Positions 1 to 63,787 of a stretch of DNA of 63,787 nt are shown piece by piece (position 1 is the stretch's first letter; each line of letters begins with the position of its first letter). The translations under genes and the position numbers were made by a program. Source of the stretch: Phoronis australis (Eukaryota; Animalia; Phoronida); NCBI GenBank assembly GCA_002633005.1, contig NMRA01001033.1, positions 2,938 through 66,724 on the forward strand, read 5' to 3'. The notes under the pieces were generated by a model. It was not told the DNA's origin, made no database searches, and saw only the letters and a list, made by a program, of their open reading frames with translations.

Positions 1-1135
1 GATCAGTGTCGGATGACTGCTGAGCCAAGAAGCCTTGGAAAAGACGACCTGAAAGTTGAAACGAGAAAGTGCATCAGCGACGATGTTAGTGTAGCCAGGG
101 ATATGTTTTGCCCGAAAATGAACGTTAAAGGTAAGAGCGGAGATGACCAGACGACGGACAAGGGACATAATTGGGGGGTGGGGTGGCGGGAGGAGGTCTC
201 GCTGATAATGTCAACGACGGCACGGTTGTCGCACGAGAAAAGAATCTTGTGGTTGGCGAGCTTCGATCCCCACAGCTCTAGCGCTATGACAATAGGAAGG
301 AGTTCCTTGAAGGTGATGTGATGGTGCTCGGGTCACGGGCAGGCAGACCAGGAAGCCCCCATTCTCGCAGCAAAACCCCCATTGGAGCCTGCAGCATCGG
401 CGTACAGTTTGATGGTGTTTGAAGATGTCCACTTGTCGAATAGGAACAGTGTTTTCCCATTGAAGCCTCGGAGAAAGATAGACCAAGCCCTAAGGTCCGC
501 TCTAGCTTCTTTATTGAGATTGATGAAGTGGTCTGGTCTCGAAATACCAATGGTGAGGTTGATGACGGATCAGGCGAATTTTAGTAGATCAATAAAGGAT
601 TGAAGATCGCGAAGAGTAACCTTCCGGCGCTTCTGGAAGTAGAGGAGGATGTTGGAAGCTTTTTCCACCTTGTCCTGTGGCGAGAAGCAGTCTTGGTCGT
701 AGAGTCGAGATGGATGCCATGAATGGTGATGGAGGTGGTCGGCTGAATGGTCTTGTCGTGGTTGATAGGGATGCCTAGGAAGTCGCAGAGCAATATGAAT
801 GCGGCGAGGTCCGGGGACCATGTCGGCGAGGATGGGGGGCCCACCACAAAGAAGTCATCGAGGTAGTGAGAAACGCCGGCGATCTTCAACTTGGTTTCCA
901 GGATCCAGCTGGAGGCACAGCCAAATGGCAGGCACCTGTCGCAGGAGAAGTTGTTGGACCAGGACAGACCTAAGGGGTGGTAGTCGTCAGGGTCTACCGG
1001 TACGATGCGAAAAGCGTCCTTGATGTCAGTCTTAGACATGAGGGAGTGGCGTCCAAACCGTTGAACCAGGCGAATAGCGTCCGTGATGGATTGGTACTGG
1101 ACTTGTGAGAAATGAGGGGGTATGCGGGAGTTAAC
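1..1135 (-). pseudogene. Ngaro/DIRS-type retrotransposon RT-RNase H fragment (copy A, frameshifted, 5'-truncated, runs off window start)
   Basis: ORF 581-1165 has RT motifs SKTDIKDAFRIVPV, DRCLPFG and HYLDDFF. Other frames give the RNase H/connection region (LRDLQSFIDLLKFA, ELLPIVIALELWG-type segment). Several frameshifts and internal deletions. Confidence 0.9.
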
Positions 1136-1574
1136 TGGGTTAGAGTAACGAAATAGATATGACAAGTTATGAATGAGACGAAAACTGTTAGGGTGAGATT
1201 TAGATTTAATCCCACGCGTTCAATATTTTAAAGAAATGTCATTGTTTATCCCTTATGGAAGTGCGATAACAACTGACAAATTCAGTTTGGGGTGGGGTCG
1301 GTGAAACGATTCGCATCCTGTAAAAACTGACAATATTCAGATTGAAATGACTTTACACGTTGTAATATATACGTGTGTAATGGTTATCAGATAATAACGT
1401 GAACGGTCCAGTACACAGCATCAGTTAGTAGTTGGCGGTGGCGGCACAGGTTAGACATATGAACTGTTTCCAAAATGCTATAACTGGCACTGGTAAGGTA
1501 GTTCAGGTCAAAATCATTTGAAAACATGCCTGGCCAGCTTAGAAACAAAAAAGGGAAAAAAGACGCTAGACTGC

Positions 1575-1625
1575 AGCAAGTAAACGACGTTTCAATAGTT
1601 ATCGAAAGTCATCCTCAGGTACATC
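1575..1625 (-). other. Degenerate minimal hammerhead-ribozyme-like motif of Penelope-type repeat (related copies ~17343-17390 and ~33875-33925)
   Basis: Minus strand reads CTGAGGA-TGAC...ATT-GAAA-CGTCG. The CUGANGA/GAAA core is present but stem II is mismatched. Confidence 0.45.
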
Positions 1626-2737
1626 ATTTCACAGAAGACAAAATATCATAACGGAATGTTCGATTAATATCGCTGTTCGCAATGGCCGAGAATCCTGCCA
1701 ATTTCCAGTTCCAACCCCCGTACATTACAATTTGCCGTTTTATTGTAGCAATAATTTCTAAAATTATGAGAAAAAACGGAATTTCGGTTGCAAAACGTGT
1801 TTCATTTTGAAACATACCCCGTTGTAGAGCTCAATTGAACTCGTTATAAACCCGACGTCCATCACAAAAAACAACTCTTGATTTTGTCTGTTTTAATTGA
1901 AACTAATCGAAATTTGCAGGTTTTTATAACACACTACCCTGTTTGACCACTTTATCTTTACTAGCAAAATATTGTTGAATTGGCTATCCACAGTTTGTGA
2001 CTACAGTGATACAAGTGGATTAATAAGAGAGTTGTTTAGAAAACTTCTATAGGGTCTTCTATTAGCTTAAATGATCAGAAAATTCCAAAGGTGCCCTACA
2101 TTTTGTGTGTCTTTACTATAAGTTTTCATTTATTACAAATTAAGTCGACGTTACTAGCCTACATGTATAACTCTCATTGTATCAAAATAAGTTGATTACA
2201 AGTAGTTACAATCTTTATCTGGATGAATTTTTGAAATAAGAAATAATGTCTCTAATATTAAAAAATACCTTGGATAATGCTACATGTACGTCTGTATCGT
2301 TATGCCTTTACCCTAAAGACACAGCAAGATGATGCATCTAGCCTTAAAGGAGAATGCCACCCGAATAATTAATCTTTTTTGCCGTCTTAATCGGTCTATA
2401 TCAACATTAACTCGCACACGGTCGACCTTACCTTGCCAAGATGTGTCGCTTTAACCTGTGAGGAAAGTGAAAAACGACGCTAGCGACGTCAGTGCTTCAT
2501 ATGCAGAGTGAATGCCGCTATGTTGCTGTGCATCGTTCCCGCTTGTCCGAACTAAGCAGCTGCGAGAAAAGCGGGTATGTCGTTTTTTTGTACTTCCTCG
2601 AGAGTCCAAAATGCTTAGGAAATGTACGATGTAAACAGCAAATATGAGGCCGTGAAACATCTTTGTGTCTGTGGCGTGCAGTCGTCGCGGGGCAGTTCCT
2701 GACGAATGCCGGCTTCAGTTCCCTTACAAAAATGAAC

Positions 2738-3080
2738 ATAAGTTTTCATCGAAAAACTTAAGTTTTTGGTCTGAAAAACTTAAGTTTTCATTCCCGAAAA
2801 CTTAAGTTTTTGGCGAAAACTTAAGTATTTTCGAACAAGTTTTTTGGAACGAACTTAAGTTTAGTTTTCTGAAAACTTAAGTTTTAAAAACTTAACTTTG
2901 TTCCAAAAAACTTGTTCCAAATTACTTACGTTTTTGGAAAACTTAAGTTTTGGAACAAGTTTTTAGTAACAAACATAAGTCATCAAAACTAAGTTTTTGA
3001 AAACTAAGTTTTCCGAACATATTAAGTTTTCAAGGAACTAACTTTTGAAAACTGAAGTTTTCTAAACGAAATAAGTTTCA
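2738..3080. repeat. Array of palindromic AAAACTTAAGTTTT motifs (left subterminal region)
   Basis: Many perfect and degenerate copies separated by short variable linkers. Confidence 0.9.
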
Positions 3081-4158
3081 ATAGGACAGACATTCAAAAA
3101 TTTCGACTTTCACTAAAACAAGAGTGGAGTACAGTAACAAATTTAATGATTCTCATAAAGATTTATTAAACTAGACTTCTATTAACATTTGATTAACAGT
3201 GATTAATTTTAGAAAATAAAATGCACTTCCTAAAATACACTAGTTCCTTAAGGTTATGTCCAACCTTATTTAGTAACCTCCATTCTAACACTTATATCAA
3301 AAAACTAAGCTGTGTCAACTAGTAACAGTCAATATTTTCTGAAAGAACAAAGACCAGGAAATATAAATATACTTTTTGTATTTATTTGTCATTATTATTT
3401 TTGCGTAAAAACCTTTTTTAATTAAAAATTTCATTTTTAAGAAAGGTACATTCATAGCAAAATAACCTCTCGGTCGATTTTAACGAAACCTTTTTTAAGT
3501 GAAAACTTCATCAATTACCTCAAAAATGTTGTTAGGAGTTTTCGATTAGTTTGTTCGTTTGGTTTCTATGACAAATAAACTCGCAAAACGTAAGGTTTTT
3601 TTTTTTTTAAATTGAAGTCGTATTCGTCTTTGCCACATTACACAAAGACTAAGCTTTTATATCAAAAATCCTAACAGCGTTTTTGAGATTGGTGACTAAA
3701 TATTGAGTCTGGAAAGTTTCAGGGAAATCCATCGAGCCATTTTCGAGAACTCGTGTTCCTAATTCAAATAAAGTCGATTTGCCGAAGCCGAGAAAAAGCC
3801 GATTAAACTGGGACACGTGAAAATCTCTAAGTCTTTGGTTAATTATTCTGTGAAAACTTGTTTTCGGTATACATAACCTATAGAATACTTAACTATGTCA
3901 CCTATTTCAATGTTTTCTTGCAATGTCAACTAATTTTGCAGTGCGTAACTACCTTAAATATCATTAAAACCTCAAATAGACCTATCTATCGCAGCCAACT
4001 TCTGCCGTTTTGTACGACCTACTTAGAAAAGTAGGTCACAGTTCATAGCCTGTACACGTCACGTGCTGGTAGACTGATATCAAACCAAGTAAGAAATGGA
4101 TAACAAAAATTGAATTGGTGGTTAAAGTAAGTTGTTAACATGAAACATCGAAATGTGT

Positions 4159-4370
4159 TCATGACCAAACTGAGGCCTGAGGCAACTCGTAGCATTCGTT
4201 TTCAACGTCAACGGTCGTATGCATGTAGACACACAACTCCCTTAGGATCAAAACTATATTTTGTCTTCGTTTTCCCCGGCACCATTCTATCATAACCACA
4301 CCTCGTTGGTTCAATGTTATGGCGAATTTGTGAATGAAAGGACTGAGGGTATACCGAAGCTGTTCTGTAC
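4159..4370 (-). pseudogene. Possible terminal exon relic of the nested element's transposase
   Basis: CAG acceptor, then PFIHKFA...LCVYMH...YELPQ. This loosely resembles the C-termini of animal EnSpm-type transposases; weak evidence. Confidence 0.25.
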
Positions 4371-5279
4371 CTGGCGGGAGACTCATTTACTTGAAGCCCC
4401 TTTAACCTTTGACCTTGGATAAGTGGTAAACAAATATCCACGCGGTTGTGCGGTTCCAAGGTGGTTCTGCTAAATCTTTTTTTTTTCTCGCTACGCAGTA
4501 TATATTTCGTATTTGAAGTTCCCCGAGAATGAAGATAAGTTATTTTGCTAGACACAAGTGAAATTTTGTAAAAATGGCCAATTTTTGTGGATAAGGTTGG
4601 AAATATCCTTAAAATAAGTGAACATATGTGAAATATCAAAATCTTAAAAACCAAAAACATTTCAAAAATCAGTTAAATGAGGCTAATAATATATTCATTA
4701 TTTGCATCGTTCTCAGTCTATGACAATTATGCGATAATTGAGGGAGCAAAATGGAATGTACAAACAGAGAAATCACTGCCAAATCATGAAACACAACCAA
4801 AGAAAATTTGATTACATAGCCAGGAAGGATTACAACAAAAGTTTACGTTTCAACAGCAGACTTTTTCAACTAAAATTACAGCAATGACACCAAGAATAAC
4901 AAATCACTTAATAAGCAAAATCCAAGAATATCCGCAGAGACAAAAGCATAACATAAAATGTAACAGGTAACTAAAAGTTTATCGACAATGGCCACAGGTC
5001 TGATTTTGGGAAGTACAATCCTTATGCTAGAAATAGTGCCTAGAATCACCTATAATTGTTTGCAACCTTAAAAATATCAATTTAAAAGTCAAAGTTTCGT
5101 TTTGTTGACAATCATAAGAACAGTAAATCCAATACACACCATGGTGCGAACAAGTTTCACTAAATGTAACCCTAAGTACAACCTGGTTATACGAGATGGA
5201 AATTAGAAAACTTAGACCTTCGACCACAAAAATATTCTTTCTCCTTTAATTTAAAGCTACTGAACTTCATACACATATA

Positions 5280-5768
5280 GGGCCTTTCATACTAACATCG
5301 ACGCGTCGAAGTTTTTGGTAGTTAATGTCAGTATGAACGCTTAAACTTTGGTCCTGGAAGGAAGTTAACAGCGCCAGTTAATTTTGCACTAAACAGGTGG
5401 ATTTAATTGCTTAGCATCAACGCTGCGCAGTATAAACGATCAACTTCAGTCCTATCGAAGTTATTGCCAGGGGCCACTGCTATCATTAACAATTGCATAG
5501 TAGTGAGATGGCTAATAGTTGCTTATACCTTGCTATAATAATCACCAATCAATTTAAAAATAAGTTTTATGTCAATTAACACAATGTTCCCAAGTTGTCA
5601 AATCTTAGCGTGCAGTGCTACCTTGCGATACCTTCGATCACGACAGCGTCACCTACTGTTTACTTCGAAGTTCATTAACTACAGAAGCCAGAATGAACGG
5701 TCCAGTTAACTTCGCAGTGTACGCCGATGCTCCGCTCAGACAAGAGTTAAGTCAATGTGAAAGGGCCC
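5280..5768. mobile_element. MITE with GGGCC(C)TTTCA TIRs (Harbinger-like ends), TA on both flanks
   Basis: Left GGGCCTTTCATACTAAC vs reverse complement of right end GGGCCCTTTCACATTGAC. Confidence 0.7.
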
Positions 5769-7036
5769 TATGCTTGACCACAAGCCACTTAATCTTCTTT
5801 AGCTGGATCTGCTCGCTTAGCTTCACAGGCAAATAATCCATGTTTTGTGACTAAAAACGCACGTTTATAAGCTCAGATAACTGAATTTATAGGTTCATGA
5901 GCTGCAGTTCGTAAGTGCGTACGTTGCGTTGTCTGGGTAGCCTTCCTTATCCAACGATTGTTGAAGGCACACTCTGCAATAAAGACAAAAAAATTTAAAA
6001 ACAGACGGGTAAAAGCTATCAGTATAAGACAACTTAACTTGCTGGATATATATCGTGCTGTTTATACAACACTGATTTGTAAAACTTCCTAACTTATATA
6101 CAGAGCCTAGAAAATAGTCTTCTAACTCAAAATTTAACCAATCACTCTACAGGATTCAAGTGCAAGACTAGTCTGCAAGTTTACTTCAAGCATGCACTAC
6201 ACTGACTGCAGTGGGTCAGTTTTCCACTTACTGTTTTGAATGAAGTTTTAATCCTGGATTCGCGACATTCAAAACAATTTTATTCTATGCAACTTGAATA
6301 CAAAACATGCACATGGTCACCTATCATGCTATCGCAATCTAGAACAAACCGTGCATATGACAAAACTTAATGTGTTAATAAAAGTTGGACTTCAGGCTAA
6401 CCAGGTATCGTATTCTGTAACTTTTTAGTTCAAGTTCTGCCAAATTAATTAATATTTTTATCAAATGATGAAACTGTTGGCAACTGCAATAAACTACAAT
6501 TCCCATTATTTTTATGAACTTTTCATTGTTTAATTCTTTAATCTGATAAGAAAAGGCACAACTCTACATAATGAGCAAAGCTAGTTGTATTCTAACTAGC
6601 TGTCTCCAGCCAGCATAGAACTTCTTACTAATGTTTCATGGACATTTAGTCGGCACAACCAGTGTTAGAACTGAAAGTTTAATCTCACATGTGTACTTCT
6701 GCGTGTACTTTTTGAAACTTATAGCAAAACCAAGAAGCTTTACATTGACTTGACCAAATGGCTACAAGAATCAGTGATCTTGTTAAATAGCAGCACTATA
6801 TTTAACTCAACAATGGAACATATAAAACTCTACCTGCCATGTCGATGTAAACAGCCCAATACCACCCCTGTGTGATTGTTTCGATGCAAATGTTTGGATG
6901 TCTAGTTCTTCCAAGTACTCCGCCAAGTTAATAGAGACCTGAAAACAATGAGATATTAGCAAACAGAACAGCATGCGATAGGTTCTTAAGAATCCAGACA
7001 TAACCCATTTACAGGGAATGTTATCCATGTAAAGAT

Positions 7037-7203
7037 CAGGGGCGGTGGGGGGGTCCAGGATTTTGAGTGGGGGGGTTGGGGCAGAGTAGGGGTTTATCCA
7101 TCAGACATTCACCCCTGCCCCCTCCCCCAACTGCCAATTGATCTTGTAGCGTTTTAGGGGGCCGGGGCCATGGCCCCTTAGCTGTCCTCTGAATCCACCA
7201 TTG
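7037..7203. mobile_element. Short CA..TG MITE, 5-bp TSD AAGAT (same family as 16297-16455, opposite orientation)
   Basis: CAGGGGCGG...TCCACCATTG ends. AAGAT at 7032-7036 and 7204-7208. Confidence 0.8.
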
Positions 7204-8942
7204 AAGATACTGGCATGGTCTTCACCAGAAGTCTTACGTAACCATAATAGTTTACAGTGAAAATATAATTATTATCTCATGTACTACAGTAAACATAAAA
7301 ATACTATATCCTGTACTCCTACCAATCACTTTACTGGCTGACATTTGCAAAGATATTAAATTGAGGTTCCAAGTAAATGTCTAAAGGGAAAAGAATATGC
7401 CCCTACAGACTTGGGGAGATCATTCTAGTCAGTCCATATTCAACTCAACTCAACTCCTAGGTAAAGATGTACCCAGATTAACTATCACTTTCACCATGAC
7501 ACTGAAATATTTGATTTCAATAAAACCAGTCGAAGTCGCATTGAATGTGAAAATTTTAAGTTCGAATATGGAAACTTTTGCGACATTCCAGTATTTCACA
7601 ACCCGGTACTCAATCCCAAAGTCAAATCACACAGATTTTCCTTATTGGCATTGAATTATTTGGTGCAATTAGATAGGAATTATGCAAGTTTCACTGTGCT
7701 TAACAATAGTTAACATGTTGACTGGTGAGAGTTCACTTGGGTACATTGTGACCTATGCCAGGGGTATTCCAGATAGGGTACTAGTAGTGGGATCGGGATG
7801 TCCTTTCACATTCAATAACCTAGATCCTCCCGACAAACCTGAGCAAATCAGTCAAAATAGGCAATACAATAGTTACATTGGTTATTCTTAATTTTGAGAA
7901 CCAGGTACATGCGCGCACCCAGGGGAGGCTCGAACGAGCAGCCCCCCCCTCACTTACCGAAGTGGGCATGAAAAGGTCAGCCTCATAGAAACAAAAAAAT
8001 TGATAAAACGAGACACGAGTCCACTAAAAAGCTGTAATTCAGGAATGCACTGTGCACAGCTCTGAACATACAGTACCACGTTTTTTTAAGTAAAAGGTCA
8101 ACATGCCCAAACTTTGCGCAACCCCATATTTTAGGATTGGTGCGTAGATGAGGCAAGTGAACCTTGCAAATTATTGACCTGTAGTGATATGAGATTTCAA
8201 AATCAGGAGCTTCCAAGAAGTACTACGAACATAGACATAAGAACACACAACCAATGCCAATATACCCAACTTGGGAAATAATTGCACTTTGCCTTGGCAG
8301 TTCCCCCCCCCCCTTGCATTGATCACACTGACACAACCTCAGAAGACAGAAATACAATAGAGTAATAGCCTTATGTGAACGTTATGGCTTCCTCTGATGG
8401 ACCTCCAGAAGTATATTACGCGTTAGAAGTTTAGATAAATCACACACAGAATGAGTCCATGTCGATACGTGACAGCGTGACTCGTGAGTGGCTGACAATA
8501 ACAACTGAACTTAACACGTTCGTTGGAAATCACAGCACCGATTGTGGCCAATCGATTTTAGAACGCTCTATGGCACTAACCTGACTTCCAAAACTTCTGA
8601 AATGTCTTCTTGCTGGCTCTGCTCGTAGTAATATCAACTTCATTGTCGCGGGCTAGCCAACACACGACTTTTTCTTCGAAGTTGACTATCGGTTATAAAA
8701 TTCAAGCCGTTGACTTTCGGTGGAAACTGCCTTACGAATACAACTCAATACAAAGGAAACTTGCACAATAACTACGTTTTTTTAAGAATTGCACGAGTTC
8801 CATTGATTACATTGTACTGACCAGGACAGTGTCTCAGGGGATTAACATTGGGTGCATTCTTACTGCTGTTGGTCACCGGATGTTCGTCTACATTTAAATT
8901 CACAAAGACGTGCCGTAATGATTTCATAACTGCTCTAATTCT

Positions 8943-9119
8943 GGCGTGCGTTCAGTAGACGCTAGGACCTAGGCTAGGACCTAGGCTAGGACCTAGGCTA
9001 GGACCTAGCTAAAATCTAGTCAAAGTCACGTGTTCTCATTTAAAATACACCGCAATATCTCACGTAATCTCGTGAAGTCTTGCTTTTTAGCGAGGTCCTA
9101 GCGTTACTGAACGGGAGGC
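8943..9119. mobile_element. Small inverted-repeat element with internal (GCTAGGACCTAG)x4 tandem
   Basis: CGTTCAGTAGACGCTAGGACCT on the left pairs with AGGTCCTAGCGTTACTGAACG on the right. Confidence 0.65.
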
Positions 9120-9334
9120 TGAACTGACTAGGTTAAACGTTCGTCGTTTTATGGTATTTGTATCTCTATAAATGTTAAGGAAACATTCGGGCAACATTTT
9201 TTTGAGATGATGGATTTTGCATGAGCAAACAATAATTTTTGTTGGAAAATAATGGGAAAAATTTCGAACCAAAAATTAAATATCTCACAATATTCAAATT
9301 TTAAAAACTTGAAAACGTAAATTTTCATCACATA

Positions 9335-9720
9335 GAAACCTTAAAGTTTTAAGAAAATTCAAGTTTTCCACAAATGAAAAAATCCAGTTTTCTGAAAAAC
9401 TTAAGAAGTCAGGAAAACTTAAGTTTTTAAAATTACAAAAACTTAAGTTTTGTTAGTACAAAAAACTTACGTTTTCATGAAAACTTAAGTTATTACTTAA
9501 AACTTAAGTTTATTTGTGAACACTTAAGTTTTACACTTGAAAAAACTAAGGTTTTCTGAAAAACTTAAGTTTTCTGAAAAACTTAACATTGTCCTGAAAA
9601 ACTTAAGCTTTTGGCGAAAAACTTAAGTTTTAAACCTTCAGTTTCTTTTAAAAAGTTAAGTTTTTCCTCTAAAACTAAAGTTTTTTCGCCAAAAACTTAA
9701 GTTTTCAGCGAACAACTTAA
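9335..9720. repeat. Array of palindromic AAAACTTAAGTTTT motifs (right subterminal region)
   Basis: Same motif and spacing style as 2738-3080. Confidence 0.9.
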
Positions 9721-11789
9721 GGGCCTGATCGGGGTCCGAGCCACTGGCCAGGCTAACAAGCGCTTTGTGTTTAGAACTCAAAAAATCACAAGTCTAAACA
9801 ACACAGATCTAGATTCTCCTGTCTGTATCTCACAGAAAATACTTCGAAATTATCTCCGAACAGACCCCAAACTCCTGTTACGGACCTTATTGGCCTCTGC
9901 ACCGTACAAGCCCTCAAACCTAAAAACCAAAGGTCACGTGAAAACAAACATGATAGAATTTCATTTCAAGTGTAATAAATTTCCGGGGGACAAATAGTAA
10001 ACAAATAGTCTAATGGATATTTACGTACCCTTTGCCATGGCATTGGGCTTGGATTGTAATCTCACTAACCCATATCGAGTTAAAAATTCAGCATTCATTG
10101 ATGTACATGTAACTGTTACTGATCAACCTGTTTGAAATCATTCCAAACAATAATACGGCTTTGATGTACGAAAAGATCTCGAGTGCTACGTCAAGTATCG
10201 TAACACGCATCACAACAAAGATTAACCCGACTGGCGACTGTCGCGAAGTCGACATCGGCGAGTATCTCAGTTAACAGGCATCAGTAGAATAAACATGGAA
10301 AAATCGTTAAAATAATCACAAACCTTACCTTTGTATAAGGTCGTGCTTACTTTCTCTCATAGAAGCACCCTTTTCACGCAATCTCAGATTCAGTTTGCAC
10401 ACCTACAAGCCATTTAACCATGTATTTAAAGGGCTCGCGAAATCGAGGCTGTTTATCTATCACCACTAGTACACGCGCGCCCTCTAGTTAATGTAAATTT
10501 TCCGAGTAGCCCCATTGATACAAATTAGGTTGTTTTTGGGTGGCATGCTCCTTTAAAGTCTTACGGCAACAGAAGGCGTGCATTGTGAACTTTTACAGGC
10601 TTTTTAACCGTACGATATTTGACTTAAAATTTGAGCTGAAATACAATTTCAAACGTAATAGAAACATTCCCATTTGTGTTCCACTACTGAGGTGTCTTCA
10701 CTGTTTTCGGAAAAACGGTTAAGACAGGATTTTTTAAATTAAGATGGTCACAAATTCCTCAAAAATGATTATGCAGTATGCCAATTGAACATACTTAGTT
10801 GTATTTTGAAAATTAATGACCTCAAGCGCTTAGAATAGGAATATTAGACATTAATTTTTAGATTGTATCTTTACCGTTATTGGGTACTTTATGTGAAAAT
10901 GGCCGAAGTTCTATAGCAAGTACACACACCGGAACAAACGAATTCAAGCAACTCTCCTCCATGCGCGGCGCAACCTCAGCTGCCGCCATATCTTACTTGA
11001 CATTTCATGTCTGGAGATACTTATGTGATGAACTAACTGATATGTTTTCTTCTGTTTGCATAAGGTACCTGGCTGCCATTTATAAGATAAGATAAGAGGT
11101 TCAAACTGCAGCTACCATTATCATTTTTAATGCCTTTTTCTTATAAATTGAATTGCCGCACGTCATTGACCTTTGAATCTAAGTTCTCGCTTCTTTCTTG
11201 GAATAAATGCTGTCCTAAATTATCTCAGGTTGGTTTCATCTACAGTTGCCTATAATTTATGGTTTCATCAAATACCTAGTGTATCGTGAATTCAATTAAA
11301 ATAACACAATAATATAGTTTTCTACAATTTATGGTTTCATCAAATACCCACTGTATCGTGATATCAATTTCAAAAGCGCAATGCTACAATTTCTTCCGCT
11401 TTCATACAAAACAAATACTTTTTGAGACGTCCGATGAGAGCTGAGAAGCAGCCAGTAACCTTGTATGCATAGAACATGACTGCAAAACTGGTTAGCTGCG
11501 TTGAATATTAGATTGAGAATGAGCGACTTTCCAGAGGCACAGGTCGCAGGCGCAGAACACGGAATATATCCCGCTAATTAAAACTTATTTGCCCTTATAA
11601 CAGGGAAAACATTGGCAGACACCACAAGTAAACGTCTCGAATGTTCCACAACGTGTTGTAAAATATGAGAAAACAATACGCAATTTTCTGATGGTCTTTC
11701 AGTTCAAGTCTGGGATACATTAAATAATTTCATCCAACGTCAGATTGGTAACACTGAGAGGGTTTCTCTACAGTCGATATGTACGTACC

Positions 11790-12200
11790 TTGCTAATTAA
11801 CGTTTTCGACCGTTGGGAACTGTGTCTTACTCATACAGACCGGAAATAGTGTGTGAATAACGTCACGAGGGTGATGATGAGCGCTCCCCTTGGTCGTTTT
11901 TATGAGCAGTGTATTGTATGAGAGGTCCCGCTGGAACTGTCCACAGTCTGAATTCATACAGTTATTGTCAGTTTTCTTGATGTAAACGGACTCCTTTATC
12001 CATTTGAAAATTTTGTTAATCTAAAATAGCTGACCTATCCCCCTCAGATCTCATATGAATTTGCTGGAAAGCATGTTCCGTGATTGCTGATTCGTGGTAA
12101 GTAGATTCTAATGACCGTTGTTGACTACGAGTGAAGGGTCGGGACGATTCAGGCTCGAGATCCTCACGTCTTTGAGTAGCCATATGAGAAGAATGCTTAC
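11790..12200 (-). pseudogene. Penelope-like retroelement 3' fragment (GIY-YIG endonuclease C-terminus plus terminal repeat remnant)
   Basis: HESAITEHA...H followed by KWIKESVYIKKTDNNCMNSDCG. Downstream is a TGAGTAAGAC...GTCGAAAAC hammerhead-like remnant. Confidence 0.75.
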
Positions 12201-12597
12201 ACAATGCATCTCTTAATAGTAATGTATTTTTAAATACATTACTATTAAGAGATTAAAACGAACGACTTGGTTTTCCAGGGACATCGTTGAACAAACTCTC
12301 TAAAAAGTCGACCATTTCAAACCTTTTTCATTTGGAGAAGTCTTGTGTTGACTAATATGTAAAGAGGGCTGTTACGAAATGCAAGCGGTCTTGAAAATCT
12401 AGTCGTAAGCGCCTTCTGGCAGGTCGTGAAGTTGGTGCTGAAAATTTGCCATGACAGAAAGTGCTTTAGTTGATATTTAGAACACTATTTTTTAAAATAT
12501 GTCAATGTACTGTTGTTAAATCTTGTGACACTGCATGGAAAACAAACCAACAGCAAAACCCAACAAGGATGTGAGGAGGTCACGTGAGATAGATAGC

Positions 12598-12745
12598 ATC
12601 ACCACAACATTAGCCTCGAGTGGCAAATACAACCGTGTAATAACCCATTAAGTTATCTCGCTAGTGAGATAACATTTTGGCGGGAAACCGAGGCCGGATT
12701 CGAATCCGGGGATGCTTTCAGTAGAGACTAGGTGTACTAGCCTAA
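12598..12745 (-). mobile_element. End fragment related to the palindromic element at 28028-28891 (inverted)
   Basis: Reverse-complement match to 28810-28885 (ACCACAA..TTAGC..TGGCA.ATACAACCGTGTAATAACCCAT..AG.TATCTC.CTAGTGAGATAAC), followed by a B-box-like GGATTCGAATCC. Confidence 0.75.
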
Positions 12746-12779
12746 ACTTGCGCATGAAATCTTCGCTCATGGAACGGAT

Positions 12780-13031
12780 ATGGGAAGGATTGTAGGTGTT
12801 GAAATGGCGGGGGCTATAATAAAGTTAGTATTGAGTGAAGAGCTAAGTGACAACTCAGAAGTTTTAATATTGTGTTCATTGTGTGAGAGTTCTCTAGCAG
12901 ATACGACAGTTGTGACTGGTCTGAGGTCTAACGAAGGAGCCAGAATAGAGGGGTTTGTGGAGAATGTTGTACCGTTGTACTCACCGGGTCAATTCCAGAG
13001 CCACTTCTGTATGACAGTTTCTGTTTTTGAG
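12780..13031 (+). pseudogene. PIF/Harbinger (HARBI1-like) transposase 5' exon relic
   Basis: RIEGFVENVVPLYSPGQFQSHFCMTVSVFE followed by a GT donor. Matches the F..HFRM...FE N-terminal motif. Confidence 0.65.
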
Positions 13032-13133
13032 GTACGTCTTATCGACTCGCCCTTTGTAGAGTGCGGCTTTCTCTAGCCGAAAATTTCGTGAAATAGTTTC
13101 TTTAGAGTTAGACTTTTAGAGTTATAGAGTCAT

Positions 13134-14135
13134 TTGTTCTACATTTCTGGTAACACCGGCATCTCCATTCTGCGCTACGACTTCAGTGAAAGTCAGAAGG
13201 GAAAAGACATCTGTGACAGGAAAATCGCACCCTTGAAGTCCCATGCCAAGTACTTCGTCAATGAAGGCAACAACGTTCAAAATGCAGTCGACCTGAAACA
13301 TGCGCTAGAGTCTAGAGGAGGTGTCAAAGGCTGTTAGGTGTCATCCTGTAGTGTGAATGCCCCAAAGATCCTTCCCACAGTATTCCAGGGATAAGTTTGC
13401 TGACAAATTTTGAGTATTCCGTAGATGGCATTCGAGCATGGAAGGCCCACAGAATAGGGGAGGGAAAACTTGTCATCAACAAGTCATGTAAACTCATTGC
13501 CTCTGAAAAGTCTTGACCTTGCAACACTCGAGTGTTTTACAACTCCAAGGATTGAATGGGGGCTGGTATCCCGTGAACGTCAAACGAAGCTCACATGCAC
13601 ACAATATGGGTGCTCGAAATCTTTTCCTACAGATGCTGAGCTAAATGAGCACTTGGATGTTGGTGCTCATTCATCATACCTTCAGAACGAGACTCAGTTT
13701 AACGACATTTCAAGACAATCTGAGATTTTATCTACTACTACAGCTGTATCATCACCTGAGTTGTCTGCCGTTTACGTTGTTGATCAAGTCGCCGCAAGAT
13801 TGGGCCCTGAAAAGTACTAGAAAAGTGGTCCGCTTCTCTAAGAAGGTAACGACTTAACCCAGTGATATATTTTCTGAGGGTGAACAGTCAGGCAGAAAAC
13901 AACAACCAGCTGAGGTTGTAAAAATGACGCGAAAAGCCAGGAATAAGCAAAGAAATGTTTTTACCTCTGAAGAGTGGCTGTCAGAGTAGCAGATTGCTGG
14001 ATTTTTTCTCGTATGGTTGGCGCGTCTCGAATCGGAAATATTCAGAATATTGAAGATGCTGATGCTGCTGCTGCCCACGAGTTTGCCTCTATGAATGAGT
14101 TGGAGCTTGAAGTCATGAATGAGTTATCATCATAA
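13134..14135 (+). pseudogene. Sola3-like DDE transposase C-terminal half (stops and frameshifts)
   Basis: YDFSESQKGKDICDRKIA...GGVKGC, a C2H2 finger CTQYGCSKSF...HLDVGAH, and WALK...RFSKK...GEQSGRK...QIAGFFSR. Confidence 0.7.
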
Positions 14136-15961
14136 ACCGTAGGAAATTATGAACATGTTTTAGTTGTTGTCTATTCTTACGGTATTGTTGTGGTCATCAT
14201 TATCGTAGCTAGGGGACTGGGGTCCACCTTGGGCGAAATTGGAAAAAAAGGAAGATGACGCAAGTTAGGGGCTTCCATGGGGGAGAGATTTGAGTGGTGA
14301 CCATTTGGGGAAAATAATCCAAGCCACTGATGGTCAACATTGAAATCTTCTCTCACTTTTTACTATCGTTTTTTGTTTTATGTTCAGTTTGAGACTCGTA
14401 AAGCATACTTTTTACATGATTGAATCTATTGAAACTACTGAGATTTTTAAAGGAGTGGTTATCTAGTTTTGAGAAAGTCTATCTTAGACATGTGTACTGA
14501 GCAAAATAAAAAGACTTTGTGTTTCAGTAGCTCTTGTTTTCTTCAAACAAAATGCAGTTTTTTGAAATGTTGTGTAGAAATGCATCATACACTAAACCTA
14601 GCATACCTTCAAGAAACTGTGGTTTTGAGTACGCCACATGAACGGAATTTACATATTGTGAGACTTTTAGCTGGTAAGTCGCAACAACACCCAATTGCTT
14701 AAATATTGGTTTGGAAAGCCGGTATCTTGGATATCACTGAAAGTATTATGTTTTCAATCGTAAATTGCCGTACCTGTTATTTTTCTGAAATTACAAATTC
14801 CACTGGCGCACTGCCACCATGCTCGGTCGCTCTTGAGTAGTACAAGAAGCATTGCGTGACATTTTGTATGTCCAATAACACGACACTTCTGCTCGTATCC
14901 ACCGTCCTCTTTTCACGTGTGATCTCGAAGATCTTGATTAGTTTTAGTATGAACTTTGCTAATAGTTTTAGAGGACTTTTTCATGCGCATATACAGGGAT
15001 TTGTCCAGGAGGTCTGAAAATGGACTAGCATGCACTGCAGGCAATGCGTGGAATTCTTAGTCAGTTACGTTGTTTGAAAACTGGCCAAGCAATGGGTAAT
15101 GGACACCCTTAATAAGAATAAAACCTGCTTTTCTGAAATATGAGAAGGTGATGGGGTTGTATTATTTTAACTCATAAGTACATTAAAATTGAATTTTTTG
15201 ATTTCTGTAATCCTATAACAAATTTTTATTTTTGCACCAGCAAAACTGAAAATCCGCGAAGAAAAAATCTCTCATACAGCTACCCATGATCTCCTTCGTC
15301 ACTACTGTAGCAAAACGAATGATATTTGTTCTATTTGGCATCTTGTTCGATAGGTAATTGCATAATCGAGTAGCGCCTCCTAGAGTCTTTTAATCAAATT
15401 GACAGTCACAGATTCGCAGAAAAGTGTGTGAGTTATGTAAAAAACTGACAGCACAAAAACTATGAAAGAGACAGGATTTTTTATTCTTGCGTTGGGTTGA
15501 ACAAAGACAGCAGTAATAGATGTACGTTAACTCATGTTCCAAAAGAATCCGTTATAGATTTGGGAGAGCGATAAAAATGCGTAAAAATGGCCTTAATAAT
15601 AAGAAGTGAAAATGATATATTTGTAGACTAAAATGGGAGGACATAAAAAATCAAAAAATCCATCCGAACTAGTTTTTCTTGTACGTTATTCTTTCTTCTT
15701 TCTGCTATATAGTTATTTTTTTCTATAGCGTGAAGCGATAATGTGTTGTTGCTGACAAAAATTCACCTACTTCCAAGTACTATTATTTGCTATTTTCGGA
15801 AAAAGTACAAAGTGGTCGTAAAAAGGGTTAAAAAAACTCGGAAACTATTAAAAATTCAGGCTCAGGTTTCTTTTGACAACGCCAGCTGATAAGCTAAGTT
15901 TCAAAAAAATTGGTGATTCTGCATATGTAGCCCACCATCTGGTTTTTATATGGAATTGCTC
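13134..15961 (+). mobile_element. Right part of a Sola3-like DNA transposon (left end lost)
   Basis: Ends ...TGGAATTGCTC|TTAA, i.e. a GAG terminus with TTAA at 15962-15965, downstream of the transposase relic. Confidence 0.6.
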
Positions 15962-16296
15962 TTAAGACCTGATGCTTTACGATATTCCTCGGGACCGATG
16001 TAACCCAGACCTGATATTTTCCTGTTCCACTGTTCCCCGTGTAGATGTTCCCTAGGCGCCATGATATATGCCTGTACCCAGCTATTGCAGCTAAACGGGT
16101 AGATGCGAAATTGTGCTCTATACTTTTGAATTGTTTCAGAAATGCTCACTGCTATACTAAGCGTCCCCCTTCAAGTTTCGAGGATTTCCAATTAAGCGTT
16201 AGGTTCAGGCTAGCGCCCATCATAGCGCACTACAAACGACCGCACGTGGTTTGAAATTGACACGCGAATCACTCTCATTTTGCACATCAAGTTCAG

Positions 16297-16455
16297 CAGT
16301 GGCGGACCTAGAGGGGGACCAAGGCGGCCAACGCCCCCCTAAAATTCTCCCTGATTCCATGTGGCAGTTGGAGGTGCGAATGTCTGACTGGAAAAATCCT
16401 GGCTAATACCCTGCCGTGCCCCCCCCCCCAAATTAAAATTCTGGATCCGCCCCTG
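16297..16455. mobile_element. Short CA..TG MITE, 5-bp TSD TTCAG
   Basis: CAGTGGCGGA...TCCGCCCCTG ends. TTCAG at 16292-16296 and 16456-16460. Confidence 0.85.
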
Positions 16456-19400
16456 TTCAGTCTTCAAAGAAAACGTCTTCTCAATATGTAAAAGCCAACC
16501 CCGGTTTTGTTTTATACCTCCGAAAGAAGGTAGGACTAGTGACCTGGTCGTTTTGGTACAGACCTATTTTTCCAATACATGGAAGGTATTAAGGAGCAAA
16601 CTTGAATTACCCGATGAAAACTGCACGGATTCGGCAATTATTTCGAGGCTTTTCATTTCATGGAAAATTAATTGTTGAGTACTTAAACAGTATAAGTCCA
16701 GCATTTTTGTTGTGAATTTTGAACTAATTTGTACCCGCGCATCCGCTTACGTCATTCGACTAGGTCAACATTTCAGGGATTTTTTCCACAGGATGTTTTT
16801 CAAACGTCAAGTTAAGTTTGGGATGTGAATAAACAATGGAGGAAGTTTGCACTCAGAGCTAGTTTGGACCTTCAATGGCATTGATGACAGTCATATAGCA
16901 GGTAAGACCTAGCAAAATCGCTGATACTTTTTCAACGAATATTTTCTCACTTTTCACATTGCAAACTTAGCTACTCGAATGCACACGTCGGTTAGAGAGC
17001 ACTGATTCAACTTCCACGTCGGCAACAGCCTTTGAATGTCGGTTGTTTAGAACAGTGACGCTGTACATGCAGGTAAGAACTCAATTTTGCGACCTGAAAT
17101 TTGTATTTAACGTTGCAGGGAAGAACATAATATAAACGTTTTTTCGTTGGTCTAAAAAAGTTATTGTAGCGCGTAAAAATGGCGGGAAAATTTTGCACCT
17201 GGCATTTATGAATGCGAGCTGAATTTTGAAAATGCGACCTGAGATTTTGGGTAGGTCTTAAAATGCCACCTGGCGATTTTCATAGCGTCGAGCCCTGAGA
17301 AGTAGGAAGTGGAAAACAAAAACTATGCTAGAGTGCAGCATGTAAACGACGTTTCGATATTAATGAAAAGTCATCCTCATGTACAATTGTTAACAGAGAA
17401 CAAAATGTCGTAACAAAATTTAGATTAATATTGAAACGTCGTTCTCAAAGATGTTTTGGCCAAATTTCATGAAATTTCACTAAAACATCTAGTTACAGAA
17501 ACTGTCACCAGGAGGCTAGCATTACTCAAAGTATTTAAAAACTGACGTCGACTGATTTGATCACCATAGAGATGCCTTTAGTCAGGCACCGTAAAATAAG
17601 CAATGGTATGACTTTTCTATCGGATATTGCATGAAAACAAACAAAAAGCCCATTTATTTTATTAGTTTATTTTCTTAGTGGGACAGCAAACTGAAAAATA
17701 TTGGAAATCACCAGCACCTAGCAATCCGGCTCCTAGAGCAACTGAAAAATGGCTAAAAATAAAATACACAAAATTCTGCAAAATTTACTGAATTTTGGCA
17801 CTCCATTGAAGGTTAATGGAAAATCCTCTGAAAATTCAAAGACTGTCTTCTGATAGAGAGGTTCAATGCATAAAGATTATAAAGATTTTTTTCTTTACGT
17901 TCTTTGACATCTTTTTAAAACAACTTCACTAACTGAATCTTTGTGAACCAAAAGTTGGCCGTTTTATGTCAAAATATTCATGAAGCTCTGACTTAAAAAA
18001 TAATGGCCCTGAAAAATTCAAATAAACATTTTGAACATATCCCACCAGGATGTATGTTACACACAATATTTTCTAAATCTGAGTCAGTGATCTTGTCGTG
18101 GAATAACAGTTAAGATCACTACTTGGAACGGACTGAAGACAAAACTTAGCTTCATCTTAAACTTAGCTTAAGCTTTGTCTTAGCTAAGAAAATTTTTCTT
18201 GGGACGGGCCCTTGGTCTTGTTTATTGCGTGGTATTTTGTGTGCCGAGTACCACCGCAAGCAATAGTGAAATTTCAGGTTTTTGCATGCCTAGAAAACTC
18301 TTCTAGTATGACTGAGGAACTAACAGAGGCCAGCTTTCCAACTTATTTAAAAAATCACGTTTCATATCGGAACACAGGTTTCTATCCAATAAGTTTACAC
18401 CTGGACTCAAGAAAGTATGAACGCGATTGGGTTGGAATTAAGTAAAACTTACCGTTTGTATTAAGAGTAATGATTTAAAAATCCTTTCACGTCTACGTAT
18501 GGTGCAGGATACGATTGCTTCAATTGCAGCTGAGAGTAGAGCCATTTTGAGACTGCTGGGCTAGCTCTTTTTCGTAGCCTGGGTCTATGATTCTTATTAA
18601 GATTAGGACCAATTCCTGTGTCAGAAAGGATTATTATCACGAAAAAGGGATACTGCAAAGACTAGGATTATGGCAAAAGGTATACATAGGCTTTTCTCAA
18701 AATTTATGCATAACTCACATTCCAATCCCAGAAAGAGGCTAGTACTGACCAGTCTACAGGAAGCTGTCTGTTTACAGTGAATCTCTACATAAATAATTGC
18801 AAACTGCTGTGTCTCTTGTTGCACAAATAACCAAAGAAGAAACAAAGCAATGTCATTTCATCAATATCTTACTGACTAAGAATTAATAAGACAGTGGTTC
18901 GTGAAGATTTGCAGATACAATGGGCCAACTTTGCAAGTAAATCATGACACAATCTGATATCTTCTCTAGTCGACTTTACTCTTTAGTGTATCACCAGTGG
19001 CCGTGATGCTTGAATAGCTAGTAACTTTCATTTCCTAGTACCACTTTTAAATTAATAATTTCTGGAATTTAAAGAAAGTGACAAACTTTGAATGTTTCAC
19101 AAACTCAATCTCAAAAACCGAGACTTAATTCACAGAGACTGCTTGAGTTGTCAGGCTGGGCTGAAGACAGTCATATAGATTTGTATATATTATAAAAAAG
19201 TGCAAGCGACACCCATACCCTCTCAAGTTCATGAATGAATCATTTCACAGTAAAGCAAGCAGTCATGCAATGATGCAAACACTGGTGTAACCCCTGACTT
19301 TCATAATTTTTAAACACTTAAAACCGTTTTGAATCTGAAAAGTTCAATTTCATGTTAACCTATTAGATATTCTTTTTAGTACACGAATGTATATGTATGG

Positions 19401-19706
19401 ATAGTATGTAACCACTTGCTGTATTGCAAGTTATACCGAGGTATATTAGCAGAGTTGGCAGACCTGGGTGTATTAATTATAGTCGCCTTCAGGAACTTTT
19501 CGTTTTTCTGTAGCTTTATATAAGGATTGTTGGAGCAAAATTTGTCAGAACGTTTCAATTGTTCAGTAGCAACAGAAAGGTGGAAAATATTAACCTGGGC
19601 AAATTTACAGCCAAACTCACTCTGGTGAATGGTGACAAACTCAAAATGTTCTTCACAGCCTTAAAACCGTAGTTGGATATTGCTTCACATGGCTCAGTGA
19701 CATTTG

Positions 19707-20012
19707 TATCGTCACTGTAGACAGGCTCAATATACGATGTAGCTATACTAAACTGACTATCGTCACTGTAGACAGGCTCAATATACGATGTAGCTATACT
19801 AAACTGACTATCGTCACTGTAGACAGACTCAATATACGATTTAGCTATACTAAACTGACTATCGTCACTGTAGACAGGCTCAATATACGATGTAGCTATA
19901 CTAAACTGACTATCGTTACTGTAGACAGACTCAATATACGATGTAGCTATACTAAACTGACTATCGTCACTGTAGACAGGCTCAATATACGATATAGCTA
20001 TACTAAACTGAC
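19707..20012. repeat. Minisatellite, 6 x 51 bp
   Basis: Unit TATCGTCACTGTAGACAGGCTCAATATACGATGTAGCTATACTAAACTGAC, head-to-tail with few substitutions. Confidence 0.97.
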
Positions 20013-21260
20013 TTACTAGACCAAGGGGGCAGTGTGATGGCTGATAAAATATTTTTAATTAATAAGATACTCAGTGATAAGGGTTCAAAACTGAAAATCA
20101 CTCCATTTCAGAGGAAACAAGAAAAAGGTAATAAATAGCCAGTTTGAGAATACATGAGGAGAGCTATTAGGCATATCAAGGACAATTAATCACTTGTGTA
20201 TACACTTCAATTTCCTTGAACAATACTGGCTCAGTAAATCAATTGTGGACAGTTGCATGTTTTAAGCAAACTTCAGAGGCCCTATTGTAAATGACTGATA
20301 CCATACTTATGGTTTTCCAACAAATGACAAGACCTATCCAGTATAATATTACAACTCTGTCAATTTATTTTTATCAGCATATTAGAATGTACATTCGGCT
20401 CATAAGAGTGACTACACCTCGATCTTGATGGCCATGTTAGTTTTCAACCAGGATAACTTTGGTCAGGGCCAGTGACAACATCACTATCAAATACGTCCAA
20501 GTCTGTTTCCAGGGTAATCAAGCAAGAGATAGAAATTGAAGAAAAAATGACCCACCTTGTGCTTCAGGTGTTAAATAATATTAATGTCTTAGTTTACGGT
20601 TTTTAAACTATCCAGATATAAAGAACAACAAGGGACCAGTGTGGATTGGTTGAAAACACGAGTAAGTGAAACATCATGTTCAATACTTGTCCCAAACAAT
20701 TGAATCGATGACTGACGAAATAATCTAATGAATTTACAAATAAAACTGACACCACTAAATGTTTTCACCATAATTAAACCAGTAGTCTCACCACTCATTG
20801 TTATCTTTGAATTCTTCTTGGGAAACAAAAAATCCAATGAAATAGACTATGTAGTGTTACTATGCCTGACCAGCTGACAGCTCAACAACAACTGAATAAT
20901 GTTTTTGCAGCCTGTAAAAGTGTTCACTTCTTAATGAAGTTATGTAACTTTCACTGGAGTACTTGTACCCTTTGGGCAGATAATTCTTGCCAGATGACTA
21001 TGAAGACTTTTTACAATAAGATTCCACAAAGCTAAATGTAACATGTATGTTTGGAACAAGTGTAAGGTTACGATCAGCCAACGCAGGGGAGGCTGCATGA
21101 AGCAGTTTATCAGTATAAGCCTCGCTTTGGATTTCCTCTTAATATTCATGGAGTGATATTAAGAAAGGTCTATTAAACGTAGAACGAGTGATCGCAGATA
21201 CGATAACACTGAATGTGAAGAAAGCCCACTGAACGCTTCAGCCACAAAACTGCTCAGCAC

Positions 21261-21615
21261 AACGACAGAATTTCCAAAGCTTTTGCACATGAAAAAAATT
21301 TGGTTACCACGGTGTTGGCGGTGTTGTTGTCACAAGAAGCGAACTCGTTGTCATTGGCAGTCTTGTCTCTTTGTAGCAGCGTCAGCGTCAGTGTGATTGA
21401 TTTGCTGACGGGATCTTCGCTGTTGTTGTCAATGCAATGATCTCAAGCATATGACCAACGGCTTTTTATCAAATTTAAGGTAATAGGGAGGCTGAGTTAT
21501 AAGACCAGTTGCTATTTTCTTCTTTTTCTGCCAATAGGCCTATGCCATTACCTGCACTATGAAAATTATTAAAGTCTTGACTGGCAAAAACCAATCCATG
21601 CAAATGTTGAATTAA
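21261..21615. repeat. ~355-bp direct duplicate of 25485-25842
   Basis: Colinear match ending at a shared TTAA. The second copy begins right after a single N (25484). Confidence 0.92.
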
Positions 21616-24600
21616 GTACTAGTCCACGAGAGCACCAGCCATGAGCGGCAAGGTGGGGGTCAGCCGAGTTTCACCAAATTTGGCACATAGGTAGTCCTAT
21701 GGGATCTATAAACAGCGGTAAAATATTTCCTCAAAATATTGCGTTTTTCTAAAGTTATAGGCTCAACCACATTTTACGGCTTCGCAGCCATGTTTTCACG
21801 GTATAAAACTGTCCAGATTTAACTGTTCATCTTTTTCCTTGAATGAAAGCTATTGATTTATTATTCACTTGGCATTGTTTAGTGGTGCGTGTAGATTGTT
21901 ACACAGATGTCTTGAAACACGATTCCGATTTGCCACCCTCATTTAGTAGTTTTACTACACTGCCCCCCGTTATGCCATTTTGAGGTTGTGTTCGGTACAC
22001 TGCTGTACCAAATCTGCCCCCACTGTTATGGGAATGAATCTTAGCCAAAATGTTGACAAAACATGTTACTTTCATTTTATAAAATAAAAACTTTGTCAGC
22101 CAGTTTATTAGTTATATATTTTGGCGCCTCAAATGTACTAAAATGAGAAATTTTCATATATATGCGATCGATGCGTGAGCACCGTAAAATTCGATTGTCC
22201 TTCATGTTTTTCGATATTTTTTGCAACAAGTTAGTTCCTCCTGAATGTTTTGAACGTTTTGCTACTGATCACTTAGGGCTATAGTACTCCTAAATACCAT
22301 ACATGGCTCTCTTTTGTAAAAAGCCGATTATGTCCTCCACAGTGAACAGGATTAGACATGAACTCGACAAATGTACGTTATTTTGATTTACAGTTGTTTT
22401 ACTTTGCAATTTTCTCATTTGTATTTCTTCACACATATTCAAGTCAGATTTTCTGTTGATCAAATGTTCATGCAATGCATTGTAATATCAAATGAAGGAT
22501 AAGTTTGGTTGCATGACCGCAATTTTTCCCACGACTTCAAACAAAAGACCGCAGAAAATTTCCTGACGAAATACCGGGTTTGCAGTTCTGTGAAAACATT
22601 CGAATGACAAGACAAACTCCACCACTGTCCATGGCAACTCGTCGCATGTTTTTCGCCCATCGGTCCTATCATTGTTTTCCTTTGTTGTGTCATTGTTGGA
22701 TGTAACAACACAGGTCGCATGGATATAGAACCTTGCGTACATCAGACCGTTGCCGATAAGTGTTTGTCATTATATATCTGGAAACAATGAAGATGCTAAT
22801 CTATTGTTCTGTATGCGACCAGGTTACCCGTGGATGACCACAGAAGAGGAATCCCAAAGTATCCACAAACAATGACCACGCACCTTAGTAACTATTACCG
22901 CGCACACGAATCCTTTCCGTGGAACCTAAACACCAAATTTTTATATCCCTGTACTGTATTGTGTTGTATTGCTCATGGTACGGGTTCAGACTCTGTTGTA
23001 TTAAGATTCCAATCCCCAACCCTGTAATATGTAGTTTGATTAAAATTTCTAGACAATGCAGGTTTATGGATTTATTCTCCTTCAAATGAAGAGTAAAAAT
23101 CAAATTCTGCACAGGTTTTTTAAAAGTAATGACTTATTGGAAGATCACACATCTAAAAAATAAAACAATGTTTGACAATTTTATCCATCATCTTATTTGA
23201 AAATTGCCTACCTCACAGACAACTCATCTAAGTAGAAAATATTCCTTGTGAAAAAATATAAAATACCAACCAGAGACTTGTGTACTACAAAACATGTTTT
23301 CGTAATACAATGCAAAGATAACTGTACAGTCAAAAATGTAAATGTTATGACTGTAATAAAAAATTGCCTTCTAGATATTTTCAACACTCAACTGCTACAG
23401 GACAGAGTCAACCACACAAAGCTCATAAAGTCAGGGAATTACATTTAAGGTGATGTAGTCTCACTGCGAAAAAGTGATTTCGCAATATCGCTGACAACAC
23501 TGGAAATCTCTTCTTCACAAACTTGAGGTAGCTGTATTTTCCACATCAATGTTCTTATCAAAACTAACCACCACAAAATGAAAAATTGGCTAGTCAGTTC
23601 CAATTAGGCAGCATTTTACAATGAAATGGTCATGAAAAAATACTTTTGCAACATGGTTTGCATTACAATTACCCTACGATTACAGTTGTACATACATATT
23701 AGACCAGTAACAAAATTACCCATGGGAACCATAAAATGGTCAATTCGCCAAAAAAAAACAAGGAGCCACCAGAGCTAATGTGCCAATACTTTTCAGTACT
23801 GCAACAAAAAATCATTTGAAGTGGACATAAACTCGCCTAAAATCACATAAAACAACTTTTGATTTAGATATTTTACCATCACGAAATAGGTATTACTTCC
23901 AGGTCACTTTTGAGCAATTTCAGAACTTTGAAAGATCTGGCAATATGCAATTGCTAGAGACCAGACTAATAGTGTGCGATTTTATACACACAGCATGGTC
24001 TCAAGGAATAGCAAACTGTCAATTCGCTACAATTCCAGAAATCACTTCCCATCTGGATAAGGAACAAACTGAGCAAAGTTTATAGAGGTAAATGGTCTAA
24101 ATCAAAACTTATTACCTCCTGGACAGAATATGGGTTTACAACCCAGGCAGAAAGATAAGTTAACAAAACCAGCCTAACTGCAACAGGGTCTCAAATTTCA
24201 GTAATATATACCCATTTACAAACAAAAATCTATAATGGTAAATAAAATGCGGAAACATAAATTCAGACCAATTACGCATCTTCAAGGAAAAGGAATAGTA
24301 CAGTGGTCAGAAATCATCTAAATGTGATGGCGACACTGAGAAATCCTGTCAGACCAAAAAATCCAGTGGCTAAACGAAATGAACAATGTACCATTACCAT
24401 GTGGCCCAGGATCATAATCCGTGCCTGGACAAAATTCAGTCTTAGACTAGGTAAATTTTAGATTTGTGCTGTTCACACAAGCAGTTCTGGTGCAAACAAA
24501 GCTTGCACAACACACAAGCCTACTTCCCTACACAGCTGTGCTGATACATTAATGCCCCCACTGGATTTAGCAGATCAGCCAGAGTATTTACAGGTCCAGC

Positions 24601-25483
24601 CACTGTACTGTTTCCTCCCTTTGCATTTTTACAATGCTACATCCTTGACAATCGCAAATTGCCTCTTTCTATGCATACTCCACTTCCTCTGTCCCAGTTT
24701 CTCCATATTTGTTGAAAGTGGCCTATCTCAACAAATTACTTTGGACCTGTTGTGGTATAAGCCAGTAATCTTTGGCAAATACTTTTTCCCCAACTCGTTC
24801 CTCAAGCTACAAATTCTCTTTGACATATCTTCTGGGAGTAGACTTTTCGGCCTCTCTCTAGCCCCTCACTTAGTTGTCCAGAAGGGTACTTTCTTGCTGG
24901 TTGTGAACTTTTCCATACCCAACCTTTACTAATAATCGGCAAGTCTCCAACTTCAGCAGAAGGCACTTCTTCATGCATAAGCCTTTCCTGGTTCCTAAAA
25001 TTGTATTAATGAAAAATTAAACATATTAAATTTAATGTGGCCATTTCGGCTCAAGCTAAAGTGAAGGCACCAATATTTTTGACTGCTTTAGCATGTTTAA
25101 TTAACTTCATAATCGCAGAAAATCATTGGTAGACAAAACATACTCCCTAGCCTCTAAAAGTAGTTCATGGGCAGAAGTCATGTTAAACATTTAGTGATTG
25201 TTAAGAAAAGTTATGATGACTACCTATTTTCTATGCCAATGTATACATGTAGTTGCATAAACATCAACACATTTGAATAAGATATGATTAAGCAATAAGG
25301 CCCAAGTTATAAGCAATCACGGTGTGTCAATAAAACTATTTTTGCATGAATGACGTGCTTCTAAAAATATTCATCAGGGTCAGACCCTGAAGTTTAGTGA
25401 TTCCCACCTGAGCTCACACGAAGCAGGACGTTGAACCTTGACTTAACGTCTTTGGTCATTTTTCAGACCTCTATCAGATTTCT
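21616..25483 (-). mobile_element. Second decayed Sola3-like element inserted at TTAA (other end lost at contig join)
   Basis: Starts after TTAA 21612-21615, where the duplicate shows the empty site. The terminus GTACTAGTCCA...ACCAG aligns with the 15961 terminus GAGCAATTCCA...ACCAG. It contains a transposase C-terminal relic. Confidence 0.55.
24600..24995 (-). pseudogene. Sola3-like transposase last-exon relic
   Basis: Reading across frameshifts: KGWVWKSSQPARKY...GLERGRK..TPEDMSKRICSLRNELGKK.FAKDYWLIPQQVQS, which parallels 13800-14030. Confidence 0.55.
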
Positions 25484-28027
25484 NAACGACAGAATTTCCA
25501 AAGCTTTTGCACACGAGAAAAAAAAATGGCTACCACGGTGTTGGCGGTGTTGTTGTCACAAGAAGCGACCTCGTTGTCATTGGCAGTCTTGTCTCTATGT
25601 AGAAGCGTCAGTGTCAAAGTCATTGATTTGCTGAGGGGATCTTCGCTGTTGTTATCAATGCAATGATCTCAAGCATGTGACAAAGGGCTTTAATTCAAAT
25701 TCAAGGCAATAAAGAGGCTAAGTTATAAGACCAGTTGCTATTTTCTTCTGTTTTCTGCCAATAGGCTTATGCCATTACCTGCACTATGAAAATTATTAAA
25801 GTATTGACTGGCAAAAACCATTACATGCAAATATTGAATTAATACAAAATCACACGCTTTGTAACGTTTACAACAACGCACATGGTCTTTTAGTCTAAAA
25901 GATGTTTACTAAGAAAATTTAATATTGCATGCAACCGTGTAGACATGACACTTTTAGTATGAAATAATGGTATGCATCAAACTGGCAACTTCAGAGCTCT
26001 TGAGTGGCCCGGGCGGCGTGCCATACACGAGATGTCGAATCGCACTACTAACATTGAGCTTACGGTTTTAACAAAATTACCTGCTTTAGTTTAGTAAATT
26101 GAGAACTTGTTAACCAGTGATTTTATTTTTAATAGAAGCGCACGTACCCATCCCTATACCTGAAAGTGATAAGTCCATAATTTACAAATCCTCACATGAA
26201 GCACAATATTTAAAAGCTATTTTTGAGACACTAGATAGTGGAAAGGCAATAGTAGGCAGAATAAATGTTTTTAGGAAGAATGAAAACGCTTTTTCACACA
26301 CAAATTAAATAATATTTTCTTTTTTCAAAATTTTAGCCTTGCTGTGCTGAGAACTTTTTCGACTTATTGGGAAAAGGGTCTGATTTTCTTTTCCTTTCAT
26401 TTTGTCATTGTACATATGTATGCGTTGCCTTTTCTGTACGTTCGCTTTGAAATGGTTATAAGCTAAACCTGCGGCTGGGTAGCAATTGCTACAGGTCACT
26501 AGATTAAATGATGATTGATGGATTGATTGATTACACAATGAAAAAAGCTAAAGACATTGTCATCAACATTTTCTGTAATAGATGTAACTTTTAATTGTAA
26601 CGTGTATGTATAATAGGATGAAAATATATTGGTAAAGATGGAAGCTCCGCTCCAAAAATTTTCCCAACGAACCATATGCTTCAATTCATAAAAATACTGT
26701 ATCAATCCTCACAACAGTGTCTTTGATGCGTGTAATGAGCATACACGCACTTACGGCACCGGTGACAATTATGACAGACCATTGACAAGCCCATAAATAT
26801 AGGATTTATTGAATGCATTTCGTTGAGTGCTTTCCATGCAGTTTAAAAGATGTAGTTGGTACGTTGACAACAAATTTTTGGATTTTCAAAATTATAACAT
26901 ACTAGCCATTTTACGGTTTACTATCACTCAAAATAAGCTGTTCGGTAATACACCTTTTAATATTTACTCAATAACATGGCATCTGAATTACAATTAACGA
27001 GCAACTTTCCGACACACCCCTTCGAGATCACAGGCCGTGAAACTGGTTTTATCGGGCGTTTAACTGTTCTTAGCAGTTGCATCTTCTGCTCATATGTTGT
27101 GTGTCTCAATACTGAGGCGACCAATCGAAACGCGCCCTAGTGGACATGCAATAAATCAATAGTCACTTACCAGCCATACGTTTTTACTTTTAAAATTTGC
27201 TTTATTCAAACATGTTCATTATCTACGGACATTTTTATATTGTTAAAACTGCTATGTCCATGTTAGTGCAAATGAGTTGTTCTAGTGCTGGAGACGACTC
27301 TTTAATAAAATAAACGCAAACAGAAAGCTTAAGTTCCTAAAATTTGCGTATGTGACGTGAACAACTTCGTATGCTGTTGTAATTCCGAAATGTCTGATTA
27401 CCAACGTAACGGTAAACGTTTAATTTCTGCAGATCTTTAATTTTCAAGTCAAGCTCAGAATATTTCAGCTGACGGCGACGCCAGACAATTTATCGTAATC
27501 TATTTTGCCCGGGGTACGCCACGAGCTATGTTGCAGAGTAAAACAAGAGGAGGATTGCGAATAGTGTCATTTATTATGACGTAAATATATAGAACTAAAT
27601 AAGACTCTGCAGGACAAAACGCCCACTGGCGTGGACAATGAATAGCCCTGAAAAAAGGAATCAAAACAAAAGAACTGCCTGAAGGGCCTAAAGTACAGAA
27701 CATGAACGCAAAACTTGAAAATATTGAACAGGTAATATAGATGAGCAAAAGAAAAAAGTGGAACAGACACCCAGGATGGGGGGGGGGGGAGGTGGGAAAA
27801 ATGCAGAGAACGAACGTAGGTCTTGTAGACGAGGAGGTAGGTGGCTGAATGAGCTAGACCTCGTTGAACTGAACAAAGGAAATATGGGCGACCAATCAGG
27901 TGTCGCATAGAGAAATGTATAATACAAAAGTAGACACTTGAGGCTATAAATAGAGGTGAGTAATAAAAAATACATGTAAACCCTAAGGGTTGGTATCAAT
28001 AAAGTGAAGAATGTCAAAATAATGACG

Positions 28028-28891
28028 ATAAATATAGATTATTACATGGCGAAGTCGTTATCCCCCGTTATCTAGAACCCGAGTGGATTTTCGAGAATTA
28101 TCGCCCGAGGGGCGTTAGCCCCGAGGGTGATAATTCTCCAAAATCCACGAGGGCTCTAGATAAGGGGGATAACGACTGAGAACATGTAATAATCTATTTA
28201 TACCACATACTGAGGGAGAAACATTACAATGAATCGATCTACCTTTCTTGACTCGCCTCGGCTTTGTAACTACTTTCTATGTCAGAGGCCCGGGGTCGGA
28301 GGTCGTGACCTTTTAAGAAAAACCGGGCTATTTTTGTCAAATAATGGTTTTACTCAAAACCAATTGAAAACTTAAATATAATAGAAATAAATTGAATTGA
28401 TAAATTAAGGTTTACCAACTATTATAGCTTAAAACACGTATTTTTCACGCTAAGCTTCGACCGGGAAATTATCGTCTGCTAAATTAGGTTACCACTGGTA
28501 ACTGAATATAATTTTCGAGTCAAAGATCCTGACGACACGATACCCGCATTCAAACTGTAGATCGGTGATTTACAAGTAAGAGGACATGAGAGAAAATTTT
28601 CACTGAATTAAGATATCATTTTTATGGAAATTATGTGTCTTATTTTTCGTAGCGTATAAGCACAGTACAATACCCTTTTCTGACCATGCGATTGTTGCGC
28701 GTGCTCATTTAAGTATTCTATTTTCACTCTTGATGACGTCAGTCGCTGCGTGGTGTAGTGGTAAAGTCGGCGACCAGCAATATAAAGGTCCTGGGTTCGG
28801 CTCCGTCAAATCGTTATCTCACTAGTGAGATATCTTTATGGGTTATTACACGGTTGTATCTGCCATTTGACGCTAATATTGTGGTATAAAT
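28028..28891. mobile_element. Non-autonomous palindromic element, Crypton-like architecture
   Basis: A ~174-bp imperfect palindrome at 28028-28201. ATTTATACCACA (28196-28207) is inverted at 28880-28891. ATAAAT occurs at both termini. Confidence 0.6.
28745..28805 (+). promoter_or_regulatory. tRNA-derived Pol III A/B box segment
   Basis: A box TGGTGTAGTGG and B box GGTTCGGCTCC with tRNA-like spacing. No complete cloverleaf. Confidence 0.6.
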
Positions 28892-29988
28892 GCATTTAAC
28901 AAGGTAAATTTAATTTATCGTAATCTATTTTACACGGGGTACACAACGAGCTATGTTGCAATGTAAAACAAGAGGAGGATTGCAAGTAATGTCATTTATT
29001 ATGACGTAAATAGATAAAACTAAATAAGACTCTGCAAGATGGGCATGGACAAAACGCCATAATGGCACCACGGGAATGCTGACATCGCCCATCCGAGAAA
29101 GCTGAAACCGGGCAATAACAAGGGTAGACTATGATAAAATATAGGTATAAATAACGGTATAATTGAAAACTAGAACACAACAGTCTAGAATATAAAAAAC
29201 TAGAATATAACAAACCGCGAAGCAAAATGCAACAATCAATTGAAGTAAAGGTAACTAGAACTAATGAATAGAAATTGAAGCCTGCAACTGCAGACCTTTG
29301 GCCGCAGGCTGCAAAGACAGACCTGCGAACGGGAGGAGGTCGGCTGCAACAATAAACCTGACCTGGGGGGGACTGAAACCGCAGACCCAGAGTAGTGAGA
29401 AGGCCGGGCTGAAAAGCAAAGTGAGAGAAATGGGGAACTGCAACAACAGGCTCACCAGGAGTTCAGGAAGCATGGGTAAGAGGAAAAAGCAGACTTGCGA
29501 ATGTAGTTTTTTAGTGCGTCGGATTTCCAGCGCCCCATGCGCTGAATCACCGGTTCAGGGACGCCACGGCTGGCCGCTGAGGTGGCAAAAGCTATGTGAC
29601 TTACACAGTATAAGACTTGGTTTCGAGTCCTGCAAAGGAGACCACTTTAGTTAAAGGCGAAGGCAACCTTTTTCCATGTCATTTTGAGCTAAAATAAGGT
29701 TGGTTGGTTATCCTAGACATATTTTTCACTTAATTACAGCTTTTCGTAATTTTATTAATTACTCGTCCGCTTTTCCGGAAGTGACGTTTTAGGAGGCAAG
29801 CGCTTCCCGCCACTTGGTTTTGCGTTGAGCTTACTGTGCGAATCTGTTCTATTCTACTTTTGTTTTGTGCTATTTTTCACCAATTGTCGCCACCACTTTC
29901 CGTCGGCGAGTATTCTGTGGCAAGATAGGTTAGTAGAGAACTCAACTGCGTTGGATTTAGGGATTGTTTAGTGTGTTGTAAGCTGAAA

Positions 29989-30262
29989 ATGGCTGGAGTC
30001 GGTGACCCGTATCACAGTGACAGTAGTGTGAGTGACGGAGACCTTGTTCACAGCAGTGGTGACGAGGAATTTTTTCACGGACATTCAGTGGGTGGGTACA
30101 TGTTTGAGCCCGAGTACAACGAGGCAGAGTACACACAGGCACAGGCAGCTGTTGAGAGAAACGAGGCGGCTACTGAAGACAGACGTGGTGACACATCTTG
30201 GTGCAAATGCACTGTGTGCGTTGTTATGCCTACCTCAATTGAATGCTTGTGCTGTTCCGAGT
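29989..30262 (+). pseudogene. Kolobok accessory protein KolX (P2X7 cytoplasmic ballast-like Cys-rich domain), 3'-truncated
   Basis: MAGV...YMFEPEY...RRGDTSWCKCTVCVVMPTSIECLCCSE. The ORF then runs into antisense transposase sequence at the deletion junction. Confidence 0.8.
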
Positions 30263-31330
30263 TCCACATCAATTATCTTTTTGGTCTCTTCCTCCATTAG
30301 AGTGTATGTGGTATACTTGGCGGACCGCCCTGGTGAGTCAGACAAGTTCTCCTTCTCCATGAATTCCGCCACCAACTCGAGATGTTGTGACATGTATGCG
30401 TCATTGACAACTGGTATTAAATAGGAATTCTGAATGTTGTTGAATGTTGTTTTCGAAAAAAAACTTGACTTTTCCAAAGTCCATCATTGTCTTCACCGAC
30501 TGAAACGTGTTTCCAGTGAAGAGCACACCACTGGACATGGTTAAGTGGACCTCCGGCATACCACGGACAGAGGAACAACTGTCCCACTTGCCAGAGTGTC
30601 CCGTGACACACTCCCACTGGATGGTGACCTGAGCACCCAAACTGCTTACATTGTGTCGTGTGACTCCCTCGCCACACACCTGGCACCTTCTAAATAGCTC
30701 CAACACTTTAGACAAGTCCACAATAAACTTATCAAAGTTTGGCTCACCGATCTGTTCACTGGACGACGAACTGTCCTCTTCACTGGGTGTCGAACTGGGC
30801 CTGTAATCACTCCCACTACTCAATATCGCTGCAGGGCTGCTTAGAGGCTCTGGGCTGGAGAAAACAGCACAGGGCGAATCACTACTGGTTCCAGGAATTG
30901 CACGCTCTGGGGTACGTTCGGAGGCACGGGTGACAGTAGATGAAGTGCCTCCACTGGCTCCAGTCACTGTACTGGCCACAGCTCGCGAGGCTTCTCGCTT
31001 CAAAAACGCACTTCTCGGGGGTGGCGACGGGGCACTGCCGGGAATCAACACAGACGGAATGGCATCCTTCTTCAAGCGTTGTTTCGCGGGGACCTTCATC
31101 AGTTCAGCGTACAAATCCCTTTCGTAATCGGACGGCAGAAAGTGCTTGCCACACACACGGTAATTCTCCACTGCTTTGTACGTTGCGTGGACGGGTAACG
31201 CTGCGTTCTTCACACGAACGAGCCAAGTACGGCGAAGTGTGTCATCCATCGGAAAGCGATGCAAAGGCACTCCCAAAGCGCGCGTGAGCCGATAATTACT
31301 ACATCCCGGTACGCAGCAACAGTGTGGCAT
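30262..31330 (-). pseudogene. Kolobok THAP-domain transposase, N-terminal half (309-aa ORF, then frameshift and deletion)
   Basis: THAP MPHCCCVPGC...LHRFP...W...VCGKHF...AIPS, a Zn motif CQVC...CVTGH, and after the frameshift DSPGRSAKYTTYTLM...KIID. Confidence 0.9.
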
Positions 31331-32290
31331 GTTGACTGACTAGTAAATGAAAGCGAACGACGACGGAACTTAACACAACCGAGGTAGAACAATGACTGAC
31401 TCGGCAGCTCTCACAGTCAGACTATGTGAAAAGAAATTGGCGGGAAGCGCTTGCCTCCTAAAACGTCACTTCCGGAAAAGCGGACGAATAATTAATAAAA
31501 TTACGAAAAGCTGTAATTAAGTGAAAAATATGTCTAGGATAACCAACCAACCTTATTTTAGCTCAAAATGACATGGAAAAAGGTTGCCTTCGCCTTTAAC
31601 ATGGAGTTGAAGCAGGAACATGTAACCGGTGATCCACTGAGGTGTTGGAACAGGTGGCCTGAAGAGGGCTAAAAGTAGAAAAGTACAAGGTTAGGGCAGC
31701 TACCGGACAATGGGAAGATCGACTGGATGGAATCGTAAGTGAGACTGGTCCCGAGCTGTGCTTGAAAGTACACATAATGATGACCACAGAATCGCTAGAA
31801 GGTGGGAAGACGACGTCGCTGACCTGTCTGACGTGAGAGGAGAGCGAGGAGGTGACTGTGAATTCACCGACTCTGAGGAAGGCATGAAAGGCTAGAAGGA
31901 ACATGGCACGTGCGAGAACCGAGTTGGCAAAAGAGCCGAGTGCAGAAGGGCAGGCGTCAAACAAGCGGTGAAGCAAAGCTGAAGTAATGGGCATGAGGAG
32001 CGCAGATTGGAAGCACCTTTGAGGAGTTTTTTGATGACAAAGGAGGAAGTGGGGTCAGGGAGGTTGTCGAGCTTATGGACAAAACTAATGGCAGGGACAT
32101 AGGACTGGACAGACGAGCTACTAAGGCCAGATTCGAAAAGATGGGAGGTGTAGTGGGCTAGGAAAAAAGGTACTAATGGGCAAGGTGAGAGGAGAGTTGT
32201 TAGAAGAGAGGTGAAACTGTGCAAGGTTATGCAGGATGCAGGTGTAGTACTGAATAGTGGAGGGGGCCAGGGAAGCCCGGAGCAGTTTGG

Positions 32291-33435
32291 TCACGCTGCC
32301 TGGAGGTGTGGCGGGATCAGTGTCGGATGACTGCTGAGCCAAGAAGCCTTGGAAAAGACGACCTGAAAGTTGAAACGAGAAAGTGCATCAGCGACGATGT
32401 TAGTGTAGCCAGGGATATGTTTTGCCCGAAAATGAACGTTAAAGGTAAGAGCGGAGATGACCAGACGACGGACAAGGGACATAATTGGGGGGTGGGGTGG
32501 CGGGAGGAGGTCTCGCTGATAATGTCAACGACGGCACGGTTGTCGCACGAGAAAAGAATCTTGTGGTTGGCGAGCTTCGATCCCCACAGCTCTAGCGCTA
32601 TGACAATAGGAAGGAGTTCCTTGAAGGTGATGTGATGGTGCTCGGGTCACGGGCAGGCAGACCAGGAAGCCCCCATTCTCGCAGCAAAACCCCCATTGGA
32701 GCCTGCAGCATCGGCGTACAGTTTGATGGTGTTTGAAGATGTCCACTTGTCGAATAGGAACAGTGTTTTCCCATTGAAGCCTCGGAGAAAGATAGACCAA
32801 GCCCTAAGGTCCGCTCTAGCTTCTTTATTGAGATTGATGAAGTGGTCTGGTCTCGAAATACCAATGGTGAGGTTGATGACGGATCAGGCGAATTTTAGTA
32901 GATCAATAAAGGATTGAAGATCGCGAAGAGTAACCTTCCGGCGCTTCTGGAAGTAGAGGAGGATGTTGGAAGCTTTTTCCACCTTGTCCTGTGGCGAGAA
33001 GCAGTCTTGGTCGTAGAGTCGAGATGGATGCCATGAATGGTGATGGAGGTGGTCGGCTGAATGGTCTTGTCGTGGTTGATAGGAATGCCTAGGAAGTCGC
33101 AGAGCGATATGAATGCGGCGAGGTCCCGGGAGCATGTCGGCGAGGATGAGGGGCCCACCACAAAGAAGTCATCGAGGTAGTGAGAAACGCCGGCGATCTT
33201 CAACTTGGTTTCCAGGATCCAGCTGGAGGCACAGCCAAATGGCAGGCACCTGTCGTATGAGAAGTTGTTGGCCCAGGACAGACCTAAGAGGCGGTAGTCG
33301 TAAGGGTGCGAAAAGCGTCCTTGATGTCAGTCTTAGACATGAGGGAGTGGCGTCCAAACCGTTGAACCAGGCGAATAGCGTCCGTGATGGATTGGTACTG
33401 GACTTGTGAGAAATGAGGGGTATGCGGGAGTTAAC
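32291..33435 (-). pseudogene. Ngaro/DIRS RT-RNase H fragment (copy B)
   Basis: HYLDDFF motif and RNase H end FRAKHIPGYTNIVADALSR. Same truncation point as copy A. Confidence 0.9.
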
Positions 33436-35751
33436 TGAGTTAGAGTAACAAAATGGATATGACAAGTTATGAATGAGACGAAAACTGTTAGGGTGAGATT
33501 TAGATTTAATCCCACGCGTTCAATATTTTAAAGAAATGTCATTGTTTATCCCTTATCGAAGTGCGATAACAACTGACAAACTCAGTTTGGGGTGGGGTCG
33601 GTCAAACGATTCGCATCCTGTAAAAACTGACAACATTCAGATTGAAATGACTTTACACGTTGTAATATATACGTGTGTAATGGTTATCAGATTATAAAGT
33701 GAACGGTCCAGTACACAGCATCAGTTAGTAGTTGGCGGTGGCGGCACAGGTTAGACATATGAACTGTTTCCAAAATGCTATAACTGGCACTGGTAAGGTA
33801 GTTCAGGTCAAAATCATTTGAAAACATGCCTGGCCAGCTTAGAAACAAAAAAGGGAAAAAAGACGCTAGACTGCAGCAAGTAAACGACGTTTCAATAGTT
33901 ATGGAAAGTAATCCTCAGGTATATCATTTGACAGAAGACAAAATATCATAACGGAATGTTCGATTAATAGCGCTGTTCTCAATGGCCGAGACTCCTGCCA
34001 ATTTCCAGGACCAACACCGGTACATTACAATTTGCCGTTTTATTTTAGCAATAATTTCCGAAATTATGAGAAAAAACAAAAATTTCGGTTATAAAACGTG
34101 TTTCCTTTTGAAACATACCCCGTTGTAGAGCTCAGTTGAACTCGTTATAAACCCGACGTCCATCACAAAAAACAACTCTTGATTTTGATCGTTTCAATTG
34201 AAATTGATAACGCGCTACCCTGTTTGACCACATTATCTTTAATAGCAAAATATTATTGAATTGGCTATCAACAGTTGGTGACTGCAGTGTTATACATGTA
34301 TAACTCTCATGGTATCAAAATAAGTTGATTACAAATAGTTACAATCTTTATCTGGCTGAATTTTTGAAATAAGAAATAATGTCTAACTTCAATACTAAAA
34401 AATACCTTGGATATTGCTACGTCTGTACCATTATGTCTTTACCGTAAAGACACAGCAAGATAAAGACACAGCAAGATGATGCCACTAGCCTTAGAGTCTT
34501 ACCGCAACAGAAGGCGTGTATTGGGAACTTTTATAGGCTTTTTAACCGTACGATATCTGACTTAAAATTTGAGCTGAAATACAATTTTAAACGTAATAGA
34601 AACATTCCCATGTGTGTACAACTACTGAGGTGTCTTCACTGTTTTCGGAAAAACGGTTAGGACAGGATATTTAAAATTAAGATGGTCACAAATTCCTCAA
34701 AAATGATTGTGCAGTATGCCAATTGAACATACATTGTTGTATTTTGAAAATTAATGACCTCAAACGCTTAGTTCATGGAATATTAGACATTAATTTTTAG
34801 ATTGTATCTTTACCGTTATTGGGTACTTTATGTGAAAATGGCCGAAATTTTATAGCAAGTACACACACCGGAACAAACGAATTCAAGCAACTCTCCTCCA
34901 TGCGCGGCGCAACCTCAGCTGCCGCCATATTTTACTTGACATTTCGTGTCTAGAGATACTAAAGTGATAAATTAACTGATATTTGTTCTTCTGTTTGCAT
35001 AAGGTACCTGGCTGCCATTTATCAGATGTGGGGGCTCAAACTGCAGGTACCGTGAACATTTTTAATGTCATTTGTCTTATAAATTGAATTGCCGCACGTC
35101 ATTGACCTTTGAATCTAAATTCTCGCTTCTTTCTTGCAATAAATGCTGTCCTAAATTATTTCAGGTTGGTTTCATCATAGACTATAGTTGTCTATAATTT
35201 ATGGTTTCATCAAATACCCACTGTATCGTGATTTCAATTTAAAAAAACGCAATGCTACAATTTCTTCCGCTTTCATACAAAACATATACTTTTTAGACAT
35301 CCGATGAGAGCTGAGAAGCAGCCTGTAACCTTTAGACCTTGTATGCATAGAACATTACTGCAGAACTGGTTACCTGAGTTTGAATATTTGATTGAGAATG
35401 AGCGACTTTCCAGAGGCACATGTCGCTGGCGCAAAACACTGAATATATCCCGCTAATTAAAACTTATTTGCCCTTATAACAGGGAAATATTGGCAGACAC
35501 CACGAGTAAACGTCTGGAATGTTCCACAACAATGTGTTGTAAAATGTGAAAAAACAATACGCAATTTTCTGATGGTCTTTTAGTTCAAGTCTGGGATACA
35601 CTAAATAATTTCATCCGACTTCAGATTGGTAACACTGAGAGGGTTTCTCTACAGTCGATATGTACGTACCTTGCTAGTTAAGGTTTTCGACCGTTGGGCA
35701 CTATGTCTTTCTCAAACTGAACGGAAATAGTGTGTGAATAACGTCACGAGG

Positions 35752-36498
35752 TACACTCTATCACAGTGCTAAACGAAAGTTAGCACTGTAGAATGTTGTT
35801 TAATATGGCCTCCCATTGGTTAAAGTAATGAAACCGACGTCATAACATTCAGCCATTTCCATTGGTTGAAAGTTGGGAAACTCCTTTCAGTTTACAAATT
35901 ACGAAGTGTGGCGACCACGGATTTAAATAGTTGCATCTTATGAAAACGGACAGTGGTGGAAGTAAATAAGACCAAGAAAACCCCAATACAGTGGCTTAGC
36001 CGAAACAAATCCGATGTATAAAGGTGTGTGTCAGTGGTGGCGATGTGGTCGGTATATTGCCGACGGGATGATGGAAGTACTGCCTATCTACGAGGACTTG
36101 CTTGCATCCCGGGGACAATTTGAGAAGTCTGTGTGTCTAGTAATCAGCCCGCTGAATGCCATTCTTGCCCAACAGAGGTATATAGGGAAGCTCTAATTCT
36201 TTCTTTTGGTGAAGAAGGTAAACTGGTGAACACTAACTTTGTTTTCATAATTCACATGAGGTCACGTAACTTGGCTCTATTCAGTGGCGGATTTAGGGGG
36301 GCAAGGGGGTCATGGCCCCTCTAAAATTCTACCAGATACCATTTTGGAGTTCTTGGGCTCGGGGGTGATTAGGCAATGCATACCCTTTCTTTTTTTTAGT
36401 CAACATGTCCTCAAACCCAAAATTCGAGAGCCGTGCATCCCCACATTTTAGGCTGGGCGCGCGCATTTGCAGTATAGGTGGCGCTGTGTCAGAGGGTA
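35752..36498 (+). mobile_element. AcademH-like non-autonomous DNA transposon (747 bp, 9-bp TSD)
   Basis: TSD GTCACGAGG at 35743-35751 and 36499-36507, with the empty site at ~11862. TIRs TACACTCTATCACAGTGC / TACCCTCTGACACAGCGC. Internal RecQ-like helicase relic. Confidence 0.75.
35995..36177 (+). pseudogene. RecQ-like superfamily-2 helicase N-terminal relic
   Basis: PKQIRCIKVCVSGGDVVGILPTG (motif I region), then a frameshift and VCLVISPLNAILAQQ (motif Ia), ending at a GT donor. Confidence 0.75.
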
Positions 36499-36499
36499 G

Positions 36500-36840
36500 T
36501 CACGAGGGTGATGATGAGCGCCCACTTTGGTCGTTTTTCTGAGCAGTGCAGTGTATGAGAGGTCCCGCTGGAGCTGACCACAGTCTGAATTCATACAGTT
36601 ATTGACACTTTTCTTGATGTAAACGGATTCCTTTATCCATCTGAAAAACTTGTTAATCTAAAATAGCTGACCTATCCCCCTCAGATCTCATATGAATTTG
36701 CTGGAAAGCATGGTCCATGATTGCTGATTTGTGGTAAGTAAATTCTAATGACCGTAGTTGACTACGAGTGAACGGTCGGGACGATTCAGGCTCGAGATCC
36801 TCACGTCTTTGAGTAGCCATATGAGAAGAATGCTTACACA
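36500..36840 (-). pseudogene. Penelope-like endonuclease fragment, duplicate of ~11870-12200
   Basis: YHKSAIMDHAFQQIH...WIKESVYIKK. Confidence 0.7.
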
Positions 36841-37191
36841 ATACATCTCTTAATAGTAATGTATTTAAAGAAAGATTTGGTTTTCCAGGAACATCGTTGA
36901 GCAAACTCCCTAAAAAGTCGTCGACCATTCCAAACCTTTTTCGTTTGGAGAGGTCTTGTGTTGACTAAAATGTAAATGCAAGCGGTCTTGAAAATCTAGT
37001 CGTAAGCGCCTTCTGGCATGTCGTGAAGTTGGTGCTGAAAATTTGCCATGACAGAAAGTGCTTTAGTTGATATTTAGAACACTATGTTTTTTAAAATGTG
37101 TCTATGTAATGTTGTTAAATCGTGTGACACTGGATGAAGAACAAACAAACAGCAACACTGATCAAAGATGTGAGGAGGTCACGTGAGATAG

Positions 37192-37913
37192 CAGTGGCGG
37201 ATCTAGGATATCACAAGGGGGGCCCAACATTTTGTCCGGCTGTAAGCATTTGCGCAAACTGAACCACGATTGTAGATGCGCATAGCACCGAATGGGGGGA
37301 GGGCGGGAGGGGGGNNNNNNNNNNNNNNNNNNNNNNNNNNNNNNNNNNNNNNNNNNNNNNNNNNNNNNNNNNNNNNNNNNNNNNNNNNNNNNNNNNNNNN
37401 NNNNNNNNNNNNNNNNNNNNNNNNNNNNNNNNNNNNNNNNNNNNNNNNNNNNNNNNNNNNNNNNNNNNNNNNNNNNNNNNNNNNNNNNNNNNNNNNNNNN
37501 NNNNNNNNNNNNNNNNNNNNNNNNNNNNNNNNNNNNNNNNNNNNNNNNNNNNNNNNNNNNNNNNNNNNNNNNNNNNNNNNNNNNNNNNNNNNNNNNNNNN
37601 NNNNNNNNNNNNNNNNNNNNNNNNNNNNNNNNNNNNNNNNNNNNNNNNNNNNNNNNNNNNNNNNNNNNNNNNNNNNNNNNNNNNNNNNNNNNNNNNNNNN
37701 NNNNNNNNNNNNNNNNNNNNNNNNNNNNNNNNNNNNNNNNNNNNNNNNNNNNNNNNNNNNNNCATTTAAATCTTTTTTCATCCGTATAACTTTAATTACC
37801 GGGGTTAATTAATAAACTCACCATTTCCCTACGCTCTTACTGTTTTATTTTTTTGCGGCAGCTAAAGGGGGGGGGGAGTGGGCCCCCTGCCCCCCCCCCT
37901 AAATCCGCCTATG
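37192..37913. mobile_element. hAT-like CA..TG non-autonomous element, 5-bp TSD GATAG (spans N gap)
   Basis: CAGTGGCGGATCTAGG...CCTAAATCCGCCTATG. GATAG at 37187-37191 and 37914-37918. Confidence 0.85.
37315..37761. other. Assembly gap (others: 25484, 52441-52667, 56628-56797)
   Basis: Runs of N. Confidence 1.
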
Positions 37914-39438
37914 GATAGATAACATACTTTAATTACACTTTATCAAAAGACATCTTTAGTAACAAGTCGAAATTAGATATAGGGTGAGTAGTTTATGTCT
38001 TGTACCAACAGAGAAGGAGTGCCAAATCGTTTCAAGTGGTGTCACTTATTTTTGCTTAGAAAACCCTTCGGCGGAACTGTGCAGTTTTTAAATTAAATGA
38101 AGTATGATAACCGTATTGGTGTAGACGAAAAATCTCGTTGTCACTATGAAAAATGGTGGCAACCACGTGAAAGCCGCCATTACAATATTGCATAGTTAAC
38201 AAAGACATTACATATACTTCCTCCGGCAGGGAAGTAGGCTGCACGAGCAGGGAAAAATACATCATTCCTTGTGACACTTGCAGAAATAGTGCATATGTAC
38301 ACTTATACTTGATGTATAGGGCTGTCTGACCTTGACCTCGTTCCCAATCTAAGATGGCTTCCACATGAATAGCCTTTGTCTGAGCTTACAATCTATAGTT
38401 TAAGTATGATACGTGCCTTATAACTCTTCGTGCAATCACTTCTACAGTAGGCCTGTAAAAGATCTCAAAGCAATGCATCGACATTTTGTTGTAGTTTTTC
38501 ACAAAATTCAAACATGTCATTTGTACGGCTCTATCCATTAGTAACCATCCTGAGCCGACTGAAAAACGTGGTTTAGATGAATCAAATTTCTTGCTTCGAT
38601 TTTTTCTTGTTTTCAGTCACAGCATCAAAAGTTTGTTGTCGCCAGTCACCGAAAACATCCGTATGCATTGGTTTGCGTTAAAACCAACATAATCACACTT
38701 TGTTCGAGTCTTTTTTGTGAAAAATTGATGAGCATTTTCAACATGACGAGATAACCAACTTCCGTTTTCATCGCTTAAGCTAGAGTTTGCCTTTACAGTA
38801 AATTAACTAAAAAGCGTGACAGACCGTCCAGTCTACTTTCAGTTAACAACGATGTGATCATTGACACATTTTTATTAGATGTTCATTTTTCTATTTTAGC
38901 TTGAAGTAGGTATTCGCTTTCTAAATGGACTCTGCGTTCAGCACATCGCATAAGACAAACTTACATGTACATGTTGTCGGTCGAGTTGTATCCCATGATT
39001 CGTGAAAACATGTCGTGCTGAGACAACCATGTATAACCATAGATTATAGACAACAGATTCGCAACTCCGGCATATTCTTACGAGCTGAGTTGACCTCTAA
39101 TGACCTATCTGCTGCAGTTTCCGGTCAGTTTTAATTTGACGAGAAATACCTGCATCTACTTTACTGTCCAAAACAGCGAAAAAACATTAATTTATATTAA
39201 TTTCGGTATTGAAACGCTCTTCAAAATCTTTCAATAGTAGAAGTGTTGGTATTGTGAGTACTTTTGGCAATGCTACTGGTAATTAATTTCAAAATTCAAA
39301 CTTCGGTTCCGACCCTTTATGTCGTCTGCTTGCCCAATAGCAGCATAGTTATCGGACAGTTTTTGATTTACGGTTCACATAGGCCTACTGAGAAAACTAC
39401 GAAAGCGTGTTTATAAATCAACATTCTCAAGTGAGCAG

Positions 39439-39446
39439 TTCTTCTG
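39439..39446 (-). promoter_or_regulatory. Candidate histone downstream element (HDE)-like purine-rich motif
   Basis: CAGAAGAA begins 13 nt after the distal stem-loop on the minus strand. Confidence 0.35.
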
Positions 39447-39459
39447 GGCAGTGTTGAGT

Positions 39460-39475
39460 GGCCCTTAAAAGGGCC
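39460..39475 (-). terminator. Histone-type 3' stem-loop (distal)
   Basis: CCAAC-GGCCCT-TTTA-AGGGCC-ACTCA: perfect 6-bp stem, 4-nt loop, canonical flanks. Confidence 0.85.
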
Positions 39476-39500
39476 GTTGGTTGTAGGTATAGCGTGAAAT

Positions 39501-39516
39501 GGTTCTTAAAAGAACC
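39501..39516 (-). terminator. Histone-type 3' stem-loop (proximal)
   Basis: TCAAC-GGTTCT-TTTA-AGAACC-ATTTC, 10 nt after the stop codon. Confidence 0.8.
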
Positions 39517-39526
39517 GTTGAATAAT

Positions 39527-39844
39527 TCAACATAAATCACACAGTATGCCATGCTCACTCAAGTACTGAAGGTCCTCTTCATTAAAGTTTTCATCTGGAA
39601 AGGTTGGATGAAAACAGAGGAGATGACAATATCGATGACAGTTGTAACACCTTAGATAGATATCACCGTTCACCAACGTTGTCACGAACCCTGCATCGTT
39701 CAGTTCTTGTTCCTGTATCCACAAATAATCCTGAACTGTAGGAAAAAAATGACAAACAACACAACGAATCAAATTTCGAAAATCATCGCCTTCGTACGAT
39801 TCCGTGTTGCTGTCACCAGACTGATGTTCTTCTCCAACGTCCAT
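39527..39844 (-). CDS. Small acidic intronless C4HC3 (PHD-like) zinc-finger protein, 105 aa
   Basis: ATG at 39844 to TGA at 39527, uninterrupted. C-x2-C-x34-C-x2-C-x4-H-x2-C-x24-C-x2-C-stop. Confidence 0.7.
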   Translation of the reverse strand: MDVGEEHQSGDSNTESYEGDDFRNLIRCVVCHFFPTVQDYLWIQEQELNDAGFVTTLVNGDIYLRCYNCHRYCHLLCFHPTFPDENFNEEDLQYLSEHGILCDLC

Positions 39845-40110
39845 CGTAAAAAATCGACGTTGCAAGTGATGGAAACTTGTCTACGCTCTCGTCCTTTGTT
39901 TCTAACCTTTAACCCATTTTTAATAAAGGGGTGTACTGTTTTTGGCTCATGTTGATAGTGCATAATCTATGATTTTACAATGTATTAATAGTGTTAAATG
40001 CATATATATGAACTGGTCTCATTGAGGTGCACAGCAAATAAATTAACTATAACAAATTAAAGTTTTGAAAATATAAAGAGCAGTAACAGACTCCCTAAAA
40101 ATTAGGCTTG

Positions 40111-40170
40111 TTTTCGAAAGGTTTGCGCCATTGGTGATCCGATTGGTTCAATCGCTTGCGGCGGGAAAAT
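40111..40170 (-). promoter_or_regulatory. Candidate cell-cycle-type promoter motifs upstream of the zinc-finger ORF
   Basis: Minus strand carries TTTCCCGC (E2F consensus, 40161-40168), CCAAT at 40142-40146 and 40130-40134, and an adjacent TGGCGCAAA. Confidence 0.4.
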
Positions 40171-40340
40171 TGATAGACCCAGTTATTGTGCGCGTGTACA
40201 CTGTATCAATGCTTTGTATCTTATTCTTATTTGTCTAATCTGTTGATACAGTAAATTTCCTTATTTATGCCCATCCTGATTTAACCCCGACTTGAGCTCC
40301 TTGGGTTTTACCATATTGGGGCTGTCCAGGGACTCACGTG

Positions 40341-40484
40341 CATGCGCGCACCCAGTCTTCAAAATGGGGGGCTCGAATTCCTGACGTTATGGAACTGTTG
40401 TTAACAAGAGAGCGGGCAGACCTTTTTGCCCACTTCGCCAAATGGGGGGGGCTCGAACCCCCCCCCCTCTGAGTGGCGCACATG
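40341..40484. mobile_element. CATGCGCGCACCC-family MITE, 5-bp TSD ACGTG
   Basis: CATG...CATG ends. ACGTG at 40336-40340 and 40485-40489. Confidence 0.8.
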
Positions 40485-40763
40485 ACGTGGTGCTTACTCG
40501 AATGAGTTTCATTTTAGCGGCTATTTCCAATTGTGTAGGTGAAGTAAATTAACAAAGTGGATGATTATCATCACCGGTATTTCATCATTAGTATTTTTGT
40601 CGGCCTCTCAAGTTTTCCGTGGCTAGGGATTGTCACATCTGTAAGGTAGACGTGTTTCAGTGAACCTCCATGTTTGTGGCGTTATTTATACCTGACCAAA
40701 CTTTGAAAAAGAAGCCCGCGTTTAAACCAGGAGCTGCATTGGGTGCAATTTGTGTAGACGTTT

Positions 40764-40920
40764 CATGCGCGCACCCAGCCTCTAATACGGGGGCTCGAAT
40801 CTCTGGCAAAGTGGACCTTTTGCTAACAAAAAGCGTGAGAACTAAAATAAAAAACGGGGTGCTGCCGTATTGTGGACTTTCGTCTCTTTCTCTTGGACTT
40901 TTCCCCTGGGTGCGCGCATG
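40764..40920. mobile_element. CATGCGCGCACCCAG-family MITE, 5-bp TSD CGTTT (fragments also near 7908, 43138, 51010)
   Basis: Perfect 15-bp TIR. CGTTT at 40759-40763 and 40921-40925. Confidence 0.88.
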
Positions 40921-41218
40921 CGTTTGTCTACGTTGCTAGTTTTTATAAAGGTGGGCCTGTCTGTAGCCAACTACGGTAAATTCATAAAAGGTCACGTGCA
41001 GTGCAACTCAAGTTCATTACAAATTAAAAATCCGAACTTTCAAACCGTTTGATCTGAGTTGACATCTCAAATCAAAATTATGAAAATGCCACATAAAAGT
41101 ATGAAATTGAAAATTAGCACACGTCAGCTTCACGTCCCTACCACCCCCTTTATCTTGCTTGCTACCTCTTAGGGTTCATTTCCCTTGCTTCCGAGGTTTT
41201 TCGTTATTCTGGTATTTT

Positions 41219-42041
41219 CATAGACTGCAGCGTACTTGGCTAAGATGGTTCAAGTTTTGTGCGGCATACAGTCGACATAAATAATTGAGTATGTAACCTG
41301 CTGTTGAATTGCGGGATAGATTTTGACAGGTCCAGGTATTTATTTCTGAAGTATTAATGTAATCTTTATTTATGTTAAAGGTTTTACTAGCGTCCTATTT
41401 ATTTGTACACGAATGTGAATTTGTTGAAATCGCTGATCCAAATCCTGGCCAAATCTGCGCATTATGCTGAGACCAACCGTCTGATCAGGGCCACCTAAGA
41501 GTAATTTGGTTAATTCGCTCACTAGACTATGGCTGAAGGTCCTCGTAAGGACAAGAGTTCACCAGTCACTACCATTGGAAGAAATTTAGCGGACATTTTT
41601 CGTCAAAAAGTTTACCAGATAGTTTTCATCAAAACGGAGAAAAGAAAAATGGATTTGTGAAGACAGGATTAAGTAGTAGGCCTACCAGAGCCTCTTAAAA
41701 AACACCCATCTTCGAAGTGTCGTGAACAAATGTATGAGTTTTTTTTTGGAAGAAAAACTTCCATTCACGTCGACGCAAGAACATAACTTTTTCTCCCAAA
41801 GCGGATTTTGTGGTCTTCGTACACTATGGAAGCTAACGCCTCTGCATTTCGCCTGCGTAGCCGAACAACCGGCCACACAGCAACCGACCATGATTAGCAG
41901 ACGACGTACTTGCCGGAAATTACACCAGATAATTGAGCCAGGTGTCGCCAGTGAATAATGACGTAAAGGCTTGTGCGTAAGACCACAGATTTCGTCCATT
42001 GAAAGTAAACGGAGTTGGCGGTCCATGTACTATAGTCTATG
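41219..42041 (-). mobile_element. Decayed P-element-like element with THAP exon relic (41891-~41686)
   Basis: CATAGACT at both ends in inverted orientation. MVGCCVAGCS...GVSFH...W..., then a frameshift and YICSRHFEDGCF. TSD only partly matching. Confidence 0.6.
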
Positions 42042-44902
42042 GTATAACCCAACAACCCAAATATCCAGCGCAGACTGGAACGGAATTTAAAAATAAAACG
42101 GCCAGCCAGAGCGTGTAAACCATAGATATCACATAGACCGTGCGCGCGCCACTCAGATACATGCTGCTCACGTTGTCAATATGACGCGATATTGGAGAGT
42201 GTTACGCAGGACAAAAATTGCGGAAAACACTGGGAGCCCTACGGCATTAGTCAGAAAATCGGCGGGCTCGCAGTGTTATGCTTGCAGCCAAAGAATTAAA
42301 TTTTTTGGTTCAGCCTTTGAGTCACGGGTTTTTTGGTTCGTCCATGGACTTTTGAGGTGCTGCCCCTAGGTTTTTATGTTCTGCCACCATAGTTTAAGCA
42401 GAGCGATTAAGCGTTGTTTCCACATCAGTCTTGGGGATTGAGGCGATATAAGATCAATTAAAAGACAATTGCTGACCAGCATATGCTGTTATCCAATGAT
42501 GATGCTGTTTGTTAATTGTACTTAAGTAAATATTTGGTATCAATGACAATCATATGTATTTTTACTTGTTCTGAAAAATAACATCCCCAAACCTACTCGC
42601 TAGCCAATCAGTACATCAAAGTGAATAATGTATTTTGTGTTGAAATATATACTGTTTTAAAAACTCATTTCTTAAACAGTATTCCAAAATCAGATTTCTT
42701 CTGTTGTATTAACACAAACACATCCCTGCAAAATCTGTACTTATGTTAAAGTTGATATTGGAAATTTTGTGGATTTGTAATGCTTGCTTACGAGCTCTTT
42801 GTTTTGTGTCTCAAAACTTGCGCAAACAAGTAAAAAGCATACTAACCAAAATGTCAAACCTGTGCGACTGAATTGCGTATCCTACCTATATTCAAAATAC
42901 AGAATTTCTCACTCGAAACCGAGTGGAAATATAACCAACTGAGCCGGTATAGCATTAAATAATGACTAAGTGAAAATGACCCCGGCTAGTTTTTCACAGG
43001 GTCTAAATTTAATGTGAAGAATTTTTAGCCCATGAAACAATGACCTCATGTCCGTGAAAACCCGTCCCGTCTTTATTCAACGGTTTCAGGGGCGGATACA
43101 GAATTTTGATTTAGGGGGTCGGCAAACAAGAGGATCACATGCGCGCACCCAACCTAAAATATAGAGGGGGGAATTTTGCGGTCATGTGGACCTTTCATTG
43201 GAACATTGAGACGAATACTAAAAAAACGGGTAATAGGTTCAACCCCGTGCATTGCACCGACGAATTCTTTGAACTTTTGTCGCGTTTCCTCGGACTTTTT
43301 GTTTCTCTAAGAAGGACCTTTTTGCCCACTTCGACAAATGGGGGCTCATTCGAGCCTCCCGAGCCCCCCTTCATGGACTGGGCCCCTAAATATGAAAAGA
43401 TTTATAATTTTACAGGAAATGCACAGCTTTTGATGTTATCTGTTTTTCTCAAAAATAGAGCAACAGTTGTCTCCGTTATCCCTTGCCGGAGAGGAATCTC
43501 TGGAAAATATAGTTTTGCATTATTGCTTTTAAAAAACGGAGACCTTAACAACAATGTCCTGGCCAGATCCCTCAAAGGGTAAACCTTGCACTGATACTGA
43601 GTTGTCAAATGTTCTCTTGAATATTGTCACCTATCCATATTCGCGGTCTTTCTTTTCTCGACTGTCGCGGCACCACGCCTATGTCGGTTGGCAAGGTTTA
43701 GCTCTGACGCTTGCAATTTTGGGGGGAGGCACGTGCCCTCCCCCGGCCCCCGCTTCCTGCGGCCCTGTACTAACAGTATATAGGCCTACGTAATATCGGA
43801 CTTGTATCACTCGTGAAAACAGTCAAAGTTATTAACACTAATCGTTGGCTTTCGCCTTACATCATATTTTAATATATCAATTAAAATTGATATATAAAAA
43901 CAGCACTGCGAAAGCTTTGTCAAGCATCATTCCTGGTGCACTCGTAAAGGTATGTCAGAGATTAATTGAGCTTCTGACCGCAATTGGTGAATTTGTGGGC
44001 GATGCAATTCTATCATTTCCAGCCAGTAAACCTTTCTGATACCGCATTGGCTGACAAAGACTTAGTGTACATATTTGTTGCAGATGATTTTTTACGGAAA
44101 ATGGTAGAATAACAAAACATCTGGTTAAATGGGGCCTCAGAATTACCAGGAAGAGGGTCGGGTAGAAAGGGTTATTGAGCTCGCTGAAACTTTGAGATCC
44201 TAAGGCAGCTGCAAACGTATGCTGCAGTAACAGATACAATCTTTTGTTTTACTTGTGTAACTTAGGTCCTGTGTTGCTCCAGCAGCTGTAGAATTTTAAT
44301 CCCCAAAGCACCACCCATCCTTGTGTGAAAAGATATTTCTTAACAAGGGCGTTTACGCTTTCAAAACAACACTAGTGTTTTTTATCCTTGTTAATAATTG
44401 TTGCTTGACATTGTGTCAGCAGGAATATTTCCCAGACAGCCATTCATCGTTTCAGAAGATGAAACCGGTGACCAGAGAAAGCCAACGAGTGTGGTCTTAA
44501 GCGATAAAAGTGGGTGCGCTCAAAGACGCTACGGTCTCTGGTGCGCTCGAGTGTAAGTATTGAGAAAAGTGAAAATAAAGCATTGCATAGGACATAAAAG
44601 GATCTGAGCTATATCATCTGTTAAAAACCTAGTTAGAACTTACTATGCTAAGGACATTGACTGGTCAGTACAATCCTCGAAGTACCGATTTTACCTAACG
44701 CCAAGTCTACCCTGTTTACAACAAAATGTCGTTAAAGACTGGAAATTTTCCCTTTGCGTCTTTGTGGTGTAGTCTCGATGGTGTCAACACGCAGTTAGAC
44801 ATGGTTAAGACTGTCGAAAGTGTTAAGTTGTTTTTATCTTACGTATCCTTTTCCGGAATTTTGAGTGTGCGACATTGCCCTCCAACATCCACTATAGTAA
44901 GA

Positions 44903-45230
44903 ACGGATTGTGGGACACCGCCACCCAATTAGCATGAAACCGACCAGTGAAACTAATCAACACACGCTGTCATTTTCATTAACAGACAACAGACGACACG
45001 TACATCCTACAGTGTACAATTCTCTAACCATTGCCGGAAGGTGTGCGAAGTGAGTGTTTTGAAATGCCACGGTTGAGCAAGAAATAGGTCAAGTGGAGAA
45101 GAACTGGCATTCCGCCAATCAGAGATTTTAGAATGGAGCAACTGTATTCGTAACTTAAACACGCCGTGCAAGATTCAAAATTCAATTTTCTATGTCAACC
45201 CATCATCTTTGATGTAATTGGTCGGCGGGG
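44903..45230. repeat. Triplicated segment, copy 1 (others ~51040-51530 and ~58440-58900)
   Basis: Shared GGGACACCGCCACC..A.TAGCATGAAACC...GCATTCCG.CAATCAGAG...CAAGATTCAAAATTCAA. Confidence 0.85.
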
Positions 45231-45599
45231 AGGGAAATTCAACAGTTAGCCGAAAACGATTGAGAGCCACCTAAGATCACCTTTCAAGTACCTTCCATGA
45301 GTATAAACCGGCAGCAGACCTTCATTAACGCAAACTTAATTAAAAACACGACAGCACTCTCTGTTGCAGATCTTGATATAGACATGCCCATTCACACTAT
45401 CTGTCTGTAGGCCTTTCTACCTGTCACCACGAGTTATTTCGCTGTTTATTTCGCTTCCACCGTGTGCATTTCACTATGCGCCCGAGACATGTGCTCTCCA
45501 AATACAGCCACTATTTTTTAACTTGTTTTTTTGTAATGTCTAATGGCAATTTGCTTTATAACTACACACTGGAAGATCGGAAAGTGTACGGAGAATATG

Positions 45600-46377
45600 G
45601 GATTGTTTTAAACCCCCTCTACCCGCACACCCCACAACCCTCACGACCCCTTCGACCCACGACCCTCTCGACCCACGGCCTGTGGCAGTCTCTGCGCTTT
45701 TTACACATTTCATAATCATATCACGTCGCTGAATGACTTTCCCAAAAGACTTACGTGCACGCGAATCTGCTCTGGCTCACGTCTTGTGGTTAAAAACAGA
45801 AAGTTCGTAGGAACATGATTTTCTATAGCCAATTGTGGGCGTGCTATCGTTGTCACGGAAACAGTTCCACGAGCTGCTACCAATGGGCCGGCTTGTTCTA
45901 CGAAACTTAAGGAGAGAGAACGTTTAACGCGAATGGACATAACTTCATTTGTTTATTATTTGTTTTCTGTTGTATACTTGTTTACAAAATACTCCGGAAC
46001 ATTGAGATACTTCCTAGTTAACAATTTGTTTTTTCAAACTGTATATACTGAAGAAATTACATATTCATCGGTTCCTCGCACTCTCCCAGAAAAAGCTTGA
46101 ACCTATCATTCACTGAAGAGCAGACGAGACTATTACACTTTGCCGGGAACGAATTGATTCTCTTAATTACAAAAAAAAAACAGGGAAAAGCCATCCGACC
46201 TCACGGCCCGTTTCGTTGTTCAATGTTCAGATCTAGTTGAGCTTGTGAAGACTGTATCGAGGAGGTTGTGGACCGTGGGTCGAAGGGGAAGTTGGGCAGT
46301 GTGTCGTGGGTCGAGGGGGTCGTGGATCGAGAGGGTTGTGGGGTGGAAAGGATTGAGGAGGGTTTTGGAACAATTCG
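45600..46377. mobile_element. Old inverted-repeat element with CGACCC(A/T)C subterminal repeats
   Basis: C-rich left arm 45600-45680 is mirrored by G-rich right arm 46270-46377. Confidence 0.6.
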
Positions 46378-47849
46378 GTAATACGACCAAGTTTACATCA
46401 AGTGGTCTTATAGAATCACAGTCTTGCTTTTAAAAAAAGTGTTAACCGCCGAATTGGCTAGTTGGTTGGGGAGCGACTGTCTTACTCTACACAGCAAACC
46501 AGAGGTATGCATACTTTCGAGCGAGTGGGCAAATATAGATAGAGTATTTGAGCTTTAGACCACATTAATGCATTAATATTCAAATACTCATATCTGGTAC
46601 CCGCTAGATCTTGACAGAGTGGGGAATGGATTTTCGGTTCACGACGCCAGCTTGACATCAAGTGTCGTGACGTTACTACAGTTTACTGAACCAAAGGTAA
46701 CGTCAGCAAATAGATGTTTCGGGGATTTTATCGAGTTGATCGAAAAGTTTTGCAACTGCTACTAGTATTGAAATGGAATTCTAGAGTGATTTATTCTATG
46801 TGAAAAACCTGAAGGCCCAACAAAGGTAACCCAACGTTGTGGCGTTGGCATTTTAAACGCATTGACAAAACAATATACAGTCCGGAGAGTGAATATTGAA
46901 AGAAGTTCTGTGCATAAAACTTCAAATATGGAGGTTCCTGAAGCCGTTGGCTGGTGTGAACCATTCTAGGAAGGTGGTCATGGTGTGTGAACAGAAGGCT
47001 GTGCAGAGCAGCACATGTCCGATAGGTCTTAAAATGGAGACATGACCTGAAAGTCGATTGCAACACAACTACTGTCATGAATTCTCATGAAGTTATTTAA
47101 GTGCAAGTTTCATGATTTCCTATGATGTACAACTATCCCAACAAAATAGTTTATGTTATATAACAATTCCCGACATCTTGTGTTGTTGTTTACTATGTCA
47201 CTGATCAGTGCCCACTCATAGTGAAACCCTATATGCCAAAAAGCTGTCCAGACTTCATTCATGTTTATGAGTTGGATGAAATCACCGGAACTCTCAATAT
47301 TGTTGTTGTCTTGCATTCACAACCCACACATATTTCTAATATATCTTGTAGCTAGAGTTAATAAACTTTGTGTGTCAGTAGAAACTCAACGACTGTGTTA
47401 GTTTTTATGCTACTCTCCATCAACTTGCTGTTGCTACCTTGTTAGCAAACTATCTACCGTTCAACCAAGAACCGGGTAACCCAACTATACTACCACGATC
47501 TATACCCACACTACTGGAACCCGTGTCTACACAACTACATCGACCAGCTGTTGCGGCGCTCAGCTGATGATTGCAGTAGTGGCCATGGAGCACACCCATC
47601 TATCTTTGTGTAAGTAATTCTTCTTCAGAACGGAGTTGTTCATAGCAGCCTCGTTTGTCATTAAGATATTTTACGCCCAACGAAACGCAACCAATAGCTT
47701 CGAAAATTAGCGCATCTCTTTTGCGATTGTGTGCATGCCTAAAACAAGCTTATTAGCTCGCCGTGTGTTTCCTGTTTGCATATACGTGAACGTAGCATCC
47801 GTCCGTTCACTGTTTGATGGGTTCTGTATTGACATTCCACTAAAGGCAA

Positions 47850-48110
47850 GGTTAGATACGGAAGTCAAAGAGTTCTCGCTTATCTGACACCGATATTCCT
47901 CACTAAGGCTTTGTAAGACCTTATCAGCAAGTCTGTAAATTTAGTCAAATATAACATAATATAATTGGCTTAAGCAATGGTCTATATCTTCTTCACTTAG
48001 ATTTGCACTTTTCACCAGGACGCCATTAATTGGGTCCCGTTATGCCACCGAAACAAAACTGCGCTCCTGTCAAACGTATTGAATTTAAAGTCCTGGACTC
48101 GAACGTTGTT
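47850..48110. repeat. Segment duplicated at 54520-54735 plus 55220-55300
   Basis: Colinear match, with a ~480-bp insertion in the second copy. Confidence 0.8.
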
Positions 48111-51100
48111 AACCCTTTTTACATGGTTAGAGGATGTTATAAGGATCCAAAAAGTACCTACCCCATAACTAATACACGATACGTACTCTAAAAAAGTTTA
48201 AATGAACGCGCCACTCACGATTCGCACCCGAAGAACCACCGCCATTTTCAACTTACCGCGAACCCGGAAGTACAATTCATTCAGGAACCCAGGCTAAGAA
48301 AACGCCGTCAGTGCGACCGGAGCAGTGCCTGTTACCAGCCTGTCAACGGGGATAAAATAATTGTCAGCGCGCCTTGAATTTTAATAAAATCAAAACACGG
48401 ACAATTTTATCGAATTTGCTGAAGAAATGTGGCGAATAAATTTTGACAGAAATTATTTTGCCGGACTCGGGACCGCAGCCTATCGGACCCGGTGCGGATC
48501 GAGACAAGACACAGGCGAACGGTAAAGGCATGCGGTTTCAAACTGTTTTGTCGAAGTAAAAGGTTCAAATCATAAATGCCGTATACATACAAAGGTAGTT
48601 AGAGACACTTGCATGAAATTACGGGCTGGTTAGTCCTGTGTCAGTTTGCCGCGGCAGCCCTTAGGTTAGCTCACCTCAGTGCCAGCTACCCCCAGTATGA
48701 AGACTCGTCAAAATACAGCTTGTTAGTAGTAGACCTCCACAGCTTTGTGCCAAGGCTACCCTTAGGCCTACCTGGTCCCTGGCCGAAGCGTTCGCTCAAA
48801 CGAGGTTTATTTATAACTTGGGGTCTTCTGGGGAAGTGTTCAAAGTTGTTGGCTTTCAACAGAGATTTGCCCAGACATTGCATGAGCGCAACAAGCCTAA
48901 AAATTGGGGGGCTGGAATTTTTGGGAATGTCTACCTTTTACTATAAGATTCACTGGGTATGTTCAGAGCTATGAATTGCAGACGCTAAATTTTGGTACTT
49001 CCTGTCTTCTAGTGGAATATTGTCTCGTTTTCTACTTTTTTCGGAGTTCGTGCTTCTCTGACTGAGGCAGACCTTTTTCCATTTCTCCCAACAGGGGGCT
49101 CGTTCCAGCACATAAGTATCTGACAAGTCCAATACAAAATGTTATTTTTTATTCATCAAGCCAAAGTGATTCAACCTTTTAACATAATAAGTTACTTAAA
49201 ATGCACAATACTTTACAACATTGAGCATTACTAACACTATTCAACAGCAAAAGCTTCCATGATATGAAAGTGAACATACATGTAACTATTACCATGGTGA
49301 CCGAATAGTGTTTCCTTACACCAGAATTTGACAAGTATGATTAAAAAATATGAAGTTGCAAGGAACAAGAATTGGAGGCTTGAAGCTTCACATCGAACAT
49401 AGCTTTTTTCTCAAATTAAGATTATTCATATTGTTGACTTGATAACCTGAATTAAGAAACAATAGCTTACAAAACATGACTTGAAAGCAATTTAGACTTA
49501 AAATTTAGAAAAATATGAATCATTTTGTGACATCTAATCAAGCTTTGAACAGCAGTTGACAGTCAAACAAAAACCCATTTCAAAATTATTTCAACTATTT
49601 TTTTAACTTAGTGTAAGATCACCTGATAGGAAATTCACAGTAAATAATTCGTATATCTTATATTTTTGCACAAAAAACACGAAAATTGAACAAAGTTCCT
49701 TTTTGTAGCAACGTTTGTCAAAGTGTATCAACGTTAAAACTTCAAAAATTACAAAGTAACAGGTTGAACATGCCTTCCAGTTCAGCAAAAGTCGCCATGT
49801 TGTCGGTGCCGCCGCAGAAATGAGACTAAGCCCAACGGGAATTGTGAGCACATTTATCACTTAATAAGTAACAACTGCGAGGCTGAAATTTGGTGAAAAT
49901 TGTTGAATCGTGCAGACTAGTAAGTAAAGATATGTCTCCCTAAATTTCACCGTAAATTGTTGGCGAAAACAATTTACACAAAGTTTTAAACTCGTATCTT
50001 ATCCCGCTGTCCTCCAGTATGGCCGACGCGATCCAAACAAAGTGACCCAAATTTCTCCACAAAAATTGCAATAACTTTACACTGCTTACCCCGATTTTGA
50101 TACTTTTTCAATTTTTACCGAGTAGAATGCACTAGCTTTCCGATGATAGCAAAGTACTTTTTCAAAACGAGAAAAAAAATTAAAACGAAAAAAATTGGTT
50201 CGACTCATATTGGTTCCTAGGTTCGACCACCCTACGTAAGGAACTAAACACCAATGCTATTTTAACATAATAAGTACGCGTAACATTCCAAAAAAAATTC
50301 AACGACCACTAACTACAAACTATAAATACACTACATATGCAAACGAATCACGAGATATTACTAATAAAACAAAATAATGAAGACATTTCGAACAAGCGAT
50401 AGCACATTCAGTTACAAGGAAAAAGATGGCGGTGTTCAGGACAAGTTCCTGAACTGATGAGCCGGAAATGTGGGTACGGAAATAAACGATGACAGCCGGT
50501 AATTATACGCTCACGGAGAAGGGTCAAATACTGTTAAAAATCGCTTTTGGCAAGAAAGGCGAAAAGAATATAAAGAAAGCGTGTCGAAAATAAGATTTTA
50601 TGTAGTAAGTATTTTCGGATACTGGAACCACATGGGCTGTTTGAGAGCAGGACTTTAAGTTCTTAGCCGTCTCCGTTGTTTACAACAAATATCTTGTAAT
50701 CCGTAAGTAGAAACTACTTGTTCAAGCTACTTAATATCTAACCTCTCAACAATATGTTCCATTCTTTGAAAACGGAACGTGAGTTTTGAAAGTTAATTAC
50801 AGTAATTAAAGATCATTTTGGCAAAGAAATTATTGAAATGAAATCACAACTAAAGAAGGTATCTATTGCACCCACTTTAAATTGAATTGAGCAGAAAATT
50901 TTGAGATTTTATGAAAGTCTCATATTATTTCGGAATGCGTTTACATAGCGTTTTTTTCAGTAAAAGTTCCACATTCTCAAAAACCCGAGCCCCCCACCCC
51001 CATTTGTTAGGCTGGGTGCACGCATGCCAACCACACATATTTTTGCGATTTCCAGCCATGAAAAACTTTCCCGAAATTCCCGTTTAATTACAACTTCCCT

Positions 51101-54100
51101 CTTGCACTAATCTTTTAACGGCTATAGATTTCTGGGATAACATATGGGTTATGGAACACCGCCACCAAAGTAGCATGAAACCAACCAGTGAAACCAAAAA
51201 ATACGCGCCGACATTTGCAGCCAACAGACAGCGAATGAAACGTACATCCTTCAATTCTCTAACGGTTGGAAGATCTTTGAAGTGAGGGTTTTGAAATGCT
51301 ATGGTTGAGCAAGAAATGGGTCAAATGGAGAAGAACTGGCATTCCGTCAATCAGAGCAGATTTTAGAATCGAGCAACTGCATTCGTAACTTAACCACGCA
51401 GTACAAGATTCAAAATTCAAATTTTTGTGTCAACCCATAATGTTTGATAAAACTTTGCGGCGCTGAGGAAAATGTTCGTCAAATAAATAATGAAATGTAC
51501 CAACACGTCGTATTTAGTTGGGATATATGTGAATTTAATATGCCACCCGTTCCAAACTCCGTAACAGCATTCAAGAGTTTACTAAATGCAAGCCGTTACA
51601 TGCTTGCAGCTCACTGTAATATATTATTACAATACATTACACACTGTAATTTTCTTCAACAGCTCGCAATTAGACGGCCTTTTCTTTGAGCAACGAGAAC
51701 AAGTGTGAAGTCGCGATACCTAAGAGTTCTGGGATAGTGGTACTTTCATCTGAGGCTGCCACACTGTAAATTCGGAGCAAAATACAGATTACCGCTAGTC
51801 TCGAAGCTGAATATAAGCCAAAATCTTGGCAACAAGAGTAAATATCGACTTGATCCTGGAGTGCATTGTAACACGCATTTAGGACTCGTTGAAGAGTGTT
51901 ACAGTGTACAATGTCAGATGATTGACTGTGGGTTTGTTTAAAAGGTAGCTATGCTTTGAGATTGTGCGTAGATGGAGAGTGAATATTCAAATTCAGTAAT
52001 TAATTTATTATATGATAACCCCTAATTTGACAAATGAAACCTATTGTTAATTAAGTAATCAACTACAAAGAGTAACTACGCTAGCGCCCTCTTTAAAGAT
52101 TACTTTAATCAAACAACCAAAACAATCAAATGTCCTATCTGCTATCCAAGCTAGGACTCTCCACTTGTTGGATGTCTGTCCTGTTGGTGAATCTTCGAAC
52201 TACACACACACTGTGTAGCGACAGTGTACTTGCTGGTCACCGCCTCTGGTGATGCAACACTTGCAGGTAATTTCTTTTGCCCGCGAATCTTCTTGCTGGT
52301 CACAGTCTCTGGCTGATGACGCAACACTTCATGTTGTATCTTACTACCCACGATGCAAGTGACAAGCTCTTAGTTAACTTCCTGTTCGTTAACCCTTGCC
52401 CTTGCCAAGATCCTTTCTAGAATCTTCCACGAGATGGCTCNNNNNNNNNNNNNNNNNNNNNNNNNNNNNNNNNNNNNNNNNNNNNNNNNNNNNNNNNNNN
52501 NNNNNNNNNNNNNNNNNNNNNNNNNNNNNNNNNNNNNNNNNNNNNNNNNNNNNNNNNNNNNNNNNNNNNNNNNNNNNNNNNNNNNNNNNNNNNNNNNNNN
52601 NNNNNNNNNNNNNNNNNNNNNNNNNNNNNNNNNNNNNNNNNNNNNNNNNNNNNNNNNNNNNNNNNNNGAGAGGGAGAGGGAGAGGGAGAGAGAGAGAGAC
52701 ATGAACGCCTTAAACAGACCCCAAACATAACAACGGCCACTATGAGACGTTTATTACGTCGTCAAATCTATCTAGAAACCAATAGGTCTGGTGTCATCGC
52801 CTTAATAACGGAAACTTATTTGCAAAAAAATGATAAAAATGCAACACGAAGTTCTAAAGATGCAGAGGGAAATGGGAAAAATAAAATTGTCACTAGGGGG
52901 CACAGCGGTAGTCAGTTCTATCTAAACATCATCGTCTTCTGTTGTAACCTCAATACAAGGCAATTGCTAAATTTAGCAAAGATTCTGCTTAGGCTTAAAG
53001 ATATACAGCCACATACGCAGAAAAAAAACAGTGCCACCAAGAGGAGCCACAGTACTCGGTGCCTTCCTAAAATCATCGTCAGCTTTTCCCAGTAAGAACA
53101 TATATGCCATTTTCATAATAATCTCAAGAGTGATTTGGTCGACTGAGTGGTGAACACCAAAAACCGACACAAAAATAATAATAAAAACGGCCACTAGTTT
53201 ACATGTACTACATCAAATCCAACTAAAAACGGAAGGTGTCGTCGCAATGTTAATAGAAGTCTACTTGATGAATTTCATAAAAATCTGTTCAAGAACTCCA
53301 ACGTTCCCTAGGAAAACAGAAAAAAAAAACTTGCCACTAGGGAGCACAGCAGCAGTCGGATCCGTTTGAAAGCCGTGGACAGCTGTCGTCACCTTCAAAT
53401 AGAGCCATGGTAACAAAAAACTGCCATGAGGGGGAGCCTTTGTACTTGGAGTCGTAGGAAGGTCATCGTCAGTCGTCCACTTCCCAGTATGAACATACTC
53501 TTTGTTAGTTCTTGATGATTATACCAGAGGCAAAACAAAAATAACTCAATCCATAAGTAATTATTATTTCGCATACCTGACTGGTTTAAAAATACTTTGT
53601 AATTCTAAAAAACACGATTTTTACGAAAATGCGAATATTAACAGCGTATAATAGTAACACAAAAAGAAAGGTACCAGGGGGATTGTATAAATGATTAGTT
53701 AAGCCATTGGGGGAAATAATTTCAATGATTCAAAACATTTCTACTCCTTAAAGACAAAGGTTTTAGAATACGCATCCCTCACACTTCCTGTGAATAATTT
53801 AGTCCAGCATTTATCCAAAATTATACATCTTTATATATTATAATTAATTGAACCTTTGGTGCCGTTTGATACAATTGCATTTTCCAGAAAAATTTAGAAT
53901 CCAATTGATTTTACGAAAATTGCAAAAAATCTACTCCAAGTATCTATCCGAAATTTACAGATAAAGGTTTTCTGATAAACGAAAAATGGGAAAAGATCGA
54001 TCACGTAGCTTTGAAATGTACTGTGGATAGCTCATCACATTGGTTGCAGTCTAGGACTTTCTCTACACGTTTCGAAATAAACTCTTTCTTCAGAAAGTAA

Positions 54101-56143
54101 AAGTTAGTGATCCTGATACATACAGTGTATTTTACCGTAAAAAAGAAGACACTGGAACAAGTTTTTACAATTGTTATGTTACTAAAGAAAGTCAACTCTG
54201 GAAACATTCAAGAACAAAAAAATGGAGGATAAGAACAGAAACTTCTGGGTCTATGCCAAAACGTAAGAGTGAAATTCTCGTACTGACAGCGTTTTTGTCG
54301 AACGGTAGATTTAATACCCAAAAATGCCTGACAACGTTTTTTGTTGTTCTTTATAGTTGAATGTGAAATTGCGTGTGTCACAAAAACCCATGACACGCCC
54401 CATTTTTTTCTTTTTTGTCCAAAAGGAAAATATAGCGATGTAGCCTGGGAAATTACAATAGCATCGTGATGATATGTCAGTTTCACTGTTTGATGGGTCC
54501 TGCATTGGCATTCCACTAGGCAGGTTTGATACTGAAGTCAAAGAATTATCTCTTATCTGACACGCATATGTATCATCAAGCCTTGGTACGACTTTATCAG
54601 CAAGTCCGTAAACTTTAGTCAAATATCGCGTATAACACAATATATTTTGCTTCAGTAATGGTCTGTATTTTGTTCACGTAGAAAAAATGCAAAATTTTAT
54701 TTCCACTTTTCACCAGGAAACCATTAATTGGGTCACGTGTCTTTTTGATAAAATTGAACAAAAAGAAGGTACGCCATTTTCACGATCGGTTTTTATTTAT
54801 CATGTTATAAGCGTTCTAGATCAAACCTCAGTAAAGCGGTTGCACTTTTCCAAATTATCGCTTAGATTTGGTTTATACCACTGTCTATTCGAGCATTGAA
54901 AAGTAGACAAGTATCTTAAGTTTGCACAAAAATACAGCATGGAGGACAGAGAAGGCCAAAAATAATTTCGAGTTCGATTGATTTCGGCTAAAAGATTAGA
55001 CCACGGGTTCTGGTCACGCGTACCCGTGTTGCATTGGTGTGATAACTCATGTACAAGTCGGTATGTTTAGCCGAGTCGCTATCTTCAGAACCACAGAACG
55101 TAACTGAACGAAAGTATACTAGCTGAAGACCATGCTTTGTATGTGAGCAGGTCAGTGTCAACATTGGAAGTGCAATAGGCCGCAGCTGCACTCCAACTGG
55201 CCCTGGCAGCCGACTGCACCGTTCCACCAAAACAAAACTCCGCTTCTGTCAAACGTATTGGATTTAAGTTCTCAGCCATCTCCATGGTTAGGAACAGATT
55301 TCTTGGAATTCTTGTGTAGGTGACCACTTCTTCAAGCAACTAAATATACTACTACCTCTAAACAATGTCTAGTCCTAGACAGATGTTTGCGCAGATTATA
55401 ACAACTATTTAGCTAACGATATCCGCGATCAGAAATTAAATCGATATTCTCTAAACGCGAGACAGGATTGCATAGTATTTAATGGTTCGTGCGCAAACAC
55501 TCCTTCTTGCACGTCACTATTTTCGAATTAAAAAAACAATGGGTCTATTGTAGCCGGCGTGGTCATGCCTAATCTAGAAACAAACCACTCCTCGTTTTCC
55601 CACACCTGGTGAAATGTGCGCCTCTCTCTTTTACTTTAGGGTGAACGTTCAAGCCACGAAATAGCTAAAGGAGGGGACTAGGAAATGCGTCAACGACGCT
55701 GAGAAACTGAAAAGGGACCTAAATCATGAGTCTTGTTATTCATTGAAGCGAGTTGACATTAAAACAGGTTCGCAGGTGGACTTTTTATCCCAATACTGAC
55801 CAAACGCTTAACATTAGCGTTCACATAAAATAGGCGGCTTCGAAGAAATTATTTGTAGATTGATGTCAGTGTGCAAAACACTGATATTCTGGCCATTCAC
55901 AGCCTATCATCAAGGGCAAACAGGGTCTAACTACTACAAGTTATTGGAATACTAAGAATAATTCTAGAAGTTGTAAGGGAATCTGCCGTCTGGTTTGGAT
56001 TGGCACGATCGTTGATCACACGTCATAAGAACGTGACTTATCGAACCACAGGCAGTTTAGCTTACGTTAGTTTGGCGGAAGCAATACTCGCCGAACTGAA
56101 TAGCTGTGATTAAAATGACAGTGTAGAAACCTCCAAAAGAACA

Positions 56144-56806
56144 CAGTGGCGGATCTAGGATATCACAAGGGGGGGCCCAACATTTTGTCCGACTGTAAAC
56201 ATTTGCGCAAACTGAACCACGATTGTAGATGCGCATAGCACCGAATGGGGGGAGGTCGGGAGGGGGTTTGCCCCCTCACGCTCAGGAAATTTTTCTGTTT
56301 TTACCTCTAAAAATCAAGCATTTTTCTTGATTCCTGAAGTATTATCCAAGAAAAAAAGGCAAAAAAAAAACACGGAGAACGTGTCAAACAGGAAAAACTG
56401 CAAGTATCAAAAGACTCGAACTCACGACCTTGCGCACAGAGCGCGCGTGCGTTACCACTACACCACCACGATTTCACTACTACTCTCATACTAAGAGACC
56501 TACTTGTTTATGGTCCACAGCGTTTGCGCGCGAAACCTACTTCTTTTTGTAATGCTTATTACACGTTTTGTGCCATCGATTCTTAACAAATTTGTCGTAT
56601 TTAAAATAGTCTTCAAATGCCCAAAAGNNNNNNNNNNNNNNNNNNNNNNNNNNNNNNNNNNNNNNNNNNNNNNNNNNNNNNNNNNNNNNNNNNNNNNNNN
56701 NNNNNNNNNNNNNNNNNNNNNNNNNNNNNNNNNNNNNNNNNNNNNNNNNNNNNNNNNNNNNNNNNNNNNNNNNNNNNNNNNNNNNNNNNNNNNNNNNCCG
56801 CCTATG
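56144..56806. mobile_element. Second copy of the 37192-37913 element, 5-bp TSD GAACA (third, deleted copy ends at 61723)
   Basis: Near-identical left end. GAACA at 56139-56143 and 56807-56811. Confidence 0.88.
56405..56470 (-). promoter_or_regulatory. tRNA-derived Pol III A/B box segment inside the MITE
   Basis: GTGGTGTAGTGGTAA...GAGTTCGAGTC on the minus strand. Confidence 0.6.
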
Positions 56807-59074
56807 GAACACAACGAAAAGTGGAAATTATAAGGCAGAGAAGTCCCAAATGGAATTCGCTCTAATCTTGTCCTCTTGATTGCTCAGGTTACCCCAAAAG
56901 TTCCGACATGTAGGATGGCGACAGCAAATATTTGATTCAACTGAACAACCATCGCTGACATCTGAATAAGGAGATGGGAGAGGTCGAACGTGACACCAAA
57001 TTAATAGACGTGTCAGTTGACGACAGCATGTAAGTCCTGTAAGCAGCGATGCTCTTCTAAGTTAATTTTCGGGAACGGTTAGGCTGCTCCCTTTAGTAAA
57101 CCTTCAACTCTTCACTACACAGTTTATTAGCGAAACGATATTAAACTTGGTGATAAAGTAGTTTGTCAGCTTCGTTTTCCAGCGTCGTCAGAGATACACT
57201 GAAAACGGAGAGGAAGCTGGGAGCTACCACTGAAGCATTGTCAAAAATGAAAAAGGCAGGACATCTACTTACCTTGCAAACGAGCGTCTTGCACTCATAA
57301 ACCAACGTAACTTTAAGTACAGAGACAATGCCCTGTCTTTTAGATGTATCATTTCTGTTCTTTGATTTGAAAATTATGTCATCCTTAAATTATCTGTTAT
57401 TGAGTGAATTACAAACGGAGTGCAGCATTTCAAGACAACCTCTTCGTTGCAGAAGGAGCAAGCCAAGCTTTAGCAGCTACGCATACTCCAATCTAACAAT
57501 TGGTCGTCTCAAAAGAGTCAAAACAACAAAGTAGCGTGGAGGCATTCAAGTACAAAGTTGGTCATACCGACGGCCGGATTTAGGATCTGACGCTGCAATT
57601 GTACCAGGTAAGTCATTTATATGAGCGCGTCTTGTGCTGCGTGGATATTTAGGTACGACACACACACGCGCGCGCGCGCACGGATAGATAATTGTTGTCT
57701 TGATAACTGTGGAACGAAATGTTGCCTCAAACCTAGCCCACTCCATTTTCTTCATTTAGGGGGCTACAATGTCTTGAACCGTGGCTTCAGATCCAAATGA
57801 AATACACACAGTACTGTTTCCGCACCATTTGTGTGTAACGTATGTTCATCACCCTTTATTTCAGCGTTCCGTCTTCGAAAGTACCCAAACTGACTCAATG
57901 GCGTCTTTGGATTGCCACGTGCATGGAGCCGTAGTGGAGCGCAGTTTCTCCATCGATGAAGTCACATTGTACGTGACGCCGAGTTGCAGCGTGACTGCGT
58001 AACTTGCCAGATTGAATGCCCTGAATTCCATCGACTCAGTGTATGATGTTGTCTAGCACCAGTTCGCTGATAAGAGAATTTTGCGTGACGCGAACCGTGG
58101 AGACTAGAAATGAAATTTACCGAAGGTTGTGCTGCCTCGGGAATACTCATCTCTCATTGTAAATATGTGCATAGCTTTTGAAATTGATGTCATTTGAAAA
58201 TGCTTGTCAATTAAATAATTAATTGTACCAACGCGTAGTTTTTATTTGGGGTATTTGTGAATCTAATATGCTCTCTACAACGCCTCCTGTCTCAACAAGT
58301 GTATTGCCTGCATTCATACAGTAATTTTCGAATTTTCCTTGCCACGTTTGTTGGCTTGTGACCGGAACTAAAGGTCTCAACAGGCCACCGTAGTGTTTCA
58401 CTTTCGTAAGGTGCACTGGCGTGAGTGCCAACCATACATATTTTTTGCAGTTCCCAGCATGCGAAACTTTTTTGAGTTTATTGTTTAACTACAACTTCCC
58501 TCTTGCATTAATCTTTTAACGGCTACGGATTTGTGGGATAACTTATGGGTTATGGGACACCGCCACCAAAGTAGCATGAAACCAACTAGTGAAACCAAAA
58601 AACACACACCAACATTTTCAGCCAACAGACAACGAATGAGTCGTACATCCTACAATTCTCTAACCGCGGGAAGGTCTGCTAAGTGAGTGTTTTCAAAGAT
58701 CACGATTGGATCAAGGGAAGAAGAAGTAGCATTCCGTCAATCAGAGCAGATTTTAGAATAGAGCAACTGCACGCAGTAAGAAGATTCAAAATTCAAATTT
58801 CTATGTCAACTCATAATCCTTGGTGAAACTGTGGGGCTCTGAGGAAAATGCTTGTCAAATAAATAGTGAAATGTACCAACGCGTCGTTTTTATTTGGGAT
58901 ATCTGTGAATCTAATATGCTCTTGACAACGTCCACTGTTTGAACAAGTGTATGGCCAGCATTCGTACAGTAGGTTGCGAATTTGCCTCTGCTAAGTGTGT
59001 TGGCTTGTGGCCGGAACTAAGTCACCGGAGAGGTTCCCCTTTCGTCACGTTCTATAAATAGAGGTTACTGAATG

Positions 59075-59428
59075 GTTCTGGCGTTATTAAACGTTTTTTG
59101 AGGAACGAGATGTTTTTTTAAAAAACTCTGTACGCTGCGATCAAACTTCCAAAAACAGTTTCTTTTGTAAGTCTCCTCACCAAACTTGGCAAACTGGCAT
59201 CACTGAATTTATAAGACATCTTGACAGAGCAGACAACAAATATTGCTGTACTTTTATTGTCATTAGTGTTGACTTATGACGTCATCAAAATGACGGAACT
59301 TAAGTTTCTACCAGACGGCAAGAGGTAGTTATATTACAGAAAAGTGAGGGAGAAATAGGTTCATACTCGAGTGATATTTTTTCTAAAAAACATCTTGTTC
59401 CTCATAATAAGTTTAATAACGCCATAAC
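59075..59428. mobile_element. MITE with ~50-bp imperfect TIRs
   Basis: GTT(C/A)TGGCGTTATTAAAC...TGAGGAAC(G/A)AGATGTTTTTT at both ends, inverted. Confidence 0.8.
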
Positions 59429-60318
59429 AACGCTTAATAGTGGTAATACCCTGAGACATCTTAATACTATAGTGTGATGTCTATGGGTAATACAGTTTTA
59501 AGTTTTGGAATTTTTGAGGACGTGTCCGTATAGCAGGAGATATTGACATGGACATGTGGCCTGGTATATAAATTTCATTGCAAAGGGTAATCTGTGTTAA
59601 CTTGCTGTAACAATATCCAAATCTGTTGTGTTCCGTTTGGTTTGTCTAGTACGAAAATCTCCGTTGTCTCGCTCTCTTGAAAATCCACCAGGTGTCTCTT
59701 CGTCTGATTTCAAATATTCGTCTGCTACACGGAATTTAGTGAAAGTTGCTTGTATTTCCTTTCTCTTTAAATTCAGATGGATAACGAACTTTCCTGTAAT
59801 TTTAAGAAATGTCGTAACCGCCTGGACACCCACGTATGGGTAAGACTTCTGTCTGCTACTTCGTTGAAATCATTCTTCGAAGTCGTAAGCCTAGTGTGAC
59901 TGTGTCATCGTTTCGGTTACAACCTCGCCAGTGTGCTTTGTTGTGAGTCAGTGCTGTGTAAACATGAGTACAATTCAGGCTTTCTAAGTTTTTGTGTGGG
60001 TCGCTTTTCTTGGCAACAATCAATCAGCACTTTTGTTTGGAATTTTTCAAATTATTTTTCATGAAGTCAGCCATCGACTGTTTAATGATGAGGTACCACT
60101 ATTTTGAGGCGATTTGGACCCACAAATTGGAATAGTCACATTTAAATTTTCGAAAATTTTGCCGGTCTTGGATTTTTCCGATTCAGGTAACCACTTGCGC
60201 AATTTAAGACTTGATTATTTTTACAAAATGTTGTGTTTGGATTAATCGCTGTTGTCCGACAATGTCAACGTTTGCACCCATTTTATGCTTTCGGAGAGTT
60301 CAGAAGGATTGGGATTGA

Positions 60319-60579
60319 CCAGGGGTCCGTTCCAAGAAACTGACTTAAGTTCATTTTTGACTTAAGTCTAAGATTTGTCTTAACTTCCAATCTTTGAAAC
60401 TTGCACACATCAGGTAAGTTCGTCAAAATTAAGACCAAACTTACGTCAAACATTTAAATCAAGCTTAAGATCTCTTTCTTGCAATGATTTTGAAACAAAT
60501 TTATTAACTTTTATTTTAAAATTTAGTGAAATCTAAGAATTGTCTTAGCTAAGTCAGTTTTGTTGGAACGGGCCCCTGG
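60319..60579. mobile_element. MITE in CCWGG context (Harbinger-like; fragment also at ~18120-18215)
   Basis: CCAGGGGTCCGTTCCAAGAAACTGACTTA pairs with TAAGTCAGTTTTGTTGGAACGGGCCCCTGG. Confidence 0.8.
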
Positions 60580-61001
60580 GTTCTAGCAGCATATATGTCA
60601 AAACACTCAAGCTGAAATTTAGCGACAAGGTGACCGCGGCCATTACCTGGTTAGTCAGTTTTCGCGGTGTGGCGTATGGAGAAACATGGTGTCCGATATT
60701 AAGGTTCTCTGAAGGTTTGGTTGTTGTGTTTTTGAAGATCAGTCGGAACATAAATGTGGCTTTCAGTGACAAGATATAGTAACAGAACAATTCCGTGAAG
60801 GTAAATCTTTATTTCAGCAAAGAATTTACAACAATCCGTAGTATTTTCAATTAAATATAATGCAAAATGTTTCAAAACGTCCGATAATTAGGTCACTTGA
60901 GTGTACACAAAATTGTCGGAAGACACGGCACTGTTGTCTCTTTGCTTATTTATTGGACATTCTCTCGAACTTCCGGGTATACTCCTTCATCCTCCAATTA
61001 A

Positions 61002-61310
61002 AAGGTTGTCTAGGACCCTAACAAACGACCCTAAATCTAAGTCAAATATCGAAAGAACTATTCTTTGTCAACCATACATTTTTTCTGAGAGGGGAAAGAA
61101 CGAGGATTCTAAAAATATGCTTCTTACTACTGTGTCTTGTCTTTATTTTATTATTGTCACGTAACCACAGACTCCGTAGTAACAAGCATATTTTTAGAAT
61201 CGTCGATCATTTTCTTTTTAAGAAAATAAGTTACTTTTAATGGTTGACGAAGCATAGTTTTTTCAGATTTGATTTAAAGTTGAGGTCTTTATTAAGGTCC
61301 TAGATAACCT
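61002..61310. repeat. Old foldback palindrome (~310 bp, centre ~61150)
   Basis: AAGGTTGTCTAGGACC / GGTCCTAGATAACCTT and GATTCTAAAAATATGCTT / AAGCATATTTTTAGAATC arm pairs. Confidence 0.8.
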
Positions 61311-61833
61311 TAGCAACCATCATGGAGCAAATATCCAAGAAAAATTTCAAAATATCTAAAATGTTTGCTATATATAGAGACTGATTATGACTGAGACAAA
61401 GAGAATCGGTGAAAGTATAGGTTTTCTCTAAAAAATGAAGTAAATTTTATCCATTGCACAGTGGAGCAGACGACGGAAACGGAGTCATAGTGCGCAGCGC
61501 CACTGCCGATCGCCTGGGATATCGCGGGAGAGCCTACACTTAGCCATAGTTCCGTTACGAATGCTCCGTGTTCCGAATTTGACACTTGAAATTGGATCTG
61601 AGCCCCCCCCCCACAACACTAAAACTGTACACATTTAAATCTTTTTTCATCCGCATAATTTTAATTACCGGGGCAAATTACTAAACTCAACATTTCCCTA
61701 CGTTCTTGCTAAATCCGCCTATGCCACCGGGAAGTCCAAACATGTCAGATTTAGATTCCGCTATAGGCATTCCGATTAGCTTCGCCACGCACGTTCACCA
61801 AAACAGCCAACGTCAGTGTCCTTTATACGACAG

Positions 61834-63329
61834 GTGGTCAGCCTGCAGATCAGTGTACCTCAGAAGCATTCTATGGGTGTTTTCGGCAAGGAACTGGAGC
61901 AACATTCATCAATCCCATCCAATCCGCTAGACTGCGCAGTGTTCGCTCATTCAACTTCAAGTACGGAAAGATCGAAGCCAGAGCCAAAATGCCAATTGGA
62001 GACTGGATTTGGCCAGGTACATAACCATAAATCGTAGATTCCGTACATTATGTTTTAGAAAGGAGCTAGCGTTCAAGGTTAAGAATCATTTCTAGCGTTG
62101 TAGCGGTTGCCATTGATGCATAGAACTAGTGAACTCAGTAAGTTACCTGCTAAGTCATACTATGACATAGTAGACATAGTGATTGCGTTATCTTTCACTC
62201 ACGAGGAGTAGGCTACGTAGCGTTTTTCCTTAACACTCCGATTTTTTCCTGTACACAGCTTCCAGCCCGATTGTCGTAAGTGACCTTTTCGGACCAAGAA
62301 ATGTCGGATCGAACACACATCCACACCAAAACCAATTAGCCGTATACGACAGTCGTATATGAAAAATCTGAGTGCGTAGACAGGTCTAAAAAAGTTCCTC
62401 TGAGTTCATTTCTTTCATTGTTTTGGTAGGTGTGCTGCGTACTTTGATTTTTGATTCAATAGATGTTTATTTCTCATTGCTTTTTCAGCCATTTGGATGT
62501 TGCCAACAAGACAAGAGTATGGACTGTGGCCAGCCTCAGGAGAAATTGACCTTGTCGAAACCAGAGGTGAAATCATAACTGCGGTTGTTTCTATATTCGT
62601 TTGCTTAGGTTTAATTTGTGATTGCTCCGGATTTTTTAATTTAGTGAAACCTTTCTACCGTAGTGCAGTGGCGACACTCGTGCCAGTGTCCTCATTATTC
62701 ATATTTTAATGTCCTCATAAGCATTTCGAATTCAGATTATTACAAAAATGTGTAATTCTTGTTTCATATGTGTTCCTTGGTAGTTGGATATTTGATGAAC
62801 GTTTTTCTTGGTCAGTGATCGGGGTCTAAAGTCTGAGCAATAAAAGCGGAGTAAACTTTCTAGTACTGTTTGTGTTGTGTTTTTGGCAGGCAATCGCGAC
62901 CTAAAGGACAACAAAGGCAACCAAATTGGAGTAAAGAACGCAGGGCAAACGTTGCACTGGGGACCCTTCTGGCCTGCCAACTTCTTTGAGAAAACCCACG
63001 TGGCAAAGTAAGCCAGTGCGTCGCACAGCAAACCCAATACTAGGGAAAAGTTCGCTGGCGGCTAGTATACATGTCTGTTCTACCGTTTATGATAAATAGA
63101 ATACATGGACATGTAAGTAGTCACTTGGAACAGCGATGACTGCGTCTGTAACACCGGGGTACCGAATGACGGTGATCACACGGCGAAAAGGAATTAGAAT
63201 ATTAAGCCGGGTTACTTAGAACGAAGATTACTCAGGTTTCTATTTCTAATGTTCCAGGGACGCAACGTCTGGAACGTTTGCCTCTGACTTCCACACGTTT
63301 GGAGCCGAGTGGGATGAAGACCACCTCAG
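61834..63329 (+). CDS. GH16 beta-1,3-glucanase / beta-1,3-glucan-binding protein (LGBP-like), internal exons 61834-62016, 62489-62566, 62890-63007, 63258-63329; continues beyond window
   Basis: GT-AG introns with consistent phases. The joined peptide reads GGQPADQCT...INPIQSARLRS...FKYGKIEARAKMPIGDWIWPAIWMLP...WPASGEIDLVETRGN...TLHWGP...FASDFHTFGAEW. Confidence 0.93.
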
Positions 63330-63787
63330 GTAAACACAGTAGCATCAGGCACAGTTTGCCCGTCGTGCCTGCTGAATAACCAAGGTCCCGAGATTTTTAC
63401 TTCTTGCTTGGTGTCGCTTATTTCTTTTATTGATTTCCAGAAACACTGTATGTAGGGACAGCATGCCCCTTGATGCCTCTCACATTTGATGTCTTGATCA
63501 GGGTAAAGTTAATATCGGAAATAAAGACGCTGACTTACTTAACGAAAGCGTTTGACTGAGTGTATTTCCTATTTCGTTTTCTATGAGGCAATTGATCACA
63601 ATGTACCAAAAACCAGAAGAACGTGCAAGTAAAACAAACGGAAATTTTCATTTGAAACACACATTCAAATTACTTCATATTCTGTAGGTCTATTTTCTTC
63701 CATTTAAGTGATCTTGAATGTATTTTTGGTCGATTTTGTTACTCAGGACTGATTGCGAATATATTTAAGCTTTTTCATCGATGGACA

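Follow-up and report, generated by a model that had tools for sequence, protein, structure and literature searches.

A PHD-like zinc-finger gene with tandem histone-type stem-loops inside a non-autonomous DNA transposon of Phoronis australis: a candidate client of the histone mRNA pathway

Histone mRNAs are the only mRNAs of metazoans without a poly(A) tail, and SLBP binds nothing else, according to the accessible parts of PMC4604434 and PMC10388802. A stretch of Phoronis australis DNA (assembly GCA_002633005.1, contig NMRA01001033.1, positions 2,938 to 66,724), 63,787 nt in length and referred to here as the window, contains a short zinc-finger gene that is followed by two histone-type stem-loops. 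The question raised by this locus is whether a gene that does not encode a histone could be served by the SLBP/U7 pathway, and how it came by such an end. The feature is real and borne by a transposon, and its role in the histone pathway is that of a candidate.

Table 1. Features of the transposon-borne locus, in window coordinates
Feature	Position	Strand	Basis or remark
Non-autonomous TIR DNA transposon, P/Galileo-like, 3,004 bp	39038..42041		Ends agree 11/12; exact 7-bp direct flanks
Left target-site duplication GTATAAC	39031..39037	+	Exact 7-bp direct repeat
Right target-site duplication GTATAAC	42042..42048	+	Exact 7-bp direct repeat
Left terminal inverted repeat	39038..39075	+	Inverted-end comparison
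Right terminal inverted repeat, imperfect	42004..42041	-	Inverted-end comparison
Candidate distal poly(A) signal, ATTAAA	39130..39135	-	Sequence; RNA reads extend to 39094
Candidate histone downstream element, CAGAAGAA	39439..39446	-	From sequence
Histone-type stem-loop 2	39460..39475	-	RF00032, 34.8 bits (cut-off 34)
Histone-type stem-loop 1	39501..39516	-	RF00032, 22.8 bits; purine-rich element absent 3'
105-aa acidic C4HC3 PHD-like finger ORF	39527..39844	-	ATG-to-stop open frame; no intron seen
Exact internal repeat of the initial 10 bases of the left end	39962..39971	-	127 nt 5' of the ATG
Two CCAAT boxes, possible promoter	40130..40146	-	286-302 nt 5' of the ATG; role inferred
Frameshifted THAP-domain remnant	41672..41891	-	Frame shift at or near a nine-T run, 41739-41747

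The intact ORF with C4HC3 spacing that a sequence-only reading of this DNA had described was found to be uninterrupted from start to stop (Table 1), and the zinc ligands of its 105-aa product are C28 C31, C66 C69, H74 C77 and C102 C105. It had also been called intronless, and this agrees with the RNA reads, which list no splice joint across 39097-40040, and with the continuity of the frame. The protein is strongly acidic (20 D+E and 4 K+R; pI 4.25) and gave no histone match in Pfam; unlike replication-dependent histone genes, this gene does not encode a histone. A decayed histone gene nearby had been named as an alternative source of the hairpins. We found none, since 0 of 110 reading-frame segments of at least 28 aa between 38000 and 43000 matched a histone in Pfam. 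The pair of CCAAT boxes 5' of the ORF could represent a promoter, albeit one of a kind that is not specific to histone genes.

Both stem-loops lie on the sense strand, close behind the stop codon, and begin 10 and 51 nt past it, with CAGAAGAA located 13 nt past the stem of the second, exactly as the sequence-only reading had placed them. For comparison, the median distance from stop to stem-loop in metazoans is 30 nt (bioRxiv 10.64898/2026.10.14.759114, accessible text). Stem-loop 2 is the sole match at gathering level to any Rfam model across the 63,787 bases. Covariance scoring, which had been proposed as a check, thus gave a divided answer: stem-loop 2 cleared the cut-off, but stem-loop 1 stayed below it (E 0.0029 in a search of 2.5 kb). 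When a 20-letter histone stem-loop pattern was run against the window, it matched at two sites, and no match was obtained in any of 100 shuffles, which excluded chance as the origin of both hairpins. On folding a 67-nt stretch, each hairpin formed a 6-bp stem, and on folding 101 nt, hairpin 1 was absorbed into a longer helix. In both, the second pair of the stem is G-C, the third base of the loop is U, the 5' flank has A at -3 and -2 and C at -1, and an A stands 3' of the stem. These bases agree with the SLBP determinants given in the accessible portions of PMC10388802 and bioRxiv 10.64898/2026.10.14.759114.

The two stems had further been read as selected for structure, on the grounds that they differ by compensatory pairs. 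The stems do differ at two pairs, in either arm, but a set of two paralogous hairpins is too small to demonstrate covariation. Beyond the stems, the two units are not recent duplicates of each other. A purine-rich stretch is present 3' of stem-loop 2, and none is found behind stem-loop 1; the former includes CAGAAGAA, which satisfies the AAGA rule of thumb for a candidate histone downstream element. Taking known histone mRNA ends as a guide, the predicted cut would fall at about 39455, after stem-loop 2. The statement that neither AATAAA nor ATTAAA occurs within about 200 nt also held, as the first ATTAAA sits 392 nt past the stop codon and AATAAA is absent from the 526 nt that follow it. Taken together, these results supported the identity, location and strand of the histone-type hairpins behind the PHD-like ORF, and their base composition at the critical positions makes it likely that this 3' end would bind SLBP.

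What kind of protein precedes these signals? Sequence searches yielded two close relatives (P0002 and P0003, the latter at 68%), eight among 50% representatives and 31 by profile; one of the eight, P0009 (958 aa), was rejected as a repeat-driven chance match. Named members of the family are DPMN_041554 and DPMN_056048 of Dreissena polymorpha. All 27 proteins that were aligned share the eight C4HC3 ligands and, near the N terminus, an ES motif without exception, in an alignment from which damaged or truncated relatives were omitted, among them P0002 and P0003, the closest relatives, which look damaged. The window protein itself reached an E of 0.88 against Pfam PHD, recognition in an Atlas search stayed below threshold, and a weak sequence match was obtained to the Slx1 RING-type finger (E 0.015). 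Its relative P0004 clears the PHD_NSD cut-off (27.7 versus 23.9). With a structure model of the window protein (pLDDT 79), the top Foldseek match was MLL3 PHD6 at a weak E of 0.1, and the top VIA match was MLL1 PHD3 (Z 4.5; rmsd 2.6; 59 aligned). The earlier description as PHD-like is thus likely to be right, given the invariant ligands, the score of P0004 and a model that ranks PHD fingers first, if weakly; by extension, the finger may bind histone tails.

In a tree of 31 rows, P0001 and P0003 form a separate long branch of 1.87 changes per column with a support of 100/100. Viral relatives were limited to a single weak locus found with P0002 (L001, 21 residues), none being found with the family alignment, and no viral structure in BFVD matched in Foldseek at E<=0.001. 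A prokaryote genome collection contained no relative, and no longer or fused form of the protein was present among 7,986 scored candidates, a result that counts as weak evidence.

The surroundings of this family were examined in five metagenome loci (L002-L006) from two samples, each of which encodes a PHD-like relative that shares about 40% identity with the window protein; P0002, P0003, P0007 and P0040 lie outside this set of loci. The likeness among L003-L005 is 84-87%, and that of L002 and L006 to these three is 66-70%, so that the five represent about three lineages. Directly after the PHD stop codon, all five carry sequence homologous to one long transposase-like frame. The second half of this frame matches DUF7869 at E 2.4e-6, above the cut-off, and its Atlas neighbours are DUF7869 clusters, one of them with 11% DDE_Tnp_ISAZ013. 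Its motifs would fit a Sola-type DDE transposase. Element ends were not recognized in the five contigs, which are partial. In L003 and L004, the ATG of the transposase-like frame lies 2 nt past the PHD stop, a tight two-ORF layout for an animal transposon. In addition, the tail spliced onto the Dreissena gene model P0034 shares 54% identity with the transposase-like frame (E 2e-13), which indicated that the linkage of PHD and transposase exists in a named genome as well. No description of Sola-like transposases preceded by a PHD ORF that stands alone was found in the literature searched, a search whose scope lay outside Repbase and the Sola-defining paper.

Whether homologs keep the stem-loop had been posed as a test of the sequence-only reading, and here the outcome was negative: none of the five loci, all of them distant (about 40% identical), retains it. 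No Histone3 match at E<=1 was obtained in L002-L006, nor was a relaxed hairpin detected within 600 nt past the stop. Since the transposase frame is present in all five and the hairpin in none, the PHD-like ORF is likely to open a transposase element as its small first gene, and the family as a whole does not share the hairpins. Moreover, the position after the stop codon is where the transposase-like frame starts in all five relatives; the hairpins of the window therefore stand in the place of the missing gene.

The window gene lies in a different element. New in this work is the placement of the PHD-like gene and its hairpins inside a non-autonomous transposon of 3,004 bp that is flanked by a target-site duplication and contains a THAP remnant (Table 1). 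There are 103,991 position pairs with 7-bp direct flanks in the window, and two of them reach an end match of 11/12; the other one falls within a palindromic satellite. The first approximately 40 bp of the left terminus are common to an abundant repeat whose members diverge thereafter, with RNA depth and loose ends at 39079. As for the THAP remnant, its second half matches Pfam THAP at E 0.0076, below the cut-off, and its first half aligns weakly (E 0.009) to an intact THAP protein encoded elsewhere in the window. The PHD-like ORF is intact, and the THAP gene of the same element copy is broken. No Pfam match to a P-type DDE transposase core was found within the element, as expected for a non-autonomous copy. 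We assign the element as P-like from its ends and its THAP remnant, the two features on which the assignment rests; THAP domains occur also outside the P superfamily. The terminal 10-mer was found at two sites in the window, the left end and the inner copy upstream of the ATG, and the interval 39038-39971 may possibly be an older inner unit of 934 bp, which lacks a target duplication.

A nested Sola-like element around the PHD-like ORF was sought and rejected, as no duplication of at least 4 bp was found among the 25 best inverted pairs listed. Likewise, a DUF7869-type transposase remnant was not recovered from the window, where the best tblastn match had an E of 0.38. The proposal that the gene is derived from a virus or a transposon thus stood in its second part, by virtue of the TIR/TSD element and the transposase-linked relatives, and gained no support in its first, no link to viruses or Polintons being found.

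The remainder of the window also appears to be repeat-rich. Termini of the CATAGA type occur at 42121, 35176 and 59485, with no matching duplication within 15 kb, suggesting further members of the P-like terminal family. An abundant dispersed repeat that is inserted in the element, under very deep RNA reads, was seen at 40335-40465, 40764-40829, 43138-43360 and other positions. At 29650-31600, inverted repeats of 192 nt (93%) enclose a 309-aa THAP ORF on the minus strand and a P2RX7_C-like ORF on the plus strand, an arrangement reminiscent of Kolobok-type elements. Fragments of reverse transcriptase (RVT_1, E 0.027) are contained in a near-identical pair of duplicate stretches (1-1900 and 32315-34200), and a frame next to them (31596-31994) resembles, by eye, a piece of a tyrosine recombinase; these are likely the remains of a DIRS-type retroelement. 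Further repeats, at 19656-20063, 2735-3003 and 9310-9726, comprise a 51-bp tandem array and a pair of palindromic satellite blocks rich in AT.

We then turned to same-species RNA reads from three raw runs (X8, X9 and X10; 18-19% of each read) and one contig set (X5), for which the library selection is given as 'unspecified'. Across 39100-39880, X8 and X9 reached depths of about 30-70 and X10 reached 6-20, and in the flank at 38600-39025 the depth stayed below 1.5 for X8 and X9 and was at most 5 for X10. Coverage takes in the ORF and the two hairpins and extends for about 400 nt more, continuing to 39094. An RNA end about 5 nt past a stem-loop had been predicted, and it was not observed: in all three runs, with selection unspecified and copies mixed, neither a drop in depth nor a pile of ends was present near 39455. 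Depths summed over both directions in the bins 39452-39522 and then 39381-39451 were 41.5 and 55.5 in X8, 44.5 and 50.9 in X9, and 6.1 and 6.5 in X10. The single begin/end site listed is 39486, which is neither 39455 nor 39496. How much weight this result has depends on the library. If it was poly(A) selected, cut RNAs would be hidden and the read-through would be neutral; if it was ribo-depleted, the read-through counts against cutting.

Reads were found on both strands, and variant shares ranged from 6/30 to 51/53 in X8, which suggests several copies or pooled animals. With both strands covered and many variants present, other copies may contribute much of the signal by read-through. Among 40 of the 303 variant rows, none fell inside a stem-loop and two fell in the flanks. 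Record 3 of X5, assembled in another study, spans both hairpins and differs in three letters, none in a stem-loop. For the ORF, five of the eight substitutions listed change a residue and three are silent, none affects a zinc ligand, and a frameshifting deletion is present in 8 of 50 X8 reads; these variants gave no clear sign of selection on the protein.

How might such a gene have arisen? The reading that we favour, in which our belief and our doubt are about equal, is that a former accessory gene of a transposon, left without the transposase gene next to it, acquired a histone-type 3' end that uses SLBP and is cut after hairpin 2. We favour it because two distinct, near-canonical hairpins in sense orientation, with no remnant of a histone gene, are hard to obtain by a single passive capture. 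The bases that match SLBP determinants, the intact ORF beside a broken THAP gene, the transcription of 39100-39880 above its flank and the hairpins unchanged in the X5 record also speak for it. Against it stand the hairpin-less homologs, the lack of a fall in depth, the reads on both strands, ORF variants that give no clear sign of selection, the damaged P0002 and P0003, and a first stem-loop that is below the Rfam cut-off and has no downstream element. The report that HeLa SLBP bound to no non-histone RNA (accessible text of PMC4604434) also weighs against it.

According to this favoured reading, the history that needs the fewest assumptions, a PHD accessory ORF would have lost the transposase that stood downstream, acquired histone 3' signals where the transposase frame had been, and come to rest inside the P-like non-autonomous element, which a P-type transposase would mobilize in trans. 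SLBP would be bound at both hairpins and the message cut after stem-loop 2, whose combination with the purine-rich element would produce a short non-polyadenylated mRNA; stem-loop 1 would serve as an additional SLBP site, and a longer read-through form would coexist. An end of this type could tie expression to dividing cells or to the germ line and early embryo, and the acidic finger might attach to histone tails and assist the element in resisting silencing or choosing targets. The fuller proposition, that a transposon lineage has rewired a histone-tail-reading accessory gene to SLBP/U7 and thereby makes a non-polyadenylated mRNA that is timed to replication or stored in oocytes, is put forward tentatively, as one that may well prove wrong.

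In the main rival history, a Pack-TIR element would have taken up histone 3' DNA, through gap filling or through template switching, with unselected hairpins and with RNA that is mere read-through of repeats. The element that holds the gene is indeed non-autonomous and its THAP gene is dead, animal TIR elements are known to capture host DNA (PMC8277862, in its accessible part), and damaged copies exist; such a history also accommodates the absence of hairpins from all five homologous loci and of an RNA end at the predicted cut, with both strands covered. It would, however, require the capture of two different hairpins or a donor histone gene that already had two, since the two units are not recent copies of each other outside the stems, together with the trimming of all coding sequence and a landing in sense no more than 10 nt behind the stop. 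No remnant of a histone gene was present among the 110 segments searched, and we regard this history as unlikely.

The coverage of about 400 nt beyond the hairpins, toward the ATTAAA at 39135 and the end of the element, could alternatively mean that SLBP is bound without any cutting, the hairpins lying in a longer, probably polyadenylated 3' UTR and acting in storage, export or translation or in soaking up SLBP. Two sites fit binding better than cutting, and stem-loop 1 has the SLBP determinants and no downstream element. Yet the purine-rich element behind stem-loop 2 has the correct spacing, cut RNAs would be concealed if poly(A) selection was applied, and there are known histone mRNAs that occur with either type of end (PMC5100578 and PMC7807067, accessible parts), all of which makes this option quite improbable. 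The least credible alternative is a host-domesticated PHD gene with histone-like regulation at a fixed locus of the lineage, of which the element carries a copy: the long branch of P0001 and P0003 apart from the transposase-linked relatives, the upstream CCAAT boxes and the lack of a visible intron would suit it, but the X8 variant shares suggest several copies or pooled individuals, the nearest relatives are damaged and the present copy is flanked by a target duplication.

If the reading of a rewired transposon gene with an SLBP-dependent end is true, the SLBP/U7 pathway has a non-histone client, used by a mobile element, and mobile DNA would have a way of coupling its expression to replication or to development at an early stage. 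The hairpin-less relatives provide a natural before/after comparison, and the locus is short, with a precisely predicted cut.

No non-histone or transposon gene with a histone stem-loop end was found in the literature searched by title and abstract, in which few subscription papers were in scope. The tandem-hairpin pattern gave no match in genome_contigs and none in viral_contigs, two collections with little animal DNA. Hairpins of this kind were encountered in two other sequences. L008 (IMGVR_UViG_2716885016_000001), a 16-kb sequence with one long frame that resembles an RNA-virus polyprotein, has stem-loops on the coding strand at 1504-1519 and 2480-2495, about 1 kb apart; the first was selected by the pattern, and the second, which lies outside it, scores 30.3 bits on RF00032. 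These are possibly SLBP sites in viral RNA. In L007, a histone-like hairpin (1504-1519; 23.1 bits) is antisense in a phage-like coding region and, given the size of the collection, is likely due to chance.

Like the replication-dependent histone genes of metazoans, the PHD-like gene has no visible intron, CCAAT boxes upstream, a diagnostic 16-nt stem-loop soon after the stop codon and a purine-rich element 13 nt past its second stem; unlike them, it is non-histone, has tandem hairpins, lies inside a transposon and shows no RNA end at the hairpin. Galileo, of the P superfamily, has 7-bp duplications with the consensus GTANTAC and a THAP domain (PMC4168063, accessible text). The element described here resembles it in its TIRs, its 7-bp duplication (6/7 to GTANTAC) and a THAP remnant near one end, and differs in that its TIRs are short and imperfect rather than long and foldback, in the lack of a transposase core and in carrying a cargo gene. 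With animal Pack-TIRs, as the available text of PMC8277862 presents them, it shares a TIR structure that bears foreign sequence under RNA reads, but the ORF that it carries derives from another transposon family and has a host RNA-processing signal attached. The same ORF is homologous (about 40%) to the small upstream ORF of DUF7869 transposase elements, and in the window it has two hairpins instead of a transposase. Chromatin-type domains on DNA transposons have precedents in VANC of Vandal, SET of HarbingerS and the PHD finger of Rehavkus, for which the accessible parts of PMC12730594 and PMC6446971 do not mention a histone-type 3' end. The Phoronis protein differs from these proteins, as described there, in being a stand-alone acidic PHD-like finger and a candidate histone reader.
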